This document shows positions 1-64,000 of a DNA stretch of 64,000 bases, in pieces. A program made the position numbers and the translations under genes. Source of the stretch: Candidatus Bathyarchaeota archaeon (GTDB lineage Archaea; Thermoproteota; Bathyarchaeia; Bathyarchaeales; Bathycorpusculaceae); the NCBI GenBank assembly GCA_963806535.1, contig CAWDYC010000009.1, positions 32,001 to 96,000 of the forward strand, written 5' to 3'. Under the pieces are notes generated by a model, which was not told the DNA's origin, searched no databases, and saw only the letters and a list, made by a program, of their open reading frames with translations. The stretch's first letter is position 1. Each line of letters begins with the position of its first letter.

Positions 1-248
1 TTATAGCGTGATATGAAACAGTCGCTTATACGTTTTCATTCCTTAAATGGAGAGTTCTTCAACTCCTTCCCTTGAAGTTTTCTTTTCAATTAATAGTCAG
101 TTGAGCAGTGAATTTGATTTTTGACTGAATTTTACTTGATTGAGTCTTTGGGGTTTTGGCTTTTCAGAAATTTATGAACCATGACTAAAGAACGTTTATT
201 AAGTCTTACTACAAGATTTTGGTTTGACGTCAAGACGTGAAATAAACA

Positions 249-713
249 TTGAAATTCAAAAAAGCACATTCAATTGCAGTAATCGCATTAGTTTTCATCG
301 CAACCGCATTTACATTAGTAACCTCAGCGGTACTCCTAAACCAACAGAAAGTTCCAGCACAAGACGAAGTTGGCAGCAACGTATCAAGCTCAAAAAACAT
401 TGGTGTCTACGTAAATGAAGCAGCTACTACCGGTTGCTCAAACGTTGATTGGGGAAACTTATGCCCAGGCGGCTCAACAAGTCAAATTTTATATATCAAA
501 AATACTGGAAACATTAAAGAAACACTCAACATGACAACCTCGGACTGGAATCCAATTTCTGCCAATTCAGTTTTGATTTTAACATGGGACAAAGAAAACA
601 CCACATTATCCCCAGGAACAGTAATTCCTGCAACACTTGAGCTTACAGCGGCTTCAGAGACTGGAAGCCTAACAGCTTTCAACTTTGCCATTCAGATATC
701 AGGAAACCCCTAA
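249..713 (+). CDS. Exported/membrane-anchored hypothetical protein (small beta-sandwich-like)
   Basis: N-terminal Lys-rich segment plus hydrophobic helix; Ser/Thr/Asn-rich domain with 'VDWGNLCPG' and 'YIKNTGN'. Confidence 0.65.
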   Translation: MKFKKAHSIAVIALVFIATAFTLVTSAVLLNQQKVPAQDEVGSNVSSSKNIGVYVNEAATTGCSNVDWGNLCPGGSTSQILYIKNTGNIKETLNMTTSDWNPISANSVLILTWDKENTTLSPGTVIPATLELTAASETGSLTAFNFAIQISGNP

Positions 714-892
714 GAAAACAAAGAATGACTGCTTTATTATCTGCAATTTACCTGCCATAAACTAGATTTTGGTTTTAGTTTGAATTAAATTGCTGAGAAT
801 AATTAGTTGGTGATATCGCATTACAAAGTTCTATAACAAATAGAAGTGAAGCTTGAAAAGGAAAAATTGAAAAAAATTTAAGAAAATCGCGT

Positions 893-1180
893 CTATTGTT
901 TGTTGGTCATTTCGTTAATTTGCTGTTCCATTGCATGTCCACGGCAGAAAACGGTTGCTTTTGTGACACCTGGAACAGTTTTGGCAGCAGCTTTTATGTC
1001 GGCGGCAAGTTTGAATGCGATAGGGCAGAATGGGCTTGTGGGTACGAATTCTACTGTGACTTCTCCTGGAGCTGTTTCTTTGACGCTTTGAATCATTTGC
1101 ATTTCAGCGAATGATTGTCCAGTTTCTGGGTCTTCTACTTTACCTACTTCTATGCGTACCTTATTTTCTAATTCGCTCAT
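893..1180 (-). CDS. DUF59/SufT-like Fe-S cluster assembly protein
   Basis: 'VEDPETG' and 'PTSPFCP' motifs; start moved to ATG 1180 (MSELENK) behind GAGG. Confidence 0.8.
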   Translation of the reverse strand: MSELENKVRIEVGKVEDPETGQSFAEMQMIQSVKETAPGEVTVEFVPTSPFCPIAFKLAADIKAAAKTVPGVTKATVFCRGHAMEQQINEMTNKQ

Positions 1181-1387
1181 TTTATTAACCTCTAACTTGA
1201 GTGAAAGAAATATGAAATGACAATGATATAAACCGAACGCATCAATTCTGTTGCCGCATATGACCCCAACAAAAGGTAAGAAAAACCGGCTAAACAAAGG
1301 CTAAAGCGTTTCTAAATTAGTTCTCGTTTAGCGGGCTTAATGTTTAAGTTTTGCTTCAAATATAATCAAATGTGAAGGCTATGTCGA

Positions 1388-1807
1388 ATGGCGTTTGACG
1401 AAGCATGCATATTTTGCAAAATAGTAAGAAAACAAGCGGCATCCAGCACCATATACGAAGACAAGACAGTAATGGCTTTCCTTGACATAAGACCATTAAA
1501 CATTGGACATACGCTTGTTGTGCCCAAAGTCCATTACATTGACATTTTTGATATTCCAGAAAACGAATTATGCAATATTCATAAAGCGTCCAAATTAATT
1601 TCCCCAGCAATCAAAAAAGCAACTAAAGCAGACGGCATCAGTATTATTCAGCAAAACGGTAAATCGGCAGGCCAGGACATATTCCATTTTCATGTACATG
1701 TAGTTCCAAGATTTGAAGACCAAAAAATGCCCAGTTTTAGTGAGCTTAAACCTGTTGAGCGAGCCAAGCTTGATGAGATGGCGAAGAAAATTATGCAGCA
1801 TCTCTAA
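1388..1807 (+). CDS. hit: HIT family nucleotide hydrolase
   Basis: CIFCKI N-terminus, GHTLVVPK, histidine triad HFHVHVVPR. Confidence 0.92.
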   Translation: MAFDEACIFCKIVRKQAASSTIYEDKTVMAFLDIRPLNIGHTLVVPKVHYIDIFDIPENELCNIHKASKLISPAIKKATKADGISIIQQNGKSAGQDIFHFHVHVVPRFEDQKMPSFSELKPVERAKLDEMAKKIMQHL

Positions 1808-1901
1808 CATAAGTTTTGGATAGCGATGTAAAATATTGGATATTCTTATTAGATTGGAAATCCTAGAATAATATAGCGAGATTTTAGGCAGGTGTTATTT
1901 T

Positions 1902-2072
1902 TTGGCAAATAAAAAAGATGACAAATATCAATGCGAAGACTGCGGGCTTGTTATTTTGGTTGAAGAACCTTGCGGTTGCGAATCGACTGAGATTGTCTGT
2001 TGTGGCGAACCAATGAAACCAGTCAAAACATCTCAAAAAGCAGCACCGAAACCAAGCTCTAAAAGCAAATAA
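1902..2072 (+). CDS. Desulforedoxin-like small metal-binding protein (56 aa, not in ORF track)
   Basis: TTG start after GCAGGTG; manual translation MANKKDDKYQCEDCGLVILVEEPCGCESTEIVCCGEPMKPVKTSQKAAPKPSSKSK; CxxCG...CCGEPM pattern. Confidence 0.75.
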   Translation: MANKKDDKYQCEDCGLVILVEEPCGCESTEIVCCGEPMKPVKTSQKAAPKPSSKSK

Positions 2073-2131
2073 ATTCATAAATAATAATCCTATTTTTTTA
2101 TTTTTTCAAGCAAATATATAAAAGATATTTT

Positions 2132-2174
2132 AAAAAAAATGAGGCCCCTGCACAATTGCAGGTCTACTTTTTTT
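2132..2174. terminator. Probable bidirectional terminator between convergent genes
   Basis: A-tract, CCCTGCA-caat-TGCAGGG hairpin, T-tract. Confidence 0.6.
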
Positions 2175-2611
2175 TACATCATCTTGTTAGCAGCATCCAT
2201 TTTTGGCATTAACACTTTATCAATAGCATGGCAAACTCCATTGTCCACAACGAGGTCTGGTTTGATGATGTTTGCACCGTTAACTTTCATGTTTTTATGC
2301 AAATGCCAAGTTTTAGCGTCTATCCTTAATTCTCCTCCTGAAAGCGCTTGCAAATACTCGTGCTTAGCCAAATCGGCCGCCATCATTTTTCCTTCACACA
2401 CATGGAAAGTTAAAACTTCCTTCAACTTGGCAGTGTCTTTCATGAGCATGTCCCAGTCAGCTTTGGGAATTTTATTGAATGCTTCGTCTGTTGGCGCAAA
2501 GACGGTGAATGGACCTGGACCTTTAAGTGTATCAACTAATCCTGCTGTTTTTACTGCTTCTACAAGCTTTGTCATTCCTGATGCCATTGCAGCATCAACA
2601 ATATCCGGCAA
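2174..2611 (-). CDS. Fasciclin (FAS1) domain protein
   Basis: GPFTVFAPTDEAF and NGVCHAIDKVL motifs; TTG start at 2611 behind GGAGGTGA. Confidence 0.9.
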   Translation of the reverse strand: MPDIVDAAMASGMTKLVEAVKTAGLVDTLKGPGPFTVFAPTDEAFNKIPKADWDMLMKDTAKLKEVLTFHVCEGKMMAADLAKHEYLQALSGGELRIDAKTWHLHKNMKVNGANIIKPDLVVDNGVCHAIDKVLMPKMDAANKMM

Positions 2612-2690
2612 AATTTCACCTCCACTTACAATTAAACCTTGAAAATCCACTGAAGTATAATTGATAAAATATGTTTTAAACTTTGCTAGT

Positions 2691-3182
2691 CTATGGATGC
2701 TGGTGTTTGTATCTCCAGAAACCCATGTAAGGCGCTTCCAAACCCATTTGCCAAAGAACTGCTGACAATTCACCATAATGAATCATGTCTTCTATAACCA
2801 TGTGCGTTAGCACGGTTTCAACGCTAACTTCTAGAGAAGGTTTCTCACCCCAAGGGACTGCGATTTGGCGGCCTAATTCTTCAACTGACAGCTTGCCAAG
2901 ATAGTTTTGCGTGTTTTCCTTCACTTGTAACATATACTTCTTCAATGAATCCATATTCTTGAAGGCATCAAAGTCAGGGTCAACCCAATCCTTGAAGCGG
3001 CCAGGAATAACATAGCTAATCCATCTGTCTTCTACTAGCGTCAAATGCAGAAAGACGTTTCGCATAGAACCAAAACTCAAACCTTTAAGAGCAACAACTT
3101 CAGCCCAAGACAATTTTGCGATAGCATCAAAATATAGCCCTCGAACGGTGTGGTTGTAACAGATTAAATCGGTAACTTGCAT
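2691..3182 (-). CDS. DinB/YfiT family protein
   Basis: 'SMRNVFLHL' and 'HMVIEDMIHYGEL' His pattern. Confidence 0.8.
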   Translation of the reverse strand: MQVTDLICYNHTVRGLYFDAIAKLSWAEVVALKGLSFGSMRNVFLHLTLVEDRWISYVIPGRFKDWVDPDFDAFKNMDSLKKYMLQVKENTQNYLGKLSVEELGRQIAVPWGEKPSLEVSVETVLTHMVIEDMIHYGELSAVLWQMGLEAPYMGFWRYKHQHP

Positions 3183-3242
3183 GAAACTTGCTTGCGCCAA
3201 ATAGATATTTAAAACTTGAGTGATTTCTTATTTGAATGAGCT

Positions 3243-3650
3243 TTAGGTTGGGGGTCTTTTTTGCGCATATTGGTATCTGCGAGGTTTGCCGATTCGTGTT
3301 AAAATGTTGTCTTTAACTAGATCGACAAGGGCATGAGCTACGGCTGTACGATCATAGTGAAATCCTTTGCGTGCAAGCTCGGTGTGGACATCATCTAAGC
3401 CTCTTGGCTCCGTGAACCATTTTTCTTCCCATAGTTTTTGGATCACGCCTTTGCAAGTTTCTGCTCGTGGTGGCGGTGCTTGACGTTCGGCGACTTGGGC
3501 GAGGTTGGTGTTTTTTAGGCGTTCGGTGACGGTGGCGAGTATTCTGTCTACGGCGGTCTGTATTTGGTCTGGTTGGGCTTCGATTTCGAATTCTATGTCG
3601 CCGACTTTCATCTTTACGCGTATTGGAGGATTTTGCTGTTTTTCTGTCAA
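3243..3650 (-). CDS. Putative winged-HTH DNA-binding protein with small N-terminal beta domain
   Basis: C-terminal 'WFTEPRGLDDVHTELARKG...AVAHALVDLVKDNILTRIGKPRRYQY' wHTH-like pattern. Confidence 0.65.
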   Translation of the reverse strand: MTEKQQNPPIRVKMKVGDIEFEIEAQPDQIQTAVDRILATVTERLKNTNLAQVAERQAPPPRAETCKGVIQKLWEEKWFTEPRGLDDVHTELARKGFHYDRTAVAHALVDLVKDNILTRIGKPRRYQYAQKRPPT

Positions 3651-3670
3651 GTTCTCACTTATTGTCTATT

Positions 3671-3699
3671 GTATTGTGCAAGATGCACATGCACAATAC
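3671..3699. promoter_or_regulatory. Perfect 10-bp inverted repeat (candidate operator) in divergent intergenic region
   Basis: GTATTGTGCA-N9-TGCACAATAC. Confidence 0.55.
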
Positions 3700-3707
3700 T
3701 TAAATAT

Positions 3708-3738
3708 TTCACCAATAAAGATATTGAATATTGGTGAA
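3708..3738. promoter_or_regulatory. Perfect 10-bp inverted repeat overlapping the nurA Shine-Dalgarno
   Basis: TTCACCAATA-N11-TATTGGTGAA; GGTGA lies in the right arm. Confidence 0.5.
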
Positions 3739-3740
3739 TC

Positions 3741-4820
3741 ATGGTGATTGAACAATATACAATTACTAACAAATATAACTTTCCACAACCAACCATCGAC
3801 ACAATCCTCCCCCAACGCTTCTTAGAACAAAGCCTCTATTCCCTCAAAAAAGTCCAACATCAACCACTCCAACTAAACCCCAAAAACATCCAACAATTCA
3901 CTACAACAGAGCAATATCCATCAAACCTACAGCTCAAACCAAACTCAATCCCCATAAAACCAGATCACCAAGAAACCCTGATCGCCGCCGTCGACACCTC
4001 AACAATAAAAATCGGTGACACAAGCACCGGTATGATAGTTGCTATTCGAGGAGCAACTACATGGAAACAAAACCGAACCTACAAATACACGCGTCTTGGC
4101 CCCTTCATATTTCACATAACCGAGGATAACAAAAACCAACTCTACAACACGCTGGAACACGCTTATTTCAGCACAACTTACGGTAGCATGCATCAAGCAG
4201 CGCCGAACATCATGCAAATGCCAACTCGACTCGCAAGTCTCTTAGAACGGTGGCTGCAAACGATGGTGGCCAAAACCGTGGACAAAGGTGTATTGCTTTT
4301 CGACGGTTCATTAACATCAGGAACCTTTGATACCCCTGTTCAACGTCTCAGGGAAATTCTTAGTTACGCAAGAAGAAACAATAGCACTGTTTTAGCTTTT
4401 TCAAAAGCAACTACGCTGAGGGCTAACGGCCTCTTGATAACTGAGCAGCTTCCAAACCATGATCCTCCATACCTAATCGAAACCACAGGGTTGCATTCTA
4501 GGCCTCCAATCATTTTGCTTGGCGATGTTTATGTAGCGCGGTTAAACAAGGCAAACTTTGCCTTCCGCCTAGACATCGACAAAGAAACACCCTCTGAACA
4601 AAGAATTGACGCCCTTCAGAAACTGCTGGGCAACGACCTCTACACACAAAGCTATCCAGAAACCCTATGCCTCTCACATATACTTTGCACATTCACCGCC
4701 AACGAAGTCTTGGCTATGAAACACTTCATCACACGCAAACACGGTATACAAATAATCAATCGACCAGACATACATCGGCTGCTTTTCGGATCATTCGGCA
4801 ATGGGGAATTTTACTCATGA
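3741..4820 (+). CDS. nurA: NurA-family 5'-3' nuclease
   Basis: AAVDTS, LLFDGSL, FSK and YPETLCLSH motifs; adjacent to a HerA-like ATPase. Confidence 0.8.
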   Translation: MVIEQYTITNKYNFPQPTIDTILPQRFLEQSLYSLKKVQHQPLQLNPKNIQQFTTTEQYPSNLQLKPNSIPIKPDHQETLIAAVDTSTIKIGDTSTGMIVAIRGATTWKQNRTYKYTRLGPFIFHITEDNKNQLYNTLEHAYFSTTYGSMHQAAPNIMQMPTRLASLLERWLQTMVAKTVDKGVLLFDGSLTSGTFDTPVQRLREILSYARRNNSTVLAFSKATTLRANGLLITEQLPNHDPPYLIETTGLHSRPPIILLGDVYVARLNKANFAFRLDIDKETPSEQRIDALQKLLGNDLYTQSYPETLCLSHILCTFTANEVLAMKHFITRKHGIQIINRPDIHRLLFGSFGNGEFYS

Positions 4821-6277
4821 AACTCTATAAAAAAGAAGGAAACATTCTGCAAATAATTAGTTTCCCAATGGAGAGCGCTGAAAAAGGCGATTACCTCCTT
4901 ATTGAAGACCAAGATGCAGCGAAAGCTCTAATTGCCCAAGTTATTGACGTGCAGTTTGCCGCTGTTCCCGGCGTTCTTGAAGAGCTTCTACGAACTTTGC
5001 CTGATGGAGGAGAACAGTTGCAGGGCGAAGATATTGACCCCATGGAAATCGCACCTCATATCACTTACATTCAAGATGCTAGCCTTTTGATTTGCAAGAT
5101 AAGGGCAACCTTGGAAAATGAAATGTTAAGTCCAAGTAGCAGCTGGTTACCCAGCCGTTCCCAATCCACCATCAAGAAATTGTCCATTCCCATGCTTTTG
5201 AAACTGGCAAAAACAGATGGGAAACTTCCGATTATGTTGGGTGGAACTAAGGACTCATCACTTTTAACCATCGATGCTACTGACTTGGACGGCACATTAA
5301 ACATTATAACAGGTAAGAAGGGCTGTGGTAAGTCACATCTCTCCAAACTCCTCATGGTTAACCTTGTCGGCTACAAAGCAACCGTTGTCATCTTCGACTT
5401 AAATGGGGAATACTCAAGCTTAGGAATGACAAACGATGGCAGAAAAAACGTATATTATGATAAAATTCACACTTTGACCCCCTCGCAGAACTTCAAAGTG
5501 GCACTTGAACAACTGCCCCTAAACACGGTAATGGGCATACTCGTAAACGCTCTGCATCTACCCGGCACCTCCGCACGGGAATTTAGGCGACTATGGAAAA
5601 TGCTCAAAGAACAGGGAAAACTCAACATGAAACAGTTGGGCGAGGCGATCAGGGACTTAAATTGCAACCAGCATGTACGAGATGCGTTAGCTTCAAGATT
5701 CCACTCTTTTGCAAACTCTGGCTTTTTTACCGACACCCTAGTTGAAGCAACATTTCTTGATGAAAGCATCTTGAAATCCAAAGACCTTGGCGGCGCCATA
5801 GTAATAAATCTCAAAAACACATCCAATATTGATCGACAAATCGTTGTCGAATATGTCTTGGGTAAACTGGTTGATTCACTTTCAAATTGGAAACTCAAAG
5901 CCGTATTCTTATTTGCGGAAGAAGCACATCTCTACCTAAGAGAAACCTACTGGGACGACATCGTCACCCGCATGCGACACTATGGCATATTTACCACATT
6001 CATCACAAATCAACCAGACACCATCCAGGAAACCATCTACCGCCAAGCCGACAACATCTTTCTATTCAACTTCACCAACGAACACGACCTAGATGTTGTC
6101 AGCCGCGCAGCCCGAGTCGATGCCGAAACTGTGCGTTCAATCGCCCGAGACCTTCCACCTCACCACTGTCTCACATTAGGCAGAGTTGTCAGTGACTTTC
6201 CCATAGTGGCCAGAGTCCGAGCTTTAGATATCAAAACACTTGGTGAAACAAGGTTGTTCTTTAAAGATAAGAATTAG
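4817..6277 (+). CDS. herA: HerA/FtsK-family ATPase (DUF87)
   Basis: Walker A GKKGCGKS, IFDLNGEY, Walker B FAEEAH, RMRHYG, TNQP; ATGA overlap with the nurA stop. Confidence 0.85.
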   Translation: MKLYKKEGNILQIISFPMESAEKGDYLLIEDQDAAKALIAQVIDVQFAAVPGVLEELLRTLPDGGEQLQGEDIDPMEIAPHITYIQDASLLICKIRATLENEMLSPSSSWLPSRSQSTIKKLSIPMLLKLAKTDGKLPIMLGGTKDSSLLTIDATDLDGTLNIITGKKGCGKSHLSKLLMVNLVGYKATVVIFDLNGEYSSLGMTNDGRKNVYYDKIHTLTPSQNFKVALEQLPLNTVMGILVNALHLPGTSAREFRRLWKMLKEQGKLNMKQLGEAIRDLNCNQHVRDALASRFHSFANSGFFTDTLVEATFLDESILKSKDLGGAIVINLKNTSNIDRQIVVEYVLGKLVDSLSNWKLKAVFLFAEEAHLYLRETYWDDIVTRMRHYGIFTTFITNQPDTIQETIYRQADNIFLFNFTNEHDLDVVSRAARVDAETVRSIARDLPPHHCLTLGRVVSDFPIVARVRALDIKTLGETRLFFKDKN

Positions 6278-6408
6278 CAGCAAATTTTTTTTGATTTTAA
6301 CAAAAACAATCCATAAATGAAGGGATTGATTGCTAAATAGAAAATTGTTGTTGCTCGATGTAATCACAAGTTTTCATATAGTTCAGACGCGAATATTAAC
6401 AAGTGACT

Positions 6409-6559
6409 TTGTTGATTTCGAGTTATAAACATAAATGTCCAAAATGCGGAAAAGAGTTGTCTAAACCTGCCTAGGGAATTAGAGAACTCAGTTTTTTGTG
6501 TAGCAGTTTTCAGATGTGACGCATGCGGTACTTCATCCAAGTATTCTCGGGAATATTAG
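6409..6559 (+). CDS. Small CxxCG...CxxCG zinc-ribbon protein (Cren7-like spacing), one frameshift at ~6472
   Basis: Manual translation KHKCPKCGKELSKP / RELENSVFCVAVFRCDACGTSSKYSREY. Confidence 0.5.
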
Positions 6560-6628
6560 AAACAAATAAAAATCAATTTTTTAAGGGCTTTTTATAGTAA
6601 GTTTGCATCTCTTAGTTTTAAAAAATGT

Positions 6629-7072
6629 TCAATAGGAATTAGCTTTTTCCAATTCTTCCTTGTTATTTCTGAAGAAAAGCCGAAAGGAAGCTGTTAAATC
6701 GTAGCTTTCCACATCTTCAAATGAAACCCAGCGTAGTTCCATTGCATCGCTTGCAGCCTGAGCGGTTCCTTTTTTCACGTGAATAAGATATTCGATTATT
6801 ATATAATGGTATTTGACTTTGTTCTTCTCATCCAAATCAACGTTGCTTACTACGTCGATTAATGCTGGATTGCCAACCTCTAAGCCAGTTTCCTCTCGGG
6901 CTTCTCGTATAACTGCTTGCTCTGGGCTTTCAGCAAGCTCGACTAAGCCACCTGGAATTGTCCATTTGCCTTTGCTTGGCTCGTTTCCTCGTTTAATCAG
7001 GGCGATTTTGCCTTCTTTGATTATTACGGCGCCGACGCCTACGACTGGCTGGTCGGGGTATAAACGCTTCAC
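6629..7072 (-). CDS. NUDIX hydrolase (ADP-ribose pyrophosphatase-like)
   Basis: Nudix box GGLVELAESPEQAVIREAREETGL. Confidence 0.92.
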   Translation of the reverse strand: MKRLYPDQPVVGVGAVIIKEGKIALIKRGNEPSKGKWTIPGGLVELAESPEQAVIREAREETGLEVGNPALIDVVSNVDLDEKNKVKYHYIIIEYLIHVKKGTAQAASDAMELRWVSFEDVESYDLTASFRLFFRNNKEELEKANSY

Positions 7073-7097
7073 AGTTTATGCCTCTTCTGGCCCTATG

Positions 7098-8435
7098 TTA
7101 CTCGTATCTTAAAGCTTCAACTGGTTTCAATTTAGATGCGCGCCAAGCAGGGTACAATGCGAAGATTACGCTTATTCCTACGCCGAAAACTAATGCACCA
7201 ACCAATACCTCTGGAGTTAGCAGCGGTGTTATTTTGAATGCGCCGCCTCCACCGAATACTCCTGAACCTAATACCCTAGCTGTTACGTTTGCCAGAATCC
7301 AGCCAAGAATTATGCCAACGACCGCGCCGATTAACCCGATTATGACTGATTCGCCGAGGAAAATTGTTAAGACTGTTCGGCTTTTCATGCCTAATGCTTT
7401 GAGTATGCCAATTTCGCGTGTGCGTTCAATTAACGATACTATCATGATGTTCATTATGCCGATTCCTGCAACTAGTAGTGAAATTGCTGCGATGCCGCCT
7501 AGGAAAAGCTGTATTGTGCTAAATACGGTCGTTAGCAAACTCAGGACTGCTGTTGACGATATGACGGAAACTTGACCGTCAAAATGATCAGTAATTGCTT
7601 TAGAGACAGTTGTTATTGTAGCGTTATCGCTGCTTTTTAGTTGAACGATAATAGAGTCACATTGGGTTGTTCCAAAAAAGCTTTCTGCTTGCGTTATTGG
7701 TATGTATACACCGTCGTCTGATGGTCCTCCGGCACCGAAGCCTCCGACTTTTTGGAGGACGCCTGAGACTTGTGCATTGTAAGTTTCGTTTATGACTGGG
7801 AGTATTGTTGCGTTAGTCCATATTATGCCAACGCTGTCACCTGCATTAAAAAACAATGTGCCGGTTTGTCCAGGATCATTTACGCGTGAACCAACAACTA
7901 TCTGGTTGTCATTGGGGTTTAATGGTATGGTTCCTGATGCTGCTATGAAAGTTTTGCTAAATTGCTGGGCATATTTGCTGAAATCTACACCGTAAATCGT
8001 AACTGTACCGTTATAGCCGCTTGTTTCAACATAGCCTGTCCTTTGAATTACAGCAAAAGAAGAGACAATATCTGGCGATAAAACATCAATTTGATCAGTA
8101 TAATTCACGTATAAGTTGAAGCCTGAGCCGCTTGAACCGCCTCCCCCTCCTAAACCCAAGCCTCCTCCGCCACCACCGCCACGTGCACCAAGACCGCCGC
8201 CTCCTCCACTTGTGGCTGAGGCTAACGCGCTGGTCCCTGAAGTAACAATTAACGTGTTGGTTGATAGTCCTTGTTGGAGAGAATTAGTTATGGTGGCTTG
8301 TAATCCCTGGGTGATTGAGAGTAGAGCCACTATGGCAGCAATTCCTATAATTACGCCTAAGGTTGTTAATGCAGCACGTAGCTTGCGAAGTCTAATTGCG
8401 CTGAATGAATAACCGAAAATATCTATTGTCTTCAT
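7098..8435 (-). CDS. MacB/FtsX-type ABC transporter permease
   Basis: RAALTTLGVIIG, ERTREIGILKALG, PVEALRYE; Gly-rich insert. Confidence 0.92.
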   Translation of the reverse strand: MKTIDIFGYSFSAIRLRKLRAALTTLGVIIGIAAIVALLSITQGLQATITNSLQQGLSTNTLIVTSGTSALASATSGGGGGLGARGGGGGGGLGLGGGGGSSGSGFNLYVNYTDQIDVLSPDIVSSFAVIQRTGYVETSGYNGTVTIYGVDFSKYAQQFSKTFIAASGTIPLNPNDNQIVVGSRVNDPGQTGTLFFNAGDSVGIIWTNATILPVINETYNAQVSGVLQKVGGFGAGGPSDDGVYIPITQAESFFGTTQCDSIIVQLKSSDNATITTVSKAITDHFDGQVSVISSTAVLSLLTTVFSTIQLFLGGIAAISLLVAGIGIMNIMIVSLIERTREIGILKALGMKSRTVLTIFLGESVIIGLIGAVVGIILGWILANVTARVLGSGVFGGGGAFKITPLLTPEVLVGALVFGVGISVIFALYPAWRASKLKPVEALRYE

Positions 8436-9133
8436 TCTTGATTCACCGTTTCTGATATAATTTGGCCATCAAACATCTGCAGAGTTCTATTTGCTTCTCT
8501 AGCCAAATGTTGGTCATGAGTAACCATGATAATGCTAACTTTGTTTTCAACGTTAAGCTTTTTGATCAAAGCAATAACTTCATTTGCAGTTTTAGAATCA
8601 ATATTTCCAGTTGGCTCATCGAGCAGCAAAAATTTGGGGTTATTTGCTAATGCTCTTGCTACTGCGACCCTTTGCTGCTGTCCTCCACTTAGTTCAGCTG
8701 GCTTGTGGTTGATTCGATCTTTTAAGCCGACGGTTTCAAGAAGCTCTATAGCTCTTTTTGTTCTTTCTGCTTTCCCTAATTCCGCAATAGACATCGACAA
8801 TTCAACATTATCTTTCGCGGTTAATCTTGGAATTAAATTAAAAAATTGGAAAACGAACCCGATTCGCCTACGCAAATCGGCTAATTGATTGTCATTAAGT
8901 TTTAAGATGTCTACACCGTCAATCAGCATTGTTCCTGATGTTGGCTTATCGAGTGCGCCAATCAGGTTGAGCATTGTGGATTTTCCGCTTCCTGAAGGTC
9001 CAAGTATCGAGACAAAGTCTCCTGTATCAACTTTGAGGTTTACTCCTCGAAGTGCTTCAACTGGGACTTTTCCAAGCATGTAGGTTTTTTTGACGTCTAT
9101 AGCTTCTACGACAGGTAATGGCTTTGTTGACAT
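8432..9133 (-). CDS. LolD/MacB-type ABC ATP-binding protein
   Basis: GPSGSGKST, LSGGQQQRV, LLDEPTGN. Confidence 0.93.
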   Translation of the reverse strand: MSTKPLPVVEAIDVKKTYMLGKVPVEALRGVNLKVDTGDFVSILGPSGSGKSTMLNLIGALDKPTSGTMLIDGVDILKLNDNQLADLRRRIGFVFQFFNLIPRLTAKDNVELSMSIAELGKAERTKRAIELLETVGLKDRINHKPAELSGGQQQRVAVARALANNPKFLLLDEPTGNIDSKTANEVIALIKKLNVENKVSIIMVTHDQHLAREANRTLQMFDGQIISETVNQE

Positions 9134-9214
9134 TTTTTTCGCACTCTATCTTCTTTTAATTTATTGGGCATATTACTCTGATATAAAGACTAGTTATGTC
9201 TGAAATGGAACCAT

Positions 9215-9235
9215 AAAAAAGGGCGGTTCTTGCCC
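9215..9235 (-). terminator. Hairpin plus U-tract terminator
   Basis: Minus strand GGGCA-agaac-CGCCC-TTTTTT directly after the permease stop. Confidence 0.55.
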
Positions 9236-10082
9236 TTACTTGTTTAGGTATCTCCATGAGAGAACCACGCAAACGATTGTTACAATTATTGCGAAGGTAC
9301 CGACGTACGCAAAGTCAAGTGGGAGAGGTCCAAATCCATCGCTGAACACCATTAATCGTCTTACCGCATCGATTGTGTATGATATTGGGTTAACGCTTGC
9401 GACTGCTTGAAGCCAATTTGGCATTTGGGCAATTGGGAAGTATGCGCTGCTTGCAAACATTAGAGGTAGCGTAACTAGTTGGAAGATTGCTTGTGGCATT
9501 TCCATTCTTGTGGCTCTAAGTGTTAGCGCAGTGAAGAACGATGCTAAGCCAACACTAATCAAGAATACTATGGCGAATATTCCAAGTATGCTGTACCATG
9601 CGAAGTTGGTTCCAGTGCTGAGTCCTAAGGCGAAAGCGACTGCGGCTACAATGGCTGATTGGAAGATGGCTCGTACGCTTGCAGCTAGCACTTTTGATAG
9701 GATTATAGATGATCTTGATACTGGTGTGCTTAAGACTTTGTTCATGAAGCCTAATCGTTTGTCCCATACTACCGACATGCCTACGAATGCCGTTGTGAAT
9801 ACTACTGTGAATGCTACCATGCTCATTGACATAAATGAGAAGTAATCCGTGTGTTCCAAATGTGTGCATCATAACCTGTGTTGGGTTTATACCTGGAATG
9901 CCGCTTACGATATTGCCAAGGTTCATTGCTTTGCCAAGCAGAGCTAACCATAAAATCGGCTGGATTATTCCCATTGCTAGAACAAACGGTTGCTGATACC
10001 ATTTCTTGAGTTCTCGATTAGTTAATGCCCAGAGACCATGCATGCGACTCTTTGAAACCTGGTTTTCATCTGTTTTGCTCAT
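9236..10082 (-). CDS. ABC-2 (DrrB-like) permease, frameshift at ~9853
   Basis: Two overlapping ORFs join into one permease (RELKKW...; LSTPVSR...NPISYTIDAVR). Confidence 0.8.
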
Positions 10083-11086
10083 GCACGTGACCTCCTCATG
10101 GTCATTCTTTGCGCCATCATCGATTCTCGAGATTCTTCGGCGTCACGCATGGATTTTCCTGTATACTGCAGGTAAACTTCGTTTAAGGTTGGTTTTGTCA
10201 ATGAAAGTTTAGTTACAACATGCCCGCTTTTTCTCAATGCTTCAATAATCAATGGTGCAGTTAATTCTCCATTAGAGGACTTTATCATGTAAGAGCCGTT
10301 TTCTTTTTTGACTTCTTTAACATGCTCAATTTTGCTGATTAATTCGGTGATGTCTTCGCTTTTTTGAATACTGAGTGTTATGATGTCGCCACCCAAGCTG
10401 TCTTTCAGTTCCGTTGGACTGCCAACGACAACGATTTTTCCATGATCGATTATTGCTATGCGGTCGCAGAGCGCATCTGCTTCTTCCAAGTAGTGGGTTG
10501 TTAGAAACAAAGTCATGCCGAATTCTTTTTTGAGCATTCTAACATAGTTCCATGTTGCAGCTCGCGTTTGCACATCTAAGCCCAACGTAGGTTCATCCAA
10601 GAATAGGACTTTTGGACGGTTGATTAAGCCACATGCCAGTTCTAATCTTCTGCGCATGCCACCCGAGTAAGTTTGGACTCGTTTGTCCTTGAATGTTTGT
10701 AACTCAACTAAATTAAGAAGATCTGAAGCCCGTTTTTTTGATATTGAACGTGGAATTCCATAGAGGTCTGCGCATAAGAGAATGTTTTCAATTCCGGTTA
10801 GGTCTTCGTCTGCTGTGTACTCTTGCGGGACAACTCCGATTGCGGCTCGTACGTCCATGCTTTGTTTTGCAATGTCCCCTCCGAGAATGGTGGCTTTTCC
10901 GTCAGTTGGTTTTGTGACTGTTATCAGCATGCTTATGGTTGTGGTTTTTCCAGCTCCGTTAGGCCCAAGGAAACCAAAGATTTCTCCTCGGTTGACGCTG
11001 AAGTTAATATGATCGACGGCAGTTAGGCTGTGGTTGTAAACTTTAGTTAATCCTTCAACTTTTATGACTTCTTCATTTTTACTCAT
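10079..11086 (-). CDS. DrrA-type ABC ATP-binding protein
   Basis: GPNGAGKTT, YSGGMRRRLE, LDEPTLGLD, TTHYLEEAD. Confidence 0.93.
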   Translation of the reverse strand: MSKNEEVIKVEGLTKVYNHSLTAVDHINFSVNRGEIFGFLGPNGAGKTTTISMLITVTKPTDGKATILGGDIAKQSMDVRAAIGVVPQEYTADEDLTGIENILLCADLYGIPRSISKKRASDLLNLVELQTFKDKRVQTYSGGMRRRLELACGLINRPKVLFLDEPTLGLDVQTRAATWNYVRMLKKEFGMTLFLTTHYLEEADALCDRIAIIDHGKIVVVGSPTELKDSLGGDIITLSIQKSEDITELISKIEHVKEVKKENGSYMIKSSNGELTAPLIIEALRKSGHVVTKLSLTKPTLNEVYLQYTGKSMRDAEESRESMMAQRMTMRRSRA

Positions 11087-11696
11087 TCACATTTTCACCA
11101 GACATTTTGCTCCTAATTTCTTCAAGTTTCGCTGAGGCTTCATCAAGCACCTTTAGGGCTTCATCTAATTGCTTTTCGGAGTAGTTTTGTTTCAAGGCTT
11201 TTGACAATTTAATTGATGAGATAAAGAGGCGTTTCATTGAACCTCGAATTTGTTTTGTTTTTTCCTCAGGGATATTTCCAAAGAACGTATCAAAGAAAGG
11301 ACTTGCCAGAAAGCCTGAGTCTTGTGTGAATTTTTCTCTGATTTTTGTCTGTTCTTCAAAAAAGTCTTTTCCGGTTTGGGTTAATTCATAGCGTTTAAAT
11401 CCATTTTCGGTAGGAAGTTCTTTTACGTAGGTGTTATCTTGGAGCCACGCAAGAAGGGGGTAGATTGATCCTGGGCTGGGTTTCCACGTTCCGCCTGTGT
11501 GTTCTTGGATTTCATCCATGAGTTCTGAGCCAGACATCGCTTTTTCGTTTAGCGCTTCAAGAACGTGGTAACGTAGGAATCCTTTTGGGACCATGGCGTT
11601 GTGGCGTAGCCAGTTTCGCCTGTGGAACATCATGTGTTTTTCTTCACGAAGTTGATGTTTAATTTCTTTCTTTTCTTCTCTTTCTTCTTTATCCAT
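11079..11696 (-). CDS. PadR-family transcriptional regulator
   Basis: 'WKPSPGSIYPLL' and 'KRYELTQTGK'; first gene of the exporter operon. Confidence 0.9.
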   Translation of the reverse strand: MDKEEREEKKEIKHQLREEKHMMFHRRNWLRHNAMVPKGFLRYHVLEALNEKAMSGSELMDEIQEHTGGTWKPSPGSIYPLLAWLQDNTYVKELPTENGFKRYELTQTGKDFFEEQTKIREKFTQDSGFLASPFFDTFFGNIPEEKTKQIRGSMKRLFISSIKLSKALKQNYSEKQLDEALKVLDEASAKLEEIRSKMSGENVNE

Positions 11697-11698
11697 AC

Positions 11699-11752
11699 CA
11701 TATCACTATTGATATCGTTATTGATGTCAAATGCGATATCGAATGTGATATT
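11699..11752. promoter_or_regulatory. Five GATATC-like hexamers at exact 12-bp period (candidate PadR operator array)
   Basis: CATATC 11699, GATATC 11711, GATGTC 11723, GATATC 11735, GATATT 11747. Confidence 0.65.
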
Positions 11753-11825
11753 TAAATTTATTGCTGTTATTAATCACAAATACTCGAAGAGAAAGATTTC
11801 TTTTAAAAAAAATTGATAAAGATGA

Positions 11826-14800
11826 TTATGAGGTGTCTTTTTGTTTACTTAAAACTGGAAATTTGAGGGTGAATTTTGTGCCATCCCCTTTTTTGCTTTC
11901 AAAAGTTACAGTTCCACCCATCACTTCAGTTAATTTCTTAACCACCGCTAAACCGAAGCCTTGCCCTTTCGACTTCGTAGTGAATAATGGAGTGAAAATT
12001 TTGGGTTTAATCTCTTCGGGGATTCCAACTCCAGAATCTGCAACGCTGATTAACGCTATATCCTCTTGGCAAGAAACACTAACGGCTAATTTTCCTCCGT
12101 TAGGCATTGCTTGAACAGCATTTGTAATCAAATTTGTTAGAATCCTCTTTAAATAAAAATCGTCCAATGTGAGAATAGGGCATTCTTTATCAAGAGAATA
12201 GGCGATTTCTATGTTATCAGGAATGTGAGTCACTTTTAGTATTTCTTTAATCATTTTATTTGCGTCAATTTTTACCATATGAGGTAATGTGGTTCGTGCG
12301 TAGTCTTGTAGGTCAGATACAATTTTGTTGATGTATTCAACATTTCGTCCTATCTCGTCCAAACTCTCAAAGGTATTCTTTTTTTCTTGGCTATCAGGAT
12401 AAGAAGCCATGTCTGCCTTTGCCAAATAGATATCGCTAGTTATAGCTTGCAAAGGGTTGCGTATGTCGTGTCCAACCATTCCTGCAGTTTTACCAATAGT
12501 GGCTAAGGTTTCAGATTGGGCTAGCTTTTCCGCTTGCTCCTTTACTTGATGTGCTAAAGTCTTTATTTCACTGATATCTACAAATGACAAGATTGCCCCG
12601 CCAATTTTTTTTTCTTCAGTCATGAACGGGCGTAGACGCATTTGGTACCATCGGTCTTTTCCAGCATTGATTTCTGCCCTTACAACCTCATTCTTGTTAA
12701 TTACATTTAAAAGTGGCTTTTCCAAGTCTTCCGCCGGAATCCCCAAACGAATTCCTACAATTGAATGCCCGACATCTTCAGATGTAATTCTCAAAAGTTC
12801 TTGAGCTGAAGCCGTGAAACGTTTAATCTTAAAATCTTTGCCTACAATAACCACTGCAGTATCAACATTGCTCATCAAGTTAGCTAAGTCTTCGTTCAAT
12901 TCTTTGAGCATCTGATTTCGTTGTTTAAGTTCATCATTTAGGGTTGTCATCTCTTCGTTCGCTGACTGCAGTTCTTCCTTAGAAGTCTCTAATTCTTCAT
13001 TTGTGCTCATTAATTCTTCGTTGCTTGACTGTGCTTCTTCATTGGCTGAACGTAGCTCTTCATTTATCGCTTCTTGCTGTTCAATAACGCTTCGCAATGT
13101 TTGCTTAGTCGATTCTAAATCATCACTTAGCTCTTTTATTTGTTGATCTTTAACTGCCATTACTTTGTTGCTTGGAGATGCTGCCTTGGCAGTTTGCCCA
13201 TCAACTGGATATTTTTCTCTTTCCTCGAATAGAATTAAGAAGAAGGGCTCTTCATAATTTAATAACTTCAAAGGTTTAACTTCAAGGATAATTGTTTTAG
13301 CGCGTCCTTCAAATTCAATCTGGAAGATTTCCTTCACGTCTTTTCCTGCTTTTTTTGCTCTATATAATGCGGTTTGAACAGCCGGCCGAATTTCTTTTCG
13401 CACTAGTTTAGATATGCTGAAACTTGGAGTTCCTTCCTCTATTGAAACATAAGGATTAACTTGTCCACGAATGGCAAGGATATCCGAATTATTATTAACT
13501 AATAATGATGCAGGAGCAAACTGCGTTAAAAGTAATTGATCAACTTCATCTTTCAATAAAGTTTGAGAATCATCCTTTTTAGGCAGTTTTTGAGCTATAA
13601 ATTCTCTAAAAAGGAAATTAGGTGCTTGCGCAGGAAATTCGACTTTGGGTTGACCTATTTTTTTCCTAAAGATTACGCCTCTCTTAGTTACTTGCTCAAA
13701 CGAGCTCACGAATTTGCCTACACTTTCCGATTCGCCTAGAACGAGATATCCATTTGGTTTTAAGGCGTAATTAATGGTGGCCATTATTCTTTCCTGGGGA
13801 GAAGGCTCAAGGTAAATAAGTAAATTGCGACAGACAATTAAGTCCATGTTAGAGAAAGGGGGGTCTTGGGTGATGTCGTGTTTTGCAAAAACACATTTGT
13901 CTCGAATTCTCTTGATTACTTGATAGTTTCCATTTGAACTGGTGAAAAACCGTTTCAACCGCTCTTCGGAGACGCTGTTTGCAATGGTTTTAAGATAGAT
14001 ACCTCGACGGACCTTCTCGATGTTTTTTGAATTAACGTCTGTTCCGAAAATCAATATTTGAAGATCCAAGCTTTTTCGCTCTATGAATTCTGTTAGAGCC
14101 ATAGCTATTGAATAGACTTCTTCACCTGTTGAGCAGCCGGGAATCCACACCCTTATCGCTTGGTTGGAATCCTTTTTCTCAGCTAGTTCTGGAAAGACTT
14201 TTTCATTTAAAGCTGAGAAAGCGTTTGGTTCCCTGAAGAAGTCCGTTACATTTATCAGCATATCATCAAAAAGTGCTTGTTGCTCCACAGGGTGCTTCCG
14301 TAAAAATGCTACATATTTGACTTAATGTTTCAATGTTATTTAAGATCATTCGACGGCTAATCCGTCGGTTGATCGTTGTTTTTTTGTAGTTTGCAAAATT
14401 GACGCCAAACGAACCCTTAAGTAAAGAGAATATTGTTTGTAGATCATTTTCGCTTTCTTGAGGTTTGGATTCTTCTACCCCAATTTTTTGACGAGCGATC
14501 TCTGGGTGCTTTGCAATGCTGCATAGTTCTTCGGCAATCTTCTCCGGAGAAAGCACGAAGTCTACAGCATCTGCGTTCATTGCACTTTTGGGCATGTCAG
14601 AGTATTGGGCTGAACTGGGTTCTTGAGCGAATGTGATTCCTCCTTCAGCTTTAATTGCCTTCAACCCTTCGGTTCCATCATTCCCAGTTCCCGAAAGTAC
14701 TATTCCCATGGCATGTGTTTTCCGTTCTAATGATAAAGAACACAAAAACGCATCAATGGGTTTAAGATAAAGTCCCTTTGGCTGAAGCTTGATACGACCG

Positions 14801-15111
14801 TTATCGATTGTGATAATTTTTCCAGCGGGAATTACGTAAACTTGGTTTGGTTCAATTTGCATTCCACCTTCGATTTTATTAACGGGCATATGGGTGAAAC
14901 GAGAAAGAATTTCTGGCAGCATACTTTCCTGGTTTGTTGCAAGATGTTGAATGATTACAAATCCTAAGCCAGTATCTTGACGTAAGTTTTCAAGCAGCTT
15001 TCTAATAGCCTCTAAGCCACCAGCAGAAGCACCTATACCAGCAATTGGAAAGACGCGTTCAGTCGGGTTAGTAAGAACTTTTTTTTCTTGCATTTCTTTG
15101 GGTTCTTTCAA
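11826..15111 (-). CDS. CheB-CheR-coiled coil-PAS-histidine kinase fusion, frameshift at ~14318
   Basis: CheB GASAGG/QH/LSGTGNDG; CheR WIPGCSTGEEVYS/CRNLLIY; 'NEELQSANEE'-type heptads; HK HDIRNPL, N-box, DSGVG, GQGFGL. Confidence 0.88.
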
Positions 15112-15247
15112 AAAAATTCCTTGTTAAGCTATCAAATAAGTTGTACGCACACTTAGAAGATAGGTGCGAGCGCTAAGGATATATCACTTTTGGCAAACAT
15201 TTAAGTTTTGGCTTGCAGCACATATCGCAAAAATTAAGATAAAAAAA

Positions 15248-15922
15248 TTAACTAATTGTGGTACCTACATTCTTGCCTTCGATCGCAGCCAAAATGTTTT
15301 GAGGCTTAAATCCATTAACAACGATCAACTTTAACTTTTTGCGCTTCAGAACCTTAATAGCTTCTGGATCAATAATTTGATGTATCCCTGCTTTGTGCAC
15401 GCTTTCTTCAAAAACTTTGGGTAAATCATCAAAACCTAAATAATCCAGCTTAACTGCGTCTGAATGTTTTCTTGGATCTTTGTTGTAAACGCCATCTTGA
15501 TCGGTGCCTTTAACCAGCAAATCAGCATTAACCCGTTCAGCAACTAACGCTGCAACTGCATCCGTGGTGATTCCGGGTTTTAAGCCTCCCATAACGACAA
15601 TTTTGCCTTCAGATAGGCAAGCTTCGGCATCATCGAGAGTTATGGCAACTTTGCTGCATCCTACATCGCCAATTTTTTTAAGGAAAAGCTGAGCAAACAG
15701 TCTTGAACAGGAAATGGCTATCTCATCTTGAGCTTGCATCTCAAGATCCAAGTCTTTGGCAATTTTGATAAATTCCCTTGCTAACGCGCCGCCTCCTACC
15801 ACCACGGCAACTTCATGACCTTGAGCTTTCACAATTTTTATTAAGTCAGCATATTCGCTCATCAACTTAGTATTAATTGGTGATGCTACTACTGAGCCGC
15901 CTATCCGAACGACTAAACGCAT
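15248..15922 (-). CDS. pyrH: Uridylate kinase
   Basis: IGGSV, VVVGGG, PGITTDAVAA, DGVYNKDP. Confidence 0.9.
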   Translation of the reverse strand: MRLVVRIGGSVVASPINTKLMSEYADLIKIVKAQGHEVAVVVGGGALAREFIKIAKDLDLEMQAQDEIAISCSRLFAQLFLKKIGDVGCSKVAITLDDAEACLSEGKIVVMGGLKPGITTDAVAALVAERVNADLLVKGTDQDGVYNKDPRKHSDAVKLDYLGFDDLPKVFEESVHKAGIHQIIDPEAIKVLKRKKLKLIVVNGFKPQNILAAIEGKNVGTTIS

Positions 15923-16015
15923 AATTTAACCATCCAACACTCGAACAATACAGCTTTAAAGTTAAAAATCTTTAACACCCAAGGGAACAATAAAACGGCT
16001 AAATGACAAAACAAG

Positions 16016-16937
16016 TTGACATTTACCGAAAGTTTTCAAGTTGAAGCATTGACACCTTTCAACTTGACTTAACCGCTCACATATTTAGCAGCGACCACAC
16101 ACAAATCCGGAGCTACGCAAATGGCAAATTCAGCCAAGTCCTAAAAATTAATGGCCAACTTGAACTGATCCAATTAACCCCCGCGGGAATAGTTGACCAA
16201 CCCAAAATAAGCGTCAAAATCAAATCAAACAGACCTATAACATCGCAAAACAAGCAAAAAACTAAGGAAACAATCAAATTCATTTTCAACTTAGATCTTA
16301 ACCTCAACTCCTTTTACAATGAAATCAAAAATGATCACATAATGCATAAAATAGCTCAGCAACTTTATGGGCTAAAGAATCCGACAACTCCCACTGTTTT
16401 TGAAGCTTTGATGGATTCCATTGTTGAGCAACAAATTTCCCTCAAAGTAGCACAATCCATAGAGGTCAGGTTAATCAAAGAATTTGGCGAAACGCTGACT
16501 TTAGACGCCGAAATCTACTATATTTATCCAACACCCCAAACCATAGCCAAAGTTAAAGTTAGCGAATTAAAAATCTGTGGATTAAGTGAGCAGAAAGCCC
16601 AATATCTTCAAGGAGCAGCTCAATTAATTGTTCAAGGTAAATTAGACCTTGAAAAACTAAAAACAAAACAAAGCACTGCGGAAATTCTCTTCGACCTCGA
16701 TGCAATCAGGGCATTGGGGTTTGGACAGCTGAATTAACTATGCTGAGAGGTATGCAGAAGCTGGATGCCTTGCCAGCGGATGATTTAGGCCTCAGACGGG
16801 TAATTTCAAACTACTATTGTGGAGGAAAATCAATAAGCGCCGGAGAGGCGAATGAAATTGCTCAAGCATGGGGACGATGGAAGGGGCTGGCTGCTTTTTA
16901 CCTAATAATTGCGGAGATTAAAGGAATTAAGGTTTAA
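16016..16937 (+). CDS. alkA: AlkA-type DNA-3-methyladenine glycosylase (HhH-GPD), frameshifts at ~16064 and ~16710
   Basis: FEALMDSIVEQQIS; HhH 'RGIGVWTAE' restored by adding one G; 'PADDLGLRR'. Confidence 0.8.
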
Positions 16938-16942
16938 CCAGA

Positions 16943-17776
16943 TTATCCTGTTAACCGTTTTTTCATTAGGTTAATGCTTAGAATAAAGAAGAATAATGTT
17001 ACTAGTATTATCCACACTAAACTCACAAGTATTAACATTGCAGGGTTTAACCCGAGAATTGGCTCAAGTTTCCCCGAAATAAGTCCTCGAGTAATGTTCA
17101 CTACATGCGTTAGTGGCAGAACAGCCATGGCGATACCCTGAGCTGCAGAAGGCAAAGATGTCAAAGGGAAGAATGTGCCGGATAAGAAGAACATTGGCGT
17201 CAAAAACAAAAATGAAGGAAAATTGAAGAAGTCAATGTTTGGTGCAATTGACGTGAAGCACATGGCGATGGATGCAAACATTAATCCGCCGAAAAACGCA
17301 AATGGGATAACGAGTAGGAATAGCGGGGTTGAAATTAATCCGAACGCTGCAACCACTGCCAACACGATTGTTGTGTTGATAGTTGCTCTTGTTGCTCCCC
17401 AAAGAAGTTCACCCGCAACGACTTCTTCAACACTCACGGGTGTGGCAACGATGGCGTCGAAGGTTTTTTGGAAGTACATACGTACGAATGATGCAAAGGT
17501 GCATTCGAAAAATGAGCCGTTCATGACAGAAATCGCTACCAATGCGGGTGCGATGAAGCTTATGTATGATTGGCCTCTGATGCTTGGGATGAATCCGCCG
17601 AGGCCAAAGCCGAATGCCACCAGGTAGAGTATGGGTTCGAGAAGTGAAGGTATGAAGTTGACAACTATGGTTTTTGTGAAGACATCAAAGTTTCGTCTCC
17701 ATACCGTCCAGACTCTGTAAGTTAATTTTGGTATTGCGAAACGTGCAGGCGACTTGCGAAGGTTGAGGGTGGTCAT
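16943..17776 (-). CDS. ABC-2 permease (NodJ-like)
   Basis: EPILYLVAFGFGLG, PMFFLSGTFFP, multiple TM helices. Confidence 0.88.
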   Translation of the reverse strand: MTTLNLRKSPARFAIPKLTYRVWTVWRRNFDVFTKTIVVNFIPSLLEPILYLVAFGFGLGGFIPSIRGQSYISFIAPALVAISVMNGSFFECTFASFVRMYFQKTFDAIVATPVSVEEVVAGELLWGATRATINTTIVLAVVAAFGLISTPLFLLVIPFAFFGGLMFASIAMCFTSIAPNIDFFNFPSFLFLTPMFFLSGTFFPLTSLPSAAQGIAMAVLPLTHVVNITRGLISGKLEPILGLNPAMLILVSLVWIILVTLFFFILSINLMKKRLTG

Positions 17777-18699
17777 TCTTCTCTGAGGCCTCTTCCTGTC
17801 AATTTAAGGAAAACATCTTCAAGATTTGTCGTGCGTATGGTCACATTTTGCATGGGATGTTCTTTTAGATAGCCTTCAAAAACGCCATGCGGTTCATCAG
17901 TGAAGATTTGTAGCCGTTCGCCTAGATGCTCAAAATCTGCGCCTGGAAAAGCCTCTTTCAAACTGGGAAGCAGTTTCTCGTCATAATCAACTTCTAAAAC
18001 CTCTTCGCCAACATGTTTCTTTACCAGTTCAGATGGCTTGCCTTCCTCTATGATTTTTCCTTTATCAACAATTAATATACGGTCGCACAGAACAGCGGCT
18101 TCATCCATGTAATGAGTGGTTAAAATTATCGTGACTTGCTTTTTCTTTAAGTTGCGTACTTCGTCCCATGCTAAGTGCCGGGCTTGAGGATCTAATCCGG
18201 TGGTGGGTTCATCTAAAAGAAGGATTTGAGGTTGATTTATTAGAGCTCGCGCAAAAATTAGGCGCCGCTTCATGCCTCCTGACAGGGCAGCGATGGGTAC
18301 ATCTTTTTTTTCTTCAAGTTGGAAAAACTTTAGCTGCTCATTTGCCCTTTTGATTGCTTCGTCTTTTGGAATGTCAAAGTAGCGGCAATAAACCGTTAGG
18401 TTTTTTATAACTGTGAAATCTGGGTCTAAATTGTCCTCTTGAGGCGCTACGCCAACAATGCTTTTTATTTCTCGGCATTGTTTGTTAACGCTAAATCCAG
18501 CTACTTTAAGTTCGCCTGATGTTGGAGGCAGAAAGCAGTAAATCATGCGTACAGTGGTCGTTTTGCCGGCGCCGTTGGGACCCAAAAAACCTACGCATTC
18601 ACCTTTGTAAACTTTGAAATCTATTTGGTCTACTGCTGTAACGTCATCAAATTTCTTGGTTAGCCCCTGGGCTTCAATTAGAACTTCTGGAGAAGTCAT
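17773..18699 (-). CDS. ABC ATP-binding protein (NodI-like)
   Basis: GPNGAGKTT, PQEDNLDPD, LSGGMKRRL, LDEPTTGLDPQAR. Confidence 0.92.
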   Translation of the reverse strand: MTSPEVLIEAQGLTKKFDDVTAVDQIDFKVYKGECVGFLGPNGAGKTTTVRMIYCFLPPTSGELKVAGFSVNKQCREIKSIVGVAPQEDNLDPDFTVIKNLTVYCRYFDIPKDEAIKRANEQLKFFQLEEKKDVPIAALSGGMKRRLIFARALINQPQILLLDEPTTGLDPQARHLAWDEVRNLKKKQVTIILTTHYMDEAAVLCDRILIVDKGKIIEEGKPSELVKKHVGEEVLEVDYDEKLLPSLKEAFPGADFEHLGERLQIFTDEPHGVFEGYLKEHPMQNVTIRTTNLEDVFLKLTGRGLREE

Positions 18700-18810
18700 G
18701 AAATAACCAAAATAAAGGTTGCATCGTGAAACTTAAAATTAACTGCTCTGATATTTTAACCGTTTAAAAACTATATTTATAGAAACGATAGTCGGCAAAT
18801 CCGAACAAGC

Positions 18811-18950
18811 AGAAGAAGAAGTGTGCCCCTGCAGGTTTTCTTCTTCTTTTAAAAGCAGAGAAGAAGTAGGACGCGGTGCTATTTCCAGCCGTCCTTCTTC
18901 TTCTATCAGAGAAAAACAACACCCAGTGCTACACCAACCGTTGTTGTTCT
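18811..18950. repeat. Three tandem degenerate stem-loop units
   Basis: AGAAGAAGAA...TTCTTCTTCT; GAAGAAGTAGGACG...CGTCCTTCTTCTTC; AGAAAAACAAC...GTTGTTGTTCT. Confidence 0.65.
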
Positions 18951-19110
18951 ACTTGAATAATCTTAACCTACTATTCAAAAGACAAGAAAGTCTTTGATAA
19001 AAATCTTTCAGGGTAATCTCTTGTCCCATTTTTCTATTGCAATTGCAGGTATAATCACAGAAAATCAATAAGTCTTAAATGTGCATGGGCTGTAATCAAA
19101 GGAGGCGTGA

Positions 19111-19836
19111 ATGATTATGAAGATGGATTATGTAGTGTTTGAACCAACCAATGAGCGCCTTGCGCAGATTATCGTAAGATTTCTTCAGGAAAGAGGTTAT
19201 AATGCTGGTTATCAACTCGGTTACCCTAAAAATAAAATCTTCATGAGAGCTGATACCAAAGAAGAAGCAAACAGAATTTCAGGGATAATTAGAAAGTTCA
19301 TGGAAGAATTCAGCCTAACTGGAAGCGAAATAACATTTGATGAATTAAAGAATTCAATAAACATACCCGAGAGAGTGGTGACAGAGGCAGAAAATGCAGC
19401 AAATTTGGCGACAAAACCTGAATTTGAATCAGAAAAACCTGAACCCGAAGAAACAGAGCCAATGCCAGAACTAGAAATAGAACCCGAAGAACCCGAACCA
19501 AAGTCAATGCTCGAACTTGAGCCAGAACTAGAACCAGAAGAAACAGAAAAAGAACCAGCACCCGAATGGGAGCTAGAATTAGAAGAACCCGAACCAGAAA
19601 CAACACATGAATTGGAGCCAGAGCCGGAACCAGAAGAACCAGAGCCAATCCCAGAATTAGAGCCAGAACCCGAAGAAACAGAAATAGAACCAATACTTGA
19701 AATAGAACCAGAACCCGAAAAGCCTGAGCCAGAGCCAATCCCAGAATTAGAGCCAGAACCCGAAGAAACAGAAAAATTTGAACCAAAACAAAAACCGGAC
19801 ACGAAGAACAAATCCCAATCTCAGTTCGTCTTATAA
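19111..19836 (+). CDS. Hypothetical protein with small N-terminal domain and Glu/Pro-rich repeat tail
   Basis: Strong SD GGAGG; EPEPEETE / PIPELE repeats. Confidence 0.75.
19639..19774 (+). repeat. Exact 46-bp direct repeat at 90-bp period inside the Glu/Pro tail
   Basis: ccagagccaatcccagaattagagccagaacccgaagaaacagaaa at 19639 and 19729. Confidence 0.8.
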
Positions 19837-20275
19837 TTGGCGCGGATCTTCAAATATTGGGGGTCTTTCTATAATACTCTAATTGTTCTAGTGCCGTCTA
19901 GAAAAAAGTCGACTAAGAATTGGTGACATCTTCGAGCATTTTAGGTTTGCTGGGGCTCTGGAAAACTTAAGGAAGAAAAACGCAAATGAAAACACTAGCT
20001 TTCCGCGTAATTTCAACCAGAGCCCACTCAGCCCCAAATCTTACACGAATAAATGTTGACTAAGCGTTTATAAAACTTTACAATACCGCGAAAAATACTA
20101 AATGAAATAGCCAGTTTACCGATAAATATGGCAATAATGTTTGAAAATACCACACAGAATAGGAAAAACAAAACGTGGCAATTGAAAAAACACCAAGCGT
20201 TTTCAGCTGTCAGCACTATTTGCTAATTAAAAGTTTAAAGGCAAATTGGTTCTAGTTATTATTGGCGAATTGACT

Positions 20276-22648
20276 GTGAAAGTGTCTTTTTGGCTTCTCG
20301 ACATCAACCCCAAAATCGATGGCGCATCCGTTGAGCTGTGGCTTTGGGGAATTGACAAAAGCGGTGGCCAAGTGTTAGTTATTGAAAGAAATTTTAATGC
20401 TTACTTTTACGCTGTGATCAAAGACGATTGCGATCCATTTCAGACTTCAGCAAAAATCATGAATGCCTATCCATCTTCAATTGTAAATGCAGAAGCGGTT
20501 GAGCGCAGGTTCTTCGGCAAACCCGTGAATGCAATAAAAATCTGCTGCAAGGTTGCAACTGAAACAGTTAAACTTGCAAAAGATCTTCGAAGCTTCGAAG
20601 GAGTAAAAGAGTGCCTCGAAGACGACATTCGCGTTACCATGCGGTACCTCATTGATAATGATGTTGCTCCATGTGCTTGGCATGAAGTAGAGGCTGAAGA
20701 AGAAGAAAAGAAATCAGGAGTAAGAGTTGACAAAGTTTATGCTGCAAAATCCATTCCAAAACAGCTTGATTGCGTCGATAAACCCCCGCTTAAAGTGCTT
20801 AGTTTCTCAATGATAAGTTACAGTAAGGAGGGCTCGCCTAAACCAGACAGAAACCCCGTGGTTATAATTTCTACGGTTAACAGCGACGGCAAAGAAAAGC
20901 AGTTTACAGCCGGCGATGACAAAAACGACAAGCCTGTTCTACAACAGTTTATTGATTATATTTGCATGTTTGATCCAGACGTCATTGTAAGTTTTGGAGC
21001 TAACGCTAAAGATTGGGATTACCTGATAAAACGAAGCCATAGGCTTCAGAGAACGTTTGACGTTGACCGAGGCAAAAAAGAACCTCATACCAGCATTTAC
21101 GGTCACGTATCATTCACGGGCATCGCCAACGTTGACCTTGCCGATTTCATGGATGTTTTTCCCGAAGTGAAGGTAAAGACCCTAGCAAACTTGGCTTATT
21201 ATTTGGGTGCAACGAAAGATACCTCGAAAATAGAGGATGTAGATTTTCCCGATTATTGGGACCAACCGCAAAAAAGAGAAACCCTCAAAGAATTCAGTTT
21301 AAACAAAGCTCGAAAAATCCAAAGCTCTGCAGTTTTGCTGCTTGATTTCGGAATGCAACTTTCAAACCTTGTTAGTCTGCCCTTGGATCATGTGATGACA
21401 GCTGCTGTTGGATTTAGAGTTGAATGGTTTTTGATTAAACAAATCAGCAAAATCGGCGAGCTTATTCCCAGGCGTATAGAGCAGCCGTATCGCCCTTACG
21501 CTGGCGGGTTAGTTCTTAGTCCAAAACCAGGTTTGCACGATAACATTGCTGTTTTAGATTTTAAATCAATGTACCCAAACATCATGATAAGATACAACCT
21601 TTCACCAGACACATACATTGCCCCAGAAGATCCTGAACCGCCAGCAGGATTCTACGAAGCTCCAGAAGTAAAATATCGATTCCGAAAAGTACCGCCAGGA
21701 TTCTACAAAGAAGCTTTAACCTATCTGATTGGAGTTAGAAGCAAAATACGAGCGCTAATGAAGCAGTTAAATCCCAGCACGGTTGAATACAACATCTTAG
21801 ATGCAAGGCAAAAAGCAGTAAAAATAATTACAAACGCCGCGTACGGCTACGCTGGCTGGATTGGAGCAAGATGGTACATTAAACCCGTCGCTGAAGCAGC
21901 ATCTGCCTGGGGCAGACACTCAATTTTAAGCGCTACACATTTAGCTGAAAATAAAGGTTTAAAAATTATTTACGGTGACACAGACAGCCTGTTTCTAACA
22001 AACGACGAAAAAAAACTTCTTGAACTCAAAGAGAAAATCGGCGAAGATTTGGGTTTGGAAGTAGAAGTAGGTGAAGTGTACAAACGTATTTTCTTTACAG
22101 AAGCCAAAAAACGTTATGCGGGCTTACGGCTGGACGACAGCTTGGATATCGTGGGGTTAGAAGTTATCCGCGGCGACTGGGCTGAAGTAGCAAAAAAAGT
22201 GCAAGAACATGTCCTTGAAATAATCTTGAAAGAGCAGTCGCCAAAAAACGCAATAGTCTACGTGCATAAGGTAATCTCTCAGTTAAGGCTAAGAGAAATT
22301 CCTTTTCATGACTTAATAATTTGGAAAACACTGACCAAAGCGCCTGAACAATACGCCATTAGAGCTCCCCACGTTGAAGCTGCAAAGATGCTCAAAGAAA
22401 AAGGCTGGCGTCTAACAGCAGGCGATAAAGTAGGCTTTGTTATACTAACGGGTCAGGGGCGTTTTTACAGTCGCGTGAAACCCTACGTTTTTGCAAAGTA
22501 TGAAGAGGTAGACGTTGATTACTACATAACTAACCAGATAGTTCCGGCTGCAGTTAGAATACTTGGATTCTTCAACGTAACCGAAAAAGAACTGATTAAA
22601 GAAGCAAAAGAAACTGAAGAAACTAAAAGTTTAATGGATTATATTTAA
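20276..22648 (+). CDS. polB: Family B DNA polymerase (PolB3-like) with degenerate 3'-5' exonuclease motifs
   Basis: VLDFKSMYPNIM, KIITNAAYGY, YGDTDSLF, KKRYAG; start uncertain (GTG 20276 chosen). Confidence 0.93.
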   Translation: MKVSFWLLDINPKIDGASVELWLWGIDKSGGQVLVIERNFNAYFYAVIKDDCDPFQTSAKIMNAYPSSIVNAEAVERRFFGKPVNAIKICCKVATETVKLAKDLRSFEGVKECLEDDIRVTMRYLIDNDVAPCAWHEVEAEEEEKKSGVRVDKVYAAKSIPKQLDCVDKPPLKVLSFSMISYSKEGSPKPDRNPVVIISTVNSDGKEKQFTAGDDKNDKPVLQQFIDYICMFDPDVIVSFGANAKDWDYLIKRSHRLQRTFDVDRGKKEPHTSIYGHVSFTGIANVDLADFMDVFPEVKVKTLANLAYYLGATKDTSKIEDVDFPDYWDQPQKRETLKEFSLNKARKIQSSAVLLLDFGMQLSNLVSLPLDHVMTAAVGFRVEWFLIKQISKIGELIPRRIEQPYRPYAGGLVLSPKPGLHDNIAVLDFKSMYPNIMIRYNLSPDTYIAPEDPEPPAGFYEAPEVKYRFRKVPPGFYKEALTYLIGVRSKIRALMKQLNPSTVEYNILDARQKAVKIITNAAYGYAGWIGARWYIKPVAEAASAWGRHSILSATHLAENKGLKIIYGDTDSLFLTNDEKKLLELKEKIGEDLGLEVEVGEVYKRIFFTEAKKRYAGLRLDDSLDIVGLEVIRGDWAEVAKKVQEHVLEIILKEQSPKNAIVYVHKVISQLRLREIPFHDLIIWKTLTKAPEQYAIRAPHVEAAKMLKEKGWRLTAGDKVGFVILTGQGRFYSRVKPYVFAKYEEVDVDYYITNQIVPAAVRILGFFNVTEKELIKEAKETEETKSLMDYI

Positions 22649-23820
22649 GCTTGGACAATGGCATCTTGGAAAGTTACCAATTCAACATTTAATGCTGGCT
22701 TTACTGCTTCTGAAATGCGTGACGCAACTATTCGCCTAATGTTTTTGTCAGCTGCAATGTCAACAATTCTCTGGGTAATAATCCCGTCGAAAACCACTGT
22801 GTCAACGCCAGTCACTTGCTGAAGTTTCTCGGCTAATTGGCTTACAGGTAATCGCTCGACGAATTCAAATTTCTCGTTAAGCAAGACTGCTTCAAGTGTG
22901 CCCTGTAATGCTTTTGCTGCTTGACCTACGGGCTCTGGAACTTCAACTTTGATGCGGTGAGGTACTGGCGGTTCAGGTTTTTTAGTGGCTTTAGGAGGTG
23001 CTACGGCTTCAGCAATTGGAAGCTTATTTTCTATGGCTTCAGCGATTTCTTTACAGTTACATTCTTCGATTTCTTTGCCTCGAGGAGCTCGGCCGACAAA
23101 TTTGACACTTGTAACTTGGATTAGCTCTTTAAGTATCAAGTCTCCGCCTCGGTCACCATCTAGCAAGGCAGTTGCTGGTTTTTCTTTGGTTAACTTCTTT
23201 ATTGACTCTGGAACTTTGGCGCCTTCAAGGGCAACAGTGTTGAAAATTCCGCATCGCATTAAGTTGATTATGTCTGCGCGTCCCTCGACAACAAAAATTT
23301 CTTTTGCAGCATCTAGTCCTGGACCTGCAGGCAAGTCTTCTGGGCCGTACTTTTCTACTTTTCCAACTTTCATGGTTTCAGAAATTTCTTTGTAAACGTC
23401 ATCGACACTGGGCATTGACTCGATAGTCCATTTGTGGAGAATTTCTTTTGCACGGTCAATAATGATTTTTCTTCGCGCTTCACGGATATCTTCGATTCTG
23501 TCTATGCCGACTTTTGCTGAGCATGGACCAACGCGGTTAATGCTTTCAATGCTTGCTGCAATAAGAGCTGTTGAAACCCGGTCTAAACTGGTTGGAATAG
23601 TTATTAAGCCCGTGGTTTTGTCGTTTTTTGAGTGTAAATCAATTTCGATTCTTCCGATTCGACCTGTTTTCTGAAGTTCTCGTAGATCAAGTTCAGGTCC
23701 AAAAAGTCCTTCTGTTTGACCGAAAACTGCGCCTATAACATCGGGTTTTTCTACTACGCCTTCAATTTCAAATCTCGCGTGAATAACGTACTTAATCGTA
23801 AATGTTTGGGATGTTCCCGT
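22645..23820 (-). CDS. dnaG: Archaeal DnaG (Toprim) primase/exosome-associated protein; no canonical start codon
   Basis: Frame is open upstream of the ORF-track call: KYVIHARFEIEGVVEKPDVIGAVFGQTEGL...; Toprim VVEGRAD and DGDRGG. Confidence 0.9.
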   Translation of the reverse strand, partial: TGTSQTFTIKYVIHARFEIEGVVEKPDVIGAVFGQTEGLFGPELDLRELQKTGRIGRIEIDLHSKNDKTTGLITIPTSLDRVSTALIAASIESINRVGPCSAKVGIDRIEDIREARRKIIIDRAKEILHKWTIESMPSVDDVYKEISETMKVGKVEKYGPEDLPAGPGLDAAKEIFVVEGRADIINLMRCGIFNTVALEGAKVPESIKKLTKEKPATALLDGDRGGDLILKELIQVTSVKFVGRAPRGKEIEECNCKEIAEAIENKLPIAEAVAPPKATKKPEPPVPHRIKVEVPEPVGQAAKALQGTLEAVLLNEKFEFVERLPVSQLAEKLQQVTGVDTVVFDGIITQRIVDIAADKNIRRIVASRISEAVKPALNVELVTFQDAIVQA

Positions 23821-24371
23821 AAATATGCACTTCCTATTTGTAAATTATTTAATTATGTTAAATCGCATAAGGCGAGTGTATCTCGCATTAATGAGATTTT
23901 TAATTATTTTATTAGTTTGATAAAATTTAGGTGCAAGCTATTTAATATAACTTGTGTAGCCCAGCTATTTATCCTAAGTACTTTTCTCATTTTTAGTTCA
24001 TTTCAAATAGGTGACTAAATTGGCGTGTTAATGGAGTCAATAGAAAACACGTTGGAAAGTTTTTATCGCCCAATGGACAATATTATATTGCATTTAGCGG
24101 GCAATTCTTTTTCGACAACAATGCAAGAAGGTTTCAAGATAGACAAAAAAAATTGCCGAATAGACTTGACAACCTTCTTAGAGAGGGCTGCTTAGACAAA
24201 GAAACTTATATGTTAAGGATTCTTGAAACATTATCAGAAAAACTCAATTCTATGGAAAACAAAGAAGGCAATTCAACCATCCAGAAATAGAAGAAGAGAG
24301 AAAAAAGAATAGAATATATCAAAAATGGGAAAGATCCTTTTAGCCAAGAAATACAAGCTGATTGTCAGAAA

Positions 24372-24638
24372 TTACCAGTTCCAGGGAAGTGCGCCAGGGT
24401 AATAAATCTGAAGAACAACAAAAACGAGTAAAATTATCACAATGCCAGTGATTATGGCTTTTAATGCAGTGAAAGAGATCCTGAGTTTGGGAGAATGCTC
24501 TCTAACGGAATTCTGATTTGCTTCATGTCCACGTTGAATTTCAGGCATCGGTGAATTTTTCTGAGACATTGCTTTTCCACAGAATTCGCAAAATAAAACA
24601 TCGTCTTTGTTTTGTCTTCCGCAAAAGTTGCAAAACAT
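24372..24638 (-). CDS. Zinc-ribbon protein with C-terminal TM helix
   Basis: MFCNFCG...FCEFCG plus hydrophobic C-terminus. Confidence 0.75.
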   Translation of the reverse strand: MFCNFCGRQNKDDVLFCEFCGKAMSQKNSPMPEIQRGHEANQNSVREHSPKLRISFTALKAIITGIVIILLVFVVLQIYYPGALPWNW

Positions 24639-25089
24639 CTATGTGGCTCCTTTATTTTGTTTGTAAGCGATGGCAATAAAGTTTACTTAGTTTACAAAAG
24701 TACGGTTTGGCGAACCAATTGTGTTAACCATGCGACATCTGAAAAATTTCGGAAGAGAAGAGAGCACGTGTCGCATTTTTTGATTAATTATTGATTCGCC
24801 AAACTATCCACGCGGGTTGTCATTACGCATTTATATGATTGTCGAGAAAAAATAAAAGAATATGTTGTTGCATCATAGAGCCAACATTATAGGCTCTTAG
24901 CTTTAACTTACTTGTTTCCTGAGCGCTTATCTCCCAATTCCGCTACCATATTACACTCTAGATTGTTCCCTTGCCTACTCGTTAAACATAATTTTACTAG
25001 CCAAAATGAGTCCGCGACCAATTGCGGGCTTTACCCTTTAGCTTAAATAATAAATCAGCCAAAAGGTAAATCCGTAAACGGCGACTGCC

Positions 25090-25905
25090 ATGAGCTTAAG
25101 CTTAAACCCTGAATACGAAAAATTGCTTCCTAAAATGTCTGAAGAAGAATTCGCCGAGCTCAAAGCATCCATTCAAGCTGAAGGGCAACATTACGCTATA
25201 ATAGTGAACGAGGACTTGGAAGTTTTGGATGGGCATCATAGGTATCGTGCCTGTTCTGAATTGGGTATTGAGCCAGATTTTGAGGTTCGGAAGTTTGATG
25301 ATAAGCTTTTGGAGAAAAAATTTGTTATAGAATCTAATCTTAGGCGTCGGCATCTAAATAATTTTCAGCTTGTGGAGTTGGCTGCACCGCTTCTTGAGAT
25401 TGAGCAGGCGCTGGCAAAACAACGGCAGGCTAAAGGAGGAAAAAACGGGCGAAACTTGCAGTTAGGCATAGCGCCAATAGACATTGAGCCGGAGTTTAAG
25501 GCAAAAGCAGCTGAAGCAGTCGCCAAAAAAGCTGGCGTTTCAACGCGTACTTTTGAGCGAGGCAAAGTAATACTTCAAGAAGCAAGCGAAGATGATAAGC
25601 AAAAACTTCGCGAAGGCAAAACTAGCATAACTCACGTTTACAACGAAATTGTTTCGGGCGAGCAGCCTAAAGAAGATTCGACTGAAGCATCTATAGTAAA
25701 GCAGGAGACAGCTCGGGATTTGAAGAATAAGGCGGATTTACTGGAGATTCTGGAGCGTCTTCAGAAAGGGGAGTTGTTCTGTCCCGCATGTGGAAATCCC
25801 ATGTTGCAATGTAGCAAATGCCATAAAACTTTGGAAACTCTGCTGGAATTGAGGGGTCCAAAAGCAAAGTACATCAACAAGGATCAAAATGAAAATCCTA
25901 CCTAA
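25090..25905 (+). CDS. ParB/Srx N-terminal domain protein with HTH and C-terminal Cys4 motif
   Basis: VLDGHHRYRA, SNLRRRHL, HTH 'AVAKKAGVSTRTFER', CPACG...CSKC. Confidence 0.82.
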   Translation: MSLSLNPEYEKLLPKMSEEEFAELKASIQAEGQHYAIIVNEDLEVLDGHHRYRACSELGIEPDFEVRKFDDKLLEKKFVIESNLRRRHLNNFQLVELAAPLLEIEQALAKQRQAKGGKNGRNLQLGIAPIDIEPEFKAKAAEAVAKKAGVSTRTFERGKVILQEASEDDKQKLREGKTSITHVYNEIVSGEQPKEDSTEASIVKQETARDLKNKADLLEILERLQKGELFCPACGNPMLQCSKCHKTLETLLELRGPKAKYINKDQNENPT

Positions 25906-26081
25906 CTATTTATGATAATCTTCATCTAACTCGCTTCTTAGAAAACTTCAGCGACACAGTCTTAAAAATGTATCAGCCACTCGAAGCGAGAGAATGTGTT
26001 TTGGCCGTTGAATAACTAACTTTTCCGAAGCGTAAATAATAATAGCCCTGCGAGAACAACATTACTGCGTAAAGTGATAAC

Positions 26082-27306
26082 ATGCAGAAGTCTTATTCAC
26101 GTTTACTTGGCGTAGTTGGAAAGCCAAATACGGGTAAATCCACATTCTTTAGTGCAGTAACCCTCGTAGCAGCTGAAATAGCAAATTATCCTTTTACCAC
26201 CATTAAACCCAATCGCGGTGTCGGTTACGTCCGAACACCATGCGTCCACGAAGAATTTAAGGTTAAAGACTACCCGAAAAACTCGCTTTGCCTCGACGGA
26301 GTAAGGCTTGTTCCTGTAGAATTAATAGATATTGCCGGTATCGTTCCTGGCGCTTGGGAAGGACGCGGCTTAGGCAACCAATTCCTAGATGAAATACGCA
26401 GAGCCGACGCGCTTATACATGTAGTTGACGCTTCAGGTGGAACCGACTGTGAAGGAAAAAGCTGCAAGCCCGGCGAACGTGACCCGCTGGAAGATGTAAA
26501 GTTTCTTGAACGAGAAATAACAATGTGGATGATAACAATTCTCAAGAAGGATTGGCCAAAAATCGCTCGGACAGCAGAAGCCGACAAAAAAGGCATTGCG
26601 CTCCCGCTTGAAGATCGCCTAACAGGTTTAGGCATTAGACGTCAATTAGTCGGGGAAGCCATCCGAAAAGCAAATTTAAACATAGATAAACCAACAACAT
26701 GGTCTGACAACGACTTCTACCGGTTTGTTGACACTTTAAGACGAATGTCAAAACCTATGCTGATAGTTGCAAACAAGATTGATTTGCCGACCGCTGAAGC
26801 AAATTTAAAGCGCATGAAAGAGCTTGACTATATGGTTATACCGTGTTCTGCGGAAGCCGAACTTGGGCTTAGAAGAGCTGCCGAAAAACAATTAATCGAT
26901 TACAAACCAGGTGACGGCGACTTCAAAATAACGCATCCAGAAAAACTATCCCCGGGACAAATTAAAGCTTCTAGAATCTATACGTGAAAAAGTGCTCGCT
27001 AAAAACGGGTCAACAGGTATCCAAAACGCTATGAACATTGCATACTTTAAACTCCTAAACATGATAACAGTTTATCCAGTAGAAGATTTAGAACATCTGT
27101 CAGACCACAACGGAAGAGTGTTACCAGATACTTACCTCGTGCCGCAAGGAACAACTGCAAGACAATTCGCCTACGTAATTCACAGCGAACTTGGCGATAA
27201 CTTCATTTATGCCGTAGATGCAAGAGACAAAAGAAGAATTGGTGAGGACGCCATCTTAAAGGACCGAGATGTCATTTCGATAGTTAGCGCCAAAAAACGT
27301 GCTTGA
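26082..27306 (+). CDS. ychF: YchF/Obg-like GTPase/ATPase with TGS domain, frameshift at ~26970
   Basis: GKPNTGKST, YPFTTIKPN, DIAG, ANKID; TGS 'AYVIHSELG' in the second ORF. Confidence 0.9.
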
Positions 27307-27450
27307 GATAATTTAGTTTTACATTTATACCGTTGAATTACGCGATAAATAACGCTTTCAATTAATTTCTGTTTTCCTATTATTTGAAAGGATAATATGC
27401 ATATTAATATTGACGGATAATATGCAATGAGAACGATTTACTTTTGGTTT

Positions 27451-27672
27451 TTAAGGGACACTCGTAATAAGCATAACGGCTACTCGGACAGAGACCGTAA
27501 TTAGAAATAGTATCCCAGCAACTACCGCAACCGTACGAATTTTCTTCTTGCTAATTGTTAGATTTGTTAAACCGCAATAGGGTGAAGTCAGAGAAGCACT
27601 AATTAGAAGCACGATTGAACCAATGGCGAGTAACAAACTTAAATCATTAAAGTTCAAAAGTGGAATCTGCAC
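27451..27672 (-). CDS. Small two-TM membrane protein
   Basis: Two hydrophobic helices; GTG start behind GAGGA. Confidence 0.55.
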   Translation of the reverse strand: MQIPLLNFNDLSLLLAIGSIVLLISASLTSPYCGLTNLTISKKKIRTVAVVAGILFLITVSVRVAVMLITSVP

Positions 27673-28130
27673 GGAGTATTCCTCATTAAGTGATATTTTG
27701 CTGGTTATGGTCAATCAATTATATCTGGTTTCTTCCAACCCGCCATTTTTTCTGGGCGGATTCAAGTCCGCTGATATGTAGTTTAACTATTTTTTCCGTC
27801 TACCCCCGACTTTCGAATATTAGTCACATTTATGAATTTTTAACTTTCGAAATGGCAGGCATTTATGTTTTGTATATGAGTTCTGACATTTGTGTAGCTA
27901 GAGTTGCCAATAATATTGTCAATAGTATTTATAACTAAATAACGTTTATTAATACTCAATAAAACTGATATTTACTGGTGTTCTTAGAGATTGGTCAAGC
28001 AAAATTACTCCAACAAAGAAAAATACAGTGAAGTTTTTGCGTCTTTGCCAATTATTGAAAACAAAATCATCCACAAAAAAGTTGCAACGAATTTCATTCA
28101 AAAGTCCTATATGAAACAAGAGGTAAATGC

Positions 28131-29390
28131 TTGACAAAGGTCAAAGTGTATGCTTTGACAGGCATTTGTTTTCTTTTGTTAATCTGCACTTTTTTTCCCA
28201 TTGAGGTTTCAGGGCAAACAGAGGCAAATCGAAATAGCGTTCGATTGTTCGCAAGTGGAAATATTCAGCAAACAGATAAGACCACATTAGAATCTCATGT
28301 TAAAGAAAGTTTCAGTTCTCTTAATAAAACATCTACTTATTGTATCGAAAAATTTGAGGGCTATACCTGCTGGGGCGATGGATTAACAAGCAAACTTATT
28401 GACTATAGCAACAATGATACGTATATAGCTTCAAATGCGTTTGGTAATTGTTCAAGTGGCAATATACTTTTCAAAAACGGAGAATATGTTTTTGACCAAA
28501 CGTTGTTTTTGCACAGCGACTTGAGGATAGAAGGCGAAGGTCCGACAACAATATTGCGATGGAATGTTGCAGTTCACGGATTACTAGCAGTTGGCCATAT
28601 TGGCGATGAGATAACAAACGTAACTGTTGAAAATCTTACAATTACTGCACCTAGATTTAGCCACATAGATCAAAACTCAGCAAACGGTATCTATTTTTAC
28701 GCCGTAAATGATAGCTACATAAATAATGTAGATGTAATTGGAACATCATGCAGCAATATAAGGCTAAACAATTGTTTCAGAGTCAATATTGCAAGATGCC
28801 AAATTCAAAACGGAAATATAGGTATTCTAAATGTTGAAAGTCTCAATTCAACTATAGAGAATAACACAATAAGTTCACAAATTGGTCACGGGATAGACAA
28901 TAATAAAGCTGTCAATGCGGATATAAAAGGAAATTATGTGATTAGTGGAAGGGGTGGTATTAGTTTCGATGATAGCTGTAACATAACAATTGAGAACAAT
29001 ACTGTTTCAAATTGTGACGAAGTGGGTATAACTGGAACTAAGTATGATAACACTCGTTTTGGCTCCAAATTCTTCACAATAGTTGGAAATCAAATATCAA
29101 ACATTGGTTTCTATAATGGAACCGACGGGCACGGGATAAGAATAGTCAATTCAAGCTATGGCTTAATTGAGAATAATACAGTTGAATTTTGTGCTGCTTC
29201 CGGAATGAGCTTAGAAAACCACAGCACAAAAAATGTTTTGAGAACTAATACTTGTAAAAATAATACTGACTTTGGCATATATATAGCAAGTCAAGATGTT
29301 ACTTTTTCTTTAGTTTTGCACAATCAATTGACAAATAATTACAAAGAAAATTTTCTTGACAACGGTTTACATACAATGTTCGTTAAATAG
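28131..29390 (+). CDS. Secreted right-handed parallel beta-helix protein (pectate lyase/NosD-like)
   Basis: Signal peptide; repeated 'IENNT' and 'GI' beta-helix units. Confidence 0.8.
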   Translation: MTKVKVYALTGICFLLLICTFFPIEVSGQTEANRNSVRLFASGNIQQTDKTTLESHVKESFSSLNKTSTYCIEKFEGYTCWGDGLTSKLIDYSNNDTYIASNAFGNCSSGNILFKNGEYVFDQTLFLHSDLRIEGEGPTTILRWNVAVHGLLAVGHIGDEITNVTVENLTITAPRFSHIDQNSANGIYFYAVNDSYINNVDVIGTSCSNIRLNNCFRVNIARCQIQNGNIGILNVESLNSTIENNTISSQIGHGIDNNKAVNADIKGNYVISGRGGISFDDSCNITIENNTVSNCDEVGITGTKYDNTRFGSKFFTIVGNQISNIGFYNGTDGHGIRIVNSSYGLIENNTVEFCAASGMSLENHSTKNVLRTNTCKNNTDFGIYIASQDVTFSLVLHNQLTNNYKENFLDNGLHTMFVK

Positions 29391-29414
29391 AGAAAGTTTA
29401 TTGAAGATCTAGGT

Positions 29415-31565
29415 TTAAGGAGAAAAGTATTTCGCAGAATCGTATATTTGAGCATTGCCATCATCGAATATTTTGTCGCTTGATTGTAATACTATGTTTA
29501 ATGTTAAATTTTGAATAGGGGCGTTTGTAGTCATAATTCGGCTAGCTGGAGCAAAGTCAGGATTCATTAATCTAACAGTTCCATTTTTAATATTTTCTTG
29601 GCCTAAGAAAATGTAGCAATTTGAGAGATCGTTAATTATTTGATTTTTTCCCTCAAAAGCAAGGAAGCTTCCTGTCATCATCATCAATAAGTGTGCACCA
29701 TTTAGATCTGCATACGTAGGCAAATATGCGTTACCATAAGTGCCAATCCAAATACTTGCCTGAACTTCGGTCTCAGTGAAATGTGGTTGCCAGGCATCAG
29801 TAAAAGAAATTGGAACATTAATTGGTTGATGCGCAATTTCATAAATAAGACCAGAATTAATTAAGAGAAAAACTAAAAGAAAGATGGCTAGAATCTTTGG
29901 CGATAGATCATGTGAATCGATCTTTGCTCCTCTGAAAAGCCTGTGAGTAAAATTAAGTATCTTATTTATTAATAGAAGACCACCTGTGGAAAAGTATAAT
30001 GATAGAAAAATTAGATTAAGATCATATAGCCGATCGGTGTTTATTGTTGAGGAAAAATAAGGAACCAACAAACCAGTTAAACTAATCGCGAAACTCCCAA
30101 GTGAAATGGCAAGAAACTCGCCGTTAATCTTGTTCTCACGTTTTTTCTGCCAGATTAAAACATAAACAATTCCAACTGAAATAAACACTACCGAAAGCAA
30201 GTTGATGAATTTTGTAAGCTCATGCAAAGGCACTGTCGTTGGTTTCGATAATAATAGCAAGCCTTGTGAGTATCCAGTGCATGAAAAGATTTGGAAAATA
30301 CTACTCGCCGTCGTCTTCCCGATAGTAACTAGATTCTGCAAAATTGAACCGCTTGAAAACGAATAAGCCCAAACTAGTGTAATGATAGCAAACAGCATTA
30401 CAAAAATCTCGTTGATTACTTTGCCACTAGTGTGTCTCACTTTGTTTTTTAGGAACAATGAGCTTACAAGTGAACCTACCGCTATGAGGAGAAAAATAGA
30501 CGAAAGCGCATAATGCGAAATAATTAAACCGACAGAAAAAACAATGGATAATGCAAGGCTAGTTCGGTCAAACTTGTTTCTAACGACTATTAAAAGAAGT
30601 AAAACAAGAAACATAGCCGCAATCTGGAAACGTGCCAAACCCAATGTTATTGTGTAAAATGTGGAGATGGCCATAAAGAGGAAAACGGAAAAAACAGCAT
30701 TTCTTGATCCAATCTGTCTTTTAACAACTTCGTACAATCCTAAAGGAACTAACGAAAATAGTGCTGTATAGAAAATTTTGAAAACCCAAGTTAAATCTAA
30801 TTTGCTTGCCTCTGCAAACAATGGGGCAAGTATCACTATTCCAGGCATTGCGTTGTAATTAATTGGTATAGCCGAATTCCAAAATGAGTTTTTCAACACC
30901 AGACTTGCAAAGTAGTATTCCCAAGAACTATCCCCCCACTCGACCAAATAGTTTGAAATTAAAGAATTATGAAACAATAGAGCAAGCGCAATTGTAACTA
31001 TCGCCAGTGGATACAAATTTTTGGGAATTTTTTTGAATCCGACAAGGACTGGAACAATCGAGATAAGAACAATCAACAGCATGAGAACAAAGTTGCTTTT
31101 GTAAACATTCATTATTAAAGCGCCAATGATACTTATCACGGGGAGAGATAACAAGAAAGAAATCATTTTCCAGTCAAATTTTGGAATTTTCAGGGATAGA
31201 AAGCTTTTTGAGGCTTTTTTCGCTTTCTCTCTGAAATAGACAAGGATACAAGAACCGAAAACAACAAATGTTAATACGCCAATAAAAGGAATTAAAGTCA
31301 GTGGTTTGGATATAATTGGGTATAATGAGTTTAAAATAATGCCAGTGAATAGCGCCGTAGCAATGCTCAAACCCACTGAAAATAGTATGATCTCAGTTTT
31401 GGTTAATTCCGAAAATTTTAAGGCTCTAAGAATTGACCGCCCAGGAATAAACGAAATGTAAACGAAAACTATAACTGGTCGGAGGATCGGAATGTCAAAG
31501 AAAATAGCTATCAAAGCAGCTATTTGAATGGCACTTATAGCTATTAAGAATTCTTTGGTTTCCAA
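29415..31565 (-). CDS. DUF2206-like multi-pass membrane protein of archaeal glycosylation clusters
   Basis: Many TM helices; 'GDSSWEYY', 'KIFYTALFSLVPLGLY', 'SHYA', 'DKIFDDG'. Confidence 0.7.
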   Translation of the reverse strand: METKEFLIAISAIQIAALIAIFFDIPILRPVIVFVYISFIPGRSILRALKFSELTKTEIILFSVGLSIATALFTGIILNSLYPIISKPLTLIPFIGVLTFVVFGSCILVYFREKAKKASKSFLSLKIPKFDWKMISFLLSLPVISIIGALIMNVYKSNFVLMLLIVLISIVPVLVGFKKIPKNLYPLAIVTIALALLFHNSLISNYLVEWGDSSWEYYFASLVLKNSFWNSAIPINYNAMPGIVILAPLFAEASKLDLTWVFKIFYTALFSLVPLGLYEVVKRQIGSRNAVFSVFLFMAISTFYTITLGLARFQIAAMFLVLLLLIVVRNKFDRTSLALSIVFSVGLIISHYALSSIFLLIAVGSLVSSLFLKNKVRHTSGKVINEIFVMLFAIITLVWAYSFSSGSILQNLVTIGKTTASSIFQIFSCTGYSQGLLLLSKPTTVPLHELTKFINLLSVVFISVGIVYVLIWQKKRENKINGEFLAISLGSFAISLTGLLVPYFSSTINTDRLYDLNLIFLSLYFSTGGLLLINKILNFTHRLFRGAKIDSHDLSPKILAIFLLVFLLINSGLIYEIAHQPINVPISFTDAWQPHFTETEVQASIWIGTYGNAYLPTYADLNGAHLLMMMTGSFLAFEGKNQIINDLSNCYIFLGQENIKNGTVRLMNPDFAPASRIMTTNAPIQNLTLNIVLQSSDKIFDDGNAQIYDSAKYFSP

Positions 31566-31603
31566 GTCATCACTTACAATTTTGGTTTTTGTTCTTCAAA
31601 GTT

Positions 31604-32545
31604 TCAGGAAGAAAATAGAAAAACATAAGCCAGAAGTTTTGCGGCCAGAAAGTTTATGAGTGAAACTTTTACGCGTCTTGTTTTATGTGATACACTGTTA
31701 GATCCTTTCAGGACCGGTTCTTTTTGCAGAATAAGCACTCCACGCAAGTATTTAATTGCAACGTCAATCATTAGTTTAAGGTCATACAGGGTTAAACTCT
31801 TTAGAAGTTGTAAACCATAAAAATGTCTTGCAACGAATTTCACGCGACTCTTTTGTGCGAGGTAACTATGTTTCAAAGAGTTTTTTCCGAAGGATACCGA
31901 CCCGAAATGATACACAATAGCCCTTGGTGCAATTATGATTTTGTAGCCTGCTTCTTTCACTCTGAAACAAAGGTCAGTATCCTCGTAGTAAGTGTAGGCG
32001 GGATCTAAAAGTCCTATTTTTTCCATTATTGGTCGTTTTATTGCCAATGCAGTTCCAGCAACGTAATCTACTTCATCGATTTCATCATACTGACCATTAT
32101 CTTCCTCTGTTCCACCTATAGGAAGAGTGTAACCAGCAGGGTGAACATTAAATCCAATACTTTGAATTATTTTTGTGTTAGGATAATATATTTTACAGCC
32201 TACAACACCTACTTCATTGCTTTCCATAGCCTTCATAATTTCTTCCAACCAATTCTTATCAACGTAAGTATCTTGATTTAGAAGCACAATAATATCACCC
32301 TTAGACTTCTCAGCCGCAAAATTATTGCCCAAGCTAAAACCAAGATTTACGCTACTTTCTATCAAGGTTACACTCGGGAAAATATCTTTAACCAGTTGTT
32401 GACTTCCATCGTTGCTTTTGTTATCAAAGACTATGACTTCCAGTAAAGGATAACTTGTTTTCAGCACACTATTTAGGCATTCTCGAACATATTCCTTGCC
32501 ATTATAACTTAAGATAATTATCGAAATGAGTGGGAATCTCTTCAT
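31604..32545 (-). CDS. Glycosyltransferase family 2
   Basis: SIIILSYNG, DNKSND, NLGFSLGNN, LNQD, YYEDTDLCFR. Confidence 0.9.
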   Translation of the reverse strand: MKRFPLISIIILSYNGKEYVRECLNSVLKTSYPLLEVIVFDNKSNDGSQQLVKDIFPSVTLIESSVNLGFSLGNNFAAEKSKGDIIVLLNQDTYVDKNWLEEIMKAMESNEVGVVGCKIYYPNTKIIQSIGFNVHPAGYTLPIGGTEEDNGQYDEIDEVDYVAGTALAIKRPIMEKIGLLDPAYTYYEDTDLCFRVKEAGYKIIIAPRAIVYHFGSVSFGKNSLKHSYLAQKSRVKFVARHFYGLQLLKSLTLYDLKLMIDVAIKYLRGVLILQKEPVLKGSNSVSHKTRRVKVSLINFLAAKLLAYVFLFSS

Positions 32546-33315
32546 ATTATCCGCCTTTTGTTAGTTTTTTAGACTTTCTTAGGATACTCATAGGATTATT
32601 TAATGAGAACTTTAAGGTAAGCTCTTATATTTCCAATTTAATGTGCCGAAAAATTTTCCCAGTTTTTGAAATAATCTTAATTTCCGGATTCTGAAATCGG
32701 CTGCTTCGACGCTTCAAAAACAATCATTTGTTTAAGGAAGCTAAGAAATTCGATTTTGTCAAGTAACTTTCTCGAATAATATCCAAACAGGGACAAAACA
32801 ATGCAATATTTTTGAATTTGGACTATTGATTCTCCATTCGCTGTCTAATGGCGTATCTGGGTACATCAAAATGTTTGGAGTTAACATAGTTTTCTTGAAC
32901 AAACGAACGATATACCATGGAGTCAGTCTTGAATGCCTTTGGTAATGCACTCCCACATACTTGACAAAAGGTTTGGCTTGGAATGCTGGACATTGTATCC
33001 AGAAATATCAGTGGGTTTAATTGATTAGTTGTACAACCAAAAAACATTCTACAACATATCGATAATCAACAAATTTGTAGGACGAAAAGTGTCTATAATG
33101 AGCGAATTTCCGTCCATTAATTTATATCTAGCATCTTCTATATTACTCCGTGACAGCATATTGATAAATATTTTCATAAAAAATTTATGTTACAAATATT
33201 GGATTATTTTCAAGAATTTTATGTTAATGCATACCTTTGTTAATATTCAATCTGAATTCTCATTTTTCGCGTTATTTCTTGGCAAAAATGATTAGTTCTT
33301 GCGAATGCTAGTTTT

Positions 33316-34542
33316 CTAATTATTGGTTTGTGCGTTAAATATTGCATGTTCATAAACTTTCTCAATTTTCGAAACTATTTTATCCCAATCATAGTTTTTG
33401 AAAATAAACGTACGACCTCTTGTGCCCATTTCTTTCTGCAATTTTTCATCTTCCAACAAAAAGTGCAAGGTGTTCGAAAGTTCTTCAACATCTGAATGTT
33501 TTACTGCAAAACCGAATTTTCCTTCCAAAATTATTTTGCTAATTGCGTTGTCTTTGCTAACTATTACGGGAGTTGAGCAAGCTGCAGCTTCAAGAGGCAC
33601 TAACCCAAACACATTTCTTGGCTCAACATTAACGACAACAGACGAATCTACAAAGGCTGAAATCTTTTCCTTTTTTGACAGCCCTCCTGTCAGAAGCACT
33701 TTATCTGCAAGTCTAAATGCATTAACTAGATTTTTCAATTCATCTAAATACCCATCGTCTTTTCCGGAGATGACAAGCAAAGTATCACGAAAATCTTCTT
33801 TTCCGCAAATAGTAGCAAACGCATTAATCAAAAAATCGATACCCTTGCTTTTGGTTATTCTACCAATATACAAAATCAATTTTTTGTTAATCGGGATGCT
33901 ATATTTTTGTTTGAATACACCCTTAGATGGCAAATTAAAATAATCGGATAAATCAACTCCATTAGGAATAATTTCAATTGCTTTGCTGTCTACCCCTAAA
34001 TCAAGGTATTGTTTAGCTTCTAAAGAGCTTAAAGCGATAACCTTTGAAGAATTTTTAATTACTTTACGCGCGAAACTCCAGTCTAAGATGCCTTTTGAAA
34101 CAATTCTTGTCGTTTCGTCACTAGTCTTAACAAAAGATCCGTGAGCGTGGACAACGTAAGGAATACCAAATTTTTTAGCGAAATAACTGATTATTATTCC
34201 TTGAAATGATCGAGGATCATGAATGTGTATTATGTCATAGTTCTTAAGAGATTTTATGGTGGAAGATATTACGGTTGGGGTAACAAAAAAAGTGTAATAA
34301 TGAAATAAATAGGGAAAATAGTATACTTTCAAACCATCAATAAATAACGACTTGCGAAAACCTATTTTAGTAACTGGAGCATTAACTGCGGCTTCGTGTT
34401 CCAAAACGTAAGAAGTATATACATCTACAGTGTGCCCACGCTTTACTAGTTGATTGCCTATATTGTAAACAACTTGGGTTACACCTCCTCCGAAAGAAGA
34501 AGGATCCGGAGGGAATAATGGGCATACATGTAACACTCTCAT
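33316..34542 (-). CDS. Glycosyltransferase family 4
   Basis: GGGVTQ, IPNGVD, GRITKSKG, FGLVPLEAAAC. Confidence 0.9.
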   Translation of the reverse strand: MRVLHVCPLFPPDPSSFGGGVTQVVYNIGNQLVKRGHTVDVYTSYVLEHEAAVNAPVTKIGFRKSLFIDGLKVYYFPYLFHYYTFFVTPTVISSTIKSLKNYDIIHIHDPRSFQGIIISYFAKKFGIPYVVHAHGSFVKTSDETTRIVSKGILDWSFARKVIKNSSKVIALSSLEAKQYLDLGVDSKAIEIIPNGVDLSDYFNLPSKGVFKQKYSIPINKKLILYIGRITKSKGIDFLINAFATICGKEDFRDTLLVISGKDDGYLDELKNLVNAFRLADKVLLTGGLSKKEKISAFVDSSVVVNVEPRNVFGLVPLEAAACSTPVIVSKDNAISKIILEGKFGFAVKHSDVEELSNTLHFLLEDEKLQKEMGTRGRTFIFKNYDWDKIVSKIEKVYEHAIFNAQTNN

Positions 34543-34571
34543 TTTACAACGCACATCCGAGAAATATTGAA

Positions 34572-36059
34572 TCATAAGATTGTAAATGCTTGATTAAACT
34601 CGTGAATTACCTTTTTGCTTTGAAGTTCTGCGGGAGCTTAAAATGCATATTAGGGAGTTCATCGAAACTCAACTGTCTGTTTTGTCCATCCTCGGAAAAT
34701 ATTATTGATACATCATCGAAATTATTGGATGCATCCTAATAGAGGTATGGAACATAACTTTCAATTCCCATAGCTTGGCCCCAACCTTGTCTACCAGTAA
34801 AGGGTCCATACTACAAATGATAGTTCCACAATGTTTTTGATTGGGAGCTAACGGACCATCCCCTTCGCCACCAAGAATACCGTCAACAACTGCAAAGACT
34901 TTCCGTTGAGGCACATCTCGAATGTTACCAGCACTATCAGCGTAAATAGAGATTTTACTTACATCTTGAACGGCACGCCAAATGGATTATTTCCATACCA
35001 ATGACCGCTGTGTATTAAATTTGGTTTACTTGAAATAGGTACTGCACCGCCCAAATTACGTTGACCGCCACACGACTTAACAAATAGTCTATACGAGTTA
35101 GTTCCTGTATTGCGGCTTAGTAACAGATCTTCATACATTCGGTTGAACCTTCGAAGAAAAAAATCTTTTGTTTTGGCTTTGTCAGGAAACTCGTCGCCTC
35201 CTCTCGGAGGCGGGCCAACTCTGTAATGCACAAGTGAATTTTTTGCACCTATTATTCCCACCATGTTTTTTTGGGCTAATGTAATGCCTGATTTCATATG
35301 TGTTTTAAGTTTGGGTATACTAATTATTACATCCGATTCTAAAACTGTTTTTGATATTACGTATATATGATGATTTTCATTATGATAAATTTTTGTTTCC
35401 TGTCTATTATAATGAGCTCCATAGAATTTATCGCAATAAGTATCCAGTTCAGCTACTTTGCTGCCTTTTCCAAGATCTACTTCAGCATCCCTTTAGAATC
35501 CCCTGCCAAAGGCGTTTTTGCCATAACGACTCCATTAGTGAGAGCAACTTTATATTTTCGTAGATCCCTTAACTCGATAGGAACTGAAAATTTGTTAACT
35601 ATATAGTCTACTAATTCCTGCAGACCAGTCAAATTTGTTATTGTTGCAAAATTTGCTTCGCTCTGCGGGGTGTCAGCAACGACAATTTTACCTGATTCAC
35701 CAGTGGCTTTGAAAACATAGTCAATCATTGCTCTTACGATGGATGCGTGTACTATCACTGCGAAAATTGATTCGCCAGAATTGTTCTTATCATAAACCAA
35801 ATTAGGTTTAATGAGAACTTTATCGCCTTTATTTATTAACTTTGATAAAGGTGACTAATTCGCGATGCCATAGTTTTTCAAATCTAGTATTTAAAAGCCT
35901 GAGCGAATTTCTGATAGCAGAATAAACCAAATTATTATCATCAAATTTATCCGCGAATGGAGATTCAGGATATTTTTTCGGTGGATTAAAAGGTATTTGA
36001 TTTGGGTAATGCAACTTTCTATCTTTGAAAATCGCAATTGAATTTGTCGCTTTTTCCAT
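34572..36059 (-). CDS. DUF362-domain protein, several frameshifts
   Basis: Fragments join as VLIKPNLV, ADTPQ, IPKLKTHMKSGITLAQKN, DGILGGEGDGP. Confidence 0.7.
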
Positions 36060-36110
36060 TCAATACCCTCCTATCTTGGTTTCTAGACACTTTATTAAGT
36101 GAACTGTTGG

Positions 36111-37199
36111 TCATAATGTGTCTAAATAATTAAGTAATCTTGAACTGAGCAATAATTCGTTCGATAAACTCCCTTTAAATAATGATACCCAATTCAATTT
36201 AATTAAGAGAAGAACTTTTTTAATTACTGCAGAATTAATCACTATATTGTTAGTTTCTACAGTGTCATACGCAAAATTTGTCCTAAAAATTAGTTGCATT
36301 TGATAATTTTTATCCATATAAATTGGAATTAATGAATAAGAAAGTTGACCATCCTCCCGTATTTTGATTTGTATTATAGCTGAAAGCTTCGTAAGGCTAA
36401 ACAACTTTGCAGGCATTTTTAGAGGGTACAACATTGGATCAAATATGAAATTGCCCAAGCTGTACGCAATTATTTTATTTCGATAAATTTCTACAGGTTG
36501 CAAAACGTGAGGATGATGTCCTATGATGATATCAGCTCCACGGTCAATAGAAAACCGAGCTATTGATTTCTGGAAGTGAGTGGGAATCGAAGAAAATTCG
36601 CGGCCGAAGTGAAGGGAAACAATAACTGTATCAGCTTGTTTTTTCAAGGAAACAATATCTTGTTTTAATAGAAATTTCCAAATTGGTGCGCACCCACATT
36701 CTTTTCTAGTTGCCTCATACGTGAACGAATAAGCTAAAAAGCCTAATTTTCTTGACTTAATATTTAGTAGAACAGGTTTTCTAGCTATCGATAAATTTTC
36801 TCCGGCGCCGACATAATAAAGTCCAGAGTTAGTCAGAATTTCTCTTGTCTCAGCCAAACCCTGTCGTCCATAGTCAATAATGTGGTTATTAGCCAGAGAA
36901 ACGATATCCATTGGCATTTTTTTTAGTAAAGATGCAGTCTTCAATTCCGATTTAAGAAATACCCTTTTTCCGTTTGAATCGTCAAAAAGTTTTGAATAAT
37001 GACAATTATTCTTTTGAATTGAAGAAGTTATAGGGGTTTCGAGGTTTCCAAATCTTAAATCGGCTTTCGATAGAATTGAACTAACATTTTCAAGCGGATG
37101 TTTAGGTCGCAAAAAGCAATCACATATTCTCTTTGTAAGTGCAATATCGCCGACTGCCATAATTGTCAGTTCTGTCAATTTCATCGCCTTTGAAAACAA
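36111..37199 (-). CDS. CapA/PgsA-family metallophosphoesterase
   Basis: AVGD, GNLE, SLANNH, SLHFGRE, GHHPHV, YSLGNF. Confidence 0.88.
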   Translation of the reverse strand: MFSKAMKLTELTIMAVGDIALTKRICDCFLRPKHPLENVSSILSKADLRFGNLETPITSSIQKNNCHYSKLFDDSNGKRVFLKSELKTASLLKKMPMDIVSLANNHIIDYGRQGLAETREILTNSGLYYVGAGENLSIARKPVLLNIKSRKLGFLAYSFTYEATRKECGCAPIWKFLLKQDIVSLKKQADTVIVSLHFGREFSSIPTHFQKSIARFSIDRGADIIIGHHPHVLQPVEIYRNKIIAYSLGNFIFDPMLYPLKMPAKLFSLTKLSAIIQIKIREDGQLSYSLIPIYMDKNYQMQLIFRTNFAYDTVETNNIVINSAVIKKVLLLIKLNWVSLFKGSLSNELLLSSRLLNYLDTL

Positions 37200-37263
37200 T
37201 ACTATTAAGATTATTATTTAGATGGGGTTTAATTCAATTAAAGTTAATTTTTAGAGCACTATT

Positions 37264-38655
37264 TTATTTTCCGAGAGATGCCCACCACTCTGAAAGATCT
37301 AGTTTCTGGATAAGAAGTTTGGTTTTTCCCATAGGCGTCAACTCAATTTCCGAATCACAATCTATACTTATATCCAATTCGTTTCCTACCTTACTTTTGA
37401 AAGTCTTCATTATTCTTTGCTTGTCCTCTGAAACAAACGAGGGTCCAGGTTTGATCTTTATAACGAAGCCCCCAACGTGATCTTGGTAAAACTGATAATC
37501 GTAAAGCTTGTCCAGTTCTTCGGTGTGAATATTTAGAGCAGCCAATGAAATTAATGAACCGCGTTTTCCCACAACCATTTCTTGAAGCCTGCGTCCACTA
37601 ACACTTTCCAAAATAGTGCAATGTCTTCCACAAATGCATTTTTGATCTCTTGACAATGTAGCGTAATCGTCCGTACGATATCTAATTAAGGGCATTGCGA
37701 AATTGTAAAAACCAGTTCCAACCAGTTCGCCTGCCTCACCACTTTCCTCCATAACGCTACCGTCTTTTCCAATTAACTCCGTAAAGCCGTACTGAGGAAA
37801 GATATGATATCTTTTTGAATGCTCACATTCTCCACCTAGTATAACTTTCTCGCTTTGACCGTACCAGGAAAAAGCCCTTGCATGAAACGCTTTTTCTATT
37901 AACTCCGATTGCCGAAAATATACCTTTTCTGAACATAATAAAATGGCTTTAATCGAAGGCAAATTTATCTCGTTGTTTTCTAAAATATACTTTGAGATGA
38001 TTGTTATTGCGGAAGGATAACCGTATACAAACTTTGGTTTCCACTTTCGAATTCGCTCTAGGTAAAGAGGCAGGGTTTGAGTATTCATCTGAAATGGTGA
38101 CATCGCCAATGCATTGAAAACGGGCTCATATCTCCAGAATTGATTTCCAAAACGGTTGCTTCCGCCTTTGAAAGCAACTATTCTATCTCCAAGTTCATAA
38201 CCAACTCGTTGCCATAACGATGTTATATACGCCCACTCTATTGCATAAAGAGAATTGCTAACATAGAAGCGCAATTGTTTGCCCGAAGAACCGCCTGTTG
38301 AATCAACATAGGCGTTACGAAAGTGAATGTTCGCAGACACTAACTTCGAAAAGTTTTCTAAAACATCAGCTTTTTCTAGAAGTGGAAATCTCTTGATGTC
38401 ATTGAACGCTTCGCCCTGCAACTTTATGTTTTTGTATAGAGGTATGTTTTTGACGGCATAAGAGAGTATGTCATTGAGGGCGTGTTTTTGGTATTTTTGT
38501 AATCGCTGGCTATTCCATTTTTCGCTTTCAAGAATAAAATTCGCGGTATCGGAAAATTTTTTCCCTCCTAACCTATATTTTATTGGAACAGCATTCATCA
38601 GTCTCAGTATATTAGACGGCAAATGATAATAGGTTCGCTTAAGTTGACTGAACAT
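37264..38655 (-). CDS. CapK/phenylacetate-CoA ligase-like adenylating enzyme
   Basis: TGGSSG, YGYPS, YGQSE, MPLIRYRTDD. Confidence 0.85.
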   Translation of the reverse strand: MFSQLKRTYYHLPSNILRLMNAVPIKYRLGGKKFSDTANFILESEKWNSQRLQKYQKHALNDILSYAVKNIPLYKNIKLQGEAFNDIKRFPLLEKADVLENFSKLVSANIHFRNAYVDSTGGSSGKQLRFYVSNSLYAIEWAYITSLWQRVGYELGDRIVAFKGGSNRFGNQFWRYEPVFNALAMSPFQMNTQTLPLYLERIRKWKPKFVYGYPSAITIISKYILENNEINLPSIKAILLCSEKVYFRQSELIEKAFHARAFSWYGQSEKVILGGECEHSKRYHIFPQYGFTELIGKDGSVMEESGEAGELVGTGFYNFAMPLIRYRTDDYATLSRDQKCICGRHCTILESVSGRRLQEMVVGKRGSLISLAALNIHTEELDKLYDYQFYQDHVGGFVIKIKPGPSFVSEDKQRIMKTFKSKVGNELDISIDCDSEIELTPMGKTKLLIQKLDLSEWWASLGK

Positions 38656-38736
38656 TTTGACACACCTACGACTTCTTTTTAGAAGATTAGTAAAAATTTT
38701 TGGCGCTGATTCTTTAGCGCCTATTTTTAGAATAAA

Positions 38737-39778
38737 TCAGTTTTTAGGTAGCTTTTTGACAATTTCGTTGAGAACTCTGACGGTTTCTCTTCCTTCTTCA
38801 GGGGTTACTGGTACTGGAAGGTTATCAACGATGCTTTCAACAAACCTCTGAACCATGATATCGTGACCAAGCATTGGCTTTCGCGCCAGCATTCTAACTG
38901 CATTTGACGAAACACCTCTGATGGTTTGACTAGCCGTACCCAATGGAAGAGGCTGCGACGGCTGTTGGTTTCAATTCTCTGTTTTTTCCTTGCGTAACAA
39001 TCATGCTTAGCAAGTCGATTTTGACTGCGTTATCTGTTCCAAAAATATTAACTTCCTCTTTTGCAACACTGTTAGCATGTGAGACACAAATAGTACTATC
39101 AATATTTTCGCCCACAAGGTTTATTCTGTAATCGTCATATAAAACCCAGGGGTAATCTGATGTTTTTCTAGCGGAAACGTAAATCTCTTTCACGTTTTTT
39201 ACAAAAGCTAATGAAAGGTAAATAATATGGGGACCAGTTTCACCTATTATTCCACCTGGCAGTTTGTGGATCCAGTGTTTTTCGTGAACTATATATTCCT
39301 CTCTTGGTGTAAGGAGGGTTATTGTCATACCCGTCAGTTTTCCGATGTTACCCTCTTCTACAAGTTTTTGTACTTCCAGAAATGGTGGGTAAAACATTTG
39401 ATTGTGTACAATACTAAGTTTCTTCCCTGAACGTTTTGCGGCTTCAATCATTTCGTCACAATCTGAAACGCTAAGAGCCATTGGTTTCTCCATTAGAACA
39501 TTACAGCCAGCGTCCAATGCTTGAACCGCAACTGACACGTGTGCCGCTGGAGGAGTACAAATATCCACAATACTCAAGTTTTCATTGGATAACATTTCGG
39601 AAACGCTTGAATATGATTTTGGAATAGAAAATTGTTGAGCCACAGTGTCGGCCAATGTCTTGTTCAGATCACAGACCGCTACAATTTTTGCCTGTTTTGA
39701 TATTCTATGGAAACTTGGGATATGTCTTTTTTGAGATACGAATCCGCATCCTACTATTCCAATTCTGAGTTGGTTCAT
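38737..39778 (-). CDS. Gfo/Idh/MocA oxidoreductase, frameshift at ~38940
   Basis: IGIVGCG, DICTPP, EKPMA. Confidence 0.85.
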
Positions 39779-39984
39779 CAATAATTTCTCCAATGTGACG
39801 TTAATATTTTTAACTTTACTTTTGATTGAATTCTTAAACTTTATTGCTATTGTATACATAATGTCGAAAGGGTATTTCTCCGAGCCCAGATACGCTTCAA
39901 GACCTTGATCAAAATGTCAACAAATCTAGGCCCGAAGCGCAAAACAAGAACTCAAGGAATTTGAGATAAGAACTGGAATTAGAT

Positions 39985-41163
39985 TTATTGAACACTTTTT
40001 ATGGCGTCAATTATTTCTTTTGCTCTATGTTTAAAAGTGTGTTCTTTGAGCACTCTTTGCCTTGCTGCTGTACCTAGCCGAATTCTCAATTCCTCGTCCG
40101 CCAAAAGCGAACTGTATAATTCTGAAAGATCTTCATCTTCTTTCGCCATCAGAACTTCTTTGCCTACGTCAAACCATTCATCTATGCCGTTATATGGATT
40201 TGATACTACACAGCAGCCCATGCTTGCTAACTCAAAGATTCTAGATATTGCTGAAGCATATACGGTAGCATGCGGTTTTCGTACAATATTGAGGTTTATT
40301 TTCGTCTGGCATGAAAAGCGTCGGTAGGTGGATTTGCTCGCGTCTATAACGCGAACTGAACCTAAATTCATGTTGAAGGCACGGCCGCAAATTGCAAATT
40401 TGCCCTCTCCAGATTTACCAAATTTTTCTGCAGGATTTACAAGTAGCCGAGTAATCCATTCTTCTCTTAGCTTACTTCCGATACCGTAAAATCCAGCATT
40501 GTATTTTGGTTTTATTGCGTCCATTGGACAAAATACACTTGGGTCCGCACCCCAGTAAACTGTGAATACCTTGTTGGCGCCTAGTGCTTCTATTTCTTTC
40601 GCTGCACCTTTGGAATTAATTATGAACGCATCATACTCTGAAGGATCAGCATTATTATAGAAACTGAATGAAAGCCCACCGTATGAGGGCAAACTTGTTG
40701 GAGTATCCCCATCATAGAATAAAATAGGAATGTCAAATTCCTTTTTGATTATTGACGGAACGCCTGCAAATTGGTTGAGGGGCACAGTCAAAACAAGTAC
40801 AGCATCGACATTACCTTCTTTTTCAATTACAGAACTCAAATATTTAGTCCATTTCTTTGCAACAGTTTTCTTCGCCAAGAAACGAAGAAGTTTCTGGTTC
40901 TTCTGTCGGAAATCCATCTTGTTTTTTGCCAACCCAAATTTAGTTGCAAAGTTTTCCACATTGTTGTAGAGCCGATTTTTCCAAAGGTTAGGGTTTTCGT
41001 GGGTTGTCCACCACAATGACTGAATAGCTCTGTTGTAATATGGGACTGCTACGATTTCAGCGCCAACTTCATGTAACCCTTTAAGAATTTGCCACCACGC
41101 GGGGGTAATTCCTAATTCCTTATCTGAGATATCTAAGCTTTGACAAACAGCTAATATTTTCAA
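39985..41163 (-). CDS. CgeB-like glycosyltransferase
   Basis: KINLNI, SRIFELASMG, VLKEHTFKHRA. Confidence 0.8.
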   Translation of the reverse strand: MKILAVCQSLDISDKELGITPAWWQILKGLHEVGAEIVAVPYYNRAIQSLWWTTHENPNLWKNRLYNNVENFATKFGLAKNKMDFRQKNQKLLRFLAKKTVAKKWTKYLSSVIEKEGNVDAVLVLTVPLNQFAGVPSIIKKEFDIPILFYDGDTPTSLPSYGGLSFSFYNNADPSEYDAFIINSKGAAKEIEALGANKVFTVYWGADPSVFCPMDAIKPKYNAGFYGIGSKLREEWITRLLVNPAEKFGKSGEGKFAICGRAFNMNLGSVRVIDASKSTYRRFSCQTKINLNIVRKPHATVYASAISRIFELASMGCCVVSNPYNGIDEWFDVGKEVLMAKEDEDLSELYSSLLADEELRIRLGTAARQRVLKEHTFKHRAKEIIDAIKSVQ

Positions 41164-41529
41164 TATTTAATTTCCCCTAATCGCAGATTTCTTGAAAAAC
41201 CTTTCTTCCATTAAGCGAGGTTTTCGTTAAGCTATCACAATTAATGTCTGTGTCTTGCAAACGATTGCCATTATTTGATAAAATAAGAATTCGTTGAAGA
41301 TTTATGTTCGTAGTCGAAGTTTCCCTAATTGTTGTTACTTAATGACAGCCACGAACATCTAAAAGCGAAATCTTCGATTATTTAACACAAAGGCAACAAG
41401 GTAAAGTTAAGTAAATTTCGAGGTTTTACTATCATTTAGCAACAAATACAAGCTTTTGATAAAGAACTAGGTGACAAAAACGAAAAAGAAAGAAAAATAT
41501 TCTTGTTTATACAATACGGGCGATATTGA

Positions 41530-42553
41530 TTACATTCCATTTAAGGTGGAGTCTGAACGGCGCACAAAATAGCCTTTATATGTTTTTGTTGCTTGTCTTA
41601 TGGCAACTTGTTCTTCTATCCAACTATAAGTTTTTGCAAGTCCATCTTCAAGCGATACTTGTGGTTCCCATTTCAGCACTTTTTTGACAAGAGTTAAATC
41701 CGCGTTTCTTCCTCGAACTCCCTGCGGCGCTGAAAGATCATATGTCTTTGATATCTTCTTTCCAGAAATCTTTATTACCATATCTGCTAATGTCATTTAT
41801 GCTTACGAGCCTATCTGAACCTATGTTTATGGGTTTATCATAATCTGATTCCATCAGAGCATTGTTCCTTTAACAGCATCATCAACATAACAATACGATC
41901 GGGTTTGTTTTCCGTCGCCCCAAATATCGATTGTTCCAGGATTTGTGGCTTCAGCGACTTTTCGGCAGATGGCAGCAGGTGATTTTTCTCTTCCGCCTTT
42001 ATAGGTTCCTTCGGGACCGTAAATATTATGATAGCGAAGCACGCGTATGTTCATTTTGTAGTCACGTTGATAAGCTTCACATAATTTTTCTGTGTAAAGT
42101 TTTTCCCAGCCATAGAAGTTGTCTGGATCAGCTGGATAAGCATCTTCTTCTTTTAGTCCCGTCAATTTAGGGTCTTGTTTGGCGATAGGTTGGGTAAACA
42201 CATGCTGATGAAGTGTACAAGTATCGTTTTACTTTGTTTTTTCTGGCTGCTTCAAGCATGAATGTATTAATCAGAACGTTGTCATGCATAACTTCAGCGC
42301 CAATTTCTGTGATGAAGCCAATTCCACCCATGTTGGCTGCAAGATTGTAGACTTTGTCCATGCCTTCTGTGGCTTTGAGACAGTTTTCCCAAACTCTAAG
42401 GTCCAATGTCAGCTTCTCAGAGTAATACTTCTCTTTCAGATAGTCGTCGAATTTTATGTCAGCTATTCGTACAAAGTTTCCTTGTTTTTTTAGGGTTCTT
42501 GCTAAATGGCTTCCGACGAAGCCTCCGCCACCAGTGACTAATATTCGGTCCAT
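41530..42553 (-). CDS. GDP-mannose 3,5-epimerase-like NAD-dependent epimerase, two frameshifts
   Basis: TGGGGFVG, LAANMGGIGFI, YGWEKL, HNIYGPEGT..GGREKSPAAICRK, PQGVRGRN. Confidence 0.82.
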
Positions 42554-42660
42554 TTTTTCTACATCCAGCTTTACTTTTTATTCTTTGAACTGTCATTTAA
42601 CTGATATTTCTAAAATGCAAATATTCCAAAATAAAAATGCGATCTCCCTTAATCTCTGGC

Positions 42661-43270
42661 TTAGGATGCAAGTGAAATGCTTGTAAGGTTTAGCAATCAG
42701 GTGAACAGAACGGTTATTATATTCGAATTGAATTTGATTTGTTATTGTAAATCCACAATTCCATGAGAAGTTGATAAGGGTATATTGTCACCTTTGAATT
42801 CCAAAGGGAAGGTTTGTCAACATTAATGATATTTTCATTTATGGTCATCTTGTTAATTAGCGATTGATTCCCATTTATCGACGCCGCTGAAAATGAAAAG
42901 TTCAAGGGGATTTCGTGAGTTTGGTTATCTTGAACAATGAAGCTACACTCATATATTGGTTGAAGAGTACTCGGCATGCCAATTGTAACGTTTGGCAACG
43001 GGTCAGTTTGATTAAGAAGTTTCAAGTATAGCACGAAATATGCTGAGGAACCCAAATGGTTTCCAATGTCTACGTACACTGAATAATTTTGACCTGTAGC
43101 GATGTCAAAAGGATAGTTCTAGCAATGTGCTTTGGACCTAAAATATAAAGCTCTGAAAATAGCTCTTGGTTTGGAGCACGAATAAAGTTGCTAAGAGCTG
43201 GAGTTGTAATAAGCAAAATGCCAATTAAGCTTATAGAGACGAAAATAAGTTTAAAATCATGAATGTTCAT
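42661..43270 (-). CDS. DUF1616-like membrane-anchored protein, frameshifted; end uncertain
   Basis: TM helix then 'ELFSELYILGP', 'VDIGNHLG', 'ELWIYN'. Confidence 0.55.
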
Positions 43271-43775
43271 TAATTGGTTCCCTCTGGTTTTGCTTCATAC
43301 AAATATTTAATGTAGTTCCGTTTAACCCAGCGCCAAATTAGAAACAAAGCTAAAACAAAAACGAAAACACTAATTACGGTAAACGCTATTGTGGTAAAAA
43401 AAACTATTTTGATTTGAAATTAAAGTACTTTGTTTAATATTTTGAGCTGCAGTTTTAACTTGGTTTGTCATTCGGGATTACGCTATTTGCTTTGACCAGT
43501 GCTGTGTTGAAATCTCCGATTCGGTAAGAGTTTTCTGCTTGAGACAGAATAAATGAGGCATTATTTATCTGAGACAGCAAACCATTGACGTTTGCACCTG
43601 ATTTTTCAGCATCCAAAACAGCATTAAAAGCCTGATTGACTGAGTCTTTGGCCGCATTAAGTTGTGATTCAGCTTGATTTGTCTGTGCAATCGCGGTTTG
43701 AGCACCAAAAAAGAAGATACTTAACGTCAATAGACTATGCAAACTCATGCCTGAAAGCTTGCGGTGAGAGGTCAT
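43270..43775 (-). CDS. Hypothetical exported helical protein with C-terminal TM, frameshifted
   Basis: Signal-like N-terminus, 'AFNAVLDAEKSGANV'; downstream fragment ends IWRWVKRNY...KPEGTN. Confidence 0.55.
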
Positions 43776-43960
43776 TTGTTTTGCGCCGGATTCATGATAG
43801 ATGAAACCGTATGGTTACAATTCTTCACGTTTATGTTAAGTGTTCTGGCAGTGCCAAGTATGTCAAAAACTAATGGCTTAAGCATTTTAGCGCTTTCTGT
43901 TCATAATATAATATATATTGGTCAAATGACTTTTCTATTCATAACAGAAGGTTTTGTTCA

Positions 43961-44655
43961 TTAATAGGTTGTTTCCATCATTATGCGCTTGAAAATTTCG
44001 ACGCTGTGTCTGAGACCCAGTTTCTTTTCACCTAACCTAGGGCGATATGCATTGTCCACTTCTTTGATGTTGAAGCTCTCCGTTCCACATGGTGATTTAG
44101 TTCTACTTCAATATCAAAGCCTTTTGATCTAACTTGCCAATCTCTCAAAATCTTGAACGTAATACTCGTAAACCCGTTAGCGGATCCCTCAATGGGATTC
44201 CATTAGCATGTTATGTGTGAAAGCTATGAGTCGGTTGCCGAAATAGAAAACTTCATGCAACGATTTCACGTCTAAGTGGTGGTTAAATCGGTTGCCACAT
44301 ACCATACCAACATTGGGATTACGTTAAGATACGTATCATTCTAGGCAAGTATTCGGCTGGATATGTGTAATCTGCATATGTGATAATGACATACTCAGAG
44401 GCTAAATCGCAAGAACTTCAGAGCTTTTGCTATTGCATCGCCTTTGCCCAGTCCTTCTTGAAAAACAATGTCGGCTCCTATTTTCTTTGCTACTTCGACT
44501 GTTTTGTCAGTGCTTCTACCGTCAACCACGAGAACTCTTGGATTATCGAGAGTATCTTTTAATTCAGCGATCGTCAGGCCAATTCTTTCTTCTTCATTAA
44601 GCGCCGCAATTATAACTTGCGGTGAAGGGATACCCTGATCATCTCCTTTCTTCAA
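43961..44655 (-). CDS. GT2 (dolichol-phosphate mannose synthase-like), multiple frameshifts
   Basis: IIAALNEE, VVDGRSTDKT, GKGDAI; downstream fragments with DPLTGLR and GFDIEVE. Confidence 0.65.
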
Positions 44656-44789
44656 CCGTAAATAACATCCTTTTCTAGGGATTACATGTTACATGTGAAA
44701 TAATATAAGACTGTATGGAAAAAATCGAATAATGTCTATATAACCGTAAATTACTCATTTTTTCAAAATGGCTTGACAGATCTGAGTAA

Positions 44790-45047
44790 CTATGATTGTT
44801 CACAAGACTGACTTAATCGTTCTCGCTCATTATCAAGAGTTTCAAGCAATTTCTGAGCTCTTATGTAACGCTCCTCAAAAAGTCTATACTGCCTAAGGTA
44901 TTCTCTACCACACACGGTTAACCTATAAACAGAATCATCAACTGAACAAAACCAACATTAACACTAAGATTAAGGTACTTTTCTGAATTGGCAGCTTCCA
45001 GAATAGTCCGCAATAATACTTATTCGATCACGATTTTTACCTATCAA
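44790..45047 (-). pseudogene. Remnant of an archaeal winged-HTH regulator (recognition helix region apparently missing)
   Basis: KNRDRISIIA..ILEAANS joined directly to EKYL...YRLTVCGREYL, with frameshifts. Confidence 0.45.
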
Positions 45048-45529
45048 AAGCACCATCAACTAGAATAACATTGAATGTAGTCAGAGCATTTTTAGCCAAA
45101 TTATTCTTTGTTAACCCTAACAAATCCCTTCGTGATGGAAGCGGATATGAAAAGAGAGCTCTAACTTAACTTCAAATCCCTTGATATCCTCTCTCTCGAG
45201 ATGGCATCCATTTTGAAAATAACTCTCAACTTTTCTGCAATTTTATTTGCGATGAAATTTAAATGAAAACAAATGGAATAGCTCCAATCAGAAAGGCGTT
45301 CTTTCAATCCTTCATTTAATTGTAATATTGAAGCCATCCATTACCCTCGATTATGTCGAATGCCACAAAAAAAGCATTTAAGGGATATTTCGAAAAACGC
45401 AATATTTCTAGAAAAGCAACACGAGTGTTCTGTTCTGCTCCAAGCGTCAATTAGGAAATCGTAAATCGTAATTCGCTAAACAATTTATTATTGTTTTCTG
45501 CAATTCTCTTTACAGGAGGAGCTACTTCT

Positions 45530-46015
45530 TTGGACAGCGCACTTATTGTAAGGCAGATGGCACAAAATGACCTAAATCAATTAAAGGAAATTATAGACGC
45601 TTCTTTTCCTATATTTTATCGCTTTTTTGCAGCCCATAGCCTACAAGAAGAAGGGCAGGTAATTGTGGGTGAGACCGCGGGAAGGGTTGTTGGCTTCGCT
45701 AAACTCATTGACTTTTATGTTGGAGGCAAAAAGTATGGTTGTATATTGTGGATTGCTGTTCACCCCAGTTATAGGCGAAAAGGCATCGCCGCAACGATAA
45801 CAAGCAGTGGAGCACAGCGGCTTAAGCAAGATGGTTCAAACGCAGTTTTTGCTTCAACTCAAAGAAGAAATGGTGCTGCTTTGTCGGTGCTGAGCTTTCA
45901 GGGTTTTAGAAGAATGGGTTTTCTTGCTTTATGGCGGTTGTTCGGCTGGCGAGTTTTTGAGTTTTACAGGGATATTTGGCTGGCTCCTGGAGAAATCGTG
46001 CTAATGCATGATTAG
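45530..46015 (+). CDS. GNAT acetyltransferase
   Basis: IAVHPSYRRKGIA motif A; TTG start behind AGGAGG. Confidence 0.85.
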   Translation: MDSALIVRQMAQNDLNQLKEIIDASFPIFYRFFAAHSLQEEGQVIVGETAGRVVGFAKLIDFYVGGKKYGCILWIAVHPSYRRKGIAATITSSGAQRLKQDGSNAVFASTQRRNGAALSVLSFQGFRRMGFLALWRLFGWRVFEFYRDIWLAPGEIVLMHD

Positions 46016-46102
46016 CGTCACCATCATATTTGACTGAGGGACTTTTTGTGTTTAACAAGATTTATATCCATATAATTAGTTCAGAGAGGAAGGAGAAATT
46101 TT

Positions 46103-47116
46103 ATGCCACCAATGAAAGCAATTCAAGTTAAGGCGCCGGGTGCTGATTTGGAGTTGGTTGAAAAAGAAATTCCACAGCCAAAAGAGCATGAGGTTCTTCT
46201 TAAAGTCCATGCCTGCGGAATTTGTCATGGTGATGCAATTGTTAAGCAAGGATATTTCCCTGGGCTGCAATATCCTAGAACGCCTGGTCATGAGGTTGTA
46301 GGAACAATCGTCAAGATGGGTTCAGAGTCACATTATTGGAAGATAGGGCAGAGAGTTGGAGTTGGCTGGCGCGGAGGACACTGCTTAAAATGCAAGTCAT
46401 GTCTAAAAGGCGAGTTTTGGGCGTGCGAAAGCCCTTTGGCCACAGGCATTTCAAGCGATGGGGGATACGCCGAGTATATGGTTGCCCGAATGGAAGTCTT
46501 AACAGCAATCCCAGATGAACTCACTTCAGTAGAGGCTGCACCGCTTCTTTGCGCAGGCGCCACTACGCTTGGTGCATTGAAGAGTAGCACAGTTAAGGGC
46601 GGCGATTTAATTGCCATTCAAGGCTTTGGAGGATTAGGACACTTAGCACTGCAGTTCGCTGTTAAACTTGGGTTGAAAGTGGCGGTTATATCTCGCGGTA
46701 ACGAAAAAGAAGAGTTAGCCCGCAAACTTGGTGCACAAATCTATATAGACACAAACAAAGCTAATGCGGCGGAAGAATTAATGAAGCTGGGAGGAGCACA
46801 AGCTATTTTCTGCACCGCGCCGAACAGCAAAGCAATCTCCGGGCTTGTGGAAGGGCTTGCTCGTAACGGCCAATTGATAATTATCACTTTTGTTAATGAG
46901 CCTATGCAGATTTCGCCTGTTCAGTTGATGAGAGCGGTGCGGTCTGTGAGCGGTTGGGTAGGAGGAAACGCTGCTGACACCTTGAAGTTCAGTGTTCTTA
47001 CACAGGTTGTTCCTATGGTTGAGGTTTTTCCGCTTGAGCAAGCCGCTGTGGCTTTTGACCGTATGATGACGGCGAAAGCTCATTTCCGAGCAGTCTTGAA
47101 AATAAGTGAGGGCTAA
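46103..47116 (+). CDS. Zn-dependent alcohol dehydrogenase
   Basis: CGICHGD, GHE, CxxCxxC...C, GFGGLG. Confidence 0.92.
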   Translation: MPPMKAIQVKAPGADLELVEKEIPQPKEHEVLLKVHACGICHGDAIVKQGYFPGLQYPRTPGHEVVGTIVKMGSESHYWKIGQRVGVGWRGGHCLKCKSCLKGEFWACESPLATGISSDGGYAEYMVARMEVLTAIPDELTSVEAAPLLCAGATTLGALKSSTVKGGDLIAIQGFGGLGHLALQFAVKLGLKVAVISRGNEKEELARKLGAQIYIDTNKANAAEELMKLGGAQAIFCTAPNSKAISGLVEGLARNGQLIIITFVNEPMQISPVQLMRAVRSVSGWVGGNAADTLKFSVLTQVVPMVEVFPLEQAAVAFDRMMTAKAHFRAVLKISEG

Positions 47117-47119
47117 AAT

Positions 47120-47833
47120 ATGAGTGAAATCTTAAAAATTATTCAAGAAAGACAGTCCGCAAGAGTTCAATTCGATCCAAATAGACCCATCTCTAAAGAG
47201 AATTTAACGCAGATTCTAGAAGCGGCAAAGTGGGCACCAACCGCACACAACATGCAAAATTTTGAAATAATTGTTATTGATGACAAAGCTGTTTTGGAAA
47301 AAATAGGAAATATCAAATCTCGCATTTCTGAAGAGTTTTTACGTGAAAACTATGAACAATTATCTTTTTCAAAAGAGGAACTTCTAAGGAAGAAAACAGG
47401 TATTTTAGGTGCAATGTTTCCACCCGACTGGGTTGACCCCAAGAAAATGGCTGAAGCGGCTCAGAAAGCTGCTCCCATGCCATTGACCCAGTCAATCCGA
47501 GGAAGCCCAACTTTACTAATTATTGTTTATGATTCTAGGAAGCGGGCGCCTGCTTCGCATGGAGACGTTTTAGGCTTCATAAGTTTAGGGTGCTTGATGG
47601 AGAACATGTGGCTTATGGCACAGTCTTTGGGCATTAGTGTACATATTCTCAGCGCTTTCTCTGCATTACCCGTTGAATCTGAGATAAAGAAGCTTCTAGG
47701 TGTTCCTGAATACATGAAAATTGCGTTTACCTGCCGATTGGGATATCCAACTGGTGCAAGCAAATACCTCCGAGTGCGCCGCAACATCGAAGACTTTACA
47801 CACCACAACAAATTCGGAAATAAAGGAATTTAG
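47120..47833 (+). CDS. Nitroreductase family protein
   Basis: RQSAR, WAPTAHNMQ, ENMWLMAQSLG, LGYP. Confidence 0.88.
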   Translation: MSEILKIIQERQSARVQFDPNRPISKENLTQILEAAKWAPTAHNMQNFEIIVIDDKAVLEKIGNIKSRISEEFLRENYEQLSFSKEELLRKKTGILGAMFPPDWVDPKKMAEAAQKAAPMPLTQSIRGSPTLLIIVYDSRKRAPASHGDVLGFISLGCLMENMWLMAQSLGISVHILSAFSALPVESEIKKLLGVPEYMKIAFTCRLGYPTGASKYLRVRRNIEDFTHHNKFGNKGI

Positions 47834-47855
47834 TTTCTTCGCTCCTTCCAACAAT

Positions 47856-49217
47856 TTACATTTTTTGACGCATAACATTAGCGAGGGCTTTCACTTTGTC
47901 TTTCGCCATCCAGAGAAAACCTGACAAAACTATTGCCAACCCAAAATATTCAACATAAAGCAGACTGTTTGTCCCTACAATTTGTCCAGAATTCAAAAAG
48001 GAATAGCCTACCGAACCTTCCACCCTAAAAACCAAATAATTAAGTTGCCCATAGCCAATTGCTTTATAGAAATTTGTTAAAAATGCTACCGCTGCTAAAA
48101 GTGCTCCTGCGCAAGCGATTCCGAAAAATAACCAATTATTAAGCTTCCGCTTTAAAGTAGTAAACAGCGATTGACATTTAACTAAGAGAGCGCCCGCAAG
48201 TAAACAAAAGAATGGCAAAGATTGATAATCGTACTTTACGGCTCCTGTAAAGGGTGCTTTATAGTTTAAACCTAATGCAAAAAACGTATCAATTCCAAGT
48301 ATCACAAATATTGATGCTGTGCAGATCAAGTCGGAAGCAAAAAAATTTCTAAAAAGTTTTCTTTGGAACGCCGAAATTAGTAATGAGATAATGGCTGCGG
48401 CGAGGAGGTATATGCCTAAGTTGCCGAGAAGAAAGTTGAAGGTAAAAAGTGAAGAGGGCATTGCGCCGGCGGCGTTATAGAATTTGAAGTCGTCTTGCCA
48501 AAAAATCGTTAAAATGTTGATGCCAACTATGCCTTGATACCAAATCAACAGAAAAGCAATCAGAGGCACAAAAAAAGCCGCCGCAAATAATGGGTTCCTT
48601 AACTTTTTCTCTCTGTTTTTAAAATAGAAAATCGCTAAAGGAACAATCATAAAGATTCCGTAGAATTTTGTTAAGAAAGCTGCTCCCAAAAAGCCCCCTG
48701 ACAACATGAAGAGGGCAATTGAATCTTTGCGTACTGCGTAAATTCCGATAAGCAGAAAGAGCAGGCTGAAAAACAGGCATTGCACGTCAATTAGAAATGT
48801 TCTTGAAAAAACTATTTGCCAAGGAGTTAATGCAAAAAGCGCTGAAGCCACCAGCCCAGTTGTTTTGCCATACAAGGTTTTGCCAAGCAAGTAAACCAGC
48901 AATACCGAGCCTAGGCCAAAACATGTTACGATGGCTACTCCTGTGTTGAAGGATAGACCGAAAATTTGGAAGATTGGTGAATCGAGGTAGAAGCCCAGAG
49001 GCGGTTGATTAATCATGGTGCCTGCACCGTTTGTGTATGGTAAACCCCACAAAAGCACGCCGGATGCTGCTGAGAATTCGTAGCTTGTGTCCCAATTGTT
49101 AAAGGGTCCAATTGTGAAGGTGATTAGGGCTGACCCAACAAGTATGGTTAGCAACGAGTAATGTTGACTGAGCAGCATCTTTAAGCGATCCAGCAAAGCG
49201 TTAACAAGATCACCCAC
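47856..49217 (-). CDS. GT39/ArnT-PMT-like membrane glycosyltransferase
   Basis: QPPLGFY, 'SRTFLID', 'AFLTKF', many TM helices. Confidence 0.78.
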   Translation of the reverse strand: MGDLVNALLDRLKMLLSQHYSLLTILVGSALITFTIGPFNNWDTSYEFSAASGVLLWGLPYTNGAGTMINQPPLGFYLDSPIFQIFGLSFNTGVAIVTCFGLGSVLLVYLLGKTLYGKTTGLVASALFALTPWQIVFSRTFLIDVQCLFFSLLFLLIGIYAVRKDSIALFMLSGGFLGAAFLTKFYGIFMIVPLAIFYFKNREKKLRNPLFAAAFFVPLIAFLLIWYQGIVGINILTIFWQDDFKFYNAAGAMPSSLFTFNFLLGNLGIYLLAAAIISLLISAFQRKLFRNFFASDLICTASIFVILGIDTFFALGLNYKAPFTGAVKYDYQSLPFFCLLAGALLVKCQSLFTTLKRKLNNWLFFGIACAGALLAAVAFLTNFYKAIGYGQLNYLVFRVEGSVGYSFLNSGQIVGTNSLLYVEYFGLAIVLSGFLWMAKDKVKALANVMRQKM

Positions 49218-49415
49218 TTGAAATCAATGTTTAATCATAAGCGATTCAGCAGACATATAGTTTTTACTCAAAGAGGTGACAGGGTTCCAAGAATTCCAAA
49301 AGTTGAGTGAGTAGCTTGCAGATAAATCATTCCAATAAATCATGATGAAGTTCCGTGGTTCTATTAATAAGAAGAGAAACGCAAAGATGCACGCAACTTC
49401 TACTAAATTTTTTAA

Positions 49416-50168
49416 TTAAACCCGATCTTGCGCTAAACACTCAGAATTATTTTTTGAGTGCCACAATTTTTTGCTTAAGCTAAACTTTTTTTTGTACAGA
49501 AATATTGCCATAAAAATAGTTGTTCCTGAAATAATCAAAAAAGGACCAAAACACAGATACAAGCTATCACTTTGTGGAACATTTTGAGTCTGATAAATGT
49601 GGGAAACTACTGTTTCGGTGAAGGAAACAACTAATACGGACTGCGTTCTATTCGCACCGATGCCTTGAGTAATTATAGATAAATAGTCACCTTCTTCTGT
49701 CACATTGTAGGATACACCGCCCAATTTTGCTCCAAAATTTCCTGCTTCAAAAGCAAAACCATTCTCATTTGCCCAAGCCACCGCCGGATTCACAGTAATA
49801 TTATTTTTATGCCCTGAAACGACCTGAGGAAAAATTGATTGAAAATAATTGAATTGTGATTGTGAAAATATGTACCCTAAAATTTCCTCGTCAGCGTACC
49901 AATCGACATTAAGAGTTTGACCGGGTGTCAAGTGTACTGGAGAAAAATATTCGTAGCCAGCAGTCGTCAAATTTAGAGGAGGCACTATCACTGAAGTATC
50001 ATGTAAATCAGTTGTTACTGGTTGAAAATGCTCAACTAGGACTTGTTTTGGAACTGAAACAGAATGCGGAGAAATAAAGTTGGCAGCAACAAGGATAAAG
50101 CCTGTTAATAACAAAGTTATGGCAATAATTCTTAATTTACCGCTTTTCATAAATGTGGTCTTCTTCAC
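49416..50168 (-). CDS. Hypothetical membrane protein (N- and C-terminal TM, extracellular domain)
   Basis: Hydrophobic termini in a 250-aa ORF. Confidence 0.6.
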   Translation of the reverse strand: MKKTTFMKSGKLRIIAITLLLTGFILVAANFISPHSVSVPKQVLVEHFQPVTTDLHDTSVIVPPLNLTTAGYEYFSPVHLTPGQTLNVDWYADEEILGYIFSQSQFNYFQSIFPQVVSGHKNNITVNPAVAWANENGFAFEAGNFGAKLGGVSYNVTEEGDYLSIITQGIGANRTQSVLVVSFTETVVSHIYQTQNVPQSDSLYLCFGPFLIISGTTIFMAIFLYKKKFSLSKKLWHSKNNSECLAQDRV

Positions 50169-50430
50169 AGCTGGTGTTATGCCAATTGTAACTCATAGGT
50201 GATTAAAGGCTTCTCGTAAAATTATCTTGACTGAAATAAGTCAAAGTTTCTTGACTGAACTAGAAAGTACCTCGTTAATCGTATCCTTTTGCCAAAAAAC
50301 TTTGGCCTCTACGTTTCCTAGATTTCTACCTATCATTTCCTGAAAAAGAAGTGCGCAGCCTTACCAGTACATACTATATCTTTGATAGAATTAAATCTGC
50401 AAAAAAAGAAGAACCTATTTGTGAATAAGT

Positions 50431-50441
50431 TGGTCGGGAGA
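50431..50441 (-). repeat. Short copy of the tRNA-Tyr 3' end (outer att remnant)
   Basis: tggtcgggaga is identical to 59761-59771 (TCTCCCGACCA). Confidence 0.55.
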
Positions 50442-50663
50442 AATAGACATTAAGGGTCGTTTTGAGGGTCGGACACAATTGACGTTTTCTTGTCTATTTT
50501 TCGGCAATGATATCGTGAAAACACAGTAATAGAAAAGCTTACTCTAAAAAGAAGGAAACTGAAAAAATGCCTGAAGCTAAAATGCACTACACATTATTTT
50601 ACCTTGAAACATACACAAAATTCAAATTCTTGTGCACCAGCACGGACTTAAGGGTTAAGTTGA

Positions 50664-51839
50664 ATGAGAAGAGCAACGCTCACTCGAAACTTGAACGAAC
50701 TAATAAGAAGAGTGCGAAACACATTTTTACCGATAAATATTCTAAAAGTCTTTGTACATGGTAGCTATTTCAGAGTCGATGAGGCGCCTGGAGATTTGGA
50801 CATCTTCATTATTGCCGATGTTAATGATCACTGGGGTGAATGGTATAATGCCTTTCATAGTCTAAGCGACCACCATGACGCCTTGTGGGCATGTTATGAG
50901 AAAGAGATGAGCGTTTCAGAGGCGATAATTAGCATTCTGCCGATAATCAATAAGTGGAACATTCCCAATGAATGGCTTACCTGCATTTCTTGGACAGATA
51001 TTTTTTGGTCTTTCCTGCCTTATACGTTGGATTGGAATAAGATAACAAGAAAGCTATTAACAAGAGGAATGAAGGGAGTTCACATCGAAATATTGACAAC
51101 AGATATTTTTAAGCAAATTTTTGGTAGGCTATATTCTTATCAAGATATGCCTGCGTTCTTAGTATGGTCAGTAGACGAATCAGAGAAAAGTAATTTGATA
51201 CCAAATAGTGATGAGTTTCAAAAATACCTCCAGTTTGAAAATAAGCAATTATTAAATGACCTGAACGATGCTCAGCTAAGATGCAGATTTGGTAAAGATA
51301 TTATTGAAAAATTGCTAATTCTTTGTCCGAGGGACAAAATGGGAATTATTGCACTTCGTGTGCTCAACAAAACAGCTAAGTACGAGGTTTCAGAAGAGCG
51401 ATTGCGTGAAGAGTTACGAAGATTTGGCTTGCCTGAAAACTTGGTTTATGCCCTCAAAAATAGGGGTAGTAAAACGTGGTATCATATTGCAGAAAGTATG
51501 GATGAACAAAAGGAGTTAGAGCAACGGGTTAAGCGTTACTCGATAATAAATGGCGCTGAGAAAACGATTGTAAGTATACTTAGAGAATGCATAACAGAAG
51601 ATGAAGGTTCTAGAATTGATTGCAGTATAATAAGTTTAGAAAAAGGGCTTGTCCGGGTCTATGTTAGAAAGCCGGGCAAGATAACTGAAGAAGAATTTAA
51701 AAAATTATGGGAGCGCAGAGAGTTTAAAGTTGAAAAAGAGTATGGGCCTATGTATGCTGAAAAGCAATTTCTTTTGCTTCCAAGCACAAGTCGCAAAGAG
51801 ATGCGAGAAATAATAGTTAAAGAGTTGAGTATAAATTAA
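50664..51839 (+). CDS. Pol-beta-superfamily nucleotidyltransferase-like protein with unknown C-terminal region
   Basis: 'VFVHGSYFRVDEAPGDLDIFII' matches hGS...DxD. Confidence 0.65.
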   Translation: MRRATLTRNLNELIRRVRNTFLPINILKVFVHGSYFRVDEAPGDLDIFIIADVNDHWGEWYNAFHSLSDHHDALWACYEKEMSVSEAIISILPIINKWNIPNEWLTCISWTDIFWSFLPYTLDWNKITRKLLTRGMKGVHIEILTTDIFKQIFGRLYSYQDMPAFLVWSVDESEKSNLIPNSDEFQKYLQFENKQLLNDLNDAQLRCRFGKDIIEKLLILCPRDKMGIIALRVLNKTAKYEVSEERLREELRRFGLPENLVYALKNRGSKTWYHIAESMDEQKELEQRVKRYSIINGAEKTIVSILRECITEDEGSRIDCSIISLEKGLVRVYVRKPGKITEEEFKKLWERREFKVEKEYGPMYAEKQFLLLPSTSRKEMREIIVKELSIN

Positions 51840-52109
51840 ATGAAAGAATTACCTACAGCGAATAAAGAAATTCAATGCCAAGTTAAATCACTTAAAACTG
51901 AATTCGCAGCTATGAACAGTGTTTATTGTGAAATGCTCGAGTTTATCACAGATGAGCAGAAGAGTTCAATTTTAAACGATATTAAAAACGTCTTAACTCA
52001 AGATATCGGTGAAACTAAGGTCCGAGAGTACTTGTTAAGAAACGCTGACCGAATGTCTACTACAAGATTAGAATGGGATATCTTGCAGGTTTTAAAGGAA
52101 AAAAAGTAA
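51840..52109 (+). CDS. Small helical hypothetical protein
   Basis: ATG immediately after the upstream TAA (TAAATG). Confidence 0.6.
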   Translation: MKELPTANKEIQCQVKSLKTEFAAMNSVYCEMLEFITDEQKSSILNDIKNVLTQDIGETKVREYLLRNADRMSTTRLEWDILQVLKEKK

Positions 52110-52115
52110 CTACGT

Positions 52116-52436
52116 TTGGCGAGTGACTTGGGCGCTAACAATATTGTTCTTTGTCCTTTCTGGAACGAATCCCGGTCTAAGTATATGCCTGTTGTTAAAG
52201 TGTCTGATAACTTGGATAATAGCTTGACAGCTTGTCTTGTTGCTGGTTTCTATTTTGATGAAGAACCAAATGTTGACGAATGGCTTAACGGCTGTGCTAA
52301 TGAGGCGCCTGTAAGATGCCCTCATTGTGTGATAAGTGATGTCATTCACTCTAAGGCTAAGACTGGTTGCTTTTTTGCTGACGACAAATGTCTTCATTCA
52401 AACGTTAAAGGTTTTGATTCTTGCTTTTCGCGTTGA
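52116..52436 (+). CDS. Small Cys-rich hypothetical protein
   Basis: Starts 6 nt after the previous stop; CPFW, CPHC and further Cys; TTG start. Confidence 0.45.
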   Translation: MASDLGANNIVLCPFWNESRSKYMPVVKVSDNLDNSLTACLVAGFYFDEEPNVDEWLNGCANEAPVRCPHCVISDVIHSKAKTGCFFADDKCLHSNVKGFDSCFSR

Positions 52437-52506
52437 GATGGCAAAATACTAAGCTGTAATTAGACCAATTCTAATCTGCACAAATAGAAAAGCTGTCAAT
52501 GGCTAA

Positions 52507-53433
52507 TCAGGGTGAGATTTTTTCGATGACTTTTTTGAGAAATGACTGGAAGCTATCCAAAAACTTGCCGAATTCTTCTCCATCAATCTCCCGAAGCAAT
52601 AATCGCTTTTCTTCTCCCCATCTAAATGGCTTTGAAGCCACGATGGCTTTCTTTGCCTCAAAATTCTCCTTATACTTCTGATAGGCACCAAGTGCAAAGC
52701 GGATCTTATCCACAATTGGCTCAAGCAAGTCCTCTAACTTCAGGTCATATTTCGTGCATATCAGGTAAATATCAAGAAAGTCACGCGCTTTGAATCCTTC
52801 CCTTGTGAGAATCGAGCGAACCTTCTCGCAAAGGATTTCACGCGTATCGTATACATGCAAACTAATCGTTTGGCAGTACTCTGCGTATTCCGGGAACAAA
52901 AAGGATAGCTCGTCACTTTGCGTGCATTGCAAAGTGCTAAGCTTACCATTCTGTGGTGCAAAGATTAGTTTCTCAACGAAGTTCATCTGGACTTTAACAA
53001 AGCTTTCTACGTTTAGTGTCTCCGCTCGGTACCATATCTTGAATGTGCACATCTTGTTGCTTCCGCCAAGCTCGACATAGTGCCTGTCCTGCTTATCACA
53101 TTTGAAATCTAGCGCTCTCTTCTTTGCTATTCCTTCAAAAATTGACCCCACTTTGTCAATGGTCTCCGAAAGCAATCCCCGAATTTTAGTCTGGGATTTG
53201 CCCTCGTAAACGCTTTGATCTTTCCAGGTAAAGTCTATGTCTTCTGAGAATCTGTAGTAGTCGAGGTAGCATTTGGTCAAACAGGTACCTCCTTTGAAGA
53301 CAAAGTTGTTGGAAAAGAACTCATCTTGCGAAAGGTCTGTTAATATTTGATGGAGAATCAAATCTTTCTCCAGTAAGTCTGCCTGCTCAACGCCATTTTG
53401 CCTTGCAACCTCTGTTACAAAGTCTTTTCTCAT
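52507..53433 (-). CDS. abiEii: AbiEii-family nucleotidyltransferase toxin (type IV TA)
   Basis: EKD, FKGGTCL, RFSEDIDF, EKVRSIL, KARDFLDI. Confidence 0.92.
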   Translation of the reverse strand: MRKDFVTEVARQNGVEQADLLEKDLILHQILTDLSQDEFFSNNFVFKGGTCLTKCYLDYYRFSEDIDFTWKDQSVYEGKSQTKIRGLLSETIDKVGSIFEGIAKKRALDFKCDKQDRHYVELGGSNKMCTFKIWYRAETLNVESFVKVQMNFVEKLIFAPQNGKLSTLQCTQSDELSFLFPEYAEYCQTISLHVYDTREILCEKVRSILTREGFKARDFLDIYLICTKYDLKLEDLLEPIVDKIRFALGAYQKYKENFEAKKAIVASKPFRWGEEKRLLLREIDGEEFGKFLDSFQSFLKKVIEKISP

Positions 53434-54083
53434 GCAAGTACCTTATGCTTATGTGCTATTTCGAGTGCGATTTCCTGGGCTGTCTTTGGATAATTCTTCG
53501 AATATTCAATGAGTCTGGATGCCGATAAATTGATTGACCAATCGCCAATATCAGCAATTATCCGGTCCCTTGGGATCCCGTTATAGCGCCACATGTAAAT
53601 GAAATCTAAAATGGTTTTTTCAGGATCTGAATAAGATAGGGCATCCTTAGTTATGATTCCGAAATTGAAAAGTGAAGATTTTAGCTTCATAAATCGGAAC
53701 TTATGCCCTGAAATCTTCATCGGGTTTATGCGCAGCATTTTATCGTTGACTACATAATCGATAGAAAAATATTCATGCGTCATGTTGTTTAGCTTCAATG
53801 CCGAGTAGAGACCTAAATACCAGTTCTTAACATCTTTTAATTCTAAGCCCTTGGCGACAAGCTCTAGATAGCTGTACTTTGTTGTCCCTAGCTTCATCTC
53901 GTCTAAGGACTTAACGTAGAAGATGCCTCTGAAAATGCGTATAAAGTGACCGCGCGTAACAAAATGGTCGATTGCTGACTCATAATCAAGATTCAGTTGT
54001 TTGCAATAGCTCTTGAGTTCCTCTGATGTCACTATCTCTTTCTTTTCGAGCCGCAATTTCTTTAGCAAAAGGCTTGTTTTCAT
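53430..54083 (-). CDS. abiEi: AbiEi-family antitoxin/regulator
   Basis: RIFRGIFY wHTH wing, YLGLYSAL, SDPEKTILD; ATGA-coupled to abiEii. Confidence 0.82.
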   Translation of the reverse strand: MKTSLLLKKLRLEKKEIVTSEELKSYCKQLNLDYESAIDHFVTRGHFIRIFRGIFYVKSLDEMKLGTTKYSYLELVAKGLELKDVKNWYLGLYSALKLNNMTHEYFSIDYVVNDKMLRINPMKISGHKFRFMKLKSSLFNFGIITKDALSYSDPEKTILDFIYMWRYNGIPRDRIIADIGDWSINLSASRLIEYSKNYPKTAQEIALEIAHKHKVLA

Positions 54084-54297
54084 TTATATTACAACCATGC
54101 ATTTTTTGCAGTATTATGATATATATCACAGTAGCAGTATTTAAATTAGGGTTTTCGCAACACTCGACCACATCGACGGCACAAACGACGGTTCAAACCT
54201 AAAAGTGAAACCGCCACAAAAGCAGTATATGAGGCGCCTTCATAACGCCCGAATAGCGAAAAACTCTCCAAAACAAGCTCCGACAAGGGTGATTTTA

Positions 54298-54325
54298 TGG
54301 TCGGGAGAGCAGGATTTAAACCTGC
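54298..54325 (-). repeat. 28-bp copy of the tRNA-Tyr 3' end (att site), one mismatch
   Basis: tggtcgggagagcaggatttaaacctgc versus tggtcgggagagcaggatttgaacctgc at 59761-59788. Confidence 0.9.
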
Positions 54326-54331
54326 ACCACC

Positions 54332-55213
54332 TTACTTTTTTTGGCGACGCTTCTTAACCATCAATACGGCCAGTATAATGATTGAACCGACAATCGCCGC
54401 TATACCGAGTACATATCCCCAATCAACAAAAATCCGAGCTGGCCCAAAATCGACGTTTGTGCTGCCGAACTCAGCCGATTGAAAGTTATCGGCTATGCCT
54501 AATGCTTTGAGCAGGGGTTCATGATTTACTGTACCGTAGAGGAAAAGACCCGTGTCATACTCGTAACCAAAGAGATTATTGATTGTAGAGATGTCTTGTC
54601 CATCGATCTTGCCTACCATGTTTTCAAGCATGAAAGTGCGTTGTGCCCCCTGGTTCGCCGTTTTATACACAGTAGTATCGCCACCATATGAGGTGCTTAC
54701 ATTTGCGGTTGCCCTATCGGGAGGTAAATCCCAAAACACGACTTCTGCTCCGTCTGCGGGGCTGGAAGGCATCCACATGCGCGTTGTTCCAATCACGGTG
54801 CCGTTTTGCAGGTAAACGCTGCGGCTGGCGGTGTTTACGTTCACTGTGGCTGACGTGTAAAAGTTGTCGCTTGACAGGTCGGATGTAATTGTGTATGTGA
54901 CGTTTAGTGTTGCTGTGTTGCCATCTAGCCGGATGCATTCCCAGCGAAGTGTTGCTGAAGTAGCGTTTTTGTAGTCATGGAAACTATTGTTGAGAAACAT
55001 CAACTGTGAAACTATATAGGAAGTGCCCTCTTTGTGCATTTCTGAAAAAGGGAAAGTGTAGGTTGCATATGTGCCTGCCTTCATCCAGTTAGGGGCAAGA
55101 AAGCTTGTGGATTCGACTTGGGCGGCGCATGAGAGAGCAGACAAAGACAGCAGCAGAAGCGCCAGTACCGCGGCAGTAATAGTGCTCTTCTTTTTAGGTA
55201 ACCTCGTTTCAAT
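54332..55213 (-). CDS. Exported protein with C-terminal TM anchor (paralog 2); start uncertain
   Basis: Signal-like stretch continues in frame to ATT 55213 behind GGAGG; 'PNWMKAGTYATY', 'YEYDTGL', TM plus basic tail. Confidence 0.7.
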   Translation of the reverse strand: METRLPKKKSTITAAVLALLLLSLSALSCAAQVESTSFLAPNWMKAGTYATYTFPFSEMHKEGTSYIVSQLMFLNNSFHDYKNATSATLRWECIRLDGNTATLNVTYTITSDLSSDNFYTSATVNVNTASRSVYLQNGTVIGTTRMWMPSSPADGAEVVFWDLPPDRATANVSTSYGGDTTVYKTANQGAQRTFMLENMVGKIDGQDISTINNLFGYEYDTGLFLYGTVNHEPLLKALGIADNFQSAEFGSTNVDFGPARIFVDWGYVLGIAAIVGSIIILAVLMVKKRRQKK

Positions 55214-55225
55214 TGCCTCCTCGCC

Positions 55226-56168
55226 CTATCTTCTTCGATGGCGCCTCACAATCATCAATACAGCGATTGCTACGATTGCACCTACAACCGCCCCTACACC
55301 GAGCCAATAGCTCCAATTAATAACAGCCCGTGCTGGTCCCATATCGACGTTTGTGGTTAGGGAGTTGAAAGGATCATAGATGTTTATGCCTAACGCGACA
55401 TGTATGGGTTCGAACGTGAAGTCATTGCCGCCGCCATCAACCATGAGACCCGTATCGTACTCATACGTGGCGGTTCCAAAGAAGCCCACCTTGTTGGTGT
55501 CCTTCCCGTTTATCGTACCAGCCACATTTGCAAGCTGAAAGGCGGTTTGGGCACCCTGCGGTGTTTCTGATGTCCATATGTTGTCGCCGTTAGGTATCTT
55601 TGTGGTGACGTTTGCGGTTACTTTGTCGGGCGGCATGTCCCAAAGCATGACTTCTTGCCCTTCTGCAGGACTGGATGGCAGCCAAAGATTTGTGGTTCCG
55701 ATAAGAGTGCCGTTTTGTAAGTATACGCTGCGGCTGGCGGTGTTCACATCAACTATGGCTGATGTGTAAAAGTTGTCGCTTGGAAGGTCAGAGTTAATGG
55801 TGTATGTGACGTTTAGTGTTGCCATATCTCCGCTTAGCTGGATGCATTCCCAGCGAAGAGCCACTGAAGTAACATTATTGTACTCGATTCCAATGCCATC
55901 AGTGCTATTTAGAAAATTCACATAAACAGATTTAGAGGTGTCTAAAACTCCATTTTGTATATGACATGCCCATCGGGGTTAAGTCGTAGTTTACGTATGT
56001 GCCTTCTTTCATCCAGCTTGGCGCCAGAAGGCTGGAAGATTGGGCTGTGCAGGCTGCGATGGGCACTAAAAGTATTAGGAGCGCCACTGCGGCGGCTGGC
56101 ACTACAACGCCTTTTGTGGACTGCGCTTTGTTTTCGGCCTCTGCTTCCTCTGGAGATGAGCCCTGCAA
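55226..56168 (-). CDS. Exported protein with C-terminal TM anchor (paralog 1), frameshift at ~55930; possibly fused to the upstream gene
   Basis: 'PSWMKEGTYVNY', 'LRWECI', 'VNTASRSVYLQNGT', 'YEYDTGL' shared with paralog 2. Confidence 0.65.
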
Positions 56169-56667
56169 TGGTGACTACTGCCCCCAACGCAGTGATGCCC
56201 AGTGATGCATACAGCAGGTCAGTTTCAATTCCGTATCCCGAGTACTCTATGAGATATTCTACTGCTTCTTTGGATGGATTATGGACAAGCAACATATAGT
56301 TGTCTCTACTATTGAGATGGAAAGTTACAACCTGCTGCTTTACCCCCTCGAAGGAACAAGCCGGCGCAAGCGTACCCTCAGTATTCCATAGCCGTATACC
56401 TTCTGAATTCAACACGTAAACGTCGAGTGTTCCATTAGATTTTACATCCATTCGAAAGTCACGTGGAACCTGGAAGTATGCGCCAAACGCTCCAGAGCTG
56501 CCAGTATTTCCTCTTGGACTCCAATCATCTGGCGCTAAACCATCAAACCCACTGCCAATTGAGCCACCACCTCCCTCTTTGGTGCTTCTATAGAGGGTGC
56601 CTACCAAGAAAGAGAGCCCGATCACTATGATTAGTATGCCTGTTTTGGTTAAACGGTTCATTTTCAT
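55942..56667 (-). CDS. Two-TM membrane protein with extracellular beta domain; 3' end probably frameshifted
   Basis: N-terminal TM, 'LDVYVLNSEG', 'YMLLVHN', second TM 'LYASLGITALGAVVTIAGLI'. Confidence 0.6.
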   Translation of the reverse strand: MKMNRLTKTGILIIVIGLSFLVGTLYRSTKEGGGGSIGSGFDGLAPDDWSPRGNTGSSGAFGAYFQVPRDFRMDVKSNGTLDVYVLNSEGIRLWNTEGTLAPACSFEGVKQQVVTFHLNSRDNYMLLVHNPSKEAVEYLIEYSGYGIETDLLYASLGITALGAVVTIAGLISRGSRGRKQSAVHKRRCSASRRSGAPNTFSAHRSLHSPIFQPSGAKLDERRHIRKLRLNPDGHVIYKMEF

Positions 56668-56668
56668 T

Positions 56669-57406
56669 TTAGTCAACCTCCATAACACGGGTGAAGTACA
56701 CATAGGACCCCCCGATTAAGACCCCAAAAGCTACGAATGGTATCAAAACTGCCAGCAGCGTGTCGTTTGCTGTAACGCCGGTCGTACCGGGAATAGGTGG
56801 CATACCGTGTAGTTGTTGGCCAAAGTATTGGAGAAGATAATATACTCTACCTTCAGCTGACAGAACATTGTTGTATCCGAGAATGCTGTCGAGGCCGAAC
56901 AGCAACAGGACAGTAGCTAAAATCGACATGATTTCATTTTTCGTCACCATCGATATGCCAACAGCCACAGAACATGATAACATTAGCTCTAATAGTAAAC
57001 CGAACAGCGTCAGAAAGACCAGCGGATCAAAGGCAGCTATACCATCGATGTAAACATGCAGATAGTATATTGGAATGTATATTGCAAAAACTACAAGGAA
57101 TAGGGCTGTAAATTTGGAGAGGAAAAGCTCAGAACGCTTAATTGGGTAGGACAGCATGAGTTTTGTTTCGCCTCTGCCGATGCTGCCAGCGTAACTACGC
57201 GCAAAGAATGCGCCTGCAACCAGAGCCAAAATGAGCAATACTGTGCCTGAACCAAAAAACAGGTTGTAGTACGGGGTGGGCGGACTGAAGTAGGTATAAC
57301 TCAGTGTAGCGATGATTGCCGATGCAACAAGAAAAATTAGCAGGGGCAAGCTTAGGTATTCTTCTATTTCCCAGCGTATTAAGCCCAAAAACTTGTGCTG
57401 CGCCAT
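56669..57406 (-). CDS. ABC-2 type permease
   Basis: 'GETKLMLSYPIKRSELFLSKF'; about six TM helices. Confidence 0.85.
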   Translation of the reverse strand: MAQHKFLGLIRWEIEEYLSLPLLIFLVASAIIATLSYTYFSPPTPYYNLFFGSGTVLLILALVAGAFFARSYAGSIGRGETKLMLSYPIKRSELFLSKFTALFLVVFAIYIPIYYLHVYIDGIAAFDPLVFLTLFGLLLELMLSCSVAVGISMVTKNEIMSILATVLLLFGLDSILGYNNVLSAEGRVYYLLQYFGQQLHGMPPIPGTTGVTANDTLLAVLIPFVAFGVLIGGSYVYFTRVMEVD

Positions 57407-57407
57407 T

Positions 57408-58328
57408 TTAGCTGCCTCCTGCGGTTTTTGCGTAGATTTCATCTATGGTGCCTAGCATGTGTTGGAAGGTTTTTAGTTGCAGTTTGAGGTTAGCGGCGAT
57501 TTTGGGGACTTCGGTGTAGAATGCCGCTTCGTCTTTTACGTGGCAGTATATGATGTCGTTTTCCACCCAGACTTTTTCGATGTATGCAGCGGTTTTTAAT
57601 TTGTCAACGAGCAGCTGTGTGTTGGAGACTACGATTTTGTATGTGTTCGCCGAATACTTCGCTGATAAGTCATTTATGGGGCCTTGGTCAACAATTTTGC
57701 CGCTGTCTATGATTGATAGATAGGTGCATACTTTTTCTAAATCGCTCAAGATATGCGTTGATATCAAAAAGCTGATACCGTGTTCTTTGTTCATCTCTTT
57801 TATTATACCGAGAAGTGTTGCGCGGCCAATGGGGTCAATATTGGCGGTGGGTTCATCGAGAATGGCGAGTTCGGGGTCGCTTATTAATGCTTGGGCTAAG
57901 CCTAAACGGCGAATCATGCCTGCCGAGTATGCTTTGATGGGTTTCTCCCGTGCATCCCACAACCCCACAGCCTTCAATTGAGCATTAATTCGTTCCTCAG
58001 CCTGTGAGATGCCATAAATCCGCGCTACATGCTCAAGGTAACGTTTGCCATTGAAGCTACCTGGGTATGCGTTGGTTTCATGCATGACACCTAATTTGCT
58101 TCTGATCTTGTAGCTGTCCGTCCATGAATCTAAACCAAAAACGGTGGCTTTACCGCTCGCGGGTCTAAGTAGTCCTAACAGGACTCCGATGGTTGTGGTT
58201 TTGCCTGCGCCGTTTCTGCCTACAAAGCCAGCTATTCCCGGTGGCACATGTAAGTTTAGTTCTTTTAGGGCAAAATTTTTTCCAAATGATTTTGAGATCT
58301 TATCTGTGTTAACTATATTGTTACTCAA
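57408..58328 (-). CDS. ABC ATP-binding protein
   Basis: GRNGAGKTT, YSAGMIRRL, LDEPTANID, STH. Confidence 0.92.
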   Translation of the reverse strand: MSNNIVNTDKISKSFGKNFALKELNLHVPPGIAGFVGRNGAGKTTTIGVLLGLLRPASGKATVFGLDSWTDSYKIRSKLGVMHETNAYPGSFNGKRYLEHVARIYGISQAEERINAQLKAVGLWDAREKPIKAYSAGMIRRLGLAQALISDPELAILDEPTANIDPIGRATLLGIIKEMNKEHGISFLISTHILSDLEKVCTYLSIIDSGKIVDQGPINDLSAKYSANTYKIVVSNTQLLVDKLKTAAYIEKVWVENDIIYCHVKDEAAFYTEVPKIAANLKLQLKTFQHMLGTIDEIYAKTAGGS

Positions 58329-58396
58329 GCGCTGTCCCCCTTCTTACTTTAAAGGGAGTTTGTCGCCTATTAGTATTGCGCAATGTTTAAATAATA

Positions 58397-58416
58397 GTAA
58401 GCCACGAAAGGCTTAC
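58397..58416. promoter_or_regulatory. Palindromic operator upstream of the ABC operon TATA box
   Basis: GTAAGCC-acgaaa-GGCTTAC; same arms as 59639-59658. Confidence 0.75.
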
Positions 58417-58435
58417 ATAATGGCTGTTTTGGCAA

Positions 58436-59167
58436 TTAGCTCTGACCTGGCGGCTTAGCAGGCCACCCGAGATAATTACCCTCTGAGTTAAACAAATACG
58501 ACGGGTCAGGAGCTGTAGGAAAAGTAAAATGATCATTACTCCACAGGATCCCGTCCGGAGTATTAAACACGATAGTGTACAACATAGGACGCCAACTGTA
58601 TGGCCACGGATAACTTACCGTTACGTTGCATCCCCCTTGTTCACTGGTGAGGGTTGGCTGTTGCACTTCGGTTTTTGACAGCTCCGTAAGATTATACAAC
58701 TGCAAATTCACCACACCCACTGAATGTGCTCCTACAGTGAAGGATCCATCTAGCAACGCAAACAGTTTGCCATCTCGGTAAATCTCGATGGATGTTACAG
58801 TCAAATTTTGATCCCCAGTGTTAGTTAGGCTCACATTTATGTTGCCTAAATCGTCGTTGCTGCATTCGGATATTTCGCCGCCGCCATCAAATCCGTTTGA
58901 ATTGTTGGTTTCTGTTATGGCCTGATATGTTGCGTTTTGTATGTACTTTGGGCCTTCGCCTACATTAGCAATTGAAAGAATGGTGCTTGATGCTAAGACC
59001 GTGCCCTGCCCAACTATTAAGCCGGCATAGAATGGAGCTAAACTTGCAAAGATGCTGACGCTCAGTATGGCGCCGATTAAGGTGGCTGCAAGCAGTTTTT
59101 TGTGGCTGTGTTTTGGCGGCTCAGGCGGTATTCTGCACCAATCAAAGAATTTGTTGCCGATACTCAT
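58436..59167 (-). CDS. Single-TM protein with N-terminal WC motif and extracellular domain
   Basis: MSIGNKFFDWCRIPPEP, TM helix, Ig-like 'VSLTNTGDQNLTVTSIEI'; ATGA overlap with the regulator. Confidence 0.7.
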   Translation of the reverse strand: MSIGNKFFDWCRIPPEPPKHSHKKLLAATLIGAILSVSIFASLAPFYAGLIVGQGTVLASSTILSIANVGEGPKYIQNATYQAITETNNSNGFDGGGEISECSNDDLGNINVSLTNTGDQNLTVTSIEIYRDGKLFALLDGSFTVGAHSVGVVNLQLYNLTELSKTEVQQPTLTSEQGGCNVTVSYPWPYSWRPMLYTIVFNTPDGILWSNDHFTFPTAPDPSYLFNSEGNYLGWPAKPPGQS

Positions 59168-59622
59168 TCTTTATCACCTGTAATTGCGGCAAATAGTTTT
59201 TCTGCGTAATCCGAGGGTAAGCAGTCTCCTTGCAAATCTATGTTTCGTTCTTTTGCTTCTGAAATTAGTGCTTCTTTGCATTCTTGGAGTTGGTCGCAGT
59301 TTTTGCAGTCGCCCTCATGTTTGTACCAGAGTTGAATGCCGTTTTTTGTGGAGAAGGTAATTAGGGTTTTTGTTTTGAAGTGGGGACTGTATCCAAGTAA
59401 GAACCCTCTCATGGGGTTTACGGTTTGGATTTTGATTTTGTTTATTCGGGCAGTTTCTTCGAGTGATTCAGTGATTTTTAGATGAGCGATACCTATGGCT
59501 TTGTGTATTGTTTGTCGGCTCACTTGGAGTTCTCTTGCGATGCTTGCTTCTTGGAGTCCTGTGCGTTTGTATTCCCAGATTTGTAGCTGTTTTGGGGTTA
59601 GGTAGCCGATGCTTAAGCTCAT
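59164..59622 (-). CDS. Sigma70-region-4-like HTH regulator with C-terminal HxxxCxxCx5C motif
   Basis: LTPKQLQIW...ASIARELQVSRQTIHKAI; WYKHEGDCKNCDQLQEC. Confidence 0.8.
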   Translation of the reverse strand: MSLSIGYLTPKQLQIWEYKRTGLQEASIARELQVSRQTIHKAIGIAHLKITESLEETARINKIKIQTVNPMRGFLLGYSPHFKTKTLITFSTKNGIQLWYKHEGDCKNCDQLQECKEALISEAKERNIDLQGDCLPSDYAEKLFAAITGDKE

Positions 59623-59638
59623 TTTCCGCCGCCTCTGC

Positions 59639-59658
59639 GTAAGCCTTACATGGCTTAC
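59639..59658. promoter_or_regulatory. Palindromic operator between the regulator TATA box and start codon
   Basis: GTAAGCC-ttacat-GGCTTAC. Confidence 0.75.
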
Positions 59659-59760
59659 TTAATATTTAAGGGTAATCTTGCCGCTTGCCTACATTTGCCC
59701 ACGCTTTTTTGGCATCAGAACCCAAAAATTTCAATCAACAAGCACATCAAGACAAGTTTT

Positions 59761-59914
59761 TGGTCGGGAGAGCAGGATTTGAACCTGCGACGGCTCGGTA
59801 TCTGTGGCCTGTGCAGGCTAGAATAAAGCCTACCATGGGTAGACCTCTACAGCGTCTCCGCAGGCTAAGCGTGTTAGCCAGCTCGAGAGCTCTGCCAGGC
59901 TGAGCTACCTCCCG
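59761..59914 (-). tRNA. trnY: tRNA-Tyr(GTA) with two introns (30 nt at 30/31: 59883-59854; 47 nt at 37/38: 59846-59800), CCA encoded
   Basis: Spliced 77-nt cloverleaf CGGGAGG TA GCTC AGCCTGGCA GAGC T CTCGG CTGTAGA CCGAG CCGTC GCAGG TTCAAAT CCTGC TCTCCCG ACCA; C1:G72 and A73 Tyr identity; both introns form BHB motifs. Confidence 0.92.
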
Positions 59915-60047
59915 ACAAAGTCCATAAGGATAAGAGCAAAGAATTTATGTTTTTTGGCATACACCCATTTGTCCAGTCATACTAAACATTTTAATCTATT
60001 AGCAAGAATGTTTTAGATTGATTTTGAAGAGAAAAGAGGCATAGTTT

Positions 60048-61014
60048 ATGGTTAAAACCATTGGCGTTGTTACATCGGGCGGCGATGCACCAGGAATGAA
60101 CGCTGCCATTCGAGCGGTAACAAGGATCAGCCACGCTAAAGGCTTTCAAGTTATAGGTTTCGAAAGAGGATGGGATGGATTATTAACTAACTCGTTCAAG
60201 AAGCTTACGCCTCGCAGTGTGGGCGGCATAATTCAGTTAGGCGGAACCATACTGCATACGTTGCGGTGTCCAGGTTTTGAAGAGCAAGGCGCTGTTAGAG
60301 AAGGCTGCAGAAACCTTGTCAATTAATAATGTTGATGGTTTAGTCGTTATCGGCGGCGACGGCTCATTTAGAGGTGCTTTAGATTTAGGCAAAGAAACTG
60401 ATGCTTTGATGGTTGGTATACCTGCTACAATAGACAATGATGTGTGTGGAACAGATGAAACAATAGGCTTTGACACAGCAGTCAACACAGCAGTAAGCAC
60501 TATTGACAAAATCAGAGACACAGCAATTTCTCATGAACGAATATTTATTGTTGAAGTTATGGGTAGAAAGAGAGGATTCTTAGCGTTGGAAGTGGGCATT
60601 TGTGTTGGTGCAGAAGTGATTTTGATTCCTGAGAAACCCACAAGCGTTGCTGATATCGTGAGGTTGATGGAGGAAAACGCGAAGAAAGGCAAAAGAGCCG
60701 GAATAATAGTTGCGGCAGAAGGCTGTGGCAGCACAAGCAAACTTGCCTTGGAAATGCAGCAGCAAACAGAATCTGAAGTTAGGCTTTCGATTCTTGGGTA
60801 TGCCCAGCGGGGTGGGAGTCCAACGACGCGCAGCAGGTTACTTGCCAGTTTATTTGCGGAGAAAGCCGTTGATTTAATCTGTCAGGGAAAAAGCAATATG
60901 GCGGTTGGACTGCAAAAAGGTGTAATTGCTGGTTACGATCTTGAGACGGCAGCTAATGGTAAGAAGCCGATTGATTTAAGGTTGCTTCAAGTAGCAGATA
61001 TGCTTGCAACATAA
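60048..61014 (+). CDS. pfkA: ATP-dependent 6-phosphofructokinase (PfkA family), frameshift at ~60277
   Basis: TSGGDAPGMNAAIR, GGDGS, PATIDND, VEVMGR, LGYAQRGG. Confidence 0.9.
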
Positions 61015-61210
61015 GCCCTCTTCACTTTTTAGTATGTTAACCAGAGTCAAGTAGTGAATGCTCCCCCCATCAAAAACAATTTTGACTAGGTCAACGTACT
61101 CTTAAATGTTAAGAAACTAAATTTAATCGTTCTTTCGCAAAATATAAATTTTTATAGTAATAGTGCCCATTTAACAAGCAAGATGCACCTATCTTGGTGT
61201 CAACTGCGAT

Positions 61211-61753
61211 ATGACAAGTGAGTTAACGTCAATTAATCGAGAGCTAAGGAATTATGAAGCCGCCAAAATAATAGGTTTGATCTCCGATACTCATGTGCCT
61301 AAAAGGGCACTGTGTATTCCCAAAAGGGTTTTTGATGTTTTTGCAAATGTTGATTTTGTTATTCATGCAGGCGACTTGGTAGAGCTGGCGGTCATTGATG
61401 AGCTGGAGCAGGCTGCCCCTGTTTTAGCAGTTCACGGAAACATGGATAGCTTTGAAGTCAGTAATGCGTTGCCTAAGCTTAATTCTCTAAAGATTTTTGA
61501 TTGGAAAATTGGTGTTATTCATGATCCTGACAGCTTTTTTGAACGGGGAAAAATGCAGGATATAGCTAAAGAGAATGGCTTCAATGTTTTGGTTTATGGT
61601 CATACGCATGTTTCAAAAATAAAATGGGAAGGCAAAACCCTCTACATTAACCCAGGAAGCCCAACCGATCCAGCATCAATCCTCAACAAACCTTCAGTTG
61701 CGTTGCTGAAAATAACTAAGGAAGCGATTACTCCTCAAATAATAAACCTCTAA
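61211..61753 (+). CDS. YfcE/Vps29-like metallophosphoesterase
   Basis: ISDTH, HAGD, HGNMD, GHTH, NPGS. Confidence 0.9.
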   Translation: MTSELTSINRELRNYEAAKIIGLISDTHVPKRALCIPKRVFDVFANVDFVIHAGDLVELAVIDELEQAAPVLAVHGNMDSFEVSNALPKLNSLKIFDWKIGVIHDPDSFFERGKMQDIAKENGFNVLVYGHTHVSKIKWEGKTLYINPGSPTDPASILNKPSVALLKITKEAITPQIINL

Positions 61754-62199
61754 CTAAAAAGTAGAGACCAAAAAAAGACAAGGTACAATGCTATTCCAAA
61801 AAAAAGCGAAACAAGCCAGGAAATCATTGTCCCAAGCATTAACTTTTTTCTGTTAAAGCAGCCTCTCAAGCCTTGATAACGCCAAGCAATTACAAACCAG
61901 ACACCAAATGATACGGCTGCTATGCCAAAAGGAACATGAATTAAAGTAATAGTTGATACGATGCCGTAGGTATTTCGAATGATGAATTCTGGAATTACTG
62001 CTAAAACAAGAGAAGGAATCATAATTGCAAATATTGCGATAAGATGCAAAACCACTGCCCAAGCCATTATTTTTCCATGACGTTGAAATAATAGCTTTTT
62101 GAAAAGCCAATAACCGTAAATCAGCAAGGCTAAAACGATGATCTGAATTAACAAACCAATTGTGGGAATTACGAAGTAGGGATTTGTTAAAAGAGACAA
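61750..62199 (-). CDS. Four-TM membrane protein with conserved His (DUF420-like)
   Basis: 'RHGKIM', 'LHL', 'IHV' in TM helices. Confidence 0.6.
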   Translation of the reverse strand: MSLLTNPYFVIPTIGLLIQIIVLALLIYGYWLFKKLLFQRHGKIMAWAVVLHLIAIFAIMIPSLVLAVIPEFIIRNTYGIVSTITLIHVPFGIAAVSFGVWFVIAWRYQGLRGCFNRKKLMLGTMISWLVSLFFGIALYLVFFWSLLFS

Positions 62200-62334
62200 G
62201 CTTCAACAACTTACCACTTAAAGTCTTAGCGTATAAAGTTTCACTTTCACTCACCCCTCCACTGCTTCAAACCGCAGTTTCTGCAACCGACTTAAAAGCA
62301 AATAAAATCACAACTTGATTCTGAGGTCAAAAAA

Positions 62335-62472
62335 ATGGAACGTTGTAAAAACCCCTGGAAAAACAATTGTAACAGCGAAAACATAAAACTCTATATCCAA
62401 AAAAACGGTGAAAACTTGCCGATTTGCCAGCAGTGCTGGATCAAAATTGCGGATCAAGAACAAGAGTGGTGA
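62335..62472 (+). CDS. 45-aa Cys4 zinc-finger protein (not in ORF track)
   Basis: MERCKNPWKNNCNSENIKLYIQKNGENLPICQQCWIKIADQEQEW behind GAGGT. Confidence 0.7.
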   Translation: MERCKNPWKNNCNSENIKLYIQKNGENLPICQQCWIKIADQEQEW

Positions 62473-62478
62473 AGAAGA

Positions 62479-62727
62479 ATGGAGAATTTCAGTGCTAATT
62501 GCGCTAAATCGTACATTGGAAAAAACGTTAACCTTCACTTAAAGGATGGTGCCGTAATAATAAATGTGGAGTTAACGCGCATTCGTAAAGGCGCGGGAAA
62601 AAACAGCTTAATCGAATACACTGCAGCGAGAAAACGTAGAGCAACTAGCATACCTTTGAGAAACGTTGCATGGGCTGAAATGTTAAATCGAAATATTATG
62701 CAAATTGGTCGTCCAAAATGTTCTTAG
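62479..62727 (+). CDS. Small protein with possible Sm/LSm-like fold
   Basis: 'YIGKNVNLHLKDG' (Sm1-like) and 'IPLRNVAWAE' (Sm2-like). Confidence 0.55.
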   Translation: MENFSANCAKSYIGKNVNLHLKDGAVIINVELTRIRKGAGKNSLIEYTAARKRRATSIPLRNVAWAEMLNRNIMQIGRPKCS

Positions 62728-62771
62728 AAATGGGATAAAAACAGAAATACAAGCCACACATTACAAAGCTT

Positions 62772-63161
62772 ATGCGCTGCTCAAACTGCGGGATTTGTTG
62801 TACCGAAACGGAAATGCTGCTTGCAATAAGAGACATAAGACGTCTAGAAAAGAAAGGATTTAGCAGTAATTTCTTTACGGAATTTGACAAGCAGGGTTAT
62901 GCGGTGCTTAAGAATCGGGATGGATACTGTGTTTTCTATGACTTGAAAGGTCGCCGTTGCAGTGTTTACTCTGATAGGCCATCGGGTTGTCGGGTTTACC
63001 CCGTTATTTTGGATGAGGAAAAGGGAGTAGTTTTTGATGATATCTGCGGTTCTTGCGCCAGCATTTCTTTGAAAGAAAAAAAAGTGAAAGGAAAAAAAGT
63101 AATTAAGCTGTTGGAGAAAATCGACTCTGAAGCAGAAAACAGGCGTTCTAAAGTTTCATAA
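62772..63161 (+). CDS. YkgJ/UPF0153 CxxCxxCC Fe-S or Zn protein
   Basis: CSNCGICC, CVFYD, CSVYSDRPSGCRVYP. Confidence 0.88.
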   Translation: MRCSNCGICCTETEMLLAIRDIRRLEKKGFSSNFFTEFDKQGYAVLKNRDGYCVFYDLKGRRCSVYSDRPSGCRVYPVILDEEKGVVFDDICGSCASISLKEKKVKGKKVIKLLEKIDSEAENRRSKVS

Positions 63162-63316
63162 GAGTTGGGTTTACTTCGTCTTTTTGTGAACGTTTTTATA
63201 TTGGCAACAAACTATTTTTGTCTTCTTTTAAGCTGCTAATTCTTGCTTTGAAACAAGACTAGTTCTTACATATTTACAGCAGTCAATTCTGCTGTTGGAT
63301 TGAGAACTTAAGAGCA

Positions 63317-63460
63317 TTATTTTTCTTGTTTTGTTTTGTCCTTAGCGAGCAGGTATTCTACGTATTCTCTTATGTTGCGGTTGGTTTCGTTGGCTCTTTT
63401 TTTGATGTCTTCATGAACTTTGTCTGTTACTGTTATGCATTTGTATCCTTTACGTGGCAA
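63317..63460 (-). CDS. 47-aa ribbon-helix-helix protein (not in ORF track)
   Basis: TTG behind GGAG; MPRKGYKCITVTDKVHEDIKKRANETNRNIREYVEYLLAKDKTKQEK. Confidence 0.7.
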   Translation of the reverse strand: MPRKGYKCITVTDKVHEDIKKRANETNRNIREYVEYLLAKDKTKQEK

Positions 63461-63607
63461 ATGTCTAAGTCTCCCTTCCGTACTTTACAGTACACTGGTT
63501 ATATATAATTGACGGTGTTGTATGCCGCCTACCTCGACTGCTTGTTCTCGATTGTGAAACCTTATATAAATGTACGTTCGCTAACTATGGTTTAGAGGGG
63601 AACCTAA

Positions 63608-63817
63608 ATGCCAAAAAAAGGCTACAAAAGCATCACCGTCAAGGCTGAGGTCTATGATTACTTCTTCAAGGAATGGCTCAAAGTCAAAGAAGAATATGCA
63701 ATAAAAAAAGGCATTCACAGCTTCTCGGCATACGTCACCTACCAGCTATCTAAACTAATAAATGAAGATAAGAAACTCAACGACAACGCAAAACGCCATG
63801 AAGCCCTACATCTTTAA
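63608..63817 (+). CDS. Ribbon-helix-helix-like protein
   Basis: MPKKGYKSITVKAEVYD...SFSAYVTYQL; SD GAGG. Confidence 0.7.
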   Translation: MPKKGYKSITVKAEVYDYFFKEWLKVKEEYAIKKGIHSFSAYVTYQLSKLINEDKKLNDNAKRHEALHL

Positions 63818-63853
63818 ATAATTCTTGATGTGACATGTCAAAGGTGAATTATT

Positions 63854-64000
63854 ATGCCCTGCACGGTGATCGTTGGCGCCTTCTGGGGAGACGAAGGCAA
63901 AGGAAAAATAATTTCTTATTTAGCGCTAAAAGATGACATTGATTTCTGCGTTAGAACAGGCTCAGTAAATGCTGCTCATACAGTGTGGTTTGAAGGCAAA
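63854..64000 (+). CDS. purA: Adenylosuccinate synthetase (5' part, truncated by window end)
   Basis: [19 protein letters not shown]...NAAHTV. Confidence 0.92.

Follow-up and report, generated by a model that had tools for sequence, protein, structure and literature searches.

The DNA analyzed here, hereafter the window, is a stretch of 64,000 nucleotides from a Bathyarchaeota assembly. On its minus strand, a small gene for a DNA-binding regulator runs directly into a gene for a membrane protein, its partner, and the two are followed by genes for an ABC transporter and surface proteins. The features of this block are listed from upstream to downstream.

59761..59914, minus strand: intron-bearing tRNA-Arg(TCT), immediately ahead of the module (found by ARAGORN with its intron option on)
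59659..59669, minus strand: TATA-like element TTAAATATTAA, read from the sequence, abutting the upstream side of O1
59639..59658, no strand: candidate operator O1, GTAAGCC-N6-GGCTTAC, spanning -36 to -17 relative to the regulator ATG (16 nt between), lying between the TATA-like element and the start codon
59164..59622, minus strand: regulator gene, 152 aa (open reading frame), with a helix-turn-helix (HTH) and a Cys domain
58436..59167, minus strand: membrane partner gene, 243 aa (open reading frame), whose start overlaps the regulator stop (ATGA)
58397..58416, no strand: candidate operator O2, with the arms of O1 and a different spacer, 19 nt past the partner stop
58385..58396, minus strand: TATA-like element TATTATTTAAAC, read from the sequence, directly downstream of O2
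57408..58328, minus strand: ABC transporter ATPase, the first gene after O2 (PF00005, E 1.2e-22)
56669..57442, minus strand: ABC-2-type permease (Pfam matches under the cut-off)
55942-56703, minus strand: gene for a membrane-anchored or secreted protein of no known family (open reading frame)
55226-55921, minus strand: gene for a membrane-anchored or secreted protein of no known family (open reading frame), paralogue of 54332-55144
54332-55144, minus strand: gene for a membrane-anchored or secreted protein of no known family (open reading frame), paralogue of 55226-55921
54294..54325, no strand: second copy, in direct orientation, of the 3' end of the tRNA gene, matching 59757-59788 at 30 of 32 nt

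The two copies of the repeat bracket an islet of 5.46 kb that holds the whole module and the operon. No integrase or other mobility gene was found between them. When ARAGORN was run without the intron option it returned no tRNA in the window, and Rfam returned none between 59500 and 60100 at E at or below 0.01. An AbiEi-like gene lies just outside the islet and, in two other loci (L010 and L013), a tRNA-like sequence was seen by eye after the gene pair.

An earlier note on the window, made by a model from the letters alone, had described the regulator as a 152-aa protein with an HTH resembling sigma70 region 4 and a C-terminal H-x3-C-x2-C-x5-C motif. Both parts are present, and the HTH is borne out by profile and structure comparison. 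Residues 1-60 make up an N-terminal HTH of the Tfx/sigma-region-4-like type and a long helix. Library models match this part weakly: GerE/LuxR (PF00196) reaches E 7e-4 and 19.6 bits, under the Pfam gathering cut-off of 23.5, while the Tfx model TIGR00721 reaches E 5.5e-4 and 19.8 bits, under its cut-off of 60.25 and over model positions 6-45 only. A profile built from 56 relatives, however, finds the Tfx-family structure 8hno over residues 4-65 (E 1.4e-6), and the same structure superposes on the regulator model with Z 6.9 and an rmsd of 1.3 over 51 residues at 29% identity (VIA). Residues 1-60 of the model match chains of sigma region 4, LuxR and EnfR at Z 6-7.5, sigma-region-4-type examples being 1rp3 (Z 6.6), 4cxf (Z 6.5) and 5wuq (Z 6.1). 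The basic N-terminal HTH of sigma-region-4 type that characterizes the Tfx family is therefore found in the regulator. Sigma region 2 was not found with Pfam or NCBIfam, where the only match of this kind is the short region-4/LuxR-type one at residues 6-54. With the whole regulator, Foldseek gave no PDB match at E at or below 0.001, the best being 8hno at E 0.099.

The C-terminal domain is predicted to combine a beta-meander of four strands, a loop with H102, C106, C109 and C115 (the Cys loop), and two helices; the motif H102-x3-C106-x2-C109-x5-C115 lies in this loop. None of its three cysteines varies in alignment A1, of 23 sequences, or in A6, whose 34 sequences come from two phyla, and in A3, with 56 sequences, their conservation is at least 90%. 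H102 is conserved less than the triad, in about 178 of 233 motif strings, and is substituted in about a quarter of them with the Cys triad kept; C132 shows no conservation among relatives. TFX_C (PF14601) gave no Pfam match in the regulator at E at or below 0.1, and Foldseek with the C-terminal domain alone gave none at E at or below 0.001. A structure search with this domain (VIA) reached at best Z 5.1 over 42 residues, and 8hno is absent from the best 50 matches listed. Because all matches listed are generic four-stranded sheets, we neither name the fold nor claim it as new. One candidate relative, P0175, was rejected; this protein of 1270 aa has 12 stretches matching residues 88-116, but is repetitive, rich in W and C, and unrelated.

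The partner, too, is as first described: an ATGA-coupled protein with a short N-terminal tail, one transmembrane (TM) helix and an outer domain. Its tail has the sequence MSIGNKFFDWCRIPPEPPK. A single hydrophobic segment comes next, at about residues 23-52, and the layout is ~24 residues of cytoplasmic tail, one TM helix and then an ectodomain of ~195 aa. No family could be assigned to the ectodomain, and in the ESM Atlas the partner falls among unnamed Bathyarchaeota clusters. The tail motif reads D-W-C-R-I-P and holds the single Cys of the cytoplasmic part. W10, C11, P14 and P18 are invariant in 22 orthologues, and the tail Cys (C11) and Pro remain invariant or nearly so in 39 diverse tails. 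This tag is conserved across loci whose ectodomains show no relation to one another and measure anywhere from 65 to 870 aa. The geometry of the tail is not fixed, since 30-45 residues separate the motif from the TM helix in methanogen partners and about 12 do so in the window's partner. Two other readings of the N-terminus were considered and rejected. The Cys is unlikely to be a lipobox or lipidation signal, as it precedes the TM helix at a variable distance within a basic, presumably cytoplasmic tail. The prepilin reading started from archaeal flagellin/pilin N-terminus leads that scored 0.84, under the trusted level, and was dropped because the tail, as read by eye, is without the usual Gly/Ala cleavage context.

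Regulator and partner stay together well beyond the window. Of 72 related genome loci, 67 have, directly after the regulator, a membrane protein with a short, basic aromatic-Cys-Pro tail, the kind of adjacency that the earlier note had proposed to look for. The gap between the two genes ranges from -32 to +6 nt, with one locus at +66. A profile of the C-domain finds matches in 117 of the 401 genomes sampled from the class, at 1-6 copies each. In a sample of 301 genomes of the methanogen-bearing phylum, full-length regulator homologues occur in about 40 genomes, and 29 of 31 regulator homologues are followed by tail-Cys membrane proteins. Within the window's own genome, all seven tagged proteins adjoin the four regulators and none lies away from one; the paralogous regulators there are followed by arrays of 2-3 different proteins with the same tag. 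Regulators without a partner occur at two loci, L064 and L066. These counts support a conserved two-gene module of regulator and partner, the latter marked by an aromatic-Cys-Pro cytoplasmic tail. We found no description of the module in the literature, and a term search of PMC5898192 returned none; the supplementary tables of PMC4158269 and PMC4390880 could list arCOG06827 neighbourhoods. By these searches, the pair is a widespread, undescribed archaeal gene pair.

The methanogen members connect the partner to a named family. A 'MGWCP motif, DUF1673' is listed by Makarova 2014 (PMC4158269), and the link to DUF1673 'WCP' proteins, suggested in the earlier note, is real: it is such proteins that follow the methanogen-phylum regulator homologues, and of 10 partners scanned, 6 score above the Pfam cut-off for PF07895 (DUF1673). 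PF07895 does not match the window's partner and has 0 matches in the window's genome, which is 91.75% complete. The (M)GWCP-type motif ahead of a membrane segment does have its counterpart in the window's partner, D-W-C-R-I-P. Like that partner, DUF1673 proteins are membrane proteins with a cytoplasmic N-terminal aromatic-Cys-Pro motif and, in the methanogen-phylum sample, are encoded directly after a regulator homologue (29/31), whereas the window's partner has a shorter tail and an unrelated ectodomain. We found no function for DUF1673 in the literature, where the term occurs as table entries.

Both predicted promoters of the block carry the same palindrome. The identical arms reported earlier at 59639 and 58397 were confirmed as exact copies, and so was their placement, O1 between a TATA-like element and the regulator start and O2 just upstream of the TATA-like element of the ABC operon; both arrangements recur in orthologous loci. 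The exact palindrome matches twice in the window against 0.10 expected, a number reached in 0 of 100 shuffles. In a scan of the whole assembly (2,948,905 bp) for further GTAAGCC-N6-GGCTTAC sites, O1 and O2 were the only ones at up to one mismatch. Across 12 orthologous loci, the order TATA-like element, operator, GAGG, ATG is constant, and orthologous loci have an A/T-rich element at the same place as TTAAATATTAA. The second element, TATTATTTAAAC, lies about 55 nt from the ABC ATPase start and is conserved as A(T/A)TTAT(T/A)TAA in WIN, L003, L004, L005, L006, L007 and L014. Of 73 loci, 57 (58 counting L056) have the palindrome in its shorter form, GTAAG-N10-CTTAC, at 31-53 bp ahead of the regulator start, and 726,072 bp hold 67 occurrences of this form, where 4^10 would predict about 0.7. 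These data support the palindrome as a family-wide, position-fixed candidate operator at the regulator's own promoter, one that changes with the regulator clade. The earlier note had given O2 an activating role at the ABC operon. O2 overlaps the place where a BRE would lie, so the regulator could equally repress from it, and we lean to a regulator that represses at both O1 and O2.

The cysteines of the two proteins also appear to be connected. In a clade of regulators without the C-x2-C-x5-C triad, the partners carry W-[L/F/V/I]-P in 67 of 77 evaluable loci and W-C-P in none; in the other 10, the partners are without a W-x-P tail. Where triad and tail Cys are lost together the surrounding G-W-x-P context is kept, and the two triad-less paralogues of the window's genome have RGWLP tails. 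The clade has its own candidate operator at the same place, GTAAA-N10-TTTAC in 75 of 80 loci, and GTAAG-N10-CTTAC in 0. In a quick tree, the triad-less regulators group as one nested clade of 17 rows with an aLRT of 99, so the Cys covariation reflects essentially one evolutionary loss. Regulators without the triad include P0215, P0238 and P0282. In a search for independent triad losses, the L194 regulator proved to have lost only its third Cys, and its partner keeps the tail Cys. The joint loss lends indirect support to the earlier idea that the partner Cys belongs with the Cys site of the regulator.

A direct contact between the two proteins had been proposed as well, and we predicted the complex of the regulator with partner tail residues 1-32 and Zn, alongside three controls. 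The complex scored 0.35 (runs of 0.35, 0.45 and 0.31), with at least 66% of contacts agreeing between runs and a partner pLDDT of at least 48, and the best of the controls scored 0.02. The mark for this score is reached by 58 of 80 solved complexes and by 2 of 110 mismatched pairs. At 0.60 or under, the passes comprise just 7 of the 80 solved complexes and both of the mismatches. In this range, which includes 0.35, a pass is false more often than true, except where the pairing was already likely on other grounds. The prediction gives weak support to the proposed interaction.

The regulator-partner pair probably relays signals from the cell surface to the promoter that drives it, in a manner similar to bacterial sigma/anti-sigma pairs. 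The best explanation overall, to which we would give an even chance, is a two-component-like archaeal module made up of a dimeric repressor with a Tfx/sigma-region-4-type HTH and a single-pass membrane protein. Its first step is well supported, the binding itself being predicted: the regulator would sit on GTAAGCC-N6-GGCTTAC, past the TATA-like element and ahead of its own operon, resulting in autoregulation, and would be expected also on the identical O2 at the head of the adjacent ABC/surface-protein operon. In the second step, the C-terminal domain of the regulator would dock on the short cytoplasmic N-terminal tail of the partner, bringing the tail Cys against the C-x2-C-x5-C triad either as fourth ligand of a shared Zn/Fe-S centre or as a redox-sensitive contact. 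Docking would then keep the regulator at the membrane and off its operators, and the amount of free regulator would be set either by the variable ectodomain or by the Cys site, through its redox or metal state.

A more specific form of this explanation is tentative, and we regard it as somewhat doubtful. Here the three Cys of the regulator and the tail Cys of the partner would hold one metal centre (Zn or [4Fe-4S]), a redox- or metal-labile clasp to a surface sensor and the core of a transmembrane signalling family found in Bathyarchaeia and methanogens. The Methanosarcina DUF1673 expansion would then be one of anti-factors for Tfx-like repressors, and the change from W-C-P to W-L-P would mark a metal-free derivative. 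H102 and the three Cys already provide four ligands within the window's regulator and about three-quarters of its relatives, so Zn could be bound without the partner.

Alternatively, the regulator might be a self-contained metal or redox sensor that senses in the cytoplasm through its own Zn/Fe-S site (H102 and three Cys) and autoregulates an operon that merely happens to encode membrane proteins, the tail motif serving the membrane protein itself (insertion, Cys modification, turnover) with no regulator contact. Having all four ligands of H-x3-C-x2-C-x5-C inside the regulator in most members fits this alternative, as do the partnerless regulators at L064 and L066 and the weak complex prediction, and the conservation of the operator requires no partner. 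We nevertheless find it unlikely. It leaves unexplained the near-obligate adjacency and start/stop overlap (67/72 loci) and the joint loss of triad and tail Cys with the G-W-x-P context kept; moreover, every tagged protein in the window's genome adjoins a regulator, and about a quarter of motif strings have another residue for H102 yet keep the three Cys.

The unrelated ectodomains with their conserved tag suggest another possibility, namely that the regulator binds the N-terminal tag of new or uninserted membrane proteins of its own operon, free tag tuning their synthesis with no outside signal passing through the ectodomain. The arrays of 2-3 different same-tag proteins after the paralogous regulators would suit such a feedback loop. 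At the window's locus, however, there is one tagged protein, and the ABC and surface proteins under O2 are without the tag. We consider this account quite unlikely. It has the tag-binding step in common with the two-component-like module. Finally, that the islet is cargo of a mobile element, with the regulator as the element's repressor and the membrane, ABC and surface proteins altering the cell surface (e.g. exclusion, defence) without signalling between the two proteins, is suggested by the 32-nt repeat that brackets exactly the regulator-to-surface-protein block, the AbiEi-like gene and the tRNA-like sequences of L010 and L013, yet we judge it very unlikely given the missing mobility gene and a pair whose spread over the class and another phylum is broader than one element, and it concerns the location of the module and so is compatible with the two-component-like explanation rather than opposed to it.

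To our knowledge, little is known of archaeal trans-membrane signalling apart from two-component systems, and DUF1673 is known only as an unexplained Methanosarcina expansion. The two-component-like module looks like a second, simple archaeal signal route, in which a small repressor and a membrane protein share a short Cys tag. If true, it would give DUF1673 a function, in a genus, Methanosarcina, that is genetically tractable, and would answer what relieves repression by the Tfx relative EnfR. Operator, tag and regulator co-vary between paralogues, and could on the same condition serve as an orthogonal set of parts for archaeal genetics.

Of the known systems, bacterial ECF sigma/anti-sigma pairs are the obvious comparison. 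As in those, the gene for the DNA-binding protein precedes that for the membrane protein, which crosses the membrane once and has its N-terminus in the cytoplasm and an outer domain that varies. The genes are adjacent, with predicted co-transcription and autoregulation (ATGA overlap, adjacency in 67/72 loci, candidate operator in 57/73), and the regulator has the sigma-region-4 HTH fold and an H/C metal-type motif. The pair is nonetheless not sigma/anti-sigma by membership, because the regulator has no sigma region 2, the H/C motif is in the regulator, and the tail is far too short for an anti-sigma domain (~24 residues against ~80). We know of no sigma factors in archaea. Unlike an ECF sigma factor, the regulator is without a role in RNA polymerase, and its candidate operator has the palindromic form usual for dimeric repressors. 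ZAS anti-sigma factors carry H-x3-C-x2-C, which here is found in the regulator and not in the membrane protein. The sigma/anti-sigma-like module of the earlier note thus holds for the adjacency, the own-promoter operator and the region-4-like HTH, but not for region 2 or an anti-sigma domain.

In the Tfx family (Tfx MTH0916, PDB 1nr3; EnfR TON_1525, PDB 8hno/8hnp), the N-terminal HTH and the next helix are homologous to those of the regulator, and the proteins are likewise small and archaeal, at about 150 aa. EnfR is described as a dimeric repressor on a promoter pseudo-palindrome, and the accessible part of that description has 0 occurrences of cysteine or zinc and gives no known anti-repressor (PMC10570040). 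The regulator differs from the family in a C-terminal domain that is not TFX_C and in a whole-protein score under the TIGR00721 cut-off.

The Cys spacing of the regulator, C-x2-C-x5-C, is that of WhiB-like (Wbl) proteins. There it provides the last three cluster ligands of a four-Cys C-Xn-C-X2-C-X5-C motif, and the [4Fe-4S] cluster lies at the interface with a sigma-region-4 HTH. In contrast to Wbl proteins, the regulator is missing the fourth Cys, is predicted to fold as a beta-meander with two helices, and comes from archaea, not actinobacteria; no Whib match was reported for it by Pfam. Two further systems, which are not homologous to the proposed module, resemble it in principle. In E. coli, the repressor Mlc is held by PtsG, the cytoplasmic part of a membrane protein keeping a repressor off DNA, and in the CD4-Lck zinc clasp, Cys residues of two chains share one metal.

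The window lies on contig C9 of an assembly that comprises 2.95 Mb in 12 contigs, and close homologues carry the label Bathyarchaeia. The reading frames and exact sequence matches confirmed the arrangement described in the earlier note: a regulator, its ATGA-coupled partner, which is a single-pass membrane protein with a short N-terminal tail, and two palindromes.

Features of the locus
59761-59914, minus strand: intron-bearing tRNA-Arg(TCT)
59164-59622, minus strand: regulator, open reading frame of 152 aa
58436-59167, minus strand: partner, open reading frame of 243 aa, its ATG overlapping the regulator stop as ATGA
57408-58328, minus strand: ABC ATPase (PF00005, E 1.2e-22), downstream of the partner
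56669-57442, minus strand: ABC-2-type permease, family matches below cut-off
Downstream of the ABC genes, minus strand: three membrane or secreted proteins, no family in family searches

The palindrome GTAAGCC-N6-GGCTTAC is present exactly at 59639-59658, before the regulator (O1), and at 58397-58416, before the ABC operon (O2). These are two copies in the window versus 0.10 expected, and none of 100 shuffled controls held two. A scan of the whole assembly for further copies, allowing up to one mismatch, returned only this pair. The 10-base core GTAAG/CTTAC occurs four times in the genome: twice here, once upstream of a regulator paralogue on contig C4 and once elsewhere. The site at G000:C4:81173 (GTAAGGGGCAAGCGCCTTAC) is the sole genomic GTAAG-N10-CTTAC without an adjoining regulator of this family.

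Among related loci fetched by regulator search (L-numbers), the core precedes the regulator start by 31-53 bp in 57 of 73 (58 of 73 counting L056, left out of the count by a wrongly set regulator start). Altogether it occurs 67 times in 726,072 bp, versus ~0.7 predicted from 4^10. Arm variants (GCC, GCT, GAC, GTG, GGT, GAT) reflect positions 6-7, which vary between paralogue clades. Many loci (L017, L019, L021, L023, L025, L027 and others) possess a third half-site, CTTAC-N3-GTAAG, upstream of the operator at about -40 to -48 from the regulator start; three evenly placed half-sites hint that more than one dimer binds. The order in the 12 closest loci is invariable, namely an A/T-rich TATA-like element, the operator, GAGG and ATG, and the operator therefore spans the expected start region of transcription. 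In archaea this placement is classically a repressing one, EnfR being an example (PMC10570040).

O2 lies 19 nt past the partner stop and is directly followed by TATTATTTAAAC and the ABC ATPase gene. The same succession of O2, ATTTATTTAA and ABC gene is found in the window's locus, L003, L004, L006, L007 and L014, and in L005 with one arm mismatch. Apart from one extra copy in L004, these six exact sites just past the partner stop are the only places in the fetched loci where the core occurs other than before a regulator. L008-L013 are without O2, and other genes or tRNA-like sequence come next. The paired palindromes that the earlier note proposed to look for among homologues are found in the first group and absent from L008-L013, and by this distribution the ABC operon appears to belong to the regulon in just one subclade. 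O2 overlaps the expected BRE position; it may serve activation, as first proposed, or repression.

Searched as a single sequence, the regulator scored below cut-off against GerE (19.6 bits, cut-off 23.5) and Tfx TIGR00721 (19.8 bits, cut-off 60.25, model positions 6-45 only). A profile of 56 relatives matched EnfR (8hno), a solved Tfx-family repressor, over residues 4-65 (E 1.4e-6), as well as Tfx (1nr3, E 5e-4). The AlphaFold model (pLDDT 86.8, pTM 0.80) consists of three N-terminal helices, the third long, four beta strands (64-100), a cysteine loop and two C-terminal helices. Residues 1-60 superpose on chains of sigma region 4, LuxR/GerE and EnfR with Z 6-7.5 (for 8hno, Z 6.9, rmsd 1.3 over 51 residues, 29% identity), and the proposed resemblance of the HTH to sigma70 region 4 therefore holds.

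The C-terminal domain, modelled separately with pLDDT 88.6, has no convincing solved relative, with nothing from Foldseek at E up to 0.001 and, from VIA, Z 5.1 over 42 residues at best. Its cysteine triad, C106, C109 and C115, does not vary among 23 close relatives or among 34 sequences from two phyla, and is conserved at 90% or more in 56 deep relatives. C132 is not conserved. The motif C-x2-C-x5-C recalls the Wbl [4Fe-4S] motif minus its fourth cysteine. By a rough count, in which some stray matches are included, H102 occurs in ~178 of 233 motif strings, and because of this histidine a Zn site within the regulator alone is also possible. Such a site would suit a rival reading in which the regulator is a self-contained sensor that makes no contact with the partner.

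The partner has no match in family searches. Across 22 orthologues M1, S2, W10, C11, P14 and P18 are invariant, with only ~50% identity in the ectodomain; the tail is basic and leads into one hydrophobic segment. We surveyed 72 loci from one-genome-per-species contigs, fetched with the regulator profile. The adjacency to WC/WCP-tail membrane proteins proposed earlier is conserved: in 67 of the 72 the regulator is directly followed by a protein whose short, basic N-terminal tail contains [W/Y/F/R]-C-[P/R/Q]-x-P and leads into a TM helix, at a gap of -32 to +6 nt (+66 in one locus) and with ectodomains of 65-870 aa. L022 encodes a truncated partner with RCPQP, L030 is cut short by the contig end, in L073 the regulator is frameshifted and the partner carries GWCQKP, and L064 and L066 have a regulator without partner. 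When 39 diverse tails were aligned, only M1 and C11 were invariant, P14 nearly so.

The window's own genome encodes four regulator paralogues. A six-frame genome scan found seven tagged tail-TM proteins (one on C9, one on C4, three on C5, two on C10), all adjoining these four regulators and none elsewhere. Behind the regulators without the triad at G000:C5:127739-130896 (L078) and G000:C10:86777-87612 (L077) come arrays of different membrane proteins, three in the first case and two in the second, each starting with the common tag ...R-G-W-L-P-[KQ]-[EK]-P. Tags and operators go with the regulator paralogue. A tag-counting feedback loop is a second rival reading, to be set beside these arrays of tagged proteins.

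In the two distant triad-less paralogues, WYWHDNPEEVTD... replaces WYKHEGDCKNCDQLQEC, and the N-termini of the ATGA-coupled partners read ...RIRGWLPQKP and ...RIRGWLPKEP. We collected 80 metagenome loci of this clade, of which 77 were evaluable (one regulator ran off its contig, and two loci with <75 nt downstream were excluded). Tails read W-L-P (46), W-F-P (13), W-V-P (6) or W-I-P (2) in 67 of the 77; the other 10 have no W-x-P tail, and W-C-P occurs in none of the 77. The operator GTAAA-N10-TTTAC lies upstream in 75 of the 80 loci, and the G/C form GTAAG-N10-CTTAC in none. A quick tree placed the triad-less group (17 rows) in one clade (aLRT 99), nested in a larger clade (aLRT 96) that includes triad-bearing members with MGWCP partners. 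The cysteine covariation is clean but amounts to essentially a single event, which limits its weight. In L194 the regulator has lost only the third cysteine, and its partner keeps the tail cysteine.

Contact between the proteins was modelled in one complex prediction with Zn included, for which the regulator had an alignment of 56 rows and tail residues 1-32 one of 39 rows. It scored 0.35 (runs 0.35, 0.45 and 0.31; best control 0.02). In the benchmark 58 of 80 solved complexes attained this mark, as did 2 of 110 mismatched pairs; at 0.60 or under, just 7 of the 80 did so, together with both passing mismatches. The runs agreed in at least 66% of contacts, with partner pLDDT at least 48. For the earlier proposal of a regulator-tail-Zn complex, the prediction is weak support, a small push in favour that is short of evidence of binding.

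Given operator position, conservation and covariation, the regulator very probably acts as a dimer that represses its own two-gene operon and here also binds the identical O2 before the ABC/surface-protein operon. Opinion is evenly balanced on whether the partner tail docks on the cysteine domain with its C11 beside the triad. If so, the partner would keep the regulator bound to the membrane, with release set by the ectodomain or by the state of the cysteine site.

The 3' end of the tRNA-Arg(TCT) (59757-59788) recurs as a direct repeat at 54294-54325 (30 of 32 nt identical). Because these repeats bracket the block from regulator to surface proteins, regulator, partner, ABC genes and three surface proteins form a 5.46-kb islet. 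The remaining rival, plain mobile-element cargo, would suit the flanking repeats, and no integrase lies within the islet. In L010 and L013 a tRNA-like sequence (…GGCGGGGGTG(C/G)GA(G/C)(C/-)TTGAAC…), recognized by eye, lies 100-150 nt past the partner stop, which suggests tRNA-linked placement of the two-gene module in other genomes too. Surface-protein genes 54332-55144 and 55226-55921 (minus strand) are neighbouring paralogues; their DNA shows repeats 284 nt long at 77% identity and 132 nt long at 71% identity, spaced ~900 nt apart, and at the end of both proteins a hydrophobic segment precedes basic residues. Immediately beyond the left repeat of the islet, the gene at 53430-54083 (minus strand) gives a weak N-terminal match of the AbiEi_4 antitoxin type (E 1e-3, below cut-off). 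Overlapping plus-strand ORFs in different frames, 60048-60326 and 60277-61014 (GGDAPGMNAAIR at the start), together look like a single putative phosphofructokinase-type gene, which would imply a frameshift or sequencing error near 60300.

Of 401 genomes sampled from the window's class, 117 match the C-domain profile, among them 65 of the 220 of high quality, at 1-6 copies per genome. In a phylum sample of 301 genomes, starting from the Geoglobus locus L069, ~40 encode full-length regulator homologues (E below 1e-42); remaining matches cover the HTH only. Of 31 regulator ORFs in 32 loci examined, 29 precede a protein whose N-terminus reads ...(L/M)GWCP... or ...GLCRKPP..., and among 10 such partners 6 pass the Pfam cut-off for DUF1673 and 2 more match below it. 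The statement of the earlier note on HTH and 'WCP'-motif (DUF1673) pairs was thereby verified; Makarova et al. list 'MGWCP motif, DUF1673' (PMC4158269). Neither the window's partner nor anything else in its genome matches DUF1673, for which we found no functional study in the literature.

The module is built, and would work, in the manner of an ECF sigma/anti-sigma pair. It lacks the features that define this family: region 2 and an anti-sigma domain are absent, and the H/C motif is on the other protein. The HTH is homologous to that of Tfx/EnfR, whereas the C-domain is not TFX_C, and distant partners of regulator homologues belong to DUF1673. We class the module with DNA-binding proteins that regulate their own genes and have an anti-factor anchored in the membrane. 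We found no description of the pairing itself in the literature searched. The shared cysteine centre, if real, would be a mechanism of its own.
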